Origin: Chthoniobacteraceae bacterium | GTDB lineage: Bacteria; Verrucomicrobiota; Verrucomicrobiia; Chthoniobacterales; Chthoniobacteraceae | Direction: 5' to 3' | Assembly (NCBI GenBank): GCA_031409655.1 | Contig: JANNXQ010000130.1 | Location: 11,130 to 75,129, forward strand | DNA length: 64,000 bases | Shown here: positions 1 to 64,000 of the stretch, piece by piece | Position numbering within the stretch: position 1 is the first letter of the stretch | How the letters are laid out: the number at the start of each line of letters is the position of its first letter | Notes under the pieces: generated by a model | The model's input: only the letters and a program-made list of their open reading frames with translations | The model's database searches: none | Told to the model about the DNA's origin: nothing | Position numbers and translations under genes: made by a program

Positions 1-921
1 CAACGGCAGGTGGTCAGAGCCCACCTTCGGCCCAACCCGAATCCCGGCTACAGTGAGCGACGCACTGACCAGGCAGTGATCGAGCGGAATCATCAGCAGC
101 GGGAAAAACGAGGGCCACGTCGGCAGAATGCCGTGTCCCCGACGTGCGTCGCGCAAACCGGAGTTTCGCAGCAGCCGCTGATAGTCTGGCGACCACGGGG
201 TAACATTCAAATCACCAATCAGGATCGTCGGGTTTTTTAACTGGCGGGCCACTGCCGCGAGGCCTCGGAGTTGCGCATTTCGCGCGTCAAACGCACTCCT
301 GCTCCCAGGTGGCAATGGGTGGCTCGCCAGCAGCGAGATGGCTTGGCTGCCAAAATGGACATCGGTGAGGATCGTGGGCACCTCGCTTTCCAAATCGACC
401 TCGCGCGGGTCGATCAGCCGGCCCCTGCTTAACACCGCGATTCCGAAATTGTCCTCGCGAGTGATCCACGTGGAGAATGGGTAGGTTTCCCGAAGCGACT
501 CCAAGTCAGCCATCCAGCGCTCGTTCACCTCCTGCAAAATGACCAAATCCGGCCGCTCTCGTTGAATCAAGGAAAGGAGCGGGGCCGACTGAAGATTTGC
601 CGTATAGACGTTGCAGAGGAGAAGGCGGAGGGGAAAGCCGGCAGTCGGTCGAGTCGTAGAGATTCCGAAGTACGACGGTGCAATCGCAAAGCCATTGACA
701 ACGACGCTTAGCAACCCAATCGCCGCCCATCGCCCATCTCGCAAGGCTAGCGAAGCGCAGGTGCAGACTACCGCGGCGACCAGATATTGGAGTCTGAAAT
801 GGCAAGTCAGCTCAAAGAGCCAATAGACGTCAGCAACGCTAGCGGTGAGTGTCGGGAGCAACACCAAACAGGCAAACATCCGCGACTTGTCCCGGGCGAA
901 ATTCAGAATCAATTTTGTCAT
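1..921 (-). CDS. Endonuclease/exonuclease/phosphatase (EEP) family membrane-anchored protein, running off the left edge
   Basis: Not in the ORF track because there is no stop in the window. Manual translation from ATG at 921 gives N-terminal hydrophobic helices, then LLLCNVY, PDLVILQEV, ILIGDLNVTPWS, IPLDHCLVS and VGSDHLPL, all canonical EEP motifs. Confidence 0.9.
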   Translation of the reverse strand, partial: MTKLILNFARDKSRMFACLVLLPTLTASVADVYWLFELTCHFRLQYLVAAVVCTCASLALRDGRWAAIGLLSVVVNGFAIAPSYFGISTTRPTAGFPLRLLLCNVYTANLQSAPLLSLIQRERPDLVILQEVNERWMADLESLRETYPFSTWITREDNFGIAVLSRGRLIDPREVDLESEVPTILTDVHFGSQAISLLASHPLPPGSRSAFDARNAQLRGLAAVARQLKNPTILIGDLNVTPWSPDYQRLLRNSGLRDARRGHGILPTWPSFFPLLMIPLDHCLVSASLTVAGIRVGPKVGSDHLPL

Positions 922-1091
922 GGGCGCAATGGATTCGGCTCTCTAGTCTTGTTCCCGATGGCGGCGTCTTGTCGCGATGCCTAAAGACGATAGCGAGATC
1001 GAAATCCTCTGTAAGAAAAAGCTCTATGGAGCGAAGCCAAGAGCGGAGAGTGAGCGCCAAGCAGCCGATCACCGGCTCTCAACGCTGAGCT

Positions 1092-1820
1092 CTGGTCTTC
1101 CCGAACTACGTGCGCCCGCAGTACAGCGGTCTCTTTTCGAAAACGAAGCCCTACCGCGAGGCCGCGGACTTCCCCACCATCACGGACAAACCCGCCGCCT
1201 CGACCCTGCGCGAAAGCGGCGAGCGCGGCGAGTTGGACGGGCACTTCGGCGACAAGCTCGACGCCAATGTACTTCTTAATTTCTAGCAGTTCGTCCACGA
1301 GCACCTCAAGGCCAAAGCGAAGGACGTGGAGCGGCTGCGGAAGTACTCCTGCCCGAAGTGCAAAGAGGGAGTGACCGACCGCTGCGCAATCGACACCGCA
1401 CTGACCAAGAAGCGCACCAGTCTCCTCTGCAACTACTGCGACCACGCGGACGCCGGGGTAATCGATCTGAGGGACGTGCTGGAGAAGCAATTCACGAGCA
1501 AGGAAGGCGAAGCGCAGGCCGATCTGGCCGCGGCCTTGCCCGCCTTCACCGAGAGCAAGTCCATCTTTGAACGCCTCGCCGCCAGCGACCCCGCCAATGC
1601 CGCGTGGCAGCGCGACCTTTTCTACAGCATGGCCATGATCGCCACGAGGGTCTTCCAACCGCAGGAGCGCTGGGCAGAGGCGCTGGAACTGATGGAAAAA
1701 GGCCTGGCCATTAACGAACGCCTGGCCGCGATCGATCCGACGAATGTGATGTGGCAGAACGATGTGCGAGTGAGCCGCCGCGTGGTGGCCGGGCTGCGCG
1801 CCCAGGTGGCAGGGAAATAG
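1092..1820 (+). pseudogene. Degraded fragment: Zn-ribbon region (resembling the C-terminal part of Roc-COR/TIR-type proteins) fused to a TPR-like tail
   Basis: The frame of ORF 1326..1820 continues upstream (LVFPNY...REAADF...GELDGHF) through an in-frame TAG at 1284-1286, then FVHEHL, CPKC...CNYC, then TPR-like ERLAASDPANAAWQRDL and ERLAAIDPTNVMWQND. There is no proper start. Confidence 0.55.
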
Positions 1821-1859
1821 CCCGCCGCGGCCCACGCCGCGGCGCAGCCGCCCAGCCTC

Positions 1860-2024
1860 GGTGGATGGCGCGCTCCGCCGCGCCATGGGTACACCCTCCG
1901 CGCCGCGCGCTGCCTGAACTCGCGGCGCACCCTGCGGCGCATCTGGGCGAGAGCGCGGGAGGGAGAGATGGGCGGCGGTGCCGCGTTGGCTTTGGCCATG
2001 GCGCGGCGGAGCGCGCCATCCACC
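1860..2024. repeat. REP-like doublet (REPIN-type): perfect 29-bp inverted repeat
   Basis: GGTGGATGGCGCGCTCCGCCGCGCCATGG (1860-1888) and its exact reverse complement (1996-2024). Each arm is internally palindromic. A related copy lies at ~25023-25049. Confidence 0.85.
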
Positions 2025-2324
2025 TGGATTTGGCCGGCGGCTACTTTCGGAACGGCTGGTCCCGCTCTCTGCGCCGAAACGGCGAAAATCGCGGGCCTTG
2101 GCGACAGATCATCAAAAATCCGTGGCTTCCCGGCTCCGGTTTGCCATTTTCCGGAGCCAGTCGGCGGCTTTCAGGGTCGGGGCTTCAGGGGGCTGGCGGG
2201 AGCGCGGAAATCGGGCTCCGGGAGAGCGGTTCTTGCGAGCATCGCGCGCTTTGGGGGCCGGAGGCAGCTTGCTGCCGTGGGCGGGGGGGCTTCGGTGGGA
2301 GGCGGCCCGCGGAACGCTCCTGCC

Positions 2325-2354
2325 GCGCGGACGAGTCCGCGCAGTCCAAAGCGC
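2325..2354. repeat. Single arm of the TTTGGAGTGCG/CGCAGTCCAAA REP family
   Basis: GCGCGGACGAGTCCGCGCAGTCCAAAGCGC is 29/30 identical to 46956-46985. Confidence 0.75.
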
Positions 2355-2494
2355 CCGGTGCTGTTTCTAGGCTGGTCGTGGCCGGTGGGGCGGGTGGTCG
2401 CGCGGCGTTGCCAGGGGATCGGGTGCTGCTGCCTGGGGCGGGGCAAACTTCAAACCATGCCGATCCGGTTCGTGGCTAAATGGCGGGGGGAGTT

Positions 2495-2580
2495 GGACAG
2501 GATTATCAAGATTGGCAGGATTCACAGGATTCCATCTGTCGAAATCCTGGAATCCTCTGAATCCTGTGATTCCTGTCTCC
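2495..2580. repeat. Inverted short tandem repeat element (CAGGATT... / ...AATCCTG)
   Basis: GACAGGATTATCAAGATTGGCAGGATTCACAGGATT is mirrored by AATCCTGGAATCCTCTGAATCCTGTGATTCCTGTC. Confidence 0.75.
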
Positions 2581-2816
2581 AGTTCGGGAAGCTTGGCCAC
2601 GAACTCGATAGGCAAACTTCAAACTTCAAACGCCCAAGGACGGTGAGGGGGCACTTTCGCCGAAAGTGAGATGGCAGTCCTCGGGGCCACCGCGGCTGTT
2701 TTGGCGAAACTGCCCCACCACCCAAAGGAGACGGCCCGATTTCCCTAAATTCGTTGCGGGGCAGGATCGTCGGGGACGGACGGGGTGGCCCGGGCGGCGC
2801 GGATGGAGTTTCATGG

Positions 2817-2846
2817 TTGACGGGTTCCGCGCAGCGCCGGTAGCTT
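2817..2846 (+). promoter_or_regulatory. Putative sigma70 promoter of ndk
   Basis: TTGACG-18 nt-TAGCTT upstream of ATG 2957. Confidence 0.4.
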
Positions 2847-2956
2847 CACGCCCCGCTAAAAAACGACCCGCAAAATACCCAAAAAAATCGCGGCCTGCGC
2901 CAGGATCGCTCGGAAAAATGCCAGTTCCGAGTAGCCAGCGCGGGCACTTTTTATCT

Positions 2957-4126
2957 ATGGCCGAAGAACTTTCCTACGTACTCGTCACTCCATACTCGAT
3001 CCGCAAGTCGCGGACGGGTGGCATCCTCGCCCGCATCATCTCGCGGACGGGGCTGGAGATCGTGGCGGCGCGGATGTTTGCCCCGAGTGCAGAGTTGGTG
3101 AAAAATTACGCGGCGATGATCGTGAGCGATCCGGAGCCGAGCCATCGGGCGACGCAGGAACTGATCAAACAGTACGTCCTGACGAATTTCATGCCGGGCG
3201 GGGCGGTGAAGCGGCCGCGGGTGCTGATGCTGATCTTTAAGGGCGAGGATGCGGTGATGAAGGTGCGGACGACGGTGGGGCACATCGTGAATGAGCGGAC
3301 GAGTGGGGAGACGATCCGCGATACCTACGGCGACTACATGGCGGACGCGAATGGCTTGGTGACTTACTTTGAACCGGCGGTGCTGGCGCCGCCGGACGCG
3401 GCTTCGGCGAAGGCGGATCTGCTGCTCTGGGCGCAGTATTCGGACTCGGATGGTGGGCTGCTGGAAAATGCGGTGGAGTATCCGCCGGGCTCAAAGGTCG
3501 AGAAGACGCTGGTGCTGATCAAGCCGGACAATTTCCGCTTTCCGAATGCGCGGCCGGGCGGCGTGATCGATCTCTTTTCCCGGACCAATCTGTACATCAT
3601 CGCCTGCAAGGTGCATCGCATGAGCGTGGCGCAGGCGGAGGAGTTCTACGGGCCCGTGCTGGAGGTGCTGATGGATAAGCTGCGCGGGCGCTCCGGCGAG
3701 ACGGCGAAGGCGGTGCTGGAGAAGGAGTTTGGGATCACGCTTTCCGCGGAGACGGTGCAGCAGCTCGGGGACATCCTGGGGCCGATCAATGGCCGGGATA
3801 ACTGGGAGCAGATCGTGAAATTCATGGCGGGCCTGAAGCCGAGCGAATGTCCGGCGGACAAGCGCAACGAGCCGGGCAGCGAAAAGTGCATCGCGCTCTG
3901 CTACCAGGGCGTGGATGCGGTGCGGAAGATCCGCGAGGTGCTCGGGCCGACCGATCCCTCGAAGGCGCCTCCCGGGACGATTCGCCGCGAGTTTGGCTCG
4001 ACCATCATGGTCAATGCCGCCCACGCGAGCGACGCTCCCGAGAATGCGGCCCGCGAAATGGGCATCGTGCAGATCTCCGAGAATAACCTGCGACCGCTCG
4101 TCGAGAGTTGGTTTGCAAAGAAATGA
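2957..4126 (+). CDS. ndk: Nucleoside diphosphate kinase, tandem two-domain form
   Basis: The C-domain has EKTLVLIKPD, LGPTDPSKAPPGTIRREFG and NAAHASD (catalytic His). The N-domain is a second NDK-like repeat. The start was reassigned to ATG 2957. Confidence 0.9.
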   Translation: MAEELSYVLVTPYSIRKSRTGGILARIISRTGLEIVAARMFAPSAELVKNYAAMIVSDPEPSHRATQELIKQYVLTNFMPGGAVKRPRVLMLIFKGEDAVMKVRTTVGHIVNERTSGETIRDTYGDYMADANGLVTYFEPAVLAPPDAASAKADLLLWAQYSDSDGGLLENAVEYPPGSKVEKTLVLIKPDNFRFPNARPGGVIDLFSRTNLYIIACKVHRMSVAQAEEFYGPVLEVLMDKLRGRSGETAKAVLEKEFGITLSAETVQQLGDILGPINGRDNWEQIVKFMAGLKPSECPADKRNEPGSEKCIALCYQGVDAVRKIREVLGPTDPSKAPPGTIRREFGSTIMVNAAHASDAPENAAREMGIVQISENNLRPLVESWFAKK

Positions 4127-4173
4127 GCGGCACCTTCCAATCTGAAATCTTAAATCTTAAATCCTCAATGACC

Positions 4174-5334
4174 ATGGACCTCTCCCACCGCGCCACCATC
4201 CTCTCGCCCTCGCTCACGCTCAGCATCGACTCGAAAGCCAAGGCGATGAAAGCCGAAGGCATCGACGTCTGCAGCTTCGGGGCCGGTGAGCCCGATTTTG
4301 ACACGCCTGAGCACATCAAGAAAGCGGCCGCCGAGGCGCTCGCTGCTGGCTTTACGAAATACACGCCCAGCTCTGGCATCCCCGAACTGCGCCAGGCCAT
4401 CGCGGATAAATTCCTGGCCGACAACCAGCTCGCCTTTAAGCCAAACCAGATCGTGGTCAGCAATGGCGCGAAACATTCCTGCTACAATGCGATCCTCGCG
4501 ACGTGCCAGCCCGGTGATGAGGTGATCATCCCCGCGCCTTACTGGCTGAGCTATCCGGAGATGGTCCGGCTCGCCGGCGCTGATCCGGTCTTCATCGCGA
4601 CGAAGGAGGAGAACAACTGGAAGATGACGGCGGAGGAATTTCAGGACGCGATGACGCCGCGCACGAAGATGGTGATCCTGAACTCGCCCGGCAATCCGAC
4701 GGGCAGCGTTTATACGAAGGAAGAACTCACGGCCATCGTGGAAGTCGCTTCGGACGAAGAGATCCTGATCCTCTCCGACGAGATTTACGAGAAGCTCACC
4801 TATGACGATGTGCCGCACGTCAGCGTCGCGTCGCTGCCTGGTGCGTATGACATCACGATCACCGTGAATGGTTTCTCGAAAGCCTACGCGATGACCGGCT
4901 GGCGGCTCGGCTACATCGGCGCGCCCGAGGCGATCGCGAAGGCCATCGACGCCATCCAGAGCCACTCGACTTCCGGCGTGTGTTCCTTTGCGCAAAAGGG
5001 TGCGGTGGCCGCGCTCAAGGGCGACCAGTCCGCGGTGGAAGATATGCGCGGGGAATTCGACGTGCGCCGCAATTACATGGTGAACCGCGTGAAGGCGCTG
5101 CCCCGCGTGACCGTCGTGAATCCGCAGGGTGCCTTTTATGTGCTGATGAACATCAGCCAGCTCGGCCTCACCTCGACGAACTTCGCCGACCGCCTGCTCA
5201 GCAAGCATCACGTGGCCGTGGTCCCCGGCATCGCCTTTGGCGACGACCGCACCATCCGCCTGAGCTACGCCACGAGCCTCGACGTCATCAAAAAGGGCCT
5301 CGATCGCATCGAAGAGTTCTGCAAGACGCTGTAG
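4174..5334 (+). CDS. aspC: PLP-dependent class I aminotransferase (aspartate aminotransferase-like)
   Basis: GAGEPDFDTP, NSPGNPTG, SDEIY and GFSKAYAMTGWRLG (PLP lysine). Confidence 0.88.
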   Translation: MDLSHRATILSPSLTLSIDSKAKAMKAEGIDVCSFGAGEPDFDTPEHIKKAAAEALAAGFTKYTPSSGIPELRQAIADKFLADNQLAFKPNQIVVSNGAKHSCYNAILATCQPGDEVIIPAPYWLSYPEMVRLAGADPVFIATKEENNWKMTAEEFQDAMTPRTKMVILNSPGNPTGSVYTKEELTAIVEVASDEEILILSDEIYEKLTYDDVPHVSVASLPGAYDITITVNGFSKAYAMTGWRLGYIGAPEAIAKAIDAIQSHSTSGVCSFAQKGAVAALKGDQSAVEDMRGEFDVRRNYMVNRVKALPRVTVVNPQGAFYVLMNISQLGLTSTNFADRLLSKHHVAVVPGIAFGDDRTIRLSYATSLDVIKKGLDRIEEFCKTL

Positions 5335-5556
5335 TCCTGCCGGAGCGCCGCTGCGGCCCCCGCCAAGGCCCGCTCCACGGGTTTCGCTCGACGAATAAAC
5401 GAACTCCTTCGGCCAAAATTCGCGCGCAAATTTGCACCCACCAAACCCGGGCGTATCTTCCCGGAGTGTTGGTGTTGTTGGGCAAAGAACCGCGCGGCTA
5501 TTGGGTGGCCGCGCGGTTCAGTCCCCCGACTCAGGCCGGCCTCGCCGCAGGACAGA

Positions 5557-5586
5557 TTGACCACCGCAATATGGGCACCCTAGCGT
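5557..5586 (+). promoter_or_regulatory. Putative sigma70 promoter of purH, implying a very short leader
   Basis: TTGACC-18 nt-TAGCGT, ending 10 nt before ATG 5597. Confidence 0.45.
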
Positions 5587-5596
5587 CCTTTTTCTC

Positions 5597-7144
5597 ATGA
5601 CCACTCCGCGCAAGATCGTCCGCGCCCTCATCTCCGTTTCCGACAAGACCGGGCTCGTCCCTTTTGCCCGCGACCTCGTGGACATGGGCATCCAGATCAT
5701 CTCCACCGGCGGCACCGCCAAGCTCCTCGCCAAGGAAGGCATCGCGGTCCAGGAGATCTCGGATTTCACCGGCTTCCCCGAGATCCTGGACGGACGCGTG
5801 AAGACGCTGCACCCGAAAGTCCACGGTGGCCTGCTTTACCTCCGGGAAAGCGCGGACCATGTGGCGCAGGCGGCGCAGCATGGCATCGAGCCGATCGACC
5901 TCGTGGTGGTGAATCTTTACCCCTTTGCCGAGACGATCGCGAAGCCCGGCACCACGCTCGAAGAAGCTATCGAGCAGATCGACATTGGCGGCCCATCGAT
6001 GCTCCGCAGTGCGGCGAAAAACTACCGCTCGGTGACCGTGGTGGTGGATCCCGCGGACTACGCGGACGTGCTCGAGTCCATCCGCGACAACGACGGCACG
6101 ACCACGCTGAAGTTGCGTGAGCGGCTCGGGATCAAGGTCTTCGTGGTCACCTCCAGCTACGACGAGGCGATCGCGAATTACCTCAACAGAGAGCAGCAGG
6201 CCACGTCCTCTTTTTCCATCTCCCTGCCCTGCGTCGCCCGCCTCCGCTACGGTGAAAATCCGCACCAGACTGGCTCGCTTTACGGCGCGTGGGACGAGCA
6301 TTTCCAAAAGCTCCACGGCAAGGATCTGTCTTACAATAACATCCTCGATATCACCGCGGCCTCGGAGCTGATCGAGGAATTCACGGAACCGACCGTCGCC
6401 ATCCTGAAGCACACCAATCCGTGCGGCGTGGGCAGCGATCCCGATCTGCGCGAGGCCTGGGACAAGGCCTTCGCCACGGACAAGCAGGCCCCCTTCGGTG
6501 GCATCATCATCTGCAATCGCCCACTCACCGAGGCACTGGCCAAGGCGATCAGCGGGATCTTTAGCGAAGTGATCATCGCCCCGGATTTCGAGGCCGATGC
6601 GCGCGCGCTTTTGCAGAAAAAGAAGAATCTGCGGCTGATGCGGAAACTCTCCGTGCCGAAGCCGAAAGATCCGGAGGCCGACCTGCTCATGCGCAGCGTC
6701 GCCGGCGGCGTGCTCGTCCAGAGTCGCGACGCGGAGCCCGAGACGGAGCTGGAGAAAAAGGTCGTCACCGAGCGCCCGCCGACCATGCACGAGATGGCCG
6801 CGATGCTCTTCGGCTGGCGGGTCGTGAAGCATGTGAAATCCAACGCCATCGTGTACGCTGCGGCGGATCGCACCCTGGGTATCGGCGCGGGCCAGATGTC
6901 CCGGGTGGACGCCTCCCGCATCGCCATCTGGAAAGCGGGCGACGCCGGCCTTTCGCTGGCCGGCAGTGCCGTCGCGAGCGACGCTTTCTTCCCCTTCCCC
7001 GACGGCCTCATCGCCGCCGCCGAAGCCGGCGCCACCTGCGCCATTCAACCCGGCGGCTCCGTCAAGGATCCGGAAGTGATCGCCGCCGCCAACGAGCGCA
7101 AGATGGCCATGATCTGCACTGGCCTGAGGCACTTCCGGCACTGA
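5597..7144 (+). CDS. purH: Bifunctional AICAR transformylase/IMP cyclohydrolase
   Basis: [53 protein letters not shown] and RHFRH. Confidence 0.98.
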
Positions 7145-7153
7145 TCGAAGAAT

Positions 7154-7237
7154 GTGAATAGTGACTGGTGACTGGTGGATAGTGCCCCACCCACTCGCGC
7201 GACCTTCACCATCCACTAGTCACCAGTCACTATTCAC
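7154..7237. repeat. Inverted heptamer-repeat hairpin (GTGACTG family)
   Basis: 31-nt arms at 7154-7184 and 7207-7237 are 29/31 complementary. A related element lies at 56956-57072. Confidence 0.8.
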
Positions 7238-7251
7238 CTCTGCCCATCCCC

Positions 7252-8007
7252 ATGAAGCTAGGCGTCAATATCGACCACGTCGCCACGCTCCGGCAGGCCC
7301 GCTACGCGGGATCGCTGGACTCGCCCAATGCGGAGCCCGACCTCGTCGCCGCCGCCGCCGCAGCCGAGCGCGGCGGAGCCCAGGGGATCACCGTCCATCT
7401 GCGCGCTGACCGCCGGCACATCCAGGACCGCGACATTACCCGCCTGCGCGAGACTTTGCTCACGAAGATGAATCTCGAGATGGGCAACACGCCCGACATT
7501 CTCGAATTTGCCCTGCGGGTCATCCCCGAGGAGGTCTGCCTCGTCCCGGAGAACCGCAAGGAGATCACCACCGAAGGCGGCCTCGACGCGGTGCGCTCCG
7601 AGAAGCAACTCGCGCCGACGATCAAGCGCCTCCAGGCCCACGAGATTCGCGTCAGTCTTTTCATCGAGCCGTCGCCGGATCAGATCGACGCCGCCCACCG
7701 GCTCGGTGCCGATATCGTGGAATTGCACACCGGCGCCTTTGCCAACGCCACCGGCATCGGGCTGAAAGGCGAACTCACCCGCTTGCGTTCCGCCGCCGAA
7801 TACGCCCACTCCGCCGGCCTGCAAGTGAACGCCGGCCACGGCATCAACTACCTGAACATCCGCCTCGTCCGCACCGTCTCGCACCTTGCGGAGCTGAACA
7901 TCGGCCACTCCATCGTCTCCCGGTCCGTCCTCGTGGGCCTGGAAGCCGCGACCGCGGAAATGCTCGCGGCGATGGGCGGCGTGGAATGGTCCCATCTCGT
8001 GAAATAA
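7252..8007 (+). CDS. pdxJ: Pyridoxine 5'-phosphate synthase
   Basis: LGVNIDHVATLRQAR, TVHLRADRRHIQ, TTEGGLD, ELHTG, NAGHG and ELNIGHSI. Confidence 0.98.
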   Translation: MKLGVNIDHVATLRQARYAGSLDSPNAEPDLVAAAAAAERGGAQGITVHLRADRRHIQDRDITRLRETLLTKMNLEMGNTPDILEFALRVIPEEVCLVPENRKEITTEGGLDAVRSEKQLAPTIKRLQAHEIRVSLFIEPSPDQIDAAHRLGADIVELHTGAFANATGIGLKGELTRLRSAAEYAHSAGLQVNAGHGINYLNIRLVRTVSHLAELNIGHSIVSRSVLVGLEAATAEMLAAMGGVEWSHLVK

Positions 8008-8159
8008 AACGGACCCTCCGCCTCCTCCTCCTCTGAGCGTTTCGCATAGGAGGTGGTGGTGTGATTAAATGTAGTGCCATGCGGGATGCGCGCGATGTCC
8101 CGGAGGGACGCTGGAAACTAGATACCGTGTTGGTCAAGAGAGGAAAAGAAGGGAGGGAT

Positions 8160-9167
8160 TTAAGGGGTCGTGAAGAGAGTGTGATTGGGGTTGTAGTCGG
8201 CTTTGGATTGGAGGAGAGCGAAGGCGGTGCGGACCATTTTGTGGAGGACGGCGAAGACGATGGCCATGGGGGTTTTGCCGGCGGCGCGGAGGCGCTCGGC
8301 AAAGGCTTTGGAGCGGGGGTCGCAGCGCAGCGCGGTGAGGGCCGGGAAGTAGAGTTTGGAGCGCAGCTCTGGGGCGGCGTGGCCGATGCGGGAAGCTTTG
8401 CGCACGGAGGTGCCGCTCTGGCACTGGCGCGGCACCACGCCCAGCCAGGCCGCGACGGAGCGGGCGTTTTTGAAGTGGCGCGGGAGCTCGGCGGCGAGCA
8501 GGCGTGCCGTCTTGCGGCCGCACCCGGGGATGGCCTCGAGGCGGGTGATGTCGGCGGCCAGCTCCGGGCTGTTGCGGAGGTGCGTGGCGACGGCTTTTTC
8601 CAGGCGGGCGAGTTCCGCGGCCAGCCACTTGGCCGAGCGTTGGAGGCTCTGGCGCAGAGCGGGCGCGGCGGGCGCGGTTTCCAGCCGGCGTTGCTCGGCT
8701 TGGAGGGCGACTTCCAGATCGGCCTGGCGGCGCAGCAGTTCGCGCAGGAGGGCTTGGGCGGGCGGCAGCGGCTGCCACTCCTCAAGGGGCTGGGTGGCGG
8801 CCATGCGGGCGATGAGCTGCGCATCGACCCGGTCGGTCTTGTTGCGGCGGCCGAGGCTGCGCGCGAAATCCAGCACGCGGCGGGGGTTGAGCACGGCGAC
8901 GCGGTGGCCGGCGGCTTGCGCGGCCGTGGCCACGGCGAGGCTGTAGGCGCCCGTGGCCTCCAGGGCGATGAGGGCTTTCTCCACGCCTTGCGCGGCCAGC
9001 CAGGCCAGCATTTGCGCGTGGCCGTCCTGGGTATTGGCAAAGCGCTGATGAAGGGTGCGGGGAGTGACGAGCAGGGCGACATCGAGGGTGAGTTTGGCGA
9101 CGTCGATGCCCAGCGCGGGGAGCGTGGCAGGGAGGGTTGGTGGGGAGGATGGAGCAGTTTGCGGCAT
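8160..9167 (-). CDS. IS110 DEDD recombinase/transposase
   Basis: RuvC-like DEDD residues (GIDVAK, LEATG, KTDRVDA), a coiled coil, and a C-terminal Tnp domain with GVVPRQCQSGTS (catalytic Ser). The ORF is intact. Confidence 0.95.
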   Translation of the reverse strand: MPQTAPSSPPTLPATLPALGIDVAKLTLDVALLVTPRTLHQRFANTQDGHAQMLAWLAAQGVEKALIALEATGAYSLAVATAAQAAGHRVAVLNPRRVLDFARSLGRRNKTDRVDAQLIARMAATQPLEEWQPLPPAQALLRELLRRQADLEVALQAEQRRLETAPAAPALRQSLQRSAKWLAAELARLEKAVATHLRNSPELAADITRLEAIPGCGRKTARLLAAELPRHFKNARSVAAWLGVVPRQCQSGTSVRKASRIGHAAPELRSKLYFPALTALRCDPRSKAFAERLRAAGKTPMAIVFAVLHKMVRTAFALLQSKADYNPNHTLFTTP

Positions 9168-9214
9168 GGCTTTTTGGTGGTGGGTGGTGGGGTTGATTTG
9201 GGTGGTGTGCAGTC

Positions 9215-9405
9215 TTGCTTTGAGGCGGCTCTCCGGCGCGGGGCGCAGGCTTGTGTGACGCAGTGCTCCGCGAGTAAACTCCCGGTCTGCCAGATACCGT
9301 CCGGCCTTTGGGCCGGAGAGGCGGCGGGGTCGGGTGCCTTTCTAATTTACAGGCTCAGTGTGACCTCAGCCGGTGACGGGTTACCCGCCCCGCTGCCTCA
9401 AAACG
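9215..9405 (-). ncRNA. Predicted IS110 bridge RNA (target-binding loop and donor-binding loop)
   Basis: The TBL stem (9383-9399 with 9318-9335) encloses UCACCGGCU and AAAUUAG. The DBL encloses ACGGUAUCU (9/9 match to the right end) and CACACAAG (8/8 complementary to the left end). The ends of the RNA are approximate. Confidence 0.85.
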
Positions 9406-9454
9406 GACGCTCTTGGTCTAACACGGCAATCAACACACAAGCCGTTCCCTCCAA

Positions 9455-10894
9455 ATGACAATCAAGCACAGCCATCCCATACGCCTCGTGTTTCCCGGCA
9501 TCCGGCGGACTCGCGCTCAGCCCTCCTCACTCCCGGACGCCGATCCCCACTCTGGTCGTCCAGGGTGCGGCGGGCGCAAAAGCAAACTCCTGGCAGCAGT
9601 GCTCTCCTTCGCCGGCTTGCTGATGCCGCCAGTCGGCGCGCAGGAAGCGACGGCTTGGGCTGTTACCGCGAAGACCGCTCCGGCGGGGTTGCTCGATGTC
9701 GCATTGACGAAGCGCCAAGCCCTTTTCTTCACCCAGCAGCAGGTGGGAGGAAAGGTGATGCCCTTGGTTGGATTCTTCATTGGTGCCGACGGGCTGGCCT
9801 TGTGTCCTCTGACTCCGCTTTCTTGGAAGACAGGTCCGAGGTTCGGGATGGATGACGGGGAAAAGACCTGGCTCCCGCGCCCTGCGGTGCTCGCCGTGTT
9901 TCCCGAACAGGAACTTGCTTTGGTGAAATTCGCCTTCAAGCCGAAGACATGGCTGAAGATTTCCAAAGAGCCAACGCCCGTCGGCACCTGGGTGGCCGTG
10001 CTTTCTCCGTCTTTTGCTCCGAATCCCGTCGTGGGCCCCATCCTGGCCCATCGGGAAATAACCTGGTCATCGCCATTGCTTCCACCGCGCCCACCGGTAA
10101 AGAAGTTCAGCTTTGCCGCCGGTCGCAGTCCCAGCATTGAGAAGGTATTCGTGGCAGGTGCGCCCCTGCTTGACGCGCGCGGGGAAGTCGTGGCGGCATT
10201 CTCCGGATCCCAGCCGATGCCTGGCCAGACTTTGAGAACAGCCAGTCCCCTTGCGGAGTTGCCGATGCGGATTCAGGAGGCTGTCAAGATGGGGAAGCCA
10301 CTGAAGCTTCCGCTCTCCGCCAAGGACTTGCAGTTGGATCCGGCTGCCTTGAGCGAGGAGAATCGCGCGATGGAAGCTGCTCAAATGGAGGGGAACTTCG
10401 CGAAAGGCATGCAGCAAGCGAAAGCACTGGTCGCCAAGTTTCCTGACAGCCACTACGCGCGAACCTCGGAATATGGTTTTGTCTCGAGGGAAGTTGATCT
10501 TGGGGAGGTCAGTGCGCAGGAGTTGGTCGAACTCGCGCAACAGTTTAAGCTTCAGGAAAATGACCCCCCATGGGAAAAGGCCGCCTATTACAGCCGCCTC
10601 GGTGAAGCCCTCGGGCGTGCGAATCGCGTGGACGAAGCAATCGCCCCTTTACAGAAAGCCGACGAACTGTGGCCGCAGCAAATGGCGTGTATGAGCCTGG
10701 CAGTTCTCTTCGAGAAAAAGGGCCAATTGGAAGAGGCCGAGCGTTACTGGTGGCGTGCCACCAGTCTGGATCAGGAGCGAATCGAGTATTGGAACCGACT
10801 CAGCCTGGTCCTTTCAGCACGCCTCAAATTCAAAGAAGTGAGCGAAGTGTCGGATCGTGTCCGCTTCCTCGAGGACCTTTATAGAAGGCGCTAA
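9455..10894 (+). CDS. Secreted trypsin-like (degenerate) domain plus TPR protein
   Basis: Signal-like segment, then GFFIGADGLAL, ELALVKF and AGAPLLDARGEVVA (trypsin-fold motifs lacking catalytic His/Ser), then C-terminal TPR repeats. GC is visibly lower than in the neighbouring genes. Confidence 0.6.
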   Translation: MTIKHSHPIRLVFPGIRRTRAQPSSLPDADPHSGRPGCGGRKSKLLAAVLSFAGLLMPPVGAQEATAWAVTAKTAPAGLLDVALTKRQALFFTQQQVGGKVMPLVGFFIGADGLALCPLTPLSWKTGPRFGMDDGEKTWLPRPAVLAVFPEQELALVKFAFKPKTWLKISKEPTPVGTWVAVLSPSFAPNPVVGPILAHREITWSSPLLPPRPPVKKFSFAAGRSPSIEKVFVAGAPLLDARGEVVAAFSGSQPMPGQTLRTASPLAELPMRIQEAVKMGKPLKLPLSAKDLQLDPAALSEENRAMEAAQMEGNFAKGMQQAKALVAKFPDSHYARTSEYGFVSREVDLGEVSAQELVELAQQFKLQENDPPWEKAAYYSRLGEALGRANRVDEAIAPLQKADELWPQQMACMSLAVLFEKKGQLEEAERYWWRATSLDQERIEYWNRLSLVLSARLKFKEVSEVSDRVRFLEDLYRRR

Positions 10895-10967
10895 ATCCGG
10901 CGGTGAAAACAAAGTGACAGACTAAACTGCCAGGAGGTTGCTTTTCCGTAGCCGCGAGGGGCGTACA

Positions 10968-11228
10968 ATGATGCAGATCAATAGTCACCCGCAAGGCTTC
11001 ATCCTGCGGCAAGGCTGGGCGGCGCTCGACTTCGGCGGGGAGCGCGAGATCGCGCACCTGCACCGTCTGACAACGCAGACCCCGGCGTTCTTCGATGAGA
11101 CGGTGCGCCGGCATGTCGAGGCGATCGAGAAGGAGATGATGACGCTGCAAACGCAGGCGGAGGAACTCGCCAAGGAGATCGAAGACCTCACCGGGGATTC
11201 CCCGCTCGGAAGCGGCTGGATGGCATAA
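10968..11228 (+). CDS. Small hypothetical protein with a coiled-coil end, possibly a truncated remnant
   Basis: Host-like codon usage and an amphipathic helix (EAIEKEMMTLQTQAEELAKEIEDL). Confidence 0.4.
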   Translation: MMQINSHPQGFILRQGWAALDFGGEREIAHLHRLTTQTPAFFDETVRRHVEAIEKEMMTLQTQAEELAKEIEDLTGDSPLGSGWMA

Positions 11229-11271
11229 GGGAGAGCTGGTCGAGCCAGCGACCGCCGTCCGTCTGCCTCAC

Positions 11272-12627
11272 TCACCACTTCGTGAGCTGTTCCGGGAAGC
11301 GGCAGTGCTGGCAGTCGCTGGCGTCGCGCAGGCAGAAGTCTTCGTAGATTTGCAGCAGGCCCTGCTGGGCAGCGGCGGTTTTGAGGAGTTCGTGCTGCCG
11401 CGGGCTGTCGCTGAAGAGGCGTTGGGCGGCGATTTTCACGCGTTTGTTGCCAAGGCCGGCGGGGACGTTTTTGCAGCCGATCCAGCGGCGCGGGTCGGCG
11501 GTGATGGCCAGCGGGTAGAAGACGTTCATGAGCATCTCGGTGACGCGCGATTCACCGACGAGGGCCATGCGTGTGGCGGAGGGTTTCGAGGTCACGGTGT
11601 AGTGCGCGTCCCAGTATTCGTCGCGGAGTGCGGCGAAAAAATCCTGGAGCGCGCGGGGCTCGCAGGCCTTGGCCAGCGTGCGCACTTTTGGCCAGTGCTG
11701 CACCAGCGCGGCGAGGGCGGCGAGACGGCGCTGGGGATGATTCACGGGGCGTTGGCCGCCAAATTTCCACAGCTTGGGCGCGATCGTGAACCGCTCGAAT
11801 TCCGCGCGGCGCGGCCACCACTTTTCCCACAGCTCGCGGAGATACGAACGCGTCGGCGCATCGAACTGGCGCAGATCGCTCGCGGGCAGAAAGCCCGCGA
11901 CGCCGAAGAGCAGCGCATCCGCATCGCCCTTGCGCAGGAGGCGCAGTGGGAGGCGCTGCGCGAGCAGGGTGAAGGGGAGCTTGTTGTTCTTGTAGCCGAG
12001 CGTGGCCGCGAGCGCCTGGTAGAGCGCCTCGTCCGGGCCGTGCAGTTCACCGAGCCGGGCGAGCGCCGCGCCTTTGCGGCCGAGGCGATACTGCGCGGCC
12101 CCGAGCAGGACCTCGCGTGCTTTTTCCGCGGGCAGATCCCGCAGCGGACCCACACACCGCCCGGGCTTGGCCTCGGGTTGCGGATTCGGGATCGCGGCAG
12201 TGAGCGCCTGCACGTCGAGCAGCACTTGCGGGACGAGACGGTGCCGCGCGGTGCGGGTGAAAAACTCGGCGTCGCCGCGCTCCGTGAAGAGATGCAGCAC
12301 CACACCCTCGTAGGCAGGATTCTCCGCGTGCCCGTGGCGTTCCCAATCGCGCGCCTCGGGATCGAGTTCGATGGCCCCGCGCACCGACTCGCCGCCGTCG
12401 AAGGCCACCGCCGCTTCCGCGAAATCCGGCCCCGCCTCGCGATTCCACACGCCGAACTGCACCACCCGCACCGCCGCGCCGCTCGTGGTCGTGAACTCCC
12501 GCCCGAAGTCCCCCGCAAACCAATGCGCCTGCAGTTCCAACTCTGGCAGGTGCCGCGGCACCCGGAGCAGCGGCTCCTCCCGCAGCGCGGATCCGCGCAG
12601 GGTGGCGTAGCGTTCCGCGGCATTCAT
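11272..12627 (-). CDS. DUF2851 family protein
   Basis: WNREAGPDF, WERHGHAENPAYEGVVLH, LGYKNNKLPF, RPVNHPQRRLA and a C-terminal QQGLLQIYEDFC...CQHCRF. Confidence 0.85.
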   Translation of the reverse strand: MNAAERYATLRGSALREEPLLRVPRHLPELELQAHWFAGDFGREFTTTSGAAVRVVQFGVWNREAGPDFAEAAVAFDGGESVRGAIELDPEARDWERHGHAENPAYEGVVLHLFTERGDAEFFTRTARHRLVPQVLLDVQALTAAIPNPQPEAKPGRCVGPLRDLPAEKAREVLLGAAQYRLGRKGAALARLGELHGPDEALYQALAATLGYKNNKLPFTLLAQRLPLRLLRKGDADALLFGVAGFLPASDLRQFDAPTRSYLRELWEKWWPRRAEFERFTIAPKLWKFGGQRPVNHPQRRLAALAALVQHWPKVRTLAKACEPRALQDFFAALRDEYWDAHYTVTSKPSATRMALVGESRVTEMLMNVFYPLAITADPRRWIGCKNVPAGLGNKRVKIAAQRLFSDSPRQHELLKTAAAQQGLLQIYEDFCLRDASDCQHCRFPEQLTKW

Positions 12628-12813
12628 ACGAGCTCCCTCCGCACGTCGAAAGCCGCAAGCAGCAAAGGGGGGAGGCGGATTTTCATGGGACCTTCAGTCA
12701 GCCGGATTCGGCACCGATTGAAAGGTGGAAAGCAGGCGCGATCCACCGGGGCGCGCGCAAACTTTTTCGCTGCGCGCTCGTCGCGCCACCACGCACGCCT
12801 TATCCCTTTAGCC

Positions 12814-14049
12814 ATGTCCGCGTCGGCACTCCCACTCGCTCTCCAGTCGGCGCAAGTCCCCTGGCTGGTCTGCGGCGCGCTCGGCCTTTACCTGCTCGCG
12901 CTCTTCCTCCATCCCGCGCGCTCCAGTCTGCGCGATGGCCTGCGCGCGATCCGTCGGTATCCCATGCTGTGGATGCCGCTCGGCGCCTTCGGTTTTGCCT
13001 ACGCGCTCTTCCAACTCGCCCAGCGCTGCTACTTCTATGGCGTACTGCCGGCGGCGGATCGGCCCGTCTTCCAGTGGCTGCGCCCGGCGGGATCGCTCTG
13101 GCAGCTCCCGCCCGGCGCCTTCGCCGAGAGCGCGCGCGACGCCCTCCTGCCAGCGCTCGAAAATGTCGCCGGCATCTTCAACAACCTCGTCTCCACTTTC
13201 CCACTCGCCGCCGTCGCCGCCGTGTTCCTGCTCCTGAATTACGACGGCCACCACGGCGTCCTCTGGCGCGCGTTGCGCCATCGCTTCGACGGCCGGGCCA
13301 TCCTCGTTTACAGCGGCATCCTCGCCTGTGCGCTCGCCGCGCTGGCCAAGCCTTTCCTCTACGTCATCGCCCGCCATATCGATGGCGAACTCTGGTTCCA
13401 GTGGTCGCCCGTCGTCGTGTGGTTCGCATTCCTCTTCGAATATTTCTTCGGCGTCTGCGTGCAGCTCTACCTCATCCTGCTCGCCTATTGCTGGGTGCGC
13501 GGCATCAGCTTTACGCACCAGCACCTGCTCGACTTCGCCATCCGGCGTTTCAGCTTCGTGGTGAAATGGGCCGCGCTCGTGACGGTCTTGAGCAGCCTCT
13601 TCATCGATCTCCCGCTCATCCTGAAAAACTTCGCGCCGTTCGCAAAATTCTTCACCAGCGAAGGCGCCCAGGTGGACTTTCGCCTGCGGCTCGCCCGCTC
13701 GATCCTCACCGGCTTCCTCCTCGTCTTCTCGACGATGCAGATCACCCTCACCTTCCACAGCGAATCGCTGCGCCACGCCTTTCACGATCACCTCCAGTTT
13801 CTCCGTCGCCACTGGTGGCCCTTCTCCTGGTTCCTGATCGCCGCGGCGTTGCATCTCTTCGCGCTCGAGCTGCTGCATCTCACCGTGCGCGCTGGATTTG
13901 GCGAAGGCACCGCCGCGGGAATTCTGTGGCAGCTTCTCTTTCCTTGGCTTGCCGCGATCGTCGCCGCGTGGTTGCTCGCGAGCTGGGTCTGCCTCTACAA
14001 ACGCTGCGACACCGGCCGCCGCGCGAATGAAAACTGGATCGCCTTCTAA
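12814..14049 (+). CDS. Polytopic membrane protein of unknown function
   Basis: The 3' part of ORF 11305..14049, starting at ATG 12814 (MSASALP), with multiple hydrophobic helices. Confidence 0.75.
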   Translation: MSASALPLALQSAQVPWLVCGALGLYLLALFLHPARSSLRDGLRAIRRYPMLWMPLGAFGFAYALFQLAQRCYFYGVLPAADRPVFQWLRPAGSLWQLPPGAFAESARDALLPALENVAGIFNNLVSTFPLAAVAAVFLLLNYDGHHGVLWRALRHRFDGRAILVYSGILACALAALAKPFLYVIARHIDGELWFQWSPVVVWFAFLFEYFFGVCVQLYLILLAYCWVRGISFTHQHLLDFAIRRFSFVVKWAALVTVLSSLFIDLPLILKNFAPFAKFFTSEGAQVDFRLRLARSILTGFLLVFSTMQITLTFHSESLRHAFHDHLQFLRRHWWPFSWFLIAAALHLFALELLHLTVRAGFGEGTAAGILWQLLFPWLAAIVAAWLLASWVCLYKRCDTGRRANENWIAF

Positions 14050-14151
14050 CCCAACGCTACGAACTGACCGCGCCGCATCGCTTCTTCCTCTTCCTCCTCC
14101 GTCCACCCACAGCCCGATGATGACGATGATGCTGCTGAGACGCACTCCACC

Positions 14152-14841
14152 GTGACTCCCGCAAATCCACCCGCTCTCGAACTCCGCAACGTCACCCATG
14201 GCGGCGTGGTGCGCGACGTCAGCGCGAGCTTTGCACCCAGCAGTTTTCACCTCCTGCGCGGCGACGCGGAGAGCGGGAAAAATGGGCTGCTCCGCCTTCT
14301 CGGCTTGCTGGAACGCCCCGAGCACGGCGAGGTCTTGCTCCACGGCGTCCCGACCAGTGCCCTCGACGAAATCGCCCACACCGCCTTGCGCGCCCGGGAG
14401 TGCGGCTTTGTCTTCGCCGCGCCGTTTCTGCTCGGGGGATTTACGGTCATTGAAAATGTCGCGATGCCGCTTTTCAAGGTGTCGCAAGTCGGGCCCGAAG
14501 CCGCGCGGCGGCGGACGGTCGCCGTGCTGGAGTTCGTCGGCCTCGCCGAAGCCATGGAAGCGCCCGTGGCGGAACTCCCGCCCGATGCTCAGCGCCGCGT
14601 CTCGCTCGCCCGCGCTTTGGTCAATGAGCCCGCCGCCGTTTTCGTCGAAGACCTCGATAGCGGTCTCGATCCCGCCCCCCTCGGCGAGTTCACCACGCTC
14701 CTCCGCCGCGCCTGTGAACGCTACGACCTCGCGGTGATCGCGAGCGCTTCCGCGGACTGTCCGCGGCAAGCGCACGATCGCGTGCTCGACCTCGTCGCCG
14801 GGACGATCCGCAGCGACTCGGAAGCCTTGCGGGCCTCGTGA
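14152..14841 (+). CDS. Degenerate LolD-like ABC ATPase
   Basis: An ABC fold is evident (LLGLLERPEHGEV, GFVF, TVIENVAMPL, RVSLARALVNEP), but the Walker A/B, signature and H-loop motifs are degenerate. Confidence 0.75.
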   Translation: MTPANPPALELRNVTHGGVVRDVSASFAPSSFHLLRGDAESGKNGLLRLLGLLERPEHGEVLLHGVPTSALDEIAHTALRARECGFVFAAPFLLGGFTVIENVAMPLFKVSQVGPEAARRRTVAVLEFVGLAEAMEAPVAELPPDAQRRVSLARALVNEPAAVFVEDLDSGLDPAPLGEFTTLLRRACERYDLAVIASASADCPRQAHDRVLDLVAGTIRSDSEALRAS

Positions 14842-15677
14842 ACGCCACGGCCCCGAGCGCCGCGGAGATCACGCGCGCCAGCAAATCGAATCTCGCGCTC
14901 GCTTTCATCGCCCTCCCGCGCGACCGACGCGCCGACATCACGGTCTTTTACGCATGGTGCCGCGTGATCGACGACATCGCCGATGATCCCGGCCAGACGG
15001 AGACGGCCCGCCGTGCCGACCTCGATCGCTGGCGCCGCGCGTTGCTCGAACCGATAATGGACGAACCCGCACTCGCCGTGACCGTGCGTGCGCTCATTTC
15101 CAAATACCAACTCACCGTCGGACACTTTCACGAGATCATCGCAGGCATGGAGATGGACCTCGATCGCGTGACCTTTGAGACGTGGGAAGACCTGCGCCTC
15201 TACGGCCATCGCGTCGCCAGCGTCGTCGGGGTGATCAGCGCGGCGATCTTCGGGGCGCGCGATCCCGCTGCTCGCCAATACGCGCTCGACCTTGGCCTCG
15301 CGCTGCAGATCACCAATATCCTCCGCGATGTCGGCGAGGACTTTGCCAACGGGGGCCGCATCTACCTCCCGCGCGCAGAAATGGAGCGCTTCGGCTACCC
15401 GACCGCCGACCTCGCTGCCTCGCGCCACAATGCCGCTTTCCTCGCGCTCATGGACTTCCAGGCGCAGCGGGCGCTCGACTTCTATCGCGCCGCAGCCACC
15501 GGCCTCCCAGAGGCCGAGCGCAAGACGATGGTCGCCGCTGAAATCATGCGCGCCATCTATTCGCGCCTGCTGGAGAAAATGCAGCGGGATCGTTTCCACG
15601 TCTTCGGCCACCGCTACCGCCTGACGCGTCCGCACAAGCTCGCCCTCGTCGCTCGGGAAATGTGGCGGTGCCGGTGA
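14838..15677 (+). CDS. hpnD: Squalene/phytoene synthase family protein (presqualene diphosphate synthase HpnD-like)
   Basis: SKSNLALAF, CRVIDDIADD, GMEMDL, ALQITNILRDVGED and GRIYLP. Confidence 0.8.
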   Translation: MNATAPSAAEITRASKSNLALAFIALPRDRRADITVFYAWCRVIDDIADDPGQTETARRADLDRWRRALLEPIMDEPALAVTVRALISKYQLTVGHFHEIIAGMEMDLDRVTFETWEDLRLYGHRVASVVGVISAAIFGARDPAARQYALDLGLALQITNILRDVGEDFANGGRIYLPRAEMERFGYPTADLAASRHNAAFLALMDFQAQRALDFYRAAATGLPEAERKTMVAAEIMRAIYSRLLEKMQRDRFHVFGHRYRLTRPHKLALVAREMWRCR

Positions 15678-15769
15678 ATCCTTGACCATCACCGCGCGCA
15701 TCTCCGGAAAGAGCCCTCGAAGAGCACCCACTTGCACCCCGTCTCAAACCAGCCTAACTCACCCGACCC

Positions 15770-16180
15770 ATGAAACGATTCATCCCCGCCGTCTCTGCCT
15801 CGCTCCTCATCGCCCTTACTTTTTCCGGCTGTGAAACGTCCGGCCAAAGCGCTCTCGCCGGTGCCGCCACGGGCGCGGCGATCGGCGGCCTGCTCCACGG
15901 TCGCGGGGATCAAGCGCTCCACGGTGCGGCGATCGGCGCCGGCGCGGGTTACCTGCTCGGCAAGGTCGCGCAACGCCAGCGGGAAGATGCTTATCAGCGC
16001 GGCTACTACGAAGGCGGCGGCTACCGCGGTCAGACCCGCTACCCCATGGGTCGATTCACGGATCAACGCGGCTTTGTCCGCAGCCCGTATCGCCCGTATC
16101 ACGTCATCGACGTGCGCGACATCCCGCCAGGCGCTCAGGTCATCGACCCGAGCTGCGAGCAGATCTTCATCAATCCGTAA
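15770..16180 (+). CDS. Glycine-zipper lipoprotein
   Basis: Lipobox FSGC followed by GAATGAAIGG and GAAIGAGAGYLLG. Confidence 0.8.
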   Translation: MKRFIPAVSASLLIALTFSGCETSGQSALAGAATGAAIGGLLHGRGDQALHGAAIGAGAGYLLGKVAQRQREDAYQRGYYEGGGYRGQTRYPMGRFTDQRGFVRSPYRPYHVIDVRDIPPGAQVIDPSCEQIFINP

Positions 16181-17717
16181 GTCGGCCGCGCAGCGCGTCC
16201 ACTTTCGCCCGCACCGCGGGGTCCATCTTGACTAACTCCGGCCACGCGCGCGGATAACCCTCCGTCGCCAATTTGCGCGTCGCATCGATCCCCATGTGCG
16301 AGCCGATGCATGGGATCGTAGGCGCGTGATCCAGCGCATCGCATGGGCTTTTCACGAAGGTCGAGTCGCGCTGCGGATCGGTATTCGCACACATGCGGAA
16401 GAGCACCTCGCTCGTGTTATGCACGTCGCAGTCGTCATCCACGATGACGATGTATTTGGAAAACATCATCTGCCCCATACCCCACAGGCCGTGCATGATT
16501 TTGTAAGCCTGCCACGCGTACTGTTTGCGGATGCTCACGACGACGAGGTTGTGAAAGACGCCTTCCGCCGGTAGCGCCATATCCACGATCTCCGGGAAGT
16601 TCATCCGGAAGACGGGCAGGAAAACGCGCACACTCGCCGTGCCCATGTAGAAGTCCTCCATCGGAGGAATGCCGACGATCGTGCAGGGATAGACCGCGTC
16701 GCGCCGGTGCGTGATCGCGGTGAGGTGGAAGACCGGGTAATCATCGACCGGCGTGTAGAAGCCAGTGTGATCGCCGAACGGCCCCTCCGGCCGCGTCTCG
16801 CCGGGCTGCACGTAACCTTCGAGCACGATGTCCACGTCCGCCGGCACCTCGAGATCCACGGTTTCGCACTTCACCAGCGGCACCGGTTTCTTGCGGATGA
16901 AGCCGGCGAAAAGAATCTCGTCGAGCCCATCCGGGAGTGGCGCCGTGGCCGCGAAAGTGTACGCCGGATCGCCCCCGATCGTCACCGCCACCGGCATCCG
17001 CTCGCCACGCTCGTAGTATCGCTTCCCATGCCGTGCCCCGACTTTATGCACCTGCCAGTGCATCCCGGTGGAACGGTCATCATAGACCTGCATTCGATAC
17101 ATCCCGAGATTCCGCTCCCCGGTATCCGGATCCGTCGTATGCACGCAGGGGAAAGTGACGAAGCGCCCACCATCCTGCGGCCAGCATTGGAGGATCGGCA
17201 GATCGAGCAGCGTGGGATGAAAGGATGAAGGATGAGGGATGAAGGATGAATCCTCCGACTTCCGCGCACCTTCATCCTTCATCCTTCCGCCTTCATCCTT
17301 TGGCGCAAAGCGCACCACCACTTCCTTACAAGGCCCATCGGAGACCCGCTTCGGCTTCGCATTCAGCAGATCCAGCCCCTGCATCGCCAGCGTCCACGCA
17401 TGCTTCAGTGAAGTGGGCGGCTTCGCCTTCAAGATCAGCTCCATCTGCCGCATCAGCTCATCGATGTGCCCGAGCCCCAGCGCCTGCGCCATGCGCTTGG
17501 TCGAGCCCATCGTATTGATCGCCAGTGGGAACTTCGACACCGCGCCATGCACCGTCGGCTTTTCAAAAAGCAACGCCTTGCCGCCACCCGGCGACTTCAT
17601 CTCGCGATCCGCATACTCCGTGATCTCCAGCTCCGTCGCCACTGGCTCACTCACCCGCCGCAATTCCCCTGCTCGTTCGAGAACGGTGAGGAAATCGGAG
17701 AAGGAATTGAAGGCCAT
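16170..17717 (-). CDS. ubiD: UbiD-family prFMN decarboxylase (menaquinone-pathway MqnL-like)
   Basis: RNLGMYRMQ, EGPFGDHTGFY, VGIPPMED and GIDATRK. Contains an in-frame repeat insert. Confidence 0.9.
   Translation of the reverse strand: MAFNSFSDFLTVLERAGELRRVSEPVATELEITEYADREMKSPGGGKALLFEKPTVHGAVSKFPLAINTMGSTKRMAQALGLGHIDELMRQMELILKAKPPTSLKHAWTLAMQGLDLLNAKPKRVSDGPCKEVVVRFAPKDEGGRMKDEGARKSEDSSFIPHPSSFHPTLLDLPILQCWPQDGGRFVTFPCVHTTDPDTGERNLGMYRMQVYDDRSTGMHWQVHKVGARHGKRYYERGERMPVAVTIGGDPAYTFAATAPLPDGLDEILFAGFIRKKPVPLVKCETVDLEVPADVDIVLEGYVQPGETRPEGPFGDHTGFYTPVDDYPVFHLTAITHRRDAVYPCTIVGIPPMEDFYMGTASVRVFLPVFRMNFPEIVDMALPAEGVFHNLVVVSIRKQYAWQAYKIMHGLWGMGQMMFSKYIVIVDDDCDVHNTSEVLFRMCANTDPQRDSTFVKSPCDALDHAPTIPCIGSHMGIDATRKLATEGYPRAWPELVKMDPAVRAKVDALRGRLTD
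17214..17301. repeat. GGATGAA/TTCATCC inverted heptamer repeat inside ubiD
   Basis: 33 nt (17218-17250) are identical to 38081-38113. The insert encodes KDEGGRMKDEG...SSFIPHPSSFHP. Confidence 0.9.
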
Positions 17718-17904
17718 GGGCAAACGCTAGGAGGATTCGCCGCCTCTTGGCGAGCGGATGCGCCACCCATCCGACGGGCGGCTCCTCGGCGGCGGCACTC
17801 TTTCCTCCGCGCTGAACACCGTCTCCGGCGGCGCGGGCATCGCCGCCGAAACTCCTCGATAAGCCACTCGCGCTCGCGGGAGCGGCGCGCTTATCATTTT
17901 GAAA

Positions 17905-18492
17905 ATGCTCCACGCTCGTTGCATCTACGCCATTCTCGCGCTGCTGCACGGCCCTGCGCTGGCGGCACCGCCGGTCATCAAGGCCAAGGTCGAGGAGCCG
18001 GTTTTGCAGGAACTCATGGGCGGGTGTTCGCTGAAGTGCGGGTTTGCTTGGCGCGTGGAAATGCAGTCTGCCGCGGGACAAAAGCCGGTCGCCGTGAAGG
18101 TGCTGAACGACGAGAACGCCGACACGGCCTGGGTCGCGCCCGAGGGGGTTTCGGGCGTGGGGGTGAAGTTGCGGCTGCTCTTTCCGAAGAAGCTGCGGAA
18201 GGAGGAGGAGGGGCAGATTCCGCTCTACGGGCTGGACCTCATCAACGGGGATTGGAAGACCGAGGAGCAGTGGAGGGCGCGCGGGCGGGTGAAGCGGGTG
18301 CGCCTTTATTACAACGAGAAGCCCTTCCGCGAAGTCGTCTTCGCCGACAGTCGCCGCTGGCAGCGCCTCACTTTCGACGACATCATGATCCGCTCCGGCG
18401 ACTCGCTGACCTTGGAGATTCTCGAAGTCTATCCCGGCGAAAAGGGCGCGGGCGCAGGCCTGGCGGAAATCGTCCTGCAAGGCGCGCACTGA
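17905..18492 (+). CDS. Secreted discoidin-like/NADase-type glycan-binding domain protein
   Basis: Signal peptide, LNDENADTAW, INGDWKTEEQWRARGRVK and LEILEVYPG. Confidence 0.65.
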   Translation: MLHARCIYAILALLHGPALAAPPVIKAKVEEPVLQELMGGCSLKCGFAWRVEMQSAAGQKPVAVKVLNDENADTAWVAPEGVSGVGVKLRLLFPKKLRKEEEGQIPLYGLDLINGDWKTEEQWRARGRVKRVRLYYNEKPFREVVFADSRRWQRLTFDDIMIRSGDSLTLEILEVYPGEKGAGAGLAEIVLQGAH

Positions 18493-18893
18493 ACTGACGG
18501 CGCGGTTTTTCGGCAGCGATCCTGCGTTCGCGCAGCAGGGGTGTGGCGCGGCGCGGGGGTCGCGGTGACCGGCATCTCCCGGATGCGCCCGGCGCCGCGA
18601 AGGGCGGCGCGCAATCCGGCCGGCTCGGCCTGCGCGAACGCACCGCCAAACTGTGTGGCCCTCGGTCAGTCGAAAGCACGCCTGGTCAGGGCACCGGCGC
18701 CCAGAGTCCGGGGAGAAGCTCATTTTCAGGTGCTTCATGGTATTCATGTAAGCAATCGGACGACATAAAAAGTCCTTGCGGACTAAGCGATTCGGGAGCC
18801 TCCTCTTCTTGGGAAGCACGGCCCGCAACTACTGCCGAAAGCGCGTGTTTCTTCAGCCCCCAGACGTTGACCCTCCGACACTCCCTCGCGCCT

Positions 18894-21800
18894 ATGAACC
18901 TTCGTTTCACCTCAAAATTCCTGGCCGGACTTTTCCTCTGCTCCGCGGCCCTCGCTCCGGCTGGCCTGGCCCGCACCGACCACGATGCCGATGGCTACGA
19001 CGACGTCTGGCAGCGCGTGCATGGCGTGACCCTCGCGGCCTTCCCCCTCGCCGACGATGCCGACGGGGACGGCAATACCAACTACACCGAGAGCGAAGCC
19101 GGCACCGACCCGCGCAGCCCTCTCTCCCTGCTCACCATCCGTGCCGTCACGAAGACGGGCGGCAACATCGTCTTCAGCGCCGCGACCGTGAATCTCAAGC
19201 GCTACCAGCTCCAGAGCAGCGCCAGCCCCAGCGGCCCGACTTGGGTGAACGAAGGCGCAGCGATCACCGGTGATGGCACGGTCAAAAATTTCGCCGTTCT
19301 GCTCAGCGGGACGCAGAGATTCTACCGCATCTTTGTCCAGGATCAGGATGCCGATGGCGATACCGTGTCGGATTGGGCCGAGGCCCAAATGGGCACAAAC
19401 GCCACCCTCGCGACCACCCCCGGCAATGCTTCCGGGGGCACGGACACCGATGGCAACACCCTGCGCAGCCTGCTCTCGATCACCGCCGCCACGCTCACGC
19501 CCTCGGCGTTTGAAAAGGAAGGCACCCCTGCTTCGATCCGCCTTACGCGGACCTTTGGCACGATGGCGCTGACCCTGCCGCTCACGCAAGGCGGAGCCAG
19601 CGATCCGACGAAAGGTTCCGCGGCTCCCGCCGACTTCACTTTGACCGGTGCGACGGCGACCTCGGTCAGCTTTGCCAGCGGCGCCTCGATCCGCAATGTC
19701 ACCGTGACCCCGGTGCTCGACGCCGCGGCGGAGGTGCCGGAGACGCTCAAGCTCACGGTGGGCCTGCCGGGCATCCCGGCCACGGCGGCCTCGCCCTCGG
19801 CGGAGGTGCAGATCAAGGACGCCACCGTCATCACCGACAATCGCCGGCTCTACGTCGCCTATCTCGGCCGGGAAGCGGGAGTGACGACCACCGCCACCGG
19901 CATCGCGACCGCGCTGGTCAGTGGGGACAACGATCAGGCCGCGATCAGCCTGACCTTCAGCAATCTCTCCTCGGTGCAAAACACCGCCTACATCCGGTTC
20001 ACCAGCAACTCTGGCGAGGTAAAGCGCATTCCCAACGGCCAGGTCAGCGCCTTCCAGTGGGAAATCCGCGCCGCCCAGACCCTCATTACTGATCAAGCCA
20101 TGCTCAGTGCGCTGGCGGCCGGTCAGCTCTACGTAAGCGTCTCAAGCGCGGATTTTTCCGGGGGAGAAATCCGCGGGACCTTCGCGCTGGCCGATGGCTC
20201 GATCGCCGATCCGCCGGTGCCGCCCGCCCCGCCGGCTTTTGGCAGCGCCGAATATCCCAACCTCGCCCTCGGGGGCGTGACCAACAATCCAACCCTCGAT
20301 CGCGACATCGCCCGTTTCCTGATGCAAGCCACCTACGGCCCGACGCCGGAAAGCATCCAGGAAGTGCGCGACCTCATCACCGCAAATGGGAACGACATGA
20401 TCGCGGGTTACACCGCGTGGTTCAATGCGCAGACCAATCTCGCACTGACGCCCTCGCCGTCGCTGATGAAGCTCGTCCAGTCGGCGGACACCGAGGAGTT
20501 CATCCTGCGCAATTGCGCCCCGATCAATTACAACAACGATCCGCAGTTCGCCGGCAATGGGTTCGCCTTCAGCACGGCCTCACGCCTGTGGGTGGCCAAT
20601 GGCATCTGGAATAACAACCACCCCTTCCACAACAACCGTCGGCGCGAATGGTGGACGCTCGTCCTGAACTCCCAGGATCAACTCCGCCAGCGCATGGCGA
20701 TGGCCCTGCACGAGATCGTTGTCATTTCGGAAAATGATACGACGGTGCAGAATTCCCACTACGGGGCCGCGAATTACTGGGACATCCTCGCGGCGAATGC
20801 CTTCGGACCCTATCGCACGATCCTGCAGCGGGTGACTTACAGCCCGCTCATGGGTATCTACCTGAGCCATCTGAAGAATCAGGACCGCACCGGTTCGATC
20901 AGCCCCGATGAGAACTACGCGCGGGAGATCATGCAGCTCTTCTCGATCGGCCTCGTGCAGCGCCACCTCAATGGCAGCCTGAAACTCGATCCCGACAATG
21001 CGCTGCCAATCGTGACCTACGACCAGGGGGACATCACCGAAATGGCGCGCGTGATGACGGGCCTGAGCTTTGGCCGCCAGCACGCCAGCGTCGGCGCTCC
21101 CACTTACCCCTCCGCCAGCAGTCAGCGGATCGGGGCGGTTTCGACCAACACTGATTTCTTTGCCGGCGGTGGCCACCGCTACTGGCAGGGCCCCTGGACT
21201 GCGGACATGATCATGTTCCTGACCTACCACGACTTCAACGAGTACACCGCCTACACGGGACTCGCCAAGCCAGCCGGGGTGACGACCGCTTCCAAGATCC
21301 TCTTCCGCGACAAGATCGGGCAGACCGTTCTCCTCCCGCGGGCGAGCCAAACCACCGCCAATGCCAACCTCGACGTCACCGAGGCCCTGAACGCGCTGGG
21401 GAATCACCCGAACACCGCGCCTTTCATCTCGCGCCTGCTCATCCAGCGTTTCACCAGTGCGAATCCGAGCGCGGGTTACTTGTATCGCGTCGCCCTGAAG
21501 TATCAGCAGACCAGCGGGAATCTCGGCGAAGTGCTGAAAGCCATCCTGCTCGACTACGAAGCCCGGAGCCTGAGCATCGCGGACAATACCGCGAGCGCCG
21601 GTAAGCCGAAGGAGCCGCTCCTCCATTACGCGGCGATGCTGCGCGCGACGAAGTGCTACACCGGCTCTCCCCTCGCGAACCTCGCCACCATGCCGGTGAC
21701 CTTCACGGCGACGCAATCCCAGCAGATCGCGCCCTATGAAGCGGCGGAGTTCAACAAATTCCCGGCGGGCACGAAACGCTTCCGTTACTTCGACACCGAG

Positions 21801-22586
21801 AACCAGCTCACCCAGTCGCCCCAATCCGCACCGAGCGTCTTCAATTGGTTCCTGCCCGACTACGTGCTGGCCGGGCCGCTCGCTCAGGCTGGCCTCGTGG
21901 CCCCGGAACTCCAGGTCGCCACCGAGTCCAACGTGATCAACATCGTCAACGAACATACCGCCGTGCTCTTCACGAGCATTCCGCCAGCGACTACGGTGAA
22001 ACCGGGGCGTGGTTTGGACGACTTCTTCAATCTCGCCACCTACCAAACCGGGGGCGGGACGCAGTTGACGGTTCCCGCATATGGCCAGCCTTACGATGTC
22101 GGCAGCAATCCGACCGGCGTCGGTTACTTCAGCGCCTCGACCTTCGACGCCAGCCCGGGCGGGACGGAGACGGGGGGCACGATTAACAACCAGCTCGATA
22201 ACCTCCTCCCCGACTACTCGGCCCTGACCACCCTCTACACGAACTCGTACAACCAGAAGCTGATCGACCTCTACGCGCCCAACCCCGTGCCGGCCGCACC
22301 CACCAACGCGGACAAGAACCAGGCGCACGATGTCGCCGCACTCGCGGTGCTCGACCAGTATGACCTGCTTTTCACCGGCGGATTCCTGAAGGCGAACTTC
22401 GGCGCGCTTCCGCCCACTACGGCGAGTCCGCGGCGATCCATCATCGATAACGTGGCTGGGGGGATCGGCAGCCGCACCACTCACACCGACGCCATCAACA
22501 ATGGCTTCCTCACCAATGCCCAGTTGCGCTGCAAGAACATTGCCTACCTGATCGCCACCTCCCCGCAGGCGCTCATTCTGAAGTAA
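18894..22586 (+). CDS. Large secreted DUF1800 protein with N-terminal Ca-binding repeats, Calx-beta-like and CHRD-like domains
   Basis: Signal peptide, DADGDG repeats, GQLYVSVSSADFSGGEIRG (CHRD-like), then RFLMQATYGPT, DQLRQRMAMALHEIVVIS, PDENYAREIMQLFSIGL and APSVFNWF. Confidence 0.9.
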   Translation: MNLRFTSKFLAGLFLCSAALAPAGLARTDHDADGYDDVWQRVHGVTLAAFPLADDADGDGNTNYTESEAGTDPRSPLSLLTIRAVTKTGGNIVFSAATVNLKRYQLQSSASPSGPTWVNEGAAITGDGTVKNFAVLLSGTQRFYRIFVQDQDADGDTVSDWAEAQMGTNATLATTPGNASGGTDTDGNTLRSLLSITAATLTPSAFEKEGTPASIRLTRTFGTMALTLPLTQGGASDPTKGSAAPADFTLTGATATSVSFASGASIRNVTVTPVLDAAAEVPETLKLTVGLPGIPATAASPSAEVQIKDATVITDNRRLYVAYLGREAGVTTTATGIATALVSGDNDQAAISLTFSNLSSVQNTAYIRFTSNSGEVKRIPNGQVSAFQWEIRAAQTLITDQAMLSALAAGQLYVSVSSADFSGGEIRGTFALADGSIADPPVPPAPPAFGSAEYPNLALGGVTNNPTLDRDIARFLMQATYGPTPESIQEVRDLITANGNDMIAGYTAWFNAQTNLALTPSPSLMKLVQSADTEEFILRNCAPINYNNDPQFAGNGFAFSTASRLWVANGIWNNNHPFHNNRRREWWTLVLNSQDQLRQRMAMALHEIVVISENDTTVQNSHYGAANYWDILAANAFGPYRTILQRVTYSPLMGIYLSHLKNQDRTGSISPDENYAREIMQLFSIGLVQRHLNGSLKLDPDNALPIVTYDQGDITEMARVMTGLSFGRQHASVGAPTYPSASSQRIGAVSTNTDFFAGGGHRYWQGPWTADMIMFLTYHDFNEYTAYTGLAKPAGVTTASKILFRDKIGQTVLLPRASQTTANANLDVTEALNALGNHPNTAPFISRLLIQRFTSANPSAGYLYRVALKYQQTSGNLGEVLKAILLDYEARSLSIADNTASAGKPKEPLLHYAAMLRATKCYTGSPLANLATMPVTFTATQSQQIAPYEAAEFNKFPAGTKRFRYFDTENQLTQSPQSAPSVFNWFLPDYVLAGPLAQAGLVAPELQVATESNVINIVNEHTAVLFTSIPPATTVKPGRGLDDFFNLATYQTGGGTQLTVPAYGQPYDVGSNPTGVGYFSASTFDASPGGTETGGTINNQLDNLLPDYSALTTLYTNSYNQKLIDLYAPNPVPAAPTNADKNQAHDVAALAVLDQYDLLFTGGFLKANFGALPPTTASPRRSIIDNVAGGIGSRTTHTDAINNGFLTNAQLRCKNIAYLIATSPQALILK

Positions 22587-22632
22587 CACCCACGCGATCA
22601 CCGCCCACCCGGAACCTTCACCCACCCTTCCC

Positions 22633-24288
22633 ATGAACCTACGCCTCCGCCGCAAGTCTGCTGAAAACCTCTCCCGTCGCGATTTCCTCATCCGTGGCGG
22701 ATGCGGAGCCATGAGCCTGACTACCGTGGTCAACACCATTGCCCAGCTCAAGCTGATGCAAGGTGCGCTCAATGCCCAGGGCGGCGCACCCGGTTACAAG
22801 GCCCTCGTCTGCGTCTTCCTGGCTGGCGGCAATGACTCGAACAATCTGCTCATCCCTTTCTCCGGCAGCGCGCGCACCGACTATACGACCGGGCGCGGCG
22901 CGCTCGCCATCCCGACCACGGGGGCAAATCCGCTGACCAACCTGACCAACACGCAACTCACCACGGTGCCGGCGGAAGTCACTGCGGCTGATCCGATCGG
23001 AGGCTATCTCGGCACCTTTGCCGTGCATCCCCAGTGCGGCGCGATCCGCGACATGTTCAATGCCGACGAACTCGCCTTCGTCGCCAATGTCGGCACCCTC
23101 GTGCAGCCCGGCATCACCCGCGCCAACTACGCCACTTCGCCCAAGCCGCCCCAACTTTTCTCCCACTCGGATCAAGTCACGCAGTGGCAGAGTAGCGTGC
23201 CCGATCAGCCCTTTACCAGCGGCTGGGGCGGGCGCATTGCGGATTTGCTGGACCCCGCCTTCAACGGCAGTTCGGCGGCCTCCATGTCCATCTCGATCTC
23301 CGGCGTGAACAGCTTCCAGGTCAGCCCCACGGGCACCGTCACTCCTTACGTCATGCGCAGCAGCGGCGTCGTCAGTCTGAGCGGCTACGGGACGAACTAC
23401 GCGTCCGCGGTCAATAACACGTCGCAGACCTTTGTGGATGCGAACTACAGGACCAACGAGCAGGGGCGGCGGCTGCGGGCCTTTGAGCAAATCCTCAACA
23501 TGAGTAACAACAGCCTGCTGGAAAATGCCTATAACGGCGTGGTCCACAGCGCGCGGCTCACGGAGGGCGTGGTCGGGACGGCGCTGGTGCCGACGGTGGC
23601 CGGGAGTGGGACGACGCTCGACGTGCATTTCGACAATGCCTTCGCCGGCGCGGAGGCCGGGATCACCGCGAACAATGACTTCACCAATCAGATGAAACTC
23701 GTGGCGCGCCTCATCGCCGGACGATCCTCCCTCGGCAACGATCGCCAGATTTTCTTCGTCCAACTCGGCGGCTTCGACACCCACACCACCCAGATTCCCA
23801 CCGCCGGCAATGTGTACGCCACCGGCCACACCGGCCTGATGAATGTGCTCAATCGCACCCTCAAGGCCTTCCGCGATTCGCTGGTCGATCTCAGCGTTTG
23901 GGACAACGTCGTCACCTGCACCTCGTCGGATTTCACCCGCACCTTCACCGCCAATAAGACCGACTCAAGCGCGGGCAGCGATCACGCTTGGGGCGGCCAC
24001 ACCATGGTCATGGGCGGGCCAGTCATCGGCGGTCGCATCTACGGGAAGTATCCGCCGCTCAAGCTCGGCGGCTTGGCGAACAGCATCGACTCCACCGGTT
24101 CGAGTGGCCGCTGGATTCCCAGCACCTCGGTGGATCAATACGCCGCCGTCCTGGCTCGTTGGCTCGGCGTGGACGCCGCGAATCTGGCGACGATCTTCCC
24201 GAATCTCACGCGCTTCAACGCCGCGCCCTTCAACCAGATTCTCCAGCCGAATCAGACACCGAATCTCGGCTTCCTGAATCTCGCCTAG
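22633..24288 (+). CDS. Tat-exported DUF1501 protein
   Basis: SRRDFL Tat motif, YKALVCVFLAGGNDSNN, LFSHSDQ, GGFDTH and GSDHAWGG. Confidence 0.92.
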   Translation: MNLRLRRKSAENLSRRDFLIRGGCGAMSLTTVVNTIAQLKLMQGALNAQGGAPGYKALVCVFLAGGNDSNNLLIPFSGSARTDYTTGRGALAIPTTGANPLTNLTNTQLTTVPAEVTAADPIGGYLGTFAVHPQCGAIRDMFNADELAFVANVGTLVQPGITRANYATSPKPPQLFSHSDQVTQWQSSVPDQPFTSGWGGRIADLLDPAFNGSSAASMSISISGVNSFQVSPTGTVTPYVMRSSGVVSLSGYGTNYASAVNNTSQTFVDANYRTNEQGRRLRAFEQILNMSNNSLLENAYNGVVHSARLTEGVVGTALVPTVAGSGTTLDVHFDNAFAGAEAGITANNDFTNQMKLVARLIAGRSSLGNDRQIFFVQLGGFDTHTTQIPTAGNVYATGHTGLMNVLNRTLKAFRDSLVDLSVWDNVVTCTSSDFTRTFTANKTDSSAGSDHAWGGHTMVMGGPVIGGRIYGKYPPLKLGGLANSIDSTGSSGRWIPSTSVDQYAAVLARWLGVDAANLATIFPNLTRFNAAPFNQILQPNQTPNLGFLNLA

Positions 24289-24312
24289 CGGCGCGCGGCG
24301 GAAGCGAACGAC

Positions 24313-24861
24313 ATGGCGTCCGCGCGCTTCCGCTTTCGCTGGCTCATCGGCGCATCGGCCTTGCTGGCCGTCGCGAGCGTCCTGTGGTTCCTCCAGGGAA
24401 GTCGCGACATCGAGCCGACTGCGGACCCGCAGGCAAGCGTCGGAACCTCCGCGGCAAACCCCGCCTCCCGCCCGACGACCGTCGCCACCGTCACGCCGCC
24501 TGCGGAGCTGCCGCCGATCACCCTCATGCCCGCAGCCACGGAGTTGAGTGCCGCCTTGCTCCGCAAGGACGACCCCGCCGGCGCGCTCCAGGCCGTCGAG
24601 CAACTCCTCTATTTCTATCGGCAAGGCCTGGGCGAAAATCCCACTGGCCAAAATGAAGACGTCGTCGCCGCGATGCTCGGGGAGAACCCCAAGCGCGCCG
24701 CGTATCTCCCCGCGAATTCCCCCGCGATCAAGGATGGCAAGCTCCTGGATCCGTGGGGCACTCCGTATTGGTTTCATCCCGTGAGCCGCGACCGGATGGA
24801 GATCCGCAGCGCTGGCCCGGATCGCGACCTTTTCACCAGCGACGACTTGCAGGGCAACTGA
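24313..24861 (+). CDS. Membrane-anchored protein with a GspG/pseudopilin-like C-terminal motif
   Basis: N-terminal TM, a Pro/Thr linker, and LLDPWGTPY...EIRSAGPD...DDL. Confidence 0.65.
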   Translation: MASARFRFRWLIGASALLAVASVLWFLQGSRDIEPTADPQASVGTSAANPASRPTTVATVTPPAELPPITLMPAATELSAALLRKDDPAGALQAVEQLLYFYRQGLGENPTGQNEDVVAAMLGENPKRAAYLPANSPAIKDGKLLDPWGTPYWFHPVSRDRMEIRSAGPDRDLFTSDDLQGN

Positions 24862-25120
24862 AGCCGCCATCGGATCGCAAAGAAACGGAAGGGACAGGAG
24901 TCAGAGCTGACGGGCGCTCAGTGAAAACGAGTTTTCAGTGTCAAGGCCCCGGAGCGACCATCTCAAAACCGCGTTAACTGAGCGCCATTTCCCTTGATTG
25001 CGCGCTCCGCGCGACCGTCTCGCATGGCGCGCGGAGTGCGCCATCCACCAAGGCCCGCCCCCTCCGAACCGAAGGGGCGTTGACGCGACGGCGTGACGCG
25101 GCGCTAATTCGCATCCTCGT

Positions 25121-27196
25121 ATGAAGGTCCCACTCTCGCTGCTCGCTGCCCTTGCCCTCGCCGTTCCGCTTTCCGCGCAAGAGGTCGCGCTCAGCGCGCC
25201 ACCGCTCGCCAACGCCGCACCGGAGAAGAAGCAGGGACTGGCGGTGACTTTCTCCGGCGGCGGGAAGACGGACACGCGCGCCGCACGGCTGGTGGCGCTG
25301 TTCGTGCCGGTAGGGCAGCCGGCGAGTCCCTTCGTCCCGGCGGGGCCATTCACGGCGCGCTGGGAGGCGGACATTCTTTCGCCGCTGCGCGCCGAGTACA
25401 CTTTCACGGTGGAAACGAACGGTGTCGCGACGGCCACGCTGAATGGCGAGCCGCTGCTCGACAGCCGCCAGAAAGCCGCGCCGATGCCGACGAAATTGCA
25501 GAAGGGCGCGAACAAGCTCGTGGTGGAATTTGCGAGTCCGAAGGAAGGCGACGCCGCGCTGCGGCTGCTCTGGTCATCGAAGGAATTTCCCACTGAGCCC
25601 GTGCCACCGACGGTCTTCCAGCACGACGCGCACACCGCCGAAGTGCGCACCGGCGGGCGGCTCCGCGAAGGCCGGCTGCTCTTCGCGCAAAACCGCTGCG
25701 TGGCCTGTCACGATGCGGGCACCTTGCTCCCGGCAAAGGGCAAAGGTCTGCCGGAACTCGCGCAGGACGCGCCGACTTTCGAGGCTGTCGGGAGCAAGTT
25801 TCAGGAGGCGTGGCTTGCGGCGTGGATCAATGATCCGTACGCCATCCGCCCCGGTTCGCTGATGCCGCGGATCTTCACCGGTGAAGGCGAGGCGATCGAT
25901 CAGCGCGCCGCGGATCTCGCGGCGTATTTCGTCAGCACAGCCGCGCCGAAAGACGCGCCGGCCGTCGCGGATGGCTCCGTCGCCCAGGGCGCCGCACTCT
26001 TTGCAAATCTCGGCTGCATCGCCTGTCACCCCAAGCCGGATGCGGATGGACAGGACGCCCACGAACGGGTGCCACTCGCGCACGTAAAGGCAAAGTGGCA
26101 GCCCGCTGCGCTCGTCGAGTTTCTCAAGGATCCGGCGAAGAACTACGTCTGGAACCGCATGCCGCACTTTCGCCTCAGCGACGAGGAAGCGAACCAACTC
26201 GCTGCCTATCTCGTGAGCACGGCGGCGCAGGAATTTTCCGGAGCCCCGAAAGGCGACGCCACCCGCGGCGCGCAACTCCTCGCCACGTCGAACTGCCTGA
26301 ACTGCCACGCTGGCGTGCCACCAACGACGACGCCGACGCTCGCCGCCACGCTCGCGGGGGGCTGGAGCAAAGGCTGCCTCGCGCCGGATGCCGCGGCGCG
26401 CGGCAAGGCTCCAGACTTTGCCTTTGCGCCAGAGCAGCGGGACGCGCTCGTCGCTTTCGCGGCGCAGGGATTTGCCTCGCTGAAGCAGGACGCAGCCGCG
26501 GAATTTGCCGAACGGCAGATCAAGAACCTGCGCTGCACCGCATGCCACAGTGCCGACGGCGAGCCCAGCGTGTGGTCGCAACTCGAGGAGGAAATCAGCT
26601 CGCTCCAAACCGCCGCGCCGCTCGAAGAAGGCGAAGGGAAGCCGATCCACACCACCGCGCTCCCGATGCTCACCTGGCTGGGCGAAAAGCTGCGGCCCGA
26701 TTACCTCGCGACCTTCATCGGCGGCCACACGGAGGACAAACCGCGCCCGTGGATCATCGGTCGGATGCCGGGATTTTCCGCCGCTGCGGAAGGGCTCGCC
26801 AAAGGATTGCCGCACGGCCACGGCTTCGGCGCGACGATCGCCGCCGAACCCGCGCCGGACGCCGAGACAGTGAAAGCGGGCGCCACGCTGCTCGGGGAAA
26901 ATGGCGGCTTCAATTGCCTCCAGTGCCACACCCTCGGGGATCGCGCGGCCACCGCGGTCTTCGAAGCGCCGGGCCCGAATCTCGCGCTCACGCCAGTGCG
27001 GCTGCGGAAGGAATACTTTCACCGCTGGGCGATCGCGCCGACCCGCATCGATCCTGAGACGAAGATGCCGAAATTTGCCGACGAAGAAGGCCGCACCCAG
27101 CTCACCGACTTTTTCGAAGGCAAAGCCCGCGAACAGTTCGAGGCGATCTGGCAGTATCTGCAGACGCAGCGGCGCGAGCACCGGATTCGTCCTTGA
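25121..27196 (+). CDS. Secreted multiheme c-type cytochrome with an N-terminal PA14-like domain
   Basis: Signal peptide and five CxxCH motifs (CVACH, CIACH, CLNCH, CTACH, CLQCH), with MP distal-ligand motifs. Confidence 0.88.
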   Translation: MKVPLSLLAALALAVPLSAQEVALSAPPLANAAPEKKQGLAVTFSGGGKTDTRAARLVALFVPVGQPASPFVPAGPFTARWEADILSPLRAEYTFTVETNGVATATLNGEPLLDSRQKAAPMPTKLQKGANKLVVEFASPKEGDAALRLLWSSKEFPTEPVPPTVFQHDAHTAEVRTGGRLREGRLLFAQNRCVACHDAGTLLPAKGKGLPELAQDAPTFEAVGSKFQEAWLAAWINDPYAIRPGSLMPRIFTGEGEAIDQRAADLAAYFVSTAAPKDAPAVADGSVAQGAALFANLGCIACHPKPDADGQDAHERVPLAHVKAKWQPAALVEFLKDPAKNYVWNRMPHFRLSDEEANQLAAYLVSTAAQEFSGAPKGDATRGAQLLATSNCLNCHAGVPPTTTPTLAATLAGGWSKGCLAPDAAARGKAPDFAFAPEQRDALVAFAAQGFASLKQDAAAEFAERQIKNLRCTACHSADGEPSVWSQLEEEISSLQTAAPLEEGEGKPIHTTALPMLTWLGEKLRPDYLATFIGGHTEDKPRPWIIGRMPGFSAAAEGLAKGLPHGHGFGATIAAEPAPDAETVKAGATLLGENGGFNCLQCHTLGDRAATAVFEAPGPNLALTPVRLRKEYFHRWAIAPTRIDPETKMPKFADEEGRTQLTDFFEGKAREQFEAIWQYLQTQRREHRIRP

Positions 27197-27231
27197 ACCC
27201 GCTGCGCTCGTTCTGAGAGCGTCCCGCCCTC

Positions 27232-28254
27232 ATGTCCGGCCCGACCCCATCGCCGCAGAAAACTCTCGTCGTTGCGCAAGCTGGCATCGGCTATTGGGGG
27301 CCAAACATCCTCCGCAACCTTGTCGGCAATCCGCGCTGTCGGGTGAAGACCGCAGCGGACCTTTCGCCGGAGCGGCGGAAATTTGTGCAAGGTCTCTATC
27401 CCGGAGTCGCCACGACCGCCGATGTCGAGAGCATGATCGCCGACCCGGAGATCGACGCCGTGGTCATCGCCACGCCGGCCTCCACGCACTTCGATCTCGC
27501 GATGCGCGCCATCGCCGCCGGCAAACATGTGCTCGTGGAGAAGCCCTTTGCCACGACGGTTTCCGAGGTCGAGCAGATCGGCGCGGCGGCGACGAAAGCG
27601 GGGCTTGTCGCGATGGCCGCGCACACTTTCATCTTCAATGATGCGGTGCGTTACCTGAAGAAGCTCATCGATTCCGGCGAACTCGGCGAGGTGCGTTACA
27701 TCTATAGTCAGCGGCTCAATCTTGGCCGCATCCGCGCGGACGTGGATGCGCTTTGGAACTTCGCGCCGCACGACGTGAGCATCATTCAGTACCTGCTCGG
27801 CGATCCGGAGCCCGCCTCCGTCCATCGGCAGGGCATGGACTATGTGCAGCCGGGCATCGAGGACGTCGTCTTCCTGCACATCGAGTATCCGCAGAAGGTG
27901 ATGGCCCACATCCACGTGAGCTGGCTCGACCCGCACAAGGTCCGCTCGATGACCGTCGTCGGCACGAAGAAGATGGCCGTCTATGACGATGTGGCCGACG
28001 ACAAGATCGCGATCTACGACAAGGGCATCGAACCCAAGGCCGTGCTCGGCCAGCGCATGGATTTCGACGCGCCCCGCCCGATGCAATTCACCCACCGCAG
28101 CGGCGACATCCTCATTCCGCGCATCGATTTCCGCGAGCCGCTGAAGGTCGAGATCGATCACTTTTTCGACTGCATCACGGGCGCCACGCCCTGCCTCACC
28201 GGACCGGCGCACGCGCGAGAAGTCATCCGCATCCTCAGCGCCGCAAAGCAATGA
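27232..28254 (+). CDS. Gfo/Idh/MocA oxidoreductase (sugar-nucleotide dehydrogenase-like)
   Basis: GIGYWG, GKHVLVEKP and ALWNFAPHD. Confidence 0.9.
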   Translation: MSGPTPSPQKTLVVAQAGIGYWGPNILRNLVGNPRCRVKTAADLSPERRKFVQGLYPGVATTADVESMIADPEIDAVVIATPASTHFDLAMRAIAAGKHVLVEKPFATTVSEVEQIGAAATKAGLVAMAAHTFIFNDAVRYLKKLIDSGELGEVRYIYSQRLNLGRIRADVDALWNFAPHDVSIIQYLLGDPEPASVHRQGMDYVQPGIEDVVFLHIEYPQKVMAHIHVSWLDPHKVRSMTVVGTKKMAVYDDVADDKIAIYDKGIEPKAVLGQRMDFDAPRPMQFTHRSGDILIPRIDFREPLKVEIDHFFDCITGATPCLTGPAHAREVIRILSAAKQ

Positions 28255-28718
28255 GCGAGCAACCACGGGTGCGGCAAAGCGGGATCGTCGGGGTGACCTT
28301 CGGCACGAACGTCACGATCATCGAGCCGGTCAATCTTTACGGCTGCACCATCGGCGAGAACTGCTTCATCGGGCCATTCGTCGAGATCCAGCGCGACGTG
28401 AAGATCGGGAGCTACTGCAAGATCCAGTCGCACGCCTTCATCTGCGAACTCGTCGAGATCGGCGACCACTGCTTCATCTCGCACGGCGCGATGTTTGTGA
28501 ATGACCTCTTCGCCACCGGCGGCCCGGCGGGTGGAAAGAAGGAACTCTGGAAGGCGACGCGCATCGGCGACCACGTCTCCATCGGCACGAACGCGACGGT
28601 GCTCCCGGTGCGCATCTGCGACCGCGTGGTCATCGGCGCGGGCTCGGTGGTCACGCGCGACATCACGGAGCCCGGCATTTACGCGGGTAATCCGGTGCGG
28701 AAGTTGCGGATCCTGTAG
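28251..28718 (+). CDS. Hexapeptide-repeat N-acetyltransferase
   Basis: Left-handed beta-helix repeats and IGAGSVVTRDI...YAGNP. Confidence 0.9.
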   Translation: MSEQPRVRQSGIVGVTFGTNVTIIEPVNLYGCTIGENCFIGPFVEIQRDVKIGSYCKIQSHAFICELVEIGDHCFISHGAMFVNDLFATGGPAGGKKELWKATRIGDHVSIGTNATVLPVRICDRVVIGAGSVVTRDITEPGIYAGNPVRKLRIL

Positions 28719-28765
28719 CGCCTTCGTCGCTTGCCAGTGACGCGCTCCAGCCGAATGCTAAGCCC

Positions 28766-29092
28766 ATGACCCTGCTGCAGAAACGCGACGCCGATCGCCA
28801 GGCCCGACGCCTCGTGCTCTTTGACGAGACCCGCGCCCGGCTGCGCGAGGTCCTTGCGGAAGTTCTGCCTGGAGTGCGCGTGATCGTCTTCGGCTCCCTC
28901 ACGAAACGCGGCACCTTCAACGACGCCTCGGACATCGACCTCGCGCTCTTCGAAGAGCCAGCGGGCAAAAGCATCTTCGGCCTGATGGCGGACATCGATG
29001 AACGGATGCGCCGCCCGGTGGATATTCTGCTGCTCGAGAAAACTAGGTTGAAGGAAAAGATCCTGCGAGAAGGAGAGACATGGACGACGTAG
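28766..29092 (+). CDS. Minimal nucleotidyltransferase (MNT) antitoxin
   Basis: VFGS...SDIDL motif, RPVDI and ILREG. Confidence 0.85.
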   Translation: MTLLQKRDADRQARRLVLFDETRARLREVLAEVLPGVRVIVFGSLTKRGTFNDASDIDLALFEEPAGKSIFGLMADIDERMRRPVDILLLEKTRLKEKILREGETWTT

Positions 29093-29565
29093 CACTGACC
29101 GCATTGTGGAACGAGATGAAGAAGGACGTGGAAGTGGCGATCGGCGCATCTCAACTCGTCAAAGAGCGGTTGAGCGAAGGAACTCCGGCCGCCCTCGACA
29201 GTGCCGCGCATCACTACACGCGCTTTTTCAATGTCGTCGAACAGATGGGACTACGGATCGCCAAGGCTTTCGAAAACAACATCGATGACGAGCGTGGCTG
29301 GCACGCTGAACTCATCCGGCGCATGACCATCGGCATTTCTGGCGTACGTCCGCCGCTCTTTCCGGACGAGCGCGCTCCCGCTCTTCGAGAGCTGCGAAGA
29401 TTTCGGCACGTTTTCAATCACGCGTACGATCTGGAGGTGGACGTCGAGAAGCTGCAATTTTTGCAGCGCTATCTGGATCGCGTCGCAACGCATCTGGCCT
29501 CGGACGCGCGGCGATTCATCGAAGGCGTCGCGGCCATGCACGGGCTGACCGTTCCCGCCGAGTAG
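29080..29565 (+). CDS. HEPN (HepT-like) RNase toxin
   Basis: WHAELI...M and ELRRFRHVFNHAY (Rx4H). Overlaps the MNT gene. Confidence 0.82.
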   Translation: MDDVALTALWNEMKKDVEVAIGASQLVKERLSEGTPAALDSAAHHYTRFFNVVEQMGLRIAKAFENNIDDERGWHAELIRRMTIGISGVRPPLFPDERAPALRELRRFRHVFNHAYDLEVDVEKLQFLQRYLDRVATHLASDARRFIEGVAAMHGLTVPAE

Positions 29566-29576
29566 TTACCGATCCC

Positions 29577-30692
29577 ATGCACATCCCCTTCGTTGACCTA
29601 AAGGCGCAATACCACGCGCACCGCACCGAGATTGATGCGGCCATCGCGTCGGTGATCAGTGAGACGGCGTTCATCCGCGGCAAGTATGTCGCGGATTTTG
29701 AAAAGGCCTACGCGGCGAAGTATGGCGCGAAGCATTGTGTGTCCTGCGGGAACGGCACCGACGCGCTTTTCATCACGCTGAAAATGCTCGGCATCGGGGC
29801 GGGCGACGAAGTGATCACCACGGCCAATAGCTGGATCGCGTCGTCGGAAACGATCACGCAGACGGGCGCCCGCGTGGTCTTCGTGGATGTGGAGGAGGAC
29901 TACTACGATCTCGATGCGGCAAAGATCGCGGACGCCATCACCCCGCGGACGAAGGCCATCCTGCCCGTGCATTTACTCGGCCAGCCGGCCCAGATGGATG
30001 TGATCATGGCGCTCGCCGGGAAGCATGGTCTGCACGTCGTGGAAGATTGCGCGCAGGCGCACTTCGCGACCTTCGCCGGGCGACGCGTCGGGACCTTTGG
30101 CAGCGCGGGCACCTTCAGCTTTTATCCCGGAAAAAATCTCGGAGCCTACGGGGACGCGGGCGCGGTGATCACCGACGACGATGCCCTGGCGGAGAAGGTG
30201 CGGATGTTTGCCAATCACGGCGCGGACCGCGTGAACAAACACGAGCACCTGATGGAAGGCGTATGCAGCCGGCTCGACGGGCTGCAAGCGGCGATCCTCT
30301 CCGCGAAGCTCCCGCACATCGACGCCTGGACGCAGGGCCGGCAGGAGAAGGCCGCGAACTACGACGCCCTCCTCGCCGGGGTGGCGGGCGTGGTCACGCC
30401 GAAGATCCGCCCGCAGTCCACGCACGTCTTTCATAACTACGTCATCCGCGCTGAGCGCCGTGACGCACTCCAGGTCTTCCTCAAGGAACGCGGCATCGAC
30501 ACCACCCGCCACTACCCGGTGCCCCTGCCATTTCTGAAGGCGTACGCTTACCTCGGCCACACGCCGGCAGACTTCCCAGTCGTGGCCCGCCAGGCCGCCG
30601 AGATTCTTTCCCTGCCCGTCTATCCCGAGATGAGCAGCGACCAACAGCAATACGCCACCTCCAACATCCGAGAATTCTATGCCCGCGGCTAA
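29577..30692 (+). CDS. DegT/DnrJ/EryC1/StrS sugar aminotransferase
   Basis: GNGTDAL, EDCAQAH, SFYPGKNLGAYGDAG and SRLDGLQAA. Confidence 0.93.
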   Translation: MHIPFVDLKAQYHAHRTEIDAAIASVISETAFIRGKYVADFEKAYAAKYGAKHCVSCGNGTDALFITLKMLGIGAGDEVITTANSWIASSETITQTGARVVFVDVEEDYYDLDAAKIADAITPRTKAILPVHLLGQPAQMDVIMALAGKHGLHVVEDCAQAHFATFAGRRVGTFGSAGTFSFYPGKNLGAYGDAGAVITDDDALAEKVRMFANHGADRVNKHEHLMEGVCSRLDGLQAAILSAKLPHIDAWTQGRQEKAANYDALLAGVAGVVTPKIRPQSTHVFHNYVIRAERRDALQVFLKERGIDTTRHYPVPLPFLKAYAYLGHTPADFPVVARQAAEILSLPVYPEMSSDQQQYATSNIREFYARG

Positions 30693-31617
30693 TATCCTGA
30701 TCACCACTTCGTCCTTCGCCAGCGGCGACGCGACCGTCGTCAATGGCCTCACCTCCGCGGGTTACGCGGTCGTCACCAATCCCTTTAAGCGCACGCTCAC
30801 CGCGAGCGAAGTGACCGCGCTGCTTGCCGAGCATCGTCCGGTGGGGCTCATCGCCGGCGTCGAGCCACTGACCGGCAGCGTCATCGAATCCGCAGCCGCG
30901 CACCTCAAGATCATCTCCCGCTGCGGCACCGGCATCGACAACGTCGATCTCGAAACGGCAAAGCGCCTCGGCATTCCCGTCGTCAATACCCCCGCCGCAC
31001 CGGCCGAAGCCGTGGCGGAACTTTCTCTCGGGCTCATCCTCGCCCTCATCCGCAACGTCGTCGTCCACGACCGCTCGGTGCGCGATGGCACTTGGAAAAA
31101 GCGCATGGGGCTGCTGCTTTCCGAAATCACCGTCGGCATCGTCGGCCTCGGGCGCGTCGGGCGGCGGGTCGCGGAAATCCTCCGCCCACTCGGCACCCGC
31201 ATCCTGGGCACGGATGTGCAGCCCGACCACGATTGGATCGCGCGGCAAGGCGTCAGCCTCGTGGCCATGCCGCAGTTGATCGCGGATTCCGACGTCGTGA
31301 GCCTCCACCTGCCCTACGCCACCGGCGACCTGCATCGCCTGATGAATGCCGAACGCCTGGCCACCATGAAGCGCGGCAGCTTTCTCCTGAACACCTCCCG
31401 CGGTGCGCTCATCGACGAGCAGGCGGTGTGCGACGCGCTCCAGAGCGGCCACCTTGCCGGCGCGGCCATCGATACCTTTGAGCAGGAGCCCTACACCGGC
31501 GTCCTGCTCGGCGCGCCGAATGTCGTCCTCTCTCCGCATGCTGGATCCTACGCGCGCGCCACGCGCAATCGCATGGAACTCGAAGCGGTACAGAATCTTC
31601 TCAGGGGCTTGCAGTGA
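30679..31617 (+). CDS. D-isomer-specific 2-hydroxyacid (phosphoglycerate-like) dehydrogenase
   Basis: GTGIDNVD, GLGRVG, NTSRG, DTFEQEP and SPHAG. Confidence 0.9.
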   Translation: MPAANILITTSSFASGDATVVNGLTSAGYAVVTNPFKRTLTASEVTALLAEHRPVGLIAGVEPLTGSVIESAAAHLKIISRCGTGIDNVDLETAKRLGIPVVNTPAAPAEAVAELSLGLILALIRNVVVHDRSVRDGTWKKRMGLLLSEITVGIVGLGRVGRRVAEILRPLGTRILGTDVQPDHDWIARQGVSLVAMPQLIADSDVVSLHLPYATGDLHRLMNAERLATMKRGSFLLNTSRGALIDEQAVCDALQSGHLAGAAIDTFEQEPYTGVLLGAPNVVLSPHAGSYARATRNRMELEAVQNLLRGLQ

Positions 31618-31634
31618 CCACGCCGCAGGTACCA

Positions 31635-32852
31635 CTACGCCTTTGAGCGTGGCGCGGGATCGCGGAAGAAAAGCAGGAAGACCGCGAGCACGGCCACCGA
31701 GCCCCAGGCCGGCGCGCGCCAGATACCCGGCCAGTCGTGCGCGAGTCCGTTCATGGGCGCGGCCAGGGTGTGCGCCGCGAGGACCCTGCCCGCGAGCAAC
31801 GTACCGACGAATGCCCCGACTCCCCAGAGGATGAACGCGATGAAACCCTGCGCGGCGCCGCGGATGCGTTCATTCGCCTCGTCATCCACATAGAGCTGAC
31901 CGGCGATGAAGAGGAAGTCATAGCACACCCCGTGGAGCAGGATGGCGGTGAAGATGAGCAAGACCTGGGCGCCCGGAGCTTGCGCGCTGCCCGCCAGCGC
32001 GAAGTAACGAACCGTCCACGCGAGGATGCCAAAGAAGATCGTCTTCTTGTAACCGAGTAACTTGAGGAAGATCGGAAGCAGAAAGAGAAAGATCACGTCC
32101 GAGACTTGGGCGAGGGACATCTTGGCCGCGAGGTTTTCCCACTTCAGCTCCGTGAGATAGATACCCATCATCACAAAGTAGAAATAGAGCGGGATGCAGA
32201 TGAGGAACATGCAGAGGATGAAGATCGCGAAGGACGGCTTGCGCAGCAGCGCGAGCGCATCGAGGCCGAGGATTTCGCCGAGACTCACATTCGCACCCAC
32301 CTTTTTCGGCGGAGTGTGCGGCAGGGTCAGCGAGAAAAGGCCGAAGAGGATGGAGATGCCACCCGCGAGGTAGAACTGCACGGCCGATTGCTCTCCCTTG
32401 AGGAAGCTGAGCGTCACCCCGCCCGCGATCCAGCCCAATGCCGAGAGCATCTTTATCCGGGGAAAGTCGGTCTTCGGATCGGCAAGGTGGTGCAGCGAGA
32501 GCGAGTTCCCCAGCGCGAGCGTCGGCACATAGAGGGCACAGTAAAGAATGAGCACAGGATAGAAGCTGGCAAAATCCTGCAACCGCGGCAGCCAGCAGAG
32601 GACCGCGCCGCCCGCGATCCCGAGGACCGCGAGTAACTTCTCCGAAGCAAAGTAACGATCCGCGATAAGTCCGACAAAGAAGGGCGAGATCATCGCTCCA
32701 ATGGCAAACGCACCGTAAGCCGCACCGATCTGACCTCCTTCAAACTTCAAGGTATTCGCGAGGTAAGTCCCCATGCTCACATACCACGCTCCCCAGATGT
32801 AGTACTGGAGGAACATAAAGAACGAGAGCTTCAGTTTAATGGTGGTTTGCAT
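31635..32852 (-). CDS. MFS nucleoside:H+ symporter family (NupG/YegT-like)
   Basis: FMFLQYYIWGAW, GLIADRYFASEK and LHGVCYDFLF. Start at ATG 32852. Confidence 0.88.
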   Translation of the reverse strand: MQTTIKLKLSFFMFLQYYIWGAWYVSMGTYLANTLKFEGGQIGAAYGAFAIGAMISPFFVGLIADRYFASEKLLAVLGIAGGAVLCWLPRLQDFASFYPVLILYCALYVPTLALGNSLSLHHLADPKTDFPRIKMLSALGWIAGGVTLSFLKGEQSAVQFYLAGGISILFGLFSLTLPHTPPKKVGANVSLGEILGLDALALLRKPSFAIFILCMFLICIPLYFYFVMMGIYLTELKWENLAAKMSLAQVSDVIFLFLLPIFLKLLGYKKTIFFGILAWTVRYFALAGSAQAPGAQVLLIFTAILLHGVCYDFLFIAGQLYVDDEANERIRGAAQGFIAFILWGVGAFVGTLLAGRVLAAHTLAAPMNGLAHDWPGIWRAPAWGSVAVLAVFLLFFRDPAPRSKA

Positions 32853-32881
32853 GGTGACTGGGGTGGAGCCTTTGCGAAGGT

Positions 32882-34336
32882 TCAGTTGCCTTTGTCGCGG
32901 TAGTTGAGCGGCGGCTTTTGTTCCGCCGGGAGGCGCGAACGGTATTCCTTGCCGGCCTTGCGTTCGGTGAAGCTCTTCTTGGCGGCGGCGAGTTCCTGCG
33001 GATCGGTGAGGAGGTCGAGCGCGGTCACGGCGAGCACCTTCACCGCGACCATCATGCCTTTGTGCCCGATGCTCATCCCGGCGCAGGCCGTGGACTGCCA
33101 CGAGTGCCCCGGCGAGCCCGGGACGAAGGTCGCGGTCTTAAAGCCCGCCGTCGGCACCAACCAACTCACGTCCGCCACGTCGGTGGACCCGTAGCCGATG
33201 CCGTCGTCGATTTTCAGGATCTGCGTCTCGCTGCCAGGGGCGGGCACGGTGAGCCCTTCCGCGACAAAGGTCTCGCGGAGCGCGGCGGCGAAGGATTGCT
33301 CCTCCGGGGTGTAAGTCACGCCGCCCACCACGCGCAGGTTGCGATCGAGCAGCGCCGCGAGGGCATCGTTGGCCAGGGTGTTGTAAGCGCTGTTGATCAG
33401 TTCGAGTTCAAACTGCGTCTCGGTGGCCAGCGCGCCGCCTTCGGCACACTTCAAGATTCGCGGCCACACCGCATCGAGCGTCGTCATCTCCGGCGAGCGC
33501 AGGTAGAGATACACCTCGGAAAAAGCGGGCACGACATTCGGCGCGTCGCCGCCATTGGTGATGACGTAGTGGAGGCGCGTGGTCTGCGGGACGTGCTCGC
33601 GGAGGAGGTCGACGCCGTGGGTGAAAAGCATCACGGCATCGAGGGCCGAGCGCCCTTTCTCCGGCGAACCCGCAGCGTGCGCGGCCTTTCCTCGGAAGCG
33701 AAACTTGCCCGTGATATTCGCGAGGCTGGTGGCGACGCTCGCGCGATTTTCGCTCCCGGGATGCCAGTGCAGGACCACGTCGCAATCCGTGAACGCGCCC
33801 GCGCGCGCCATGTAGATTTTCCCACCGCCACCCTCCTCCGCCGGGCACCCGTAGAAGCGCACCGTGCCCGGGATCTTCTTTTCCGCGAGCCACTCCTTCA
33901 CCGCGATCGCCGCTGCTGCCGAGGCGGTGCCGAAAAGATTGTGCCCGCACCCATGGCCCGGCGTCGTGCTGCGCAGCGGTCGCTTTGCCGGCACCGCCTC
34001 TTGGAAGAGTCCGGGCAGCGCGTCGTATTCGCCGAGGATGCCGATGACCGGCCCGCCGCTCCCGGCCTGCGCGGTGAAGGCCGTGGGAATTTCGGCCACG
34101 CCCTCCGTGATCGTAAAGCCCGCCGCCCGCAGTTCGTCCCGCAGGAGCGCGGCGCTTTTCGTCTCCTGGTAGCCGACTTCCGCAAACTCCCAGATCTTGC
34201 GCGAGACCTCGCCGAAGTGCTCCGCCCGCGCGTCGATGCGCTGAAAGAGCACGGCGCGATCGGTCGGTGCGAGTTGCGGAAACGCGGGTGCGCCGAAGGC
34301 CGCGACCAGCAGGAGAAACGGGAGGAATTGCTTCAT
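32882..34336 (-). CDS. Secreted M20 amidohydrolase (AbgB-like)
   Basis: GEYDALPG, GHGCGHN, PAEEGGGGK, HWHP and GSTDVADVSW. Confidence 0.9.
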   Translation of the reverse strand: MKQFLPFLLLVAAFGAPAFPQLAPTDRAVLFQRIDARAEHFGEVSRKIWEFAEVGYQETKSAALLRDELRAAGFTITEGVAEIPTAFTAQAGSGGPVIGILGEYDALPGLFQEAVPAKRPLRSTTPGHGCGHNLFGTASAAAAIAVKEWLAEKKIPGTVRFYGCPAEEGGGGKIYMARAGAFTDCDVVLHWHPGSENRASVATSLANITGKFRFRGKAAHAAGSPEKGRSALDAVMLFTHGVDLLREHVPQTTRLHYVITNGGDAPNVVPAFSEVYLYLRSPEMTTLDAVWPRILKCAEGGALATETQFELELINSAYNTLANDALAALLDRNLRVVGGVTYTPEEQSFAAALRETFVAEGLTVPAPGSETQILKIDDGIGYGSTDVADVSWLVPTAGFKTATFVPGSPGHSWQSTACAGMSIGHKGMMVAVKVLAVTALDLLTDPQELAAAKKSFTERKAGKEYRSRLPAEQKPPLNYRDKGN

Positions 34337-34421
34337 CGGTGCGACGAGGAGACGGCAAGTTGGCGATTCCCCCCAGCGCTGGCCAGCCGAATGCGGCAGA
34401 CCTGCGTCGCCTTCGGGCGCG

Positions 34422-35831
34422 CTAGTTTTTTGCCTGCGCGCTGAGGAGCGCGAGACGCAGTTCGTGGAGCGTCGCGGGATTGTCGGGCTGCAGCGCGAGG
34501 GAGTGTCGCCAGTAGCGGATGGCGGTCTCGCGATCGCCGCGGCGCGCGTGGACGCTTGCCGCGAGATCGAGCATGTGCGGGTTCGGACCGGTGACGGCGA
34601 GGGAGTGCTCGAAGAGCGTCTCGCTGTCGCTCCAAACGCCCACCTGCCGGGCGGTCATCGCACCGAGTACGATGAGAAGCGCCGCTGCGGCGGGAGCGCG
34701 AAGACGGACAGCGGTGCGCGGCCAGAGGCGCTCTGCGGACCAGACGAGCGCGACGAAAAGGCCGATCTGCGCGAGGTAAGTGAAGCGGTCCGCCCGCGCC
34801 TGGCAGCCGACTTGCACGAGACCGAGTGAGGGGAAGAGCATGCCGAGAAAGAGCAGCCAGCCGGTGAGCAGCCATGGCTGGGTTTTTCTCAGACGCCAAC
34901 CAGCAAAGGTGATCGCCGCGAGGAGCGCGAGCGCGGCGAGCGCGGGCAGCCAGTGGGCCACGGTCGGGTGCGGATAGATGACGGCAAACTCGGTGGGGAA
35001 AAGGAGCTGGCGGAGATAGGCGACGACGGAGGTGAGCGCATTCGTGATGCGCGCATCGAGCGGGAGTTCTGCGAGGCTCACGATGGTGTCGCGGGGGGTG
35101 GTGGCCCAGGTGGCCAGGCGCGAGGCGGCGACGGAGAGGACGAAGAACGGCACTTTTTCCAGAAGCAGCCGCTGCCACGAATTCGTGGACCACCGGCGCA
35201 GCGGCCACGCATCCAACAAGAGCAGCACGCAGGGAATCGTGACGGCCATGGGCTTGGCGAGGAGCGCGAGGGCGAAGGCGGTGAAAGTCGCGAGCCAAGG
35301 GAGCAGGCGTGGGTGGCGGACGTAGTGCGTCCAGCTCAGCAGCGCGAGCAGCGAGAAGAAGGCGCAGAGGACATTCTTCCGCTCCGCGACCCAGGCAACG
35401 GATTCCACATTGATCGGATGCAGACCGAAGAGCGCGGCGACGAGCGCGCTCGGCCACAGACGGCCAGTGAGCCGCTGCAGCGTGAGCAAGAGCAGCACGG
35501 CGGCGGCCGCGTGCCAGAGCACATTTTCGAGATGCATGAGCCGGGCATCGAGGCCGAAGAGGCTCACATCCGCCATGAAGGAGCACGTCGTCAGCGGCAC
35601 CCAGAGGCTGGCGTGGGGCGTGGTGAAAGCGGTGCGCACTCCGTCCGGCGTCAGGCCCTGGCGGACGAGGTCGTTTTCGTAAATGTGGCTGGCGTCATCG
35701 AGGGTGATGAAATCGCAGTTCAGCACCCCAGAAAAGACACTGAGGATCGCGGCCACGAGCGCCAGGGCGATGAGGCGGACGCGGGACGTTTCCGAAAGGT
35801 GGTGCAGGTGGTTGACCAAGACATCACCCAC
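34422..35831 (-). CDS. GT-C/TMTC-like membrane protein with a C-terminal TPR
   Basis: FITLDD, HPINVESVAWVAERK, AKPMAVT and ADRFTYL. Confidence 0.85.
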   Translation of the reverse strand: MGDVLVNHLHHLSETSRVRLIALALVAAILSVFSGVLNCDFITLDDASHIYENDLVRQGLTPDGVRTAFTTPHASLWVPLTTCSFMADVSLFGLDARLMHLENVLWHAAAAVLLLLTLQRLTGRLWPSALVAALFGLHPINVESVAWVAERKNVLCAFFSLLALLSWTHYVRHPRLLPWLATFTAFALALLAKPMAVTIPCVLLLLDAWPLRRWSTNSWQRLLLEKVPFFVLSVAASRLATWATTPRDTIVSLAELPLDARITNALTSVVAYLRQLLFPTEFAVIYPHPTVAHWLPALAALALLAAITFAGWRLRKTQPWLLTGWLLFLGMLFPSLGLVQVGCQARADRFTYLAQIGLFVALVWSAERLWPRTAVRLRAPAAAALLIVLGAMTARQVGVWSDSETLFEHSLAVTGPNPHMLDLAASVHARRGDRETAIRYWRHSLALQPDNPATLHELRLALLSAQAKN

Positions 35832-35877
35832 CGAAGCAGGAGGGCTGCCACCCGGGACGGCGGCGCTCCCAGTGAGG

Positions 35878-37023
35878 CTAGCGCGGCGCGGCGGGCAACT
35901 CGACGATCTCCGCGGTCAGCGTGACCTCCTGCCCTCCGCGCAGCACCACGATCTCGATCTTCGCCCCGATCTCCGCCTCGGCCACGCGGCTGCGCAGGGC
36001 CAGGATGTCGGCGATGCCGTGGCCGTTGAATTTGCGGATGATGTCGCGCGGACGGATGTCCGCTCGCGCGGCGGGAGAATCTGCCATCACGCGCGTGACC
36101 AGCGCGCCGCTGGTCTCGCGGACGCCGGCCTGCGGGGCGAGTTCCGGGGTGAGATCCACCATGTCCACCCCGAGATAGCCACGCACGATCCGCCCGCGCT
36201 CGAGCAGGCTTTGCAAGGCGCGGCGCGCGACATTCGACGGCACGGCGAAGCTGATCCCCAGCCAGCTTCCGTTCTCGCTGTAGATGGCCGTATTGATGCC
36301 CACGATCTCGCCGCGCAGGTTGAGGAGCGGGCCGCCGGAGTTGCCTTGATTCACTGCGGCATCGGTCTGGAAAAATTCCACACCGCTGTCCGCCATGGCG
36401 CGGCGGCCTTTGGCGCTGACGATGCCGGTGGTCACGGTTTCGGAGAGGCCAAAGGGATTGCCGACCGCGAAGACCATCTGGCCGACCCGGACGTCATCGC
36501 TATTGCCGAGCACGAGGGGCTCGATATTTCGCGCGTCGATCTTCAGCACCGCGATGTCCGTCAGCTCATCGCTGCCGATGAGCCGGGCGGGCTCGGAACG
36601 GCCATCTGTGAGCTGCACCATGATGCTGTCCATGTCCTTGATGACATGGTGATTCGTGAGGATGTGACCTTCCTTTGAGACGATGACGCCCGAGCCGAGC
36701 GAAGTCTGCAAGCGCTCGCGCGGCTGGCGGGGCTGACGATTGCGGAAGAGAAACTCGAAGGGGTCGATGGCTTCCGGGAGCTGCACGCGGCGCTGCGTAT
36801 TCACGCTGACCACGCTCGGGATCACGGCGGCGACGATGCGTGAATATTCCGCATCGAGCGCGGAGAGCACCTGCACATCTTTCGGGTCGATCTTCGGCCC
36901 CGAAGCCGGCGTGTATCTTCCGGAACCGCGCCCGGGGCCGCCGCTACTCGTGAGCTGCGTGTAGCGGTAGATGGCAAAGCCCGCGAGGACCGCCAGCAGG
37001 ACCAGAAAAAGTGAACGTCGCAT
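35878..37023 (-). CDS. HtrA/DegS-type serine protease with one PDZ domain
   Basis: TNHHVI, TDIAVL and NQGNSGGPL, followed by a PDZ domain. Confidence 0.93.
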   Translation of the reverse strand: MRRSLFLVLLAVLAGFAIYRYTQLTSSGGPGRGSGRYTPASGPKIDPKDVQVLSALDAEYSRIVAAVIPSVVSVNTQRRVQLPEAIDPFEFLFRNRQPRQPRERLQTSLGSGVIVSKEGHILTNHHVIKDMDSIMVQLTDGRSEPARLIGSDELTDIAVLKIDARNIEPLVLGNSDDVRVGQMVFAVGNPFGLSETVTTGIVSAKGRRAMADSGVEFFQTDAAVNQGNSGGPLLNLRGEIVGINTAIYSENGSWLGISFAVPSNVARRALQSLLERGRIVRGYLGVDMVDLTPELAPQAGVRETSGALVTRVMADSPAARADIRPRDIIRKFNGHGIADILALRSRVAEAEIGAKIEIVVLRGGQEVTLTAEIVELPAAPR

Positions 37024-37059
37024 GAGCGCTGGAGTGTATGGAGCCGGCCGCAGCGCCGC

Positions 37060-38076
37060 TCAACTTTGAAGTGCGTGGAGCTTTGCGAGCGCGCGACCGC
37101 TGGCGAGCTGCTCACGACCTAGCTCGAGCCCGGCGGCGAGGTCCGGGGCGAGGTGCGTGATGACGAAGCCAGCGGCGGCATTGAGCAGGACGATGTCGCG
37201 GCGCGGGCCACGGTCGGAGCCGTCGAGGATGGCGGTGAGGAGCGTCGCATTTTCCCGACGATCGCCACCGCGCAGCTCGTCCATCGCGCAGGGCGCAAGG
37301 CCGAGCTCGCGCGGCTCGACGGTGAACTCGCGGATGTCGCCATCGACGATCTCGCGCACTTCGGTCGGGCCGGTGAGCGAGAGTTCATCCATGCCGCTGC
37401 CGTGTACTGCCCAGGCGCGGGCGCGCCCGAGGACGGCGAGGGTCTCGGCGTATTTCGGAAGAAGCACGGGGGAAAAAACGCCGACGAGCTGATAGGCCGG
37501 GCGCGCAGGATTGAGCAGCGGGCCGAGGAGATTGAAAACGGTGGGGATGCCTTCGGCAGCGAGCGCCTTGCGCACTGGGACGATGGCCTTGAAGGCCGGG
37601 TGATAGGCTGGCGCGAAAAGAAAACCGAGGCCGTGCTTTTCCACACCCTGCCGGAGCGCTTCGGGCGGGAGATCGATCTTCACGCCGAGTTCCTCGAGCA
37701 CATCCGCACCGCCGCATTTCGAGGTGATGGCGCGGTTGCCATGCTTCACCACGCAGACCCCGCCCGCGGCGAGGACGAACATCGCGGTGGTCGAGATATT
37801 GAAAAGCTCCAGCTTGTCGCCACCGGTGCCGCAGACATCCAGCATCGGTCCGGGCAAGGCCGCCGCATCGAGCTGCGGATCGATCGCGCGAGCGAGCAGC
37901 GAACGTGCAAAGGCCGCGATCTCCGCTGCCGTCTCCCCTTTCGCGCGCAGCGCCCGGAGAAAGTCGGCCTTCGTGGCGTCGGCGATCTCGCTGGAGACAA
38001 GCCCGGCGACAGCGTGCTCCACTTCCTCGGCAGTGAGGTCGCGCGCGGCTTTGAGGTGTTCGGTGAGAGACTGCAT
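37060..38076 (-). CDS. trpD: Anthranilate phosphoribosyltransferase
   Basis: DVCGTGGD, NIST, KHGNRAITSKCGGADVLE and FNLLGPLLNP. Confidence 0.96.
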   Translation of the reverse strand: MQSLTEHLKAARDLTAEEVEHAVAGLVSSEIADATKADFLRALRAKGETAAEIAAFARSLLARAIDPQLDAAALPGPMLDVCGTGGDKLELFNISTTAMFVLAAGGVCVVKHGNRAITSKCGGADVLEELGVKIDLPPEALRQGVEKHGLGFLFAPAYHPAFKAIVPVRKALAAEGIPTVFNLLGPLLNPARPAYQLVGVFSPVLLPKYAETLAVLGRARAWAVHGSGMDELSLTGPTEVREIVDGDIREFTVEPRELGLAPCAMDELRGGDRRENATLLTAILDGSDRGPRRDIVLLNAAAGFVITHLAPDLAAGLELGREQLASGRALAKLHALQS

Positions 38077-38077
38077 A

Positions 38078-38172
38078 GGGTGAAAGGATGAAGGATGAGG
38101 GATGAAGGATGAAGTAGTCAGGCGCTTCGCGCTCCATCTTCTTCACCCTTCATCCTTCATCTTTCCTCCTTT
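38078..38172. repeat. GGATGAA/TTCATCC inverted heptamer repeat, intergenic copy
   Basis: Same family as the ubiD insert, with 33 identical nt. Confidence 0.85.
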
Positions 38173-38226
38173 CGTCGAGTCCGCACTCGCCTTCACGGCA
38201 CGCCCCCCGCTACGTAAACCCCCGCC

Positions 38227-39642
38227 ATGAAAAAAGAGAGCCTCGACACGCATCAGAAGGCGCTGCAGATCAATCTCGACCCGCGCTGGTACGGCACCTT
38301 CGCCGAAATCGGCGCCGGCCAGGAAGTCGTCCGCTGGTTTTTCCGCGTCGGCGCGGCCGCAGGGACCATCGCCAAATCCATGTCGGCCTACGACATGACG
38401 GTGAGCGACGCCATCTACGGCCAGACGGAACGCTACGTCTCGCGCCCGCGCCTCCAGGCCATGCTCGACCATGAGCACAAGCTGAACATCGAGCGCCTCG
38501 GAGAAGCCCGTGGCGACAATACTGCGTTCTTCGCCTTTGCCGACACCGTCGTCGCGCGCAGCTTCAAAGGCGGCAACGAATGCCACGGCTGGATGGGCGT
38601 GAAATACCAGGCCCATCCGCGCGACGAAGCCAGCCAGATAACGCTCCACATGCGGATGCTCGATGCGGAAGCATCGCTCCAGCAGGAGGCGCTCGGCATC
38701 CTCGGCGTGAACCTGCTCTACGGCGCGTTTTTCTATCATCACGAGCCCGAGATGCTCGTGGAGAGCCTGCTCGACTCCCTGACCATCGGCCGCATCGAGA
38801 TCGACGTCATCGCTTTCAATGGCATCGAGTATCGCTACGTGGACAACCGGATCATGGCGCTGAAGCTCGTGCAGCTCGGCCTCTCCGGCGCGGCGATGTT
38901 TGGCCCCACCGGCGAAGTCCTCCAGCCGAGCGAGGTGCTCTACAAGCGCCCGGTGCTCGTCGAGCGCGGCAGCTTCCGCCCCGTCACCCATGTGAATGTG
39001 GACATGCTCAAGTGCGCCCTGGACAAATTCCAGGCCGACCCGGCGGTGGCGGGGAAAAATGTGCTCACGCTCGGTGAGATCACCATGCGTAATCTGCTCG
39101 CCGAGGGCGCGGAGGTCGATCGGCGGGACTTTCTCGCCCGCGCCGATCTGCTCGCGGCGGCTGGCATGACGGTGCTGATCTCGGATTACTTCGAGTATTA
39201 CCGGCTCGCTGCCTATCTCGCGTGGCGGACGAAAGAGCGCATCGGCATCGTCATGGGCGTGCCGAGCCTCATCGAGATCTTCGATGAGAAGTACTACACC
39301 CAGCTTCCCGGCGGCATCCTGGAGTCCTTCGGCCGGCTCTTTAAGAATGACCTGAAGCTCTTCGTCTATCCGTACAAAGACGCGGCGACGGGCGAAGTGA
39401 AGACTGTCGATAACATCGAAGTCGCGCCGGAACTGCGGAAGCTCTACGGCTACTTGCAGGATCGCGGCAGCTTCGTGGGCCTCGATAATTTCAACCCCGA
39501 CTTCCTCCACATCTTCTCCCGCGAAGTGCTCAAACGCATCCCCACTTCGGATCACTCCTGGGAAGAGATGGTCCCGACCCAGGTCGTCGAGGTCATCAAA
39601 AAGCGCGGCTTCTTTGGCTACGGGAAGCATCGGATGGAGTAG
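38227..39642 (+). CDS. Conserved ~470-aa protein with a C-terminal NadD-like nucleotidyltransferase-fold region; function unknown
   Basis: YGTFAEIGAGQEV, SMSAYDM and ERGSFRPVTHVNVDM, with a C-terminal SREVLKRI...WEEMVP...IKKRGFFGY resembling NadD ends. Confidence 0.7.
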   Translation: MKKESLDTHQKALQINLDPRWYGTFAEIGAGQEVVRWFFRVGAAAGTIAKSMSAYDMTVSDAIYGQTERYVSRPRLQAMLDHEHKLNIERLGEARGDNTAFFAFADTVVARSFKGGNECHGWMGVKYQAHPRDEASQITLHMRMLDAEASLQQEALGILGVNLLYGAFFYHHEPEMLVESLLDSLTIGRIEIDVIAFNGIEYRYVDNRIMALKLVQLGLSGAAMFGPTGEVLQPSEVLYKRPVLVERGSFRPVTHVNVDMLKCALDKFQADPAVAGKNVLTLGEITMRNLLAEGAEVDRRDFLARADLLAAAGMTVLISDYFEYYRLAAYLAWRTKERIGIVMGVPSLIEIFDEKYYTQLPGGILESFGRLFKNDLKLFVYPYKDAATGEVKTVDNIEVAPELRKLYGYLQDRGSFVGLDNFNPDFLHIFSREVLKRIPTSDHSWEEMVPTQVVEVIKKRGFFGYGKHRME

Positions 39643-39728
39643 GCGACGCGAGTTCGGTGGATGGCGCGCTCCGAGCGCGTCGTGCGAATGCGCTTCCTGC
39701 CGCAGAGGGTGTTGTCTAGCTTCCCGGA

Positions 39729-41426
39729 GTGCGCCCGGCCCTGCTGCGATCCGTCCTCTCCGTTTTGTCCGTCCTGCTGCTTGCTGCGTGCAAGCCTGCG
39801 GCCCCACCGGCTGCGAGTTCCTCACCAGCAAAGGAACGGATGGCGGAACCCAGCGCGTTGAAGCTGCGCTTCACCTACGGTTCGGAGAAGGAGGAGTGGG
39901 TGAAGGCGGTCACGGCGGATTTCAATCAGCGTAATATCAAGACTACCGCCGGAAAACCCATCCGCGTGGAGGCCGTGGCCAAGGGCTCGGGTGAACTGAT
40001 CGACGGCCTGCTCGCCGGCACGGATCGCGCGCATCTCGCGAGCCCGGCGTCGGGCGCTTTCGTGAAGCTCGGCAACGCTCAATCCCGCGCGCGCTCGGGC
40101 GCGGATTTGCTCGGCTCCACGGAGAATCTCGTGCTCTCGCCCGTGGTCATCGCGATGTGGCAGCCGATGGCGGAGGCGATCGGCTGGGGGAAAAAGCCCG
40201 TGGGCTGGAGCGACATCCTCGCGGTCGCGGGCAGTCAGCAGGGCTGGGGCGCGTTCGGCTTTCCGCAGTGGGGGCAGTTTAAGTTTGGGCACACGCATCC
40301 GCAGTTCAGCAATAGCGGACTCATCTCGCTCTTCGCGGAAGTGTATGCGGCGACGGGGAAAGTGGGCGGGCTCACGCTCGATGACATCGCCAAGCCCGAG
40401 ACGGCAAAGTATCTCGCGGGCATCGAGCGCTCGGTCGTCCACTACGGCAGTTCCACGGGTTTCTTCGGGAAGAAGATGTTTGCCAACGGCCCCGAATATC
40501 TCAGCGCGGCGGTGCTGTACGAAAACATGGTCATCGAGTCGCGCGGGCCGACTTACCGGCTGCCTTTCCCAATCGTCGCGATTTATCCGAAGGAAGGCAC
40601 CTTCTGGAGTGACCATCCGGTGGGTGTGGTCGAGCGCGAATGGGTCACGCCAGAGCATCGCGAGGCGGCCAAGAGTTACATCGCCTTTCTGCTCGAGCGT
40701 CCGCAGCAGGAACGCGCGTTGCAATTCGGCTTCCGCCCGGCCGCCGTGGATGTCGCGCTCGGGGCGCCGATCGACGCCGCGCACGGCGTGAATCCCAAGG
40801 AACCGCAAACCACTCTCGACCTGCCGAGCACGGAGGCCATGGATGCAATCCTGCGGCTCTGGCAGCAAAACAAGAAGCACTCGAACATCACGCTCGTCTT
40901 CGACGTGTCTGGCAGCATGAAGGTGGGCAACCTCATCGAGAACGCCCGCGACGGAGCGCTCGAACTGCTCAAGGCGCTCGGTGACGAGGATTCCTTCGCG
41001 CTCGTGCCCTTCAACAACACGGTGCTCTCGCGCGACGATCCCACGCTGCTGCGCCAGACGCGCTCCCAAGCGGTGCAGAGGACCAATTCGCTCTTCGCCA
41101 GCGGCGGCACCGCGCTCTACGACGCGATCCTCGCCGCCTACCGGCAACAGATGGCGCGCGCGTCCACCAACACGGACAAGATTTCCGCCGTCGTCGTGCT
41201 GACCGACGGCGCCGACACCGATAGCAAAATCAAGCTCCCTCAGCTTCTCGAGCAACTCCGCTTCGACGCCGAGCGGAACAGCATCCGCGTCTTCACCATC
41301 GGCTACGGCGGCGCTGCGGAGAACAAGGTGCTGAAGCAAATCTCCGACGCCACGCAGGCAAAATTTTACGTCGGCACGACCGACAACATCCGCGAAGTCT
41401 TCAAGGACATCTCCACTTTCTTCTGA
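39729..41426 (+). CDS. Lipoprotein: solute-binding-protein domain plus vWA domain
   Basis: Lipobox LAAC, an SBP region (FGHTHPQFSNSG, YENMVI, GFRP), and an intact MIDAS (DVSGS, GGTALYD, LTDG). Confidence 0.88.
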   Translation: MRPALLRSVLSVLSVLLLAACKPAAPPAASSSPAKERMAEPSALKLRFTYGSEKEEWVKAVTADFNQRNIKTTAGKPIRVEAVAKGSGELIDGLLAGTDRAHLASPASGAFVKLGNAQSRARSGADLLGSTENLVLSPVVIAMWQPMAEAIGWGKKPVGWSDILAVAGSQQGWGAFGFPQWGQFKFGHTHPQFSNSGLISLFAEVYAATGKVGGLTLDDIAKPETAKYLAGIERSVVHYGSSTGFFGKKMFANGPEYLSAAVLYENMVIESRGPTYRLPFPIVAIYPKEGTFWSDHPVGVVEREWVTPEHREAAKSYIAFLLERPQQERALQFGFRPAAVDVALGAPIDAAHGVNPKEPQTTLDLPSTEAMDAILRLWQQNKKHSNITLVFDVSGSMKVGNLIENARDGALELLKALGDEDSFALVPFNNTVLSRDDPTLLRQTRSQAVQRTNSLFASGGTALYDAILAAYRQQMARASTNTDKISAVVVLTDGADTDSKIKLPQLLEQLRFDAERNSIRVFTIGYGGAAENKVLKQISDATQAKFYVGTTDNIREVFKDISTFF

Positions 41427-41429
41427 CCT

Positions 41430-42650
41430 ATGGCCGACGAACCCAAATTCACCTTTCTGGGCAAGCTCTTCATCTTTCTCTTCGTCGCCGCGTGCGCCTT
41501 CGGGGCGTATCGGATGTTTCGCAAGGAACCGATCGCGATCGGCGTGCCGCCGCGCGCGGCGACTCCGACTGTGGACACTCCCGCGACCGAGGTCCACACG
41601 GCTGGCGGTCAGGACGCGTCCGTCGAGATCGGCATCGCTTACGGCACGGAAAAACAGCGCTGGCTCATCTGGGCGTCGGACGAGTTTGCAAAGACCGCCC
41701 AGGGCCGAAAGACAAAGATCAATCTCATCCCGATGGGTTCGCTCGATGGCGCGAATGCGGTGCTGCGCGGCGATCAGCGGATCACCGTCTGGAGTCCGGC
41801 GAGCGCGCTGTACAAGGATGTCTTCGCGCAGGAATGGACGCTCAAGAACAACAAGAACCCCATCGTCCGCGAAGAGGCGCTTGCACTCAGCCCGATGGTC
41901 TTTGTGCTCTGGCAGGAGCGCCACGAATCCTTCGCCGCAAAATACAAGGACGTGAGCTTCGAGACCGTGGCTGCCGCCTTGCGCGAAGCGGGCGGCTGGG
42001 ACGCGATCGCGCAGAAGCCAGAGTGGGGACTGTTTAAGTTCGGCCACGCGCATCCCAATCAATCGAACAGCGGCCTGATGACCCTCGTGCTCATGGCCTA
42101 CGACTTTCACAACAAGAACCAGGGCCTCACCCTCAAGGCGCTGCTCGACCCGAAATTCCAGACGTGGATGAACGGCATCGAATCCGCCGTGACCGGCCTC
42201 TCCGGCAGCACCGGCAATATGATGCGCGACATGGTGCTGCGCGGTCCATCGAGCTACGACGCGCTCTTCGTCTATGAAAATGTCGCCATCGACTACCTCA
42301 AGAATGCCGAGGGCCGCTGGGGCCAGCTCCACATCGCCTACCCGAAGCGCAATCTGTGGAACGACAATCCCTACTACATCCTCGACGTGCCGTGGAGCGA
42401 CGCCGCGCAGCGCAAGGCCGCCGGCGCCTTCCTCGACTTCCTGCTCACCGAAACCATCCAGCGCGAGGCGCTCAAGCACGGCTTCCGCCCCGGCAATCCC
42501 GCGGTGCCCGTGAAGTTCCCGGAGAGCCCGTTCACGGTGTACGCGCAGAACGGGCTGCAAATCGAAGTCGGGACCGTCTGCGAAACACCCAAGGCCGAGG
42601 TCATCAAGACGCTGCTCGACATCTGGCAGCGCGGCCAGAGCGGACGCTGA
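41430..42650 (+). CDS. Membrane-anchored solute-binding protein, paralog of the upstream gene without vWA
   Basis: N-terminal TM; shares YGTEK, WSPAS, LSPMV, FGHAHPNQSNSG, YENVAI and GFRP with the upstream protein. Confidence 0.85.
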   Translation: MADEPKFTFLGKLFIFLFVAACAFGAYRMFRKEPIAIGVPPRAATPTVDTPATEVHTAGGQDASVEIGIAYGTEKQRWLIWASDEFAKTAQGRKTKINLIPMGSLDGANAVLRGDQRITVWSPASALYKDVFAQEWTLKNNKNPIVREEALALSPMVFVLWQERHESFAAKYKDVSFETVAAALREAGGWDAIAQKPEWGLFKFGHAHPNQSNSGLMTLVLMAYDFHNKNQGLTLKALLDPKFQTWMNGIESAVTGLSGSTGNMMRDMVLRGPSSYDALFVYENVAIDYLKNAEGRWGQLHIAYPKRNLWNDNPYYILDVPWSDAAQRKAAGAFLDFLLTETIQREALKHGFRPGNPAVPVKFPESPFTVYAQNGLQIEVGTVCETPKAEVIKTLLDIWQRGQSGR

Positions 42651-42660
42651 TTCGCGAGCT

Positions 42661-43476
42661 GTGTGGCGCTACCTCAAAGCCGCCTTTCACGCGCGGCCCG
42701 ACATCCCCGGCCTCGGGCGGTTGCCGGTGAATCTCATCGCGCTCATCGGCCTGACCATCCTTGGGTTCGGACACCCGGGATTCTGGCTGCTCGGCGCCGG
42801 CGGCGAGGCGGCCTATCTCGCCGCGCTCGCCACGAACCGGCGCTTCCGGCGTCTGATCGACGCGCAGGATTTGCAGCTCCAGAGCGGCGAGGAAAACGAC
42901 CAGCGGCGCGGCGTCATCGAGACCCTCTCGGAGCAGCGACGCGCGCGGCTCGCTTCAATCGAAGCGCGCTGCGCGAAAGTCATCAAACTGCATCAGAACG
43001 CGCAGACCGACGGGTTTGTGGTCGATGGCAACCGCGAGGCGCTCGCGAAACTCCAGTGGCTCTATCTCAAGCTGCTCGTCGCGGAGCAGAATCTCGAAAA
43101 CATCCAGACCGCCATCGCCGAGGAACATCTCCGGCGGCAGATCGAAGAAATCGCGGGCGAACTGCGGGATGAAGATCTCACACGGTCCTTGCGCGAGTCG
43201 AAGGAAGCCACGCTGCACATCCTGGAAAAGCGGCTCACGAACTTGAACCGGCGCGAAGAATCGCTCGAAGAGATCGGCAGCGACCTCGTGCGGATCGAAG
43301 CGCAGATCGATCTCGCCCTGGAAAACGCCGGGATGCGCGGCGGCCAGCCCGAGACCATCTCCGCGAATATCAAACTCGTGAGCCACCTCCTGGACGACTC
43401 CGTCTTCGGCGACTCGAGCGACTCGATCACCGCGCTGGACCGCACCTTCGGCACCGAAGACTCGCAGGCGCAGTAG
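42661..43476 (+). CDS. Two-TM coiled-coil membrane protein
   Basis: Two N-terminal hydrophobic helices, then a long heptad-rich helical region. Confidence 0.8.
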   Translation: MWRYLKAAFHARPDIPGLGRLPVNLIALIGLTILGFGHPGFWLLGAGGEAAYLAALATNRRFRRLIDAQDLQLQSGEENDQRRGVIETLSEQRRARLASIEARCAKVIKLHQNAQTDGFVVDGNREALAKLQWLYLKLLVAEQNLENIQTAIAEEHLRRQIEEIAGELRDEDLTRSLRESKEATLHILEKRLTNLNRREESLEEIGSDLVRIEAQIDLALENAGMRGGQPETISANIKLVSHLLDDSVFGDSSDSITALDRTFGTEDSQAQ

Positions 43477-43591
43477 TAGGGCAGGCATCCCTGCCTGTCG
43501 TCGTCCGCCGGGCTTCCAGCCTGGCATGTTCGGTGTGCGCAAGCCGGGCAGGATGCCCGGCGGACAACCACAGGCTAGAGGCCTGCACTAC
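43476..43591. repeat. GTAG-type REP doublet between convergent genes
   Basis: GTAGGGCAGGCATCCCTGCCTG ... CAGGCTAGAGGCCTGCACTAC; same family as 51703-51793. Confidence 0.8.
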
Positions 43592-45240
43592 TACCGCCCA
43601 CGGAACGCCTCCGGCACGAACTCCGCATCGCTCGCTTCCGCGACGGCGAGGCCGATCTGGAAATCCATGATCTCCCGCGCGACCGGACTGCGATACCCGG
43701 CGAGCACCGTGCGGAGCACTTCGCTCAGCGGTGCGCCGCCGGTTTGCACGGTGCGGTAGAGTTTGATTGCCAGCGTCTCGGCAGCGCCGGGTGTGAGAAG
43801 CGTCGGGAGTAAATCGCGGAGCGCGGGGAATTCCGTTTCGGGGATTTCGAGATCGAGTCGTTTCGCGAGCACTCGCAGGAGCGAGAAGCTTTCCTCCGGC
43901 GTCGTTGTCGGGAAGATCGGGATCTTCATATCCACGCGACCCGGTCGCTTGAGATCGACTTCGATCAAGTCCGGCCGGCTTGAGGCGAGGATCCAGACGA
44001 TTTTCCCGCGGTTGGCCGTGTTGCTCATCTCTTTCGCAAACATCGAATACACGCGGCCCGAGAGGCCCGAGTCGTTGCTCCCGGCGTCGCGGCGTCCGAG
44101 CGCCTGATCGGCTTCGTCGATGAAGACAAAGCACCGCCCGAGCGCCTGGAGCAAGCGGAAGATTTTTTCGAGATTGCCCTCAGTGCTGCCCACCCATTTG
44201 TCGCGGAAGTTTTTGATCTTCACCACGGGGACGTCCGCCTCGCCGGCCAGGCACTCGACGAGGTACGTCTTGCCCGTGCCCACCGGGCCGCAGACCAGGT
44301 AACCCATCGGCATCGCGCGGAGATCGTTCTGCTTCCACAGCGCCAGATCCTGGCGCAGCCACTCCTTGAGCTTTGGCTGGCCGTGGAAATCGTCGAGCGT
44401 GCGCCGCGATTCGGTGAACTCGATGAGCCCGTTGCAATCCTTCTCCACGAGTTCCTTTTTCAGCTTCACGAGATCGGCGGCGCGGATCGGTGCGCGGCGA
44501 TGCTCGGCCAGCTTGAGCATATTGCCGGCGGCATTGAGCGTCGCGCCGGTGAGTTGCGCGGCGAGTCGCGGCAGGTCGGTGGAAAATTCCCGCAGCGCCG
44601 CCGGATGCCGCTCCACGAAAATCTCGAACGCGCCGCGCATTTCCTCCGGCGCAGGCAGCGGCAGCTTGATCGCGGCGGTTTGCGGATTGTTCACGAGCAG
44701 CGGATGCAGGTCGTTCAGATTCTCGACGATGAGGAAACTGACGAGCGACGAACGCAGCAGCAGTTTGTCGCCGGACCATTCGCGCAGCAGAGAGGCGAGG
44801 GCGTTGAGGTCGTAGTTCAGCGCGCCGGGCACCGCGGGCGCGACGAGCTGCGCGGCCTTGACCACGCAGCCCACCTGCACCGCCGGCTGCCCGAGTTGCG
44901 CGAGATTCGCCGCGTAGCGGAAGTAATGGGTGCAGGCCTCGATCGCCCCGCGCGGCGAGCGCCGATCGATGCTCTCCTGGGCGCTGCGCCACTGCGAAAA
45001 AATCTCGCCGCCCTTTTCCACACGCAAGCCATTGCCGAGATCGTAGCTGAGGATGACCTCGAACCGCGGCAGCAGCACTTTGTGCAGAAAATCGTCGAGT
45101 GTCCCGAGTGCTGCCTGACCGCCGAGCGGGAGGAGGAATTGATCGCCAGTGTTGCCGTAGAGGATGAACTGATTCGCCGACTGGCTCTCATAGAGCGCGA
45201 TCAGTTCGGTCGCCCACGAGGGGAGAGCGGGCGCGGTCAT
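43591..45240 (-). CDS. Classical-clade AAA+ ATPase with a degenerate N-terminal AAA-like domain
   Basis: GPVGTGKT, KWVG pore loop, FVFIDE and SRH ASSRPDLIEVDLKRPGRVD; N-terminal ILYGNTGD. Confidence 0.9.
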   Translation of the reverse strand: MTAPALPSWATELIALYESQSANQFILYGNTGDQFLLPLGGQAALGTLDDFLHKVLLPRFEVILSYDLGNGLRVEKGGEIFSQWRSAQESIDRRSPRGAIEACTHYFRYAANLAQLGQPAVQVGCVVKAAQLVAPAVPGALNYDLNALASLLREWSGDKLLLRSSLVSFLIVENLNDLHPLLVNNPQTAAIKLPLPAPEEMRGAFEIFVERHPAALREFSTDLPRLAAQLTGATLNAAGNMLKLAEHRRAPIRAADLVKLKKELVEKDCNGLIEFTESRRTLDDFHGQPKLKEWLRQDLALWKQNDLRAMPMGYLVCGPVGTGKTYLVECLAGEADVPVVKIKNFRDKWVGSTEGNLEKIFRLLQALGRCFVFIDEADQALGRRDAGSNDSGLSGRVYSMFAKEMSNTANRGKIVWILASSRPDLIEVDLKRPGRVDMKIPIFPTTTPEESFSLLRVLAKRLDLEIPETEFPALRDLLPTLLTPGAAETLAIKLYRTVQTGGAPLSEVLRTVLAGYRSPVAREIMDFQIGLAVAEASDAEFVPEAFRGR

Positions 45241-45250
45241 CCGTGGATGC

Positions 45251-46003
45251 CTACGCCTGCGTCTCGGGGCCGAGCGTCTTCGTTACCGTGGTCGCTGCGG
45301 GCGCGCTCTCGGCGGACGGCGTCTCCAGCGCGAGACCTTCCCGCGCGGCAAAGTCCGCCAGTGCTTGATCCGCGAGCGCCTTCTGCTCCTCCTCCTTCAC
45401 GCGCACCCCGGTCATGTCGATGGAATCCCGCGCGACCCGCGCCCGGCCCGCCGCCTTCTCCCGATCCTCCTCCACCATCTCGTGCAGCCGATTCAGCGTG
45501 TCGCCCGAACCACCGATGGTGCTGACCATGCCCGCCGCCATTTCCGCCATCTCCGCCGTGGCCTTCTTGATCTTCAGATCGGTGAGGCTGTACTTCAGCG
45601 CCTCAATCTTGTCCTGCGCCGCCTTGATGGATACATCGCGCGCCCGGATGAGCTCCTGATATGTCTTCTCCGCCTGCGCGAGCTGGGTGCGATTCTCGGT
45701 GAGTTGCGAAGTGACCGACTGGAGCCGCAGCGCGTACTGCCCCGCGGCGTCGCGATTGCCGGCGCGCAGATTCGCCGTGGCCTTGGCACGCAGGTCGCGC
45801 TCCTCGGTTTCGAGCTTTTTCACCTGCGTCATGAGTCGCTCGCACAACCCAGCGTGCGACGCGAGACCTTGATTGTAATTGGCGATCTGCTTGCGCAGAT
45901 TTTCCTTTTCCACCTCCATCAGCGCCTCGGGATTGGCCCGCTCCATCCCTGAGACAAAGAGGCCGAGAAACCCACGGAAGAGATTGGCGATGCGCTTGAA
46001 CAT
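45251..46003 (-). CDS. pspA: PspA/IM30 (bacterial ESCRT-III) family protein
   Basis: N-terminal amphipathic helix MFKRIANLFRG, then NPEALME, coiled coils, RAAGRARVA-like end region, and a C-terminal extension. Confidence 0.85.
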   Translation of the reverse strand: MFKRIANLFRGFLGLFVSGMERANPEALMEVEKENLRKQIANYNQGLASHAGLCERLMTQVKKLETEERDLRAKATANLRAGNRDAAGQYALRLQSVTSQLTENRTQLAQAEKTYQELIRARDVSIKAAQDKIEALKYSLTDLKIKKATAEMAEMAAGMVSTIGGSGDTLNRLHEMVEEDREKAAGRARVARDSIDMTGVRVKEEEQKALADQALADFAAREGLALETPSAESAPAATTVTKTLGPETQA

Positions 46004-46265
46004 AGGGACGTGGAATGGAGACTATCGCCCGGCAAAAGAGCGGGCAATCCCCAAGAGCGCAGCGCACCCGCCTCTCCCGCATGGCTTTCCTCGACTTCCA
46101 TTTCTTCTCCGCTGCGCTCGGCGTCACTTGCTCGACGCAGGTGCTCATCCCGCAGGCGACTGCCTCGCAGGTTGGCATGGTGGGATGCGGGCATCCAGCA
46201 CGTGCTCGAATGGCTGGAGATTTTCCTGCTCAACTTTTCGCCCGGCGTGGGTTCTCCTCAGCACC

Positions 46266-46784
46266 ATGAACCTCAAAGCAACCCTCACCGCGCTCTTCTC
46301 CCTCGCCTTCCTCCCCATCACTTCCCATGCCGAGCCACTGGCCCTTGGCGCACCGGCTCCCGACATCAGCGGGGTCGATCAGAATGGCAAGACCGTGAAA
46401 TTCAAAGACGTGTATGCGAAAGGCCCGACGCTCGTTTATTTCTATCCCAAGGCCGACACCGGCGGCTGCACCAAACAGGGCTGCAGCATTCGCGACTCCT
46501 GGACCGATCTCCAGGCGAAGGGCATGCAGGTGCTTGGCGTGAGCATCGATCCGGTCGAAGCGCAGAAGAAATTCGCGGACAAAAATCAGTTCCCTTTCAC
46601 CCTCATCGCCGACGCCGACGGCAAGGTCGCTGCGGCCTTCCAGGTGGACATGAGAGGCAAGATGACGATGCGCCAATCGTTCCTCGTCAAAGACGGCAAG
46701 ATCGCCTGGACCATGCTCAAAGCCTCCACCGAAACTCATGCCAAGGACGTGCTGGACGCCGTCGCGGCGCTGCCAAAAAAATAA
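46266..46784 (+). CDS. bcp: Exported BCP/PrxQ peroxiredoxin
   Basis: Signal peptide and YFYPKADTGGCTKQGC. Confidence 0.88.
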   Translation: MNLKATLTALFSLAFLPITSHAEPLALGAPAPDISGVDQNGKTVKFKDVYAKGPTLVYFYPKADTGGCTKQGCSIRDSWTDLQAKGMQVLGVSIDPVEAQKKFADKNQFPFTLIADADGKVAAAFQVDMRGKMTMRQSFLVKDGKIAWTMLKASTETHAKDVLDAVAALPKK

Positions 46785-46803
46785 CCCGCCGAGCGTTTTT
46801 CAC

Positions 46804-46841
46804 GAACGCGCGACTTCGCAAGAGGTCGCGCGTTTCGTTTT
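46804..46841 (+). terminator. Putative intrinsic terminator after bcp
   Basis: Stem AACGCGCGAC/GTCGCGCGTT followed by TCGTTTT. Confidence 0.5.
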
Positions 46842-46848
46842 GCGCCGC

Positions 46849-46985
46849 GCGCTTTGGAGTGCGGTGACTTGTCACCGCTTTCGCGCGAGCGACTTGTCGC
46901 TCGGCCCTGTCCCGTCCCACACCCACCGCAGCGGACAAGTCCGCTCCACCACAAAGCGCGGACAAGTCCGCGCAGTCCAAAGCGC
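46849..46985. repeat. REP doublet (TTTGGAGTGCG...CGCAGTCCAAA family)
   Basis: GCGCTTTGGAGTGCGGTGACTTGTCACCGCTTT ... AAAGCGCGGACAAGTCCGCGCAGTCCAAAGCGC, with internal GACTTGTC/GACAAGTC units. Confidence 0.8.
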
Positions 46986-47944
46986 TACTTCGCCCGCGGA
47001 TGGAAGCGGTGATGGACGCTTTTCAGGTGCCGCTGATCGACATGCGTGTAGATCTGCGTCGTCGCGATGTCGGCGTGGCCGAGGAGTTCCTGGATGATTC
47101 GCAAGTCCGCGCCATTTCCGAGCAGATGGGTGGCAAAGCTGTGCCGGAGGAGGTGCGGATACACATTCGTTTCGAGGCCCGCGAGTTTCGCCGCGCCTTT
47201 CACGATCTGCCAGACCCGCACCGTGGTGAGCTTGGTGCCGCGGGCGGAGAGGAAGACTTCATTGCCTGTGCGTTTCTTCACCTGCGCCGGACGCTCACGC
47301 GCGAGATATAGCTGGATGGCAGCGCACGCCTTGCTGCCCACGGGCACGAGCCGCGTTTTGCTGCCCTTCCCGGTGACGCGCAGAATGCGGTTGTCGAGAT
47401 CGAGGAATTCGAGCCGCGCATTCACCAATTCGGACACCCGAAGCCCGCTGGCATAGAGCAGCTCAAGCATCGCTCGATCGCGCAGCCCGCGCGGCGCGTT
47501 CACATCGATGCCGTCGAGCAGCCGCTCCACTTGCAGCTCATTGAGCGTCTCCGGCAGATAGCGCTCGATGCGCGGCAGCGGGAAGACCTCCGCCGGGTCA
47601 CGCTCCAGCCGCTTCCGCGCGACCAGCCAGCGGAAGAAGATCTTGATCGCTACCACCACGAGCTTGATCGACGAAGCCGCGAGACCCGTCCGTTTTTTGT
47701 GCGCGAGGTAATCCGTGATGAGCGCCGACGTCACCTCTCGCGCTTCGAAGACCGGCTCCGGAGGCGGCGTGCCCACTCGGATCATCTGCTGCAACGCCGC
47801 GTCCCCGATTTGCTCCACGAGCCGCCGCCGCTCGAGCCAATGCGCGAAGCCCTCCAGCGAAAGGCGCGTCGAGAGCTGGTAATTATCCGAGAGCCCGCGC
47901 TCGGTCGCGAGGTAGAGGAGGAAGTCTTCGATCTCAGCGCGCAC
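46985..47944 (-). CDS. xerD: Tyrosine recombinase XerD
   Basis: LRDRAMLELLYASGLRVSEL, GKGSKTRLVP, PHLLRHSFATHLL and LGHADIATTQIYTHV. Confidence 0.88.
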   Translation of the reverse strand: MRAEIEDFLLYLATERGLSDNYQLSTRLSLEGFAHWLERRRLVEQIGDAALQQMIRVGTPPPEPVFEAREVTSALITDYLAHKKRTGLAASSIKLVVVAIKIFFRWLVARKRLERDPAEVFPLPRIERYLPETLNELQVERLLDGIDVNAPRGLRDRAMLELLYASGLRVSELVNARLEFLDLDNRILRVTGKGSKTRLVPVGSKACAAIQLYLARERPAQVKKRTGNEVFLSARGTKLTTVRVWQIVKGAAKLAGLETNVYPHLLRHSFATHLLGNGADLRIIQELLGHADIATTQIYTHVDQRHLKSVHHRFHPRAK

Positions 47945-47972
47945 GCTGCGGCTTTAACAGAACCGCCGCACT

Positions 47973-48863
47973 TCAACAGCTTCCTTCCAACTTCCGTCCC
48001 GTGAGACGCTCGAAAGCTTCGAGGTACTTCGCGCTCGTCCTGGCGATGACTTCCGACGGCAGCGCGGGGGCCGGCGGCGTCTTGTCCCAGGGGAGCGTCT
48101 CGAGGTAGTCGCGGACGAATTGCTTGTCGTAGCTCGGCGGGCTGATGCCGGTGCGGTATTCGTCCGCGGGCCAGAAGCGGGAGCTGTCGGGCGTAAGGCA
48201 TTCGTCGATCAGGATCACGCGGCCATCGAGCAGGCCAAACTCGAACTTCGTATCCGCGACGATGATGCCTCGCCCGGCAGCGTAGGCACGCCCTTCTTCG
48301 TAAATGCGCAGACTCAGCGCGCGCACTTGCGTGGCCACGTCTTCGCCAACGATGCGCCGGCATTCGTCCCAGGAGATGTTTTCGTCGTGGCCGCTCGCGG
48401 CTTTGGTCGAAGGCGTGAAGATGGGCTCCGGCAATTGCTGCGCCTGCTGCAAGCTGGCTGGCAAGGCGATGCCGCAGATGCTCTGGCGCTCGCGATATTC
48501 CTTCCAGCCACTGCCGGCGAGGTAGCCACGCACCACGCACTCGACGGCAAGCGGCTGGGCTTTTTTCACGACCATCGCCCGCTGGGAAAGCTGCGCAGCA
48601 AAGGGCTGGAGGGCCGCTGGGAAATCGCGAACCTCCGTCGCGACGACATGACTTTCGACGAAGCCGAAGCGCTCAAACCAGAATGCGGAGATGGCAGTGA
48701 GGACCGCGCCTTTGTGCGGGATGGGATTCGGCAGGATGCAATCGAAGGCGCTGATGCGATCCGTGGCGACGAGGAGGAGGTGTTCGCCGAGGTCGAAAAT
48801 TTCGCGCACTTTGCCACTGGCGATTTTGCGGATGCCGGGGAGATCGAGGGTCAGGAGGTCCAT
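47973..48863 (-). CDS. purC: SAICAR synthetase
   Basis: SGKVREIF, TDRISAFD, ECVVRGYLAGSGW, ADTKFEFG and DECLTPDSSRFW. Confidence 0.97.
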   Translation of the reverse strand: MDLLTLDLPGIRKIASGKVREIFDLGEHLLLVATDRISAFDCILPNPIPHKGAVLTAISAFWFERFGFVESHVVATEVRDFPAALQPFAAQLSQRAMVVKKAQPLAVECVVRGYLAGSGWKEYRERQSICGIALPASLQQAQQLPEPIFTPSTKAASGHDENISWDECRRIVGEDVATQVRALSLRIYEEGRAYAAGRGIIVADTKFEFGLLDGRVILIDECLTPDSSRFWPADEYRTGISPPSYDKQFVRDYLETLPWDKTPPAPALPSEVIARTSAKYLEAFERLTGRKLEGSC

Positions 48864-48888
48864 GGAAAAAACTTGGGCGGGGCGAGAG

Positions 48889-49773
48889 TTAATGGCTGCG
48901 GGGCGCGGTGGCGGAGAGAAAAATGTGCGGCAGCAAATTGAGTCGCGATGGCGTGAGTTTCCACGCGCGCCACAAAAGCGCCGTGCTCTGGCGCGGATCG
49001 GCAGCGCGCAGCAGGCGTCCGTGATTGGAGAGTGCCTCGGACAGACACTCGCGGCGCAGGGACGCAGGGACGACGGAAAGCGCTCGGTGCTTTTCGAAAA
49101 AAGCCACCTCCTGCTGCGCCCAGACGAGCGTGCGAGCCATGGCGCTGGCCGCGTGTTTGGCGTAGTGGCAGGTGACTTCGCTGGTCTCGGCGAGGCGCGC
49201 GCCGAGCAGGGCACAGCGCAGCCAGTAGTCCCGATCCTCACCGACGCAGAAGGTTTCATCGAAACTTCCCACCTTCTCCGCGAGCGAACGGCGGAGCGCG
49301 ACGCAGGAGGAAGTCATGATCGCGCTGCGCTCGAAAAGGCCACGCACCGGAGCGGCGAAAAAGCTCGTCGGCGGCACGTACGTCTCCAACTCGCTCCCAC
49401 TGGCGAGGTCGAAGGTCTGCAGGCGCGCGACGGCGAGATCGGCCCCGGCCTCGAGGGTCTCGCGAGCGCGGAGGAGATGCTGCGGCGTCCAGCGGTCGTC
49501 CGCATCGAGGAAGGCGAGCCCTTCACTCTGCGCCAGTTCCAGCAGACGATTGCGCGCTGCCGCCACGCCTCGATTCGTCCCGAGATTTTCGTACTGCACC
49601 CGGCGGGATTCGCCGCTGGCAAAAGCGCGCACGATCTCCTCCGTCCCGTCGCGCGATCCATCCTCGACGACGATCAACTCCCAATCCTGGTGCTCCTGCG
49701 CCCGCAGGCTCTGCAAGGCTGACGGCAGGAAGCGCCCCGCCTGGTAGGCCGCGATGAGGACGCTGAATTTCAA
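48889..49773 (-). CDS. Glycosyltransferase family 2
   Basis: SVLIAAY, VEDGSRD, FLDADD and GEDRDYWLR. Confidence 0.9.
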   Translation of the reverse strand: MKFSVLIAAYQAGRFLPSALQSLRAQEHQDWELIVVEDGSRDGTEEIVRAFASGESRRVQYENLGTNRGVAAARNRLLELAQSEGLAFLDADDRWTPQHLLRARETLEAGADLAVARLQTFDLASGSELETYVPPTSFFAAPVRGLFERSAIMTSSCVALRRSLAEKVGSFDETFCVGEDRDYWLRCALLGARLAETSEVTCHYAKHAASAMARTLVWAQQEVAFFEKHRALSVVPASLRRECLSEALSNHGRLLRAADPRQSTALLWRAWKLTPSRLNLLPHIFLSATAPRSH

Positions 49774-49778
49774 TCCGC

Positions 49779-50345
49779 TCAGTCTCGCCCCTGGCGCTCC
49801 GTGCGCTCATCGGGATCGAGCGGTTCGGTGGGGTCGATGCGGGTCTGATCCAGACGGCGCGTGGAGTAGGTCTTCCGCTCGGTCGCCGACTTGCTGAGCG
49901 AGCCATCGATTTTCAGGATGCGCGCATTGAGCAGCGCGTAGTAGCGCTTCATCGCCTCCCGCTTTTCGAGGTCCGTCTTCGCCTTCTCCGCGGCCTCGAG
50001 CGCGGCCAGCACCGCGGGATCCCGCACCGCTTTGTTTTTCGCGAGCCGATACTGGATGCGCTGTTTCACATCCTCCTCGGCGGCGGTCGTCTTGTTCGTC
50101 TTCGGGCGCGCTGGCGCCGATGAGGAGGAAGAGGACGACGACCGCGAAGACGAAGGCTGCGGAATGGCCGAACCCCGCGGCTTCGGGTTCTGCGGGATGT
50201 TGTCGGGGATCAGGAAATCCGTCGGCGCTGGCTCCGGGGCGAGTTGCAGTGGTTTTTCAGCGGGGGCCGCGGGCGCCTTTGCCTGGGCAAAGGCGGCGGG
50301 CAGCGTGAGCAGGAATACGGCAAGGGAGAGGGTCGCAATTTTCAT
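49779..50345 (-). CDS. Secreted hypothetical protein (Pro/Ser-rich linker, helical C-terminus)
   Basis: MKIATLSLAVFLLTLPAAFAQ signal peptide; start at ATG 50345. Confidence 0.7.
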   Translation of the reverse strand: MKIATLSLAVFLLTLPAAFAQAKAPAAPAEKPLQLAPEPAPTDFLIPDNIPQNPKPRGSAIPQPSSSRSSSSSSSSAPARPKTNKTTAAEEDVKQRIQYRLAKNKAVRDPAVLAALEAAEKAKTDLEKREAMKRYYALLNARILKIDGSLSKSATERKTYSTRRLDQTRIDPTEPLDPDERTERQGRD

Positions 50346-50421
50346 GAGCAGGAAAGGAGGAGTAAGATGATGGCGGAAAGTTTTCGTTTGAAAAGGCCGC
50401 CTTCCCGCGCCACTCCCGCTA

Positions 50422-51690
50422 ATGCCATCGCTCGTCCGCACGCTGCGCCCGCTCGACCTCGACCTCACGCCGGTCGAGGTTGCCGCGCGCTGCCGCGATC
50501 TGCCGGGGTGCGTGTTCTTTGATACCGCGTCCGAAGGCCGCAGTGCGGATGAAATCTCCATCGTCGCCGCGCGTCCGACGGAGATCATCCGTGGCCGATC
50601 GGACACCGATTGGCAGCGCCTGCGCGGCGCGCTCGCGGCGCGGACTGGAGGCGTGCAGTGCGACGACGGCCTGCCGCGCGGCTTCGCAGCGGGGAGCGTG
50701 GACTACGACGGCGCGTTTTGCTTCGGCTTCTACGACGACGCGCTCATCTTCCGACACGCGGATGAGACGTGGCACGCCACAGGCGAAATGTGGACGCATC
50801 TCCAGGAGAAAGGGCGCCCTCGCCCCGAGTTTCAACAAGGGGGCGAGGGCGCCCCTGCTCCTTGTTTCTCCCCCACGATGACGCGGGAGCATTTCTGCAG
50901 CATGGTCGCGCGTGCGCAGGACTACATCACCGCTGGCGACATCTATCAGGTGAATCTTGCGCACCGCTTCACCGCCTCGTGGAGCGGCGACGCCTTCGCC
51001 TTTTACGAAGCCCTCCGCCATTACTCCCCCGCTCCCCACGGCGCGTATCTCGATCTTGGCGACCGCCAGATCCTCTCTACTTCACCCGAATCCTTTCTCC
51101 GCCTGAGCGGCAGCACCGTGCGCACGCGCCCGATCAAAGGCACCCGCCCGCGCCGCGCCGATCTGAAGGCCGACGAAAAATCCGCTTACGACCTGCTCAC
51201 TTCGCCGAAGGAAATCGCCGAGCTGGTGATGATCACCGATCTGGAGCGCAACGACCTCGGCCAGGTCTGCGAGTATGGCAGCGTCGCCGTCACCGAGCTG
51301 CTGAAACTCGAACGCTACGAGCAAGTCTTCCACCTGGTCTCCACCGTCGAAGGCCGACTGCGCCCCGAGGTCGATCACATCGCCGCCCTCCGCGCCTGCT
51401 TCCCCGGCGGCTCGATCACTGGCGCGCCGAAAAAACGCGCCCGAGAAATCATCGCCGAACTCGAACCCGAACTGCGCGGCCTCTACACCGGTGCCATCGG
51501 CTGGTTCGGCTTCAACGGCGAGAGCCAGTTCAACATCGCCATCCGCACCGTCATCGCCGAGCGCGACACGCTGCACTTCCACGTCGGTGCGGGGATCGTC
51601 GCGGACTCCGTGCCAGAGCGGGAATGGCAGGAGACCCTGGACAAAGCCGCCGGCATCCTGCTGGCGGCAGAGCGCCTCGCGCGGAAGTAG
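50422..51690 (+). CDS. pabB: Chorismate-binding protein, aminodeoxychorismate synthase component I-like
   Basis: GDIYQVN, TSPESFL, RPIKGTRPR, MITDLERNDL, FPGGSITGAPKKRA and NIAIRT. Confidence 0.82.
   Translation: MPSLVRTLRPLDLDLTPVEVAARCRDLPGCVFFDTASEGRSADEISIVAARPTEIIRGRSDTDWQRLRGALAARTGGVQCDDGLPRGFAAGSVDYDGAFCFGFYDDALIFRHADETWHATGEMWTHLQEKGRPRPEFQQGGEGAPAPCFSPTMTREHFCSMVARAQDYITAGDIYQVNLAHRFTASWSGDAFAFYEALRHYSPAPHGAYLDLGDRQILSTSPESFLRLSGSTVRTRPIKGTRPRRADLKADEKSAYDLLTSPKEIAELVMITDLERNDLGQVCEYGSVAVTELLKLERYEQVFHLVSTVEGRLRPEVDHIAALRACFPGGSITGAPKKRAREIIAELEPELRGLYTGAIGWFGFNGESQFNIAIRTVIAERDTLHFHVGAGIVADSVPEREWQETLDKAAGILLAAERLARK
50803..50864. repeat. Palindromic element inserted in the pabB coding sequence
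   Basis: 23-nt inverted arms (21/23 complementary); closely similar to 53961-54022. Confidence 0.85.
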
Positions 51691-51702
51691 CACGGGATCG
51701 TA

Positions 51703-51793
51703 GTAGCGCAGGCATCCTGCCTGTAAGGAGTGCTGAAGGCTTCCAGCCTGCAGCGTTCGTCCTCGATGGATGCAGGCTGGAAGCCTGCGCTAC
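51703..51793. repeat. GTAG-type REP doublet
   Basis: GTAGCGCAGGCATCCTGCCTG ... CAGGCTGGAAGCCTGCGCTAC. Confidence 0.82.
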
Positions 51794-51877
51794 TCCTCAG
51801 CCGCGCCATGCCGGAGTCGGCTGCGGAAACTCTTGGCTCATGGGTGCGAAGGCACTTTACTCTCCGCCCTCTCGCAT

Positions 51878-52801
51878 ATGGAAAAAGTCATCATCGTCGG
51901 AACCGGCTGCGCCGGGCTCACTGCTGCGATCTACGCGGCGCGCGCCAATCTCACTCCACTCGTGCTCGAAGGGCACGAGCCAGGCGGGCAGCTCTCGACG
52001 ACGACGCTCGTGGAAAATTTTCCCGGCTTCCCTGAAGGAATCAATGGACCCGAGCTGATCATGAACATGAAGTCGCAAGCCGAACGCTTCGGCGCGCGGT
52101 TTGGGTATGAGTCGGTGGAGGGCTTTGAGAAAGCCGAGGACCATCTGCGCGTGAAAGTGGACGGTCAGTGGAAGGAGACGCGCACGCTGATCGTCGCGAG
52201 CGGCGCGAGTGCGAAGTGGCTCGGTCTGCCGAATGAAAAGAAGCTCGTCGGCCACGGGCTGACCTCGTGCGCGACCTGCGACGGCGCTTTCTACCGCAAT
52301 GTGCCGGTGGCCGTGGTCGGCGGCGGCGACTCGGCCTGCGAAGAGGCGACCTTCCTTACGCGCTTTGCCTCGAAGGTGTACCTCGTGCATCGGCGCGACA
52401 GCTTGCGCGCGTCGAAGATCATGGCCGAGCGGGCGCTCGCGAATCCGAAGATCGAGCCGCTCTGGAATTCCGCGCCGGTGGAATATCTCGCGGACGGTGA
52501 AGGCGAGATGCGCGCGGTGAAATTGCGCGACACGACGAATGGCGCGGAGCGCGAAGTGGAAGTGAAGTGCGTCTTTGTGGCCATCGGCCACACCCCGAAC
52601 ACCGCGGCCTTTAAAGGCAAACTCGACATGGACGAGAACGGCTACCTGCTCCAGCGCGAGGGGACGAAGACCAATGTGCCGGGCGTCTTTGCGGCGGGGG
52701 ACGTGGCGGATCACGTCTATCGCCAGGCAATCACGGCGTCCGGCCAGGGCTGTGCGGCGGCGCTCGATGCAGAGAAGTATCTCGCGAACTTCGAGCACTG
52801 A
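51878..52801 (+). CDS. trxB: Thioredoxin reductase
   Basis: GTGCAGLTAAIY, GGQLSTTT, SCATCDG, GGGDSA and GDVADHVYRQAIT. Confidence 0.96.
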   Translation: MEKVIIVGTGCAGLTAAIYAARANLTPLVLEGHEPGGQLSTTTLVENFPGFPEGINGPELIMNMKSQAERFGARFGYESVEGFEKAEDHLRVKVDGQWKETRTLIVASGASAKWLGLPNEKKLVGHGLTSCATCDGAFYRNVPVAVVGGGDSACEEATFLTRFASKVYLVHRRDSLRASKIMAERALANPKIEPLWNSAPVEYLADGEGEMRAVKLRDTTNGAEREVEVKCVFVAIGHTPNTAAFKGKLDMDENGYLLQREGTKTNVPGVFAAGDVADHVYRQAITASGQGCAAALDAEKYLANFEH

Positions 52802-52812
52802 GGAGTGCGGCA

Positions 52813-52911
52813 TGAACATCGAACATCGAACATCGAACGCTGAGCCTCGAACTGGCGGCGCGTCGGTCGGCTCGCTCGACGTTCAATGTTCGATGTTCAA
52901 TGTTCGATGTT
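52813..52911. repeat. AACATCG/CGATGTT inverted heptamer repeat
   Basis: (AACATCG)x3 mirrored by CAATGTTCGATGTT repeats. Confidence 0.8.
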
Positions 52912-52918
52912 TCTGACG

Positions 52919-54106
52919 GTGAAGCTCTGCGACCTCACGCAGTTCTATTCCCCGGTCAGCGGCGGAGTGAAGCGCTACGTCTCGGAGAAGGTACGGCAAG
53001 TGCGCGAGCGAAACGCGGGCGACGAGCACATCCTCATCATCCCCGGCGAACGCGATGAGGTGGTCCACGAAGAGCGTGCGCGCGTTTACACGATCGGCTC
53101 GCCGCTGTTGTCGAAGACTTCGCGCTATCGGGCGCTCCTGCGGCTGGAGGCGATTGAGCGGATTCTGGAGACCGAGCGGCCGGACATTATCGAATGTGGC
53201 GATCCGTATCAGGTGGCTTGGAAGGCGATCCATTCCGGCGCGGCGCTCGGGATTCCGGTCGTGGCATTTTACCACTCGCACTTTCCCGAGGCTTACCTGC
53301 GCAGCACCCAGAAGTTTTTCGGCGCGACGGTCTCGGAGTTCATCGTGGATTTTGCGCGGCGCTATGTGCGGTCGCTCTATAATCGCTTCGAGCGGACCAT
53401 CGTGCCGTCGCCAGCGCTCGGCGCGCTGCTCGGGGAGTGGGGCGTGCGGAATGTGGTGCTCAGCGATCTCGGCGTGGACGCGTCCGTCTTCCGGCCGGAG
53501 CGCGGACTGGGCGAGGAGGTGCGCGGGGAATTTGGCATCCCCCGCGATGCCAAGCTGCTGCTCTACGTTGGTCGGCTGGCGCATGAGAAAGGCACCGCCA
53601 CGCTTTTCGACGCCTTCCGCATCCTCGCGCGCCAGCATCCGCAGCGGTTCCACCTTTTCATCGTCGGCGATGGCACCCAGCGTCCCGAACTCCGCTCCCT
53701 CATCGTCCAGCACCCCGCCCAAATCACCCACCTCCCCTACTCCGCCGAGTCCGTCCGTCTGGCGCAGATTTACCGTGCTGCCGATCTCTTCGTGCATCCC
53801 GGGGTGCAGGAGACCTTTGGCCTCGTGGCGCTCGAGGCGCAGGCTTGCGGCACACCGGTGATCGGGATTCGCGGGAGCTATCTGGACCGCATCATCCAGA
53901 GCGATCTCGCGCAGTGGGCTGCGGTGAATACGCCGGAAGCGCTGGCGGCAGCCATCGCTCAAGGAGTCGGGGTGCCCTCGCCCCGAGTTTCTGAAACGAG
54001 GCGAGGGCGCCCCTCCTCCTTGGACGCGCGCTATTCGTGGTCGGTCGTTTTCGACCGCCTGTTTGACCTCTACCGCGAAGTCATCCGAGACTACCGTCGT
54101 CATTGA
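52919..54106 (+). CDS. Glycosyltransferase family 4
   Basis: SGGVKRY, YVGRLAHEKG and ETFGLVALEAQACGTPV; probable GTG start at 52919. Confidence 0.9.
   Translation: MKLCDLTQFYSPVSGGVKRYVSEKVRQVRERNAGDEHILIIPGERDEVVHEERARVYTIGSPLLSKTSRYRALLRLEAIERILETERPDIIECGDPYQVAWKAIHSGAALGIPVVAFYHSHFPEAYLRSTQKFFGATVSEFIVDFARRYVRSLYNRFERTIVPSPALGALLGEWGVRNVVLSDLGVDASVFRPERGLGEEVRGEFGIPRDAKLLLYVGRLAHEKGTATLFDAFRILARQHPQRFHLFIVGDGTQRPELRSLIVQHPAQITHLPYSAESVRLAQIYRAADLFVHPGVQETFGLVALEAQACGTPVIGIRGSYLDRIIQSDLAQWAAVNTPEALAAAIAQGVGVPSPRVSETRRGRPSSLDARYSWSVVFDRLFDLYREVIRDYRRH
53961..54022. repeat. Palindromic element inserted near the 3' end of the GT4 coding sequence
   Basis: AAGGAGTCGGGGTGCCCTCGCCCCGAGTTTC...GGCGAGGGCGCCCCTCCTCCTT; same family as the pabB insert. 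Confidence 0.85.
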
Positions 54107-54109
54107 TCC

Positions 54110-54790
54110 ATGGCCGACGGCAAGATTTTCGAGATTCGCAGTTTTCGTCCCGCCGACCGCGCGCGGGTCCGAGAGCTGTGCTGTGCGACTGGCTTTCTTG
54201 GAAATCCGATCGATCCCATCTTCGAGGATCGCGAACTTTTCGCCGACTACCTCACGGCCTACTACACGGACTGGGAGCCGGAGAGCGCCTTCGTGCTCCT
54301 CGTAAATGGCGACATCCGCGGCTACCTGCTTGGCTCGCGCCGTCCGACGCGCCAGCAGATCTACAACTTGTACAACAACGTCGCGCTTTTCCTCCGCGGC
54401 ATCCTGCGTTTCCCACGTTACTCGGCGGCGTCGAAAAAGTTTGTCCGCTGGATTCTCACGCAAGCCTGGCGCGAAGTGCCGCAAGCGCCCCGCCGCACCG
54501 CGCATTTTCACCTCAATCTCCTCGCCGACGCCCGCAGCGTGGCGCACACCCGCGCGCTCATGGATTCCTACCTGCGGTATCTCCACGAGCGTGGCGAAAA
54601 ACGCGTCTTCGGCCAGATGGTCGTCTTCGAGGATCGGCGCGGGACGAAGATGTTCGAGCGCTACGGGTGGAAGGTGCTGAACAAGGCCGAGATCACGAAG
54701 TATCGCGATCTCCACCCTGAGCCGGTGTACCTCTGCACGATCATCAAGGATCTGGAGGCGAACCCGCAGCTCTACGCGCGCGTGCCGTAG
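54110..54790 (+). CDS. GNAT-like acetyltransferase
   Basis: IRSFRPADR, YYTDWEPESAFV...GYLLG, AHFHLNLL and MFERYGW. Confidence 0.7.
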   Translation: MADGKIFEIRSFRPADRARVRELCCATGFLGNPIDPIFEDRELFADYLTAYYTDWEPESAFVLLVNGDIRGYLLGSRRPTRQQIYNLYNNVALFLRGILRFPRYSAASKKFVRWILTQAWREVPQAPRRTAHFHLNLLADARSVAHTRALMDSYLRYLHERGEKRVFGQMVVFEDRRGTKMFERYGWKVLNKAEITKYRDLHPEPVYLCTIIKDLEANPQLYARVP

Positions 54791-54809
54791 CGGTCGGTTG
54801 GATGGCGGG

Positions 54810-55268
54810 TCAAAAATCCGCGCCGCGTTCCAAGGCCGCCGTTCGTTTCAGCACGAGCGAGATCATGCGTACGAGATCTTCGCTGAGCACGGGCTTGAAC
54901 ATCACCATGGCGTCGATGCTGCCGAGGAAATCGTTCACCTTGGGATTGTCCACGTAGGCGGTGATGAAAAGGAAACGCGACGCGAGGTGCGGCTTCGTTT
55001 TTTTCACCGCGAGGTAAAACATGTCGCCCGGCATAGTGGGCATAAGCATGTCGCAGAGGATCACGTCGAAGTCCGTCGCCATCGTTTCGCGAAAACCTTC
55101 CGCGCCGTTGTTCACCGTCGTGACGATGAAATTGTGCGCCTCGAGCAGGGCCTTCAGCGTCTCGGCGAGTTCCACGTCGTCGTCGAGGAGCAGGATGCTT
55201 TTGATCTCGATCTCAGATCGTTCGGGCCAGGCCGGGGAGCCGATCGAAGTGGAGGAGTGTGGGATCAT
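54810..55268 (-). CDS. Single-domain response regulator
   Basis: LLLDDD, ILCDMLMP, FITAY and FKP. Confidence 0.88.
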   Translation of the reverse strand: MIPHSSTSIGSPAWPERSEIEIKSILLLDDDVELAETLKALLEAHNFIVTTVNNGAEGFRETMATDFDVILCDMLMPTMPGDMFYLAVKKTKPHLASRFLFITAYVDNPKVNDFLGSIDAMVMFKPVLSEDLVRMISLVLKRTAALERGADF

Positions 55269-55388
55269 CAGGCGGAGTCTCGGGCGTTGGGCAACCCCTC
55301 TGCTCCGCTAGTCCCGTGCCAGGCCCGCAGATCACAGGACGGCTCCCGGGAGCGCCGCCGTCGGCCGTTTTCAATCCGACAGACTGCC

Positions 55389-56933
55389 TCAGTTCGCAGG
55401 CGGAGGTTCGGGCTTCGCGGGAGTCGCGGGCGCCGGTGCGGGTGCAGGCTTTGCGGCCTCTGCTGGAGTCGGGGTCGGCGGAGTGGCAGCGGGCGGCACG
55501 GAGATCGGTGGGGTGGTGACGCTGATCGGCGGAGTCGTCGAGCTCACGGAGGGTTTCGCGGGCGGCACCGCAGGCGGTGGCGTGGGTGCGTCAGGGGCCG
55601 GTTTGGCGGGAGTTTCGGGCGAGGCTGGCGGCATGGGCTTCGCGGCATCCACGGGTGGGACCGCCACCGGCGGGGATGTCGCGGTAGGAATGCTGACCGG
55701 CGGGGTCGTCACCGTCACCGGGGCGCGCGCGGGCGCGGGCATGGGCGCGGGCGCGGGAGTGGCGGCGCCGGGGGCACCCAGGGTCGGAGCACCGGGCGCA
55801 GGCGCGTCGGGCTTCTTTTCGGCGAGCAAGGCGGCGCGGTCCTTGAGCAGGGCGTCGATCGTGAAGCGCTCGATGACATAGGCGCGGGACTCGAATTTCT
55901 TCTCCGCCGCAAGCTTGTCTTCGAGCTTCTTCAGCGCGGCCTTAAACTCGTCATCCAGCTTCGTCTTGTCCTCCGGCTTCTCGTCTTTCCCCGGCGTCCG
56001 TTCCTTCCCCAAATTCGCGCTCACCGCGATCTTCACGGGATACGCTTCATCGGTCAGTTTTCCGATCTCGATCTTGTAGGTGAAGTTGTCCGTCGTCTCG
56101 ATCGTCATGATGCTCGGCTTGTCGAGGCCGGTGTCACCAGGCTTCGCATCGGGCGCGAGCACGTCCTTGAAAGTCGGATTCGCGAAGGCCGTCGTGAGCG
56201 GCGAAATCTTGCCGGTGTCGAGGCTCTCGTCTGGCTTCGCATCGGCGAGCTTCCACTCCGCGGTCGCACTCTCGCGGGTCAGTTTCCACTTCTGCGCATC
56301 GGTCGCTCCAGCGAGCGTCACCGACTTTGGATTCTCGATCTTGACGAAATCCTTGCGCAGCCAGCGCTCCGGCTTCGGCTCGAGTTCGTCGAAGGTCTGT
56401 GAAACCAGCGACACGCGGCTCTTCGCGCCAACGGGCATCACGTAGCGGCCAGTCGGAAAGCCCGGCCCTTCCTCCATTCCACCCTCCGACTTGCGGAGAT
56501 GTTTTTTGCCGACGATCAGCGACGCGAGGCTCCTGCCGTCCTTGTCCTTGAATTCCACGAGCGTGCCCGCGCCGTCACCCTGGCCGGGTTCGATCAATTC
56601 CATGCGCCCGAGTTGCGACGGGCCGACCTTCACTTCCTGCACCGTCTTCAGGTCCCAGAGCTTGCGCAGCAGACCGCTGACCTCCTCGTAGTTCGCCGGA
56701 TAATCCGCGCGCTCCTTCACCGTCCAGTCGTCACCCTTGATCAAGTTTACCTCGCCGCCGGAGGTTTTGACCCGGAGCCGCGCGACATCATTGATCGGGA
56801 ATTCGACCACCTTGCCGCCAGCGCCGCCGCCCGTCTCCGACCAGGAATCACGGTTGCTTTCAAAAGCCCGCCAGCCCGCATAACCGAGCGCGCCGACGAG
56901 CACGAGGAGGAGGAGGAGTTGTTTGCCTTTCAT
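55389..56933 (-). CDS. DUF4340 protein with a long Pro/Ala/Thr-rich C-terminal tail
   Basis: N-terminal TM, DUF4340-like WTV..YPA and WLRKDF segments, and its position after the GldG-like gene. Confidence 0.8.
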   Translation of the reverse strand: MKGKQLLLLLVLVGALGYAGWRAFESNRDSWSETGGGAGGKVVEFPINDVARLRVKTSGGEVNLIKGDDWTVKERADYPANYEEVSGLLRKLWDLKTVQEVKVGPSQLGRMELIEPGQGDGAGTLVEFKDKDGRSLASLIVGKKHLRKSEGGMEEGPGFPTGRYVMPVGAKSRVSLVSQTFDELEPKPERWLRKDFVKIENPKSVTLAGATDAQKWKLTRESATAEWKLADAKPDESLDTGKISPLTTAFANPTFKDVLAPDAKPGDTGLDKPSIMTIETTDNFTYKIEIGKLTDEAYPVKIAVSANLGKERTPGKDEKPEDKTKLDDEFKAALKKLEDKLAAEKKFESRAYVIERFTIDALLKDRAALLAEKKPDAPAPGAPTLGAPGAATPAPAPMPAPARAPVTVTTPPVSIPTATSPPVAVPPVDAAKPMPPASPETPAKPAPDAPTPPPAVPPAKPSVSSTTPPISVTTPPISVPPAATPPTPTPAEAAKPAPAPAPATPAKPEPPPAN

Positions 56934-56955
56934 GGGAGTGGATGAGTGGGACGCT

Positions 56956-57072
56956 GTGAATGGTGACTGGTGACTAGTGAATGGTGGGCAAAGCGAGCGA
57001 CGAGGCGATTCGCAGCGAGCGGAGGTGCGGTGGGTGGAGCCGACTATTCACTGATCACCATTCACCAATCAC
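56956..57072. repeat. Inverted heptamer repeat (GTGACTG/GTGAATG family)
   Basis: GTGAATGGTGACTGGTGACTAGTGAATGGTG ... ACTATTCACTGATCACCATTCACCAATCAC. Confidence 0.75.
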
Positions 57073-57082
57073 TTCTTGATCA

Positions 57083-58990
57083 TCAGCGCGCGGCGCGACG
57101 GCTGCGGCGGATGAAAGCGAGACCGACCCCCGCCACTGCGACGAGGATGGGCATCGCGGCGATGTTCAGCCACTTCACCCGGTTCTCGAGCGAGTCGATG
57201 CCGGCGCGCAGTTTCTTGCGCTCGACTTTGAGCTGCGATTTCACCTCGGTCTCTTTTTTTCGGAAGTTCTCGATTTCCTTCTGCTGTTCGGGCGAGAGGA
57301 TGAAGCGCCCGCCGCCTTCCGGCTGCTTGGTCTGCTGGAGTTCGTTCAGCTTTTTCTGCGCGTCGGCGAGGCCGGTTTCCAGGTTCTTGATCTTGGCCTG
57401 GAAATTCGCCTCCGCCTCGGCCTGCATTTCTTTCACCACGGTGAAAGGCCGCTCGCGCGAAGCCCGGCTGCGCACGGCGATCAGGTTGCTGTCGCCGGTC
57501 ATCTGTTCGACGCCGCCTTGCGCGAAAGCAAGGTTGCCATTCGCAGGCATCACCATCCGCTGGCCACCGCCAAAGGGGTTCTGCATTTCCTGCACCGCGA
57601 TCTGGTCCTGAATCATGTCGCAGTCCCCGACGAGGATCACGGTGTTCTCCTCAGCCGATTCCTTGAGCCCGGCTTCCGCGGGCGGCTCATCCTTCTTTGC
57701 TTCGGGCTTCGATGGATCGGCCGGCGGCGTGTCGGCACCCTTGGGTTTACCTTCCGGAAAGGCGGTTTTGAATTTGCCGCTGAGGCGGACGGCGAGCGCG
57801 TACTCCGTACCCGATTTGCTGAAGTCCTGGATCAGTTTTTCGCCGGTGTACTGCGCCATCATCGGATCCACGAGTTGCGAGTTTTTCGACGACTTGATCA
57901 GCGAAGACATCGTGAGTCCTTCCGTCGGCGTGCCGGTGAAGGTGCCGCCGAAGACGTAGAAAAGATTGTCCGTGTTTCCGGTGAGGATGTCGTCCTTGTT
58001 CATCGCTTTCTCCGTGAGCGCGAGCACCGTCGGCGCGCGGCCCTGGCGGGTGCGGCCCACGTAGTCGAGGTCCGCGACGACCTTGCCGGTGTCAAAGGTG
58101 AGACCCCAGCCCTTGAGCAGTTTCTCCATCGTCGAACTGCTCGGCATCGGCATGCCCATTTGCTGCCCAGCAGTATCGAGCACGGAGAGCGGATCGAGGA
58201 AGGCGATGAGCTTGCCGCCGCGCAGGACGAACTGATCGAGCGCATACTGCGCCGCGTCGGTGATGCCCTTTGGATGAATGAGGACGAGCGTCTTGATGTT
58301 GTCGGGGATTTTGTCCACGGACATCTCCACGGTCTCCACTTTGAAGTCGCGCTGCAGCTCAGTCATGAAGACCCACGGCTGCGACCCGCGCTGCTGTTGC
58401 ATGCGCATCATCGGATTCATCTGCTGGCCTTGCACCGGCAGCGGACTCATCACCCCGACGATCGGCTTGTCGGGCGTCATCACCCGGGAGATGGCGCGGG
58501 AGAGATCGTATTCGAGCAACCGCTCGCGATCCGGCGAGAGAAAGGGCACCGCTTCCTTCTGGTCGAGCATGCTAACGCTCACGCCGAGATAGATCGGGTC
58601 GGCACCCATCCGCTGCTGGCCTTCGATGCCATCGAGCCGGGCGGAGTCTTCCGCGTCGGAATCCGGCACCGGATCCAGCTTCTGGATTTCGATCTGCCCC
58701 TTCGAGGCCTGGCGATATTCACCGAGCAAGTCTTCCACGCGCTGGGCGTAGGCTTTGAGAAAGACGGGCATCTGGTTTTCTCCGCGGGTGCAGTAAAAGC
58801 GCACCTGGATCGGGGTATCGAGCTTCGCGAGGATTTTGCGGGTGCCGTCGGAGAGCGTGTAGGCGCGCTCTTCGGTGAGATCGATGCGCTTTTTGGCGCG
58901 GCCGCCGATCACGTTGATGGCAATGAGAATGCCGACCATCGCAGCGATGCCGATGATGGAATAGACGTAGGTTTCGAGTCCTCTTTTCAT
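57083..58990 (-). CDS. GldG-like ABC transporter auxiliary component
   Basis: RIDLTEERAYTLSDGT, LEYDLSRAI and YALDQFVLRGGK, with N- and C-terminal TMs. Confidence 0.9.
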   Translation of the reverse strand: MKRGLETYVYSIIGIAAMVGILIAINVIGGRAKKRIDLTEERAYTLSDGTRKILAKLDTPIQVRFYCTRGENQMPVFLKAYAQRVEDLLGEYRQASKGQIEIQKLDPVPDSDAEDSARLDGIEGQQRMGADPIYLGVSVSMLDQKEAVPFLSPDRERLLEYDLSRAISRVMTPDKPIVGVMSPLPVQGQQMNPMMRMQQQRGSQPWVFMTELQRDFKVETVEMSVDKIPDNIKTLVLIHPKGITDAAQYALDQFVLRGGKLIAFLDPLSVLDTAGQQMGMPMPSSSTMEKLLKGWGLTFDTGKVVADLDYVGRTRQGRAPTVLALTEKAMNKDDILTGNTDNLFYVFGGTFTGTPTEGLTMSSLIKSSKNSQLVDPMMAQYTGEKLIQDFSKSGTEYALAVRLSGKFKTAFPEGKPKGADTPPADPSKPEAKKDEPPAEAGLKESAEENTVILVGDCDMIQDQIAVQEMQNPFGGGQRMVMPANGNLAFAQGGVEQMTGDSNLIAVRSRASRERPFTVVKEMQAEAEANFQAKIKNLETGLADAQKKLNELQQTKQPEGGGRFILSPEQQKEIENFRKKETEVKSQLKVERKKLRAGIDSLENRVKWLNIAAMPILVAVAGVGLAFIRRSRRAAR

Positions 58991-59069
58991 GAGTTTGGTG
59001 AAATTGCTTTTTTCTTCCTCTTCCTCTTTCTCTGAGCCTTTCCAGAGGAGGAAGAGGAAGAGTGACAGA

Positions 59070-59819
59070 TCAGCCAGCGCGATGCGCCCGGATGATGACG
59101 CCCGTCGTGAAGAGCGCGAAAACGATGATCGACAGGAAATACAGGATGTCGCGCGAGTCGATGACCCCCTTCTGGATGCTCTCGAAGTGCGTCATCACGC
59201 TGAACGCCGCGACGCCATCGACAAACCAAGTCGGCGCCCATTGCGTGAGCATATTAGTCACCGGCGGCCAGCCGGCGAGGATCAGGAAAAGCGAGATCAC
59301 CACCGCGACGATGAAGCTCACAACTTGATTGCGCGTCATCGCGGAAGTCATGGCGCTGATCGCGAGATACGCGCCGGCCATAAGGAAGCTGCCGAGATAG
59401 CCCGCGAAGATCACCCCGTTATCGGGCTGCCCAAGATAGTTCACCGTGATGACGACCGGGAAGGTGAGCACCAGCGCGAGACCGACGACGGCCCACGCGG
59501 CGAAAAATTTCCCCACGATCGCCTGCCACGGCGTGACCGGCATCGTCAGGAGCAGTTCTATGGTGCCGAGGCGCCGCTCTTCACTCCACATCCGCATGCC
59601 CACCGCCGGCACGAGGAAAAGATACAGCCACGGATGCCAGCTAAAGAAGGCCTGCAAGCTCGCCTCGCCGCGCTCAAAGAAGCCCGCGACCATGAAGGTG
59701 AAGAACCCCGCGAGGAGCAGGAAGATGACGATGAAGACGAACGCCACGGGCGACGCGAAGTAGCCGCTGAGTTCGCGTTTGGCGATGGTCCGGATAGGGT
59801 GGGAAGCGATGGCGCTCAT
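59070..59819 (-). CDS. GldF-like ABC-2 permease
   Basis: KRELSGYFASPVAFVF, MRMWSEERRLGTIELLLTMP and HFESIQKGVID. Confidence 0.92.
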   Translation of the reverse strand: MSAIASHPIRTIAKRELSGYFASPVAFVFIVIFLLLAGFFTFMVAGFFERGEASLQAFFSWHPWLYLFLVPAVGMRMWSEERRLGTIELLLTMPVTPWQAIVGKFFAAWAVVGLALVLTFPVVITVNYLGQPDNGVIFAGYLGSFLMAGAYLAISAMTSAMTRNQVVSFIVAVVISLFLILAGWPPVTNMLTQWAPTWFVDGVAAFSVMTHFESIQKGVIDSRDILYFLSIIVFALFTTGVIIRAHRAG

Positions 59820-60781
59820 TCCTTTTCTCCTTTCGATTTTTCGGTGTCGGGCAGCGTGATACTGCGGAAGACCTCGTCCAGCCGGCCCTCCTCGGTGTGC
59901 AGTTCCTGGATCTGCCAGCGCTCCTTCAACGCGACTTCGCCCACAGCCTTCGACAGTTCCTCGCCCGAGCCATTCTTGCGGGGATAAGCGCGGACGGTCA
60001 GCGGCGATTCGCTCACAACCACCGAACGCTCGACGCCCGAAAGCTGATCGATCCGGCTCTTCACCGAAGTGCCGCTCCCATCGAGCAACCGCAGCGTCAC
60101 CGCCCCCGCATGTTCCGAGCGCTGCTTGAGTTCCTTCGGCGTGCCATTCGCCACGATCTTGCCGCGATCGATGATGATCGCCCGCGAACACACCGCCTCC
60201 ACTTCCTCCAGGATGTGGGTGGAGAAAATGATCGCCTTCTTTTCCCCCATCCGCCGGATCAGCGAGCGGACCTCGTGCTTCTGATTCGGGTCCAGACCGT
60301 CCGTCGGCTCATCGAGCACCAGCACCTCGGGATCGTGGATGATCGACTGCGCGAAACACGTCCGATGCCGGAAGCCCTTCGACAGCGTCTCCACGCTCTG
60401 ATGCAGCACCGGCTCCAGGAAACACATCTCGACCACGCGATTCACCGCCTTTTTCCGCGCATCGCCATCGAGCCCGCGCATTTCCGCCGCAAAGCTCAGG
60501 AAACCATGCACGGTCATGTCCGCATAAGACGGCGCATTTTCCGGCAGATAGCCGATGAGCCGCTTCGCCGCGATCGGATCGCCGACGATGTCATGACCAC
60601 CCACGCTCACCTCGCCACTGGTGGGCGGGATGAAGCCGGTGATCATGCGCATGGTCGTGGATTTGCCCGCGCCATTGGGCCCGAGAAAGCCGAGGACTTC
60701 GCCTTTCTCGACGGTGAAGGTGACTCCGGCCACGGCGACTTTGGGGCCGAAAGTCTTTCGGAGATTGCGTACTTTGATCAT
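59816..60781 (-). CDS. GldA-like ABC ATP-binding protein
   Basis: GPNGAGKST, LSKG, LDEPTDGLDP and FSTHIL. Confidence 0.93.
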   Translation of the reverse strand: MIKVRNLRKTFGPKVAVAGVTFTVEKGEVLGFLGPNGAGKSTTMRMITGFIPPTSGEVSVGGHDIVGDPIAAKRLIGYLPENAPSYADMTVHGFLSFAAEMRGLDGDARKKAVNRVVEMCFLEPVLHQSVETLSKGFRHRTCFAQSIIHDPEVLVLDEPTDGLDPNQKHEVRSLIRRMGEKKAIIFSTHILEEVEAVCSRAIIIDRGKIVANGTPKELKQRSEHAGAVTLRLLDGSGTSVKSRIDQLSGVERSVVVSESPLTVRAYPRKNGSGEELSKAVGEVALKERWQIQELHTEEGRLDEVFRSITLPDTEKSKGEKE

Positions 60782-60947
60782 TGAGGGGCGTGGGGATTAA
60801 AAAAAGGCGCTCGTTTTGGCAAGCGCCAGTTTTCCGAGAGACAACGAACTCTTGAGCCCGTTCAAAGTTGCATTCGGGAAATATCGGGCATGGCGAAGGG
60901 CGTACTTGCACGGCCCGGCTCGCGGAGCCGATAGGCGCCGAGAGCCA

Positions 60948-61521
60948 CTATTCGGAAATCTGCCGCGCGAGCGCGAGCACCGCGGGCTTCGCGCGCTCGA
61001 AAAGATCGCGCACCTCTTCCCCCTCAGGAACAACGGCGATCGCGATCACCGCTTCGATCTCGGCAGACCGCAATCCATCGCGACGGATGATAAACTCAAC
61101 GTCCTCAAGATCGACCGCATCTCCGCCACGCATAATCTTTAGTGAGCAACAGATCGAGCGTTGCGGGCCGGTAGAGCTGGAGATGCCGGGTCTCGGGGCG
61201 TGGCAGGCGCACCCGGAGCGATACCCAATCCGGACGGAGGATGATCTGCCGCTCCTCGAAAATGTGGGTGATGTAAAGGTCCCGACCGAGCAGCGCCTCG
61301 TTCGTGGCATCGCGAGCCGCCCAGAATTCCATGTCTTCATCGAAGGCCGCCGACTGCACGAGCGGCACGATGGCATCCACATTGAGCGTCGCCCCGAAAC
61401 TTGCCGGAGCGCCCTCGAAACCAAGCCAGAGCGCGGCCTTTCCGAAGATCGTCAATTCGACGGGATGATGGAGAAACGAGTCGAGCGTCTCAAGGATGAG
61501 GCTCGGATGATCAAGCGGCAT
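60948..61521 (-). pseudogene. Frameshifted DUF6036/AbiEii-like nucleotidyltransferase
   Basis: ORF 61105..61521 (IFGKAAL...ATLNVD...DLLLTK) continues in another frame as IMRGGDAVDLEDVEFII (ORF 60948..61424). The join is restored by removing one A at 61138-61140. Confidence 0.7.
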
Positions 61522-62074
61522 GGCTCACGGCACGCGGCGCCCTCGGGCGCAACCAAGTCGGTTTCCCAAAGGTTTTCGGGGCGATCAATCCAGGGTCGAG
61601 CGCGAAGCGCGAATGGTGCGGCAGGACTCCCTCCTTCGGCATCGGCCCCGGCGGAAGCGCCGCCAACAGTGCGAGCCAGAACGGGCTGCCTGGCTCGTAG
61701 CGCAGCGCACACGTTGCGAGATAGCGGACGACGCCTTCGCAGCGCTCCCACACGGCGAGGCGCGCCAGTGTGCGCGGGTCGTTCCCCTCCGCCCCGAGCA
61801 ACATCGCGCCAATGCGGAGGATGCGCGGATCGTAGGGATTCGCGATCGTGAGCAGAGCGATGGCCAGCTCGCAGTTCGGAAAATCCCGGCCGCTCACCCT
61901 CGACTGCATCCCGTGATCGAACCCCGGCGCATAGTGATAGCAACCGCGAGCGACCGCTTCGTTCGCCAGGTCGTCGAGTGCATGCAGACCAAGCCGCCGC
62001 GCCTTTTGGCGGAGACCGGATAGATGCGGGATCGTGCCGAGGCGCGCGGCGAGCGTGATTTCCTTTACGTCCAT
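61511..62074 (-). CDS. Hypothetical partner protein (putative antitoxin) overlapping the nucleotidyltransferase start
   Basis: Start at ATG 62074 (MDVKEITLAARLG); 11-bp overlap with the downstream gene. Confidence 0.6.
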   Translation of the reverse strand: MDVKEITLAARLGTIPHLSGLRQKARRLGLHALDDLANEAVARGCYHYAPGFDHGMQSRVSGRDFPNCELAIALLTIANPYDPRILRIGAMLLGAEGNDPRTLARLAVWERCEGVVRYLATCALRYEPGSPFWLALLAALPPGPMPKEGVLPHHSRFALDPGLIAPKTFGKPTWLRPRAPRAVSHAA

Positions 62075-62421
62075 TGCGCCAGAAGTGTGGCGCAGCCCCC
62101 GCACCGAGTAAACGCCTTCGACGATCTTGTTCTCCTTCGACGCCGATCAGCCGCTTCTCCGGAGTGCATCTGGCTCCGCTCGTCAACCGTTGCCCCCCGC
62201 CTTCTCTCGTCATCCACCAAGCGATTGGTCCTCGGCTCGAGATTCCCGCTCTGCCGCTCTCGACTGCTGCCATCGCGAACGTCCACTCTGACGATTATCA
62301 TTCCTTCCCCGGCTTTCTTGCGCGGATGCACGGACACATTTCCACACTTCTGCGATTTCCGCCTGCGGGTAGCTGATGGGTTTCATCGGCGGTGAAGTTG
62401 CCGCGAAGCGGCAACAAGCGC

Positions 62422-62621
62422 GGTAGGGCAGCTTCGCCGAAGGTGCCCTATCTCGGCGTGGACGAAGGCGGCGGGGCGGTGGCTCTCTCCCGGGGCGTGG
62501 AAAAATGGCCGGTGGCGCGGAGCCGAGGCACTCGGTGCAAGATCGCAGCCACCAAAAATCCCACCGCCCCGCCACCGCTGCCCACACCAGGATGGGGCAC
62601 CTTCGACGAAGCTGCCCTACC
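62422..62621. repeat. GTAG-type REP doublet
   Basis: Arms 62422-62452 and 62591-62621 are 29/31 complementary. Confidence 0.82.
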
Positions 62622-62677
62622 ACCCTCGTTCCCAGGCTTCGAGACTGTGTGAAAACTCCCAATCTGGGAACGAGGGT
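62622..62677. repeat. CCCTCGTTCCCAG palindrome containing a possible IS1182-like end remnant
   Basis: 14-bp perfect inverted arms enclosing GAGACTGTGTGAAAACTC (62641-62658). Confidence 0.55.
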
Positions 62678-62689
62678 TAAAAAGAAATC

Positions 62690-63205
62690 ACCCTGCCGAC
62701 GGACGCAGCGAAGCCCGCCATTATTTGTAAACCCCGGTGCCAAGTTCAAACGATGCGAAACGCGGCAGCGGTTTGCGGTGAGTTTCCACCTTCCGCCGCG
62801 AAGCGTGCGGTTGGTGCCGGAAGTGGGACCGGCCGGATCGACTTGGGCCGCGCTATTGTAATTCCCGAATCGATCCCAGCACCACTCCCAAACATTGCCA
62901 GCCATATCCCTAAGTCCATACCCATTTGCTGGAAATGCTCCGACAGAATTTGTGTACGGCATGTTTCCCGTTGCATAAGTCGGATGAAACCCACGTGTCT
63001 GACTTAAGTCGTAACCGTAACTGGAGGAGCTATTGTAGTTTGCGTCGCTGTGTGTAATTACATCACCCCAAGGGAACCGCTTTCCAGATAATCCGCCCCG
63101 CGCTGCTTTTTCCCATTCTGCTTCGGTCGGAAGCCGGTACCCATTCCCGCTCCACAACACGCGCGTGTTCGTGACATCTATACTGCCTGTCTTATAGACA
63201 GCCGT
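62690..63205 (-). pseudogene. C-terminal half of an FGE-sulfatase (SUMF1/C-lectin fold) domain gene, cut by IS630
   Basis: TAVYKTG...NGYRLPTEAEWEKAARGG, NGYGLRDMAGNVWEWCWD, RTLRGG and GLRCVR. The frame runs up to the IS end. Confidence 0.85.
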
Positions 63206-63207
63206 TA

Positions 63208-64000
63208 TTAATCCGGCAATAAGACAGAACCTTCATGCTGCATAGGAAGTGGTGGCGGAATGGAAGTAACTGCGGATGAGGGCGGGCTGTTTGTGGCAGG
63301 AGTGCAGTTGCGCGAGCGTCTGCGCTTGGAGTTGCTTTGAGTCGCGCGGCGCGGGCAGTTGCGCGAGCTTGCTCTTGAGCGCCCGGTTGAGCCGCTCGTC
63401 AGGGTTCAGTTCCGGGTTGTAGCTGGGCAGGTGATGCACGGCGATCGTTTCGGTGTGCAGGGCCAGCCATTCTTTGACCGGCGCGCTGTGATGCACGCGC
63501 AGGTTGTCGAGGATGAGAACCACTTTGCGCCCGCCCGCCTGCTTGAGCAGCCGTGCCATGAATTGGATGAGCAGCGCAGAGTTGAGCGCTCCTTTGTAAA
63601 CCATCCACCGGGCGCTGCCGCGGTTGGTCACCGCGCTCATCACGGAGAACCCAAAGCGTTTGGAGCGCTGGCTCACCGTGGGGGTCTGTCCTCTGGGCGC
63701 ATAGCCGCGCGGCGCGTTGGGCTGGTTGTTCACCCCGGTCTGATCGCCCCAGTAGATCTCCGCATTTTCCACCCTGGCCTGCGCGGCGATGCCCGGATAG
63801 GTTTCTGCCAGCCACTTCTTCACGGCCTTGGGTTGCTGTTCATAGGCTTTCTTGATCGGCTTTTGCGGAGTGAAACCCCAGCGCTTCAAATACTCGCCCA
63901 TCGTGCGCACGGGCAGCCGCAGCGCGTAACGCGCCTCGATGAGCTGCGCCACCGCCTTGCGCGTCCACAACGCGAAGGGCAGCTTGAGTTGGTCGGGCAG
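63208..64000 (-). mobile_element. IS630-family element, truncated by the window edge
   Basis: A TA dinucleotide at 63206-63207 is followed by TTAATCCGGCAATAAG, just beyond the transposase stop. Confidence 0.85.
63233..64000 (-). CDS. IS630 DDE transposase (5' end outside the window)
   Basis: WTRKAV, WGFTPQKP, IYWGDQTG, ILDNLRVHH and LPSYNPELNPDE. Confidence 0.93.
   Translation of the reverse strand: MPDQLKLPFALWTRKAVAQLIEARYALRLPVRTMGEYLKRWGFTPQKPIKKAYEQQPKAVKKWLAETYPGIAAQARVENAEIYWGDQTGVNNQPNAPRGYAPRGQTPTVSQRSKRFGFSVMSAVTNRGSARWMVYKGALNSALLIQFMARLLKQAGGRKVVLILDNLRVHHSAPVKEWLALHTETIAVHHLPSYNPELNPDERLNRALKSKLAQLPAPRDSKQLQAQTLAQLHSCHKQPALIRSYFHSATTSYAA

Follow-up and report, generated by a model that had tools for sequence, protein, structure and literature searches.

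The element and its ends

The window, a stretch of 64,000 nucleotides from the genome of a Chthoniobacteraceae bacterium, contains an IS110-family (IS621-type) element at positions 8120-9441. All features of the element described below lie on the minus strand. With both CT cores counted the element is 1322 bp long, and its bounds are the CT at 9441-9440 and the CT at 8121-8120. A single intact reading frame (8160-9167; ORF 9167-8160) encodes a DEDD/Ser recombinase of 335 aa. It is preceded by a left end of about 270 bp that holds the RNA region and followed by a right end of about 40 bp. The neighbouring gene beyond the left junction (9455-10894) encodes a 479-aa TPR-containing protein and starts 13 bp from that junction; look-alikes of its 5' region are found on contigs C39, C57 and C123, and weak short matches in one of five relatives.

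The ends were placed using five further junctions at contig ends and a separate unitig. In total, the genome contains four left and three right junctions, five of which sit at contig ends, and a CT core is present in all seven. The left CT core (9441-9440) together with the right-donor half (9434-9441) is identical in 4/4 left junctions, and the left-donor half together with the right CT core (8121-8120) is identical in 3/3 right junctions (8120-8128). The genome contains at least four copies. Five other contigs break off 135-143 bp inside the element, and over these stretches the ends of the other copies are 99.3-100% identical to those of the window copy. In sequencing runs X1 and X3, which belong to one study and of which X1 may be the source of the assembly, the element forms its own unitig (8119-9444). 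Its depth in X1 is 84.7, compared with 16.7 and 11.3 for the flanks, as expected with several copies, depth giving no copy number. The preliminary description of this locus had named differing ends in other copies as an observation that would speak against it; the ends agree at every junction, and each of the six minus-strand segments that it quoted was found at its coordinates.

On reading the ends, long subterminal inverted repeats are absent. Together with the long RNA-bearing left end and the short right end, which are the distinguishing features given in PMC11208160, this places the element in the IS110 group and not in IS1111. A metagenomic relative, L022, contains two copies of the element back to back (1-110 and 240-1611), one in each member of an inverted repeat pair. 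The genome also contains a piece of another, more distant IS110 gene (C29:5460-5750, 41% identity).

The recombinase

The recombinase matches the Pfam domains DEDD_Tnp_IS110 and Transposase_20 and scores 196.9 bits against NCBIfam model NF033542, for which the cut-off is 140. This is in agreement with the intact DEDD/Ser recombinase that had been read from the frame. When aligned to IS621 from the public record, it shows 37% overall identity. Using the functional residues of IS621 given in PMC11208158, the five catalytic residues D11, E60, D102, D105 and S241 correspond to D22, E70, D112, D115 and S251 and are all kept, as are the core-reading residues A61, G63 and N84 (A71, G73 and N94 here). 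The wedge residues Y273, F274 and L277 are hydrophobic. Among the 12 residues mapped onto IS621, ten are identical and two wedge residues are replaced by other hydrophobics. As judged from its sequence, the protein thus combines the RuvC-like DEDD domain with a Transposase_20 domain carrying the catalytic serine, and we assign it to the IS110 family.

The only relatives with solved structures are IS621 and ISCro4 (IS622; PDB entry 9t56, E 4.2e-52). ISCro4 is 88% identical to IS621 (bioRxiv 10.1101/2025.05.14.653916) and is therefore equally distant from the recombinase of the window. A search of plasmids with the recombinase gave best identities of about 37% and none above 60%. A protein search gave 535 matches among 8,000 scored, and among the 120 matches listed there is no name beyond 'transposase'. 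Searches with the protein found one homologue in 150 other genomes of the family and ten in 400 of the class.

Fold of the putative bridge RNA

The folded core of the putative bridge RNA spans 9218-9403, as delimited by folding and alignment; a search of the region against Rfam gave nothing at E<=1. The segment 9405-9215 folds more steadily than all of 200 shuffled sequences (z -4.17). In the unconstrained minimum-energy fold the left target guide is paired and the donor-binding loop is absent, while a fold with two internal loops is obtained when the guides are kept unpaired, at a cost of 9.7 kcal/mol (-80.2 versus -89.9 kcal/mol). RNAalifold applied to eight homologues recovers the target loop only and not the donor loop. 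The target loop comes from the free fold and the alignment, and the donor loop only from the constrained fold and pair counts.

When the two-loop fold is placed on the alignment of the eight homologues, 84.5% of cells are paired, compared with 33-49% when it is slid along the alignment. Two-sided changes occur in 20 cells against 9.3 in shuffles (reached in 0/500) and are located in both target-loop stems and in the lower donor stem. Counted by pairs, such changes do not exceed shuffles (9 versus 6.8; 86/500), and alignment is poor in the terminal donor hairpin, of which 43.8% is paired. Compensatory changes among the eight homologues support the two-internal-loop fold. The two internal-loop hairpins of the preliminary description stand with one qualification: the target loop folds freely, whereas the donor loop is missing from the minimum-energy fold and requires open guides, and covariation favours them by cells but not by number of pairs.

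All four A-N4-G motifs of IS621 (A43/G48, A67/G72, A116/G121 and A150/G155), which are protein contacts in the IS621 structure (PMC11208158), are present when the RNA is compared with IS621 in locus L089, the first lying one base nearer to the core than in IS621. Unlike IS621, no clear 5' stem-loop is seen, and 9439-9396 folds at only -2.9 kcal/mol. Also unlike IS621, a basal stem possibly encloses both loops; no two-sided changes fall in this stem. Remnants of bridge RNA without an adjoining recognisable recombinase were seen at L002, L083, L095 and L098 in genomes G003, G137, G063 and G156, respectively (tblastn was run for L083 alone).

Donor guides and handshake bases

The left donor guide (9292-9300) is identical in 9/9 positions to the right end of the element (8128-8120), with the equivalents of A116 and G121 at 9307 and 9302. 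The right donor guide (9250-9257), complementary to the left end (9441-9434), consists of 7 nt plus one extra matching base, with the equivalents of A150 and G155 at 9264 and 9259; it is contiguous, whereas that of IS621 contains a bulge. When the 191 nt of 9405-9215 were shuffled 20,000 times with dinucleotides preserved, the left match was equalled in 0.015% and the right 8/8 match in 0.48%, and both jointly in 0/20,000. The donor guides vary along with the donor in the homologues L027, L032 and L033, and L021 has one left-donor mismatch. The left donor match of the preliminary description is thus upheld by both the chance test and covariation. The right one is present and improbable by chance, but L022 does not share its eighth base, which falls beyond the canonical guide span.

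Next to the guides are two pairs of bases that correspond to the handshake guides, which in IS621 pair with the non-cognate DNA (PMC11208158). The first base of the target-loop handshake guide (AA, 9340-9341) pairs with donor position 7 (T), and the donor-loop handshake guide (CC, 9248-9249) pairs with target positions 7 and 6 (G and G). Across the twelve loci with both ends readable, the window's included, the first donor-loop base is Watson-Crick to target position 7 in 12/12, L032 having A:T in place of C:G, and the first target-loop base pairs with donor position 7 in 11/12. Read from these alignments, the handshake pairing is mostly conservation, with a single compensatory event.

Target guides and insertion sites

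The left target guide lies within 9368-9376 and probably comprises 9375-9368 (CACCGG followed by CU), as judged from its register relative to IS621 in L089, a variable alignment column and the table of junctions. The equivalents of G48 and A43 are G9377 and A9382. Between the first motif and its 9-nt guide, IS621 has a single linker base; the comparison through L089 gives one base and 8 nt here. Counted from the conserved A-N4-G motif, the linker is probably U9376 and the guide probably has 8 nt rather than 9. The right target guide (9342-9348) reads CT-AATTT over 7 nt, compared with pairing over 4 nt in IS621, and has the equivalents of A67 and G72 at 9355 and 9350. It matches the right flanks at C93, C251 and L022 in 7/7 positions and that at L021 in 5/7.

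At the window copy itself the matches to the flanks do not rise above chance. The target-loop matches that had been noted there are present, but a left match of 6/9 occurs in 96.5% of shuffles and a right match of 6/7 in 18.8%, and the target reading from the window alone thus amounts to a guess from position. The guess is borne out at the other copies. Three of the four left junctions in the genome read CCACCGG-CT and two of the three right junctions read CT-AATTT, the window copy being the exception on both sides. The same left sequence, in the same repeat, is found at the metagenome loci L021 and L022, whose proteins are 89.7% and 84.8% identical. The 13-mer target occurs empty four times in the genome, compared with a mean of 0.08 for 100 permuted 13-mers. 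The bridge recombinase of IS621 type with a left-end bridge RNA that the preliminary description proposed is in this way supported by copies that it had not seen.

Its target, TCACCGG-CT-AATTT, needs correction in one base. Position 1 is C in three of the four left junctions in the genome and in 3/3 in the two metagenome loci. The best genome-wide matches to the 14-mer spelled by the guide are four empty sites with C at position 1, and the version with T occurs 0 times. A target of 13 bp would account for this, the alternative being that position 1 forms a U-G wobble.

The base after the conserved G was also compared in six elements with short guides (the window type, L027, L083, L084, L085 and L095, of which L083 and L084 look decayed). 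It is U, A, A, G, C and A, respectively, and is Watson-Crick to target position 1 in one of the six, with a wobble possible in one more. By contrast, the full 9-nt guide is found in a sister element from the host family (G100), with 7/7 matches at two sites and 6/7 at a third, and in five distant elements (six loci) the left register extends one base outward and matches there in each.

Guides and targets covary among homologues. From the twelve loci, the window copy, L021 and L029 were left out as near-duplicates of L022 and L038, and the same search windows were used for cognate and non-cognate pairs; guides were not taken from L023-L025, L028, L031, L036 and L037, which have no comparable pair of ends. 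The nine distinct homologues score 123/144 with their own targets, against a permutation mean of 99.2, a value reached by 2/362,880 permutations, and seven distant homologues alone gave 2/5,040 in a symmetric run in which the row for L027 was on the wrong strand; since kin are not independent, these permutation figures overstate the case.

The target is a REP-like repeat

Insertion sites are found at hairpin feet, with another hairpin following. On the opposite strand, the target consists of a TTAG head and then a hairpin arm. A 12-mer of the target occurs 58 times in 5/5 relatives, often in inverted pairs, against two control matches. In G012 a gene for a Y1 tyrosine transposase (Y1_Tnp) lies between two inverted pairs of the repeat (L080:406-852 and L081), and the encoded protein matches only Y1_Tnp and the NCBIfam IS200/IS605 model. 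In the genome of the window, none of 13 Y1_Tnp loci has the repeat within 1.5 kb. A dispersed hairpin repeat, inverted pairs and a flanking Y1 transposase, as read from these sequences, are the features of REP/REPtron systems, a nature of the target that had gone unrecognised in the preliminary description, which gave its sequence only. The Y1 transposase genes at L080 and L081 are also enclosed by a second hairpin family, in a REPtron-like layout with a TTAG head.

Several distant homologues have GTAG-headed hairpins in the same position relative to the site. In a distant clade (L029, L030, L034, L035, L038 and L039) the left target guide, which matches one base farther from the core, ends in CC or TC and not in CT, and the targets are GTAG-headed hairpins.

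With most sites at a hairpin foot, the protein could itself read the REP hairpin to choose its site, the apparent target guides being incidental or captured target DNA, and in ISPpu10 a stem-loop at the target does raise integration. The same study finds that ISPpu10 requires base pairing and that the stem only helps (bioRxiv 10.64898/2026.03.19.712850). Here, the guides track the targets base for base among the homologues, in split, opposite-strand order, and the right flank at C93 fits the guide without a second hairpin. We consider site choice by the protein very improbable and retain choice by the guides.

We give slightly better than even odds to a broader reading, in which the sub-clade of the window has lost one base of the left guide (a 6+CT+5 layout) and IS621-like elements across the class track host-specific REP heads through guide sequence and register. 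If this is true, the short-guide and 9-nt-guide elements would be natural pairs for testing what sets target length.

Three further repeats were noted. At C73:26160-26174 (minus strand; L109) an intact short-loop repeat has an extra TAT before the CT core, which equals the last three bases of the right end of the element and is possibly the footprint of an imprecise loss via the shared CGG. A recurrent excision footprint was rejected after a search of 151 genomes, in which the other exact match (G137) and 12 sites with any 3-base insert all lie outside the repeat. Two half repeats in the genome, at C20:12929 and C286:28876, are missing the first hairpin and start at the position of the CT core.

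The flanks of the window copy

Among the sites in the genome, that of the window copy is the poorest fit to the target guides. Its left flank (9442-9448) is off-target, matching the 8-nt guide register in 4/6 positions, and lies outside any REP hairpin. Its right flank (8058-8119) is the downstream half of the REP-like repeat (an AGTTT variant with the second hairpin); it shares 90.6% identity with C20 and 81.2% with the empty site on C218. The two flanks may not belong together. Across four runs no contig spans both junctions, and the contigs, which drop rare forms, include no circle junction and no empty-site joint that skips the element. The empty-site sequence proposed in the preliminary description does not occur in the genome (0 occurrences) and, with no contig of the four runs spanning both junctions, may never have existed.

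One explanation, to which we give somewhat less than an even chance, is that contig C130 was misjoined, the flanks of two copies having been brought together across a collapsed 1.3 kb repeat so that the true partner of the right flank would be the half repeat with which C29 ends. Besides the lack of a spanning piece in the four runs, the flank depths in X1 are unequal (16.7 and 11.3) and five other contigs end 135-143 bp into the element. The second hairpin of the right flank (of the CTCCGGGAC type) follows a short-loop hairpin in the empty repeats of contigs C29, C67, C73, C218 and C247, and C29 ends in a short-loop hairpin; the long-loop repeats (C5, C126 and C150) carry another type of second hairpin. 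In addition, acpS comes after pdxJ in G001, G002 and G004, as it does in G012 judging by a short match; here acpS is on C29. The repeat type and the place of acpS would also fit a rearrangement between copies. Against a misjoin, each junction exists separately in X1, so the off-target left junction is real whatever its partner. Wider synteny is too scrambled to decide the pairing, and half repeats without the first hairpin also exist free of the element (C20 and C286).

We put at about one in two the chance that the join is real and arose from recombination between copies, from a half-match rearrangement by the recombinase or from insertion into a repeat that already lacked its first hairpin. 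Half-match insertion and excision have been reported for IS621 (10.64898/2026.08.31.748434 and 10.64898/2026.08.14.744561), ISPpu10 tolerates mismatches in the distal left guide (bioRxiv 10.64898/2026.03.19.712850), and the left flank of the window copy retains three core-adjacent bases. The separation of pdxJ and acpS in this genome also implies that rearrangement has occurred nearby. The absence of the empty site from the genome and of an element-skipping joint from the four runs argues the other way. The two genes, adjacent in the relatives, are found here at 7252-8007 of the window and C29:7578-7961.

Predicted circle junction and proposed mechanism

At the circle junction predicted from the ends, the right end would supply a -35-like hexamer, TTGACC (8132-8137), with 5/6 matches to consensus. 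The best score for both sigma-70 hexamers is 8/12 (-35, 5/6; -10, 3/6), and IS621 also scores 8/12 in the same scan. No consensus -10 was found across the predicted junction in the clade of the window (8/12 at best), the hexamers reach 10/12 in 6/7 distant homologues, and a scan of the linear element found no promoter site. L021 and L022 retain the weak hexamers of the window copy, suggesting that the promoter departs from consensus.

The weak -10 could instead mark a silent relic that has the right anatomy but makes no RNA, its junction promoter having decayed. The reading frame is intact, the ends of the other copies are 99.3-100% identical over 135-143 bp, and L021 and L022 have retained the hexamers; we regard a relic as improbable.

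As far as sequence can tell, the element is a real and intact bridge system of IS621 type; independent sites validate its guides, and the target is REP-like. We are highly confident that it is an intact, recently multiplied element whose bridge RNA guides read the ends of the element itself and, as target, a REP-like hairpin foot. The sequence-based grounds for this are the intact enzyme, the ends, at least four copies, the agreement of guides and sites, the covariation and the repeat target; transcription, the circle and the chemistry are carried over from IS621 by analogy. On excision the two ends would join via one CT core to give the donor ACGGTAT-CT-TGTGT, and the bridge RNA would be made from the left end. 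The recombinase would bind both RNA loops, with the donor loop pairing with the joined ends and the target loop with (C)CACCGG-CT-AATTT at the foot of the REP-like hairpin of the host family. The DEDD residues and Ser251 would then cut beside the CT, and the handshake bases would favour strand exchange.

Comparison with known systems

The element resembles IS621 of Escherichia coli (PMC11208160, PMC11208158) in its DEDD and Ser recombinase, left-end RNA, CT core, four A-N4-G motifs and handshake bases, in the order of the guides (left target, right target, left donor, right donor) and in inserting into REP sequences (PMC1525189). A single base separates its left donor from that of IS621. Other differences from IS621 are the left target guide of probably 8 nt instead of 9, the TTAG head of the repeat and the weak -10 at the junction. 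ISPpu10 of Pseudomonas putida (bioRxiv 10.64898/2026.03.19.712850) likewise targets a REP, often in inverted pairs, with the left half of the target formed by a stem-loop arm. Its positions are numbered 1-6 on the left and 1-5 on the right around CT, so the 6+CT+5 layout proposed here has a precedent, in another host and on another repeat.

The repeat is close to the GTAG-type REPs and REPtrons of PMC3733652, which are tetranucleotide-headed hairpins in inverted pairs flanking Y1 tyrosine transposase genes and are reported there in Verrucomicrobia. Its head is TTAG, a word that occurs 0 times in the main text of that paper, and in comparison with a RAYT the flanked protein scores as the NCBIfam IS200/IS605 model.

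REP targeting by IS621 and other IS110 elements has long been known (PMC1525189), and the guides of 32,190 bridge RNAs, with variation in guide length, have been predicted in bulk (bioRxiv 10.64898/2026.10.21.760802). In the readable supplementary files of PMC11208160 the 14-base donor occurs, with at least 18 and at least 59 matches, and the target 11-mer occurs 0 times. A gap falls inside the left target guide in one row of a supplement, and the alignment there probably includes short guides already. Our literature search found no published description of this element and none that joins IS110, bridge RNA and Verrucomicrobia. The bioRxiv supplements, with 72 elements screened and 32,190 predicted, may already include the clade. 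The mechanism, REP targeting, variation in guide length and even the donor sequence are thus already in print.

What the locus adds is a natural set, fully decoded, of donor, target, bridge RNA and a recombinase that is 37% identical to IS621. Screens for genome editing could possibly use it as a further orthologue, one whose right target guide is long by nature and whose handshake bases already fit the target. For the family, the strategy of targeting REP sequences is seen in one more lineage, with the mechanism unchanged.
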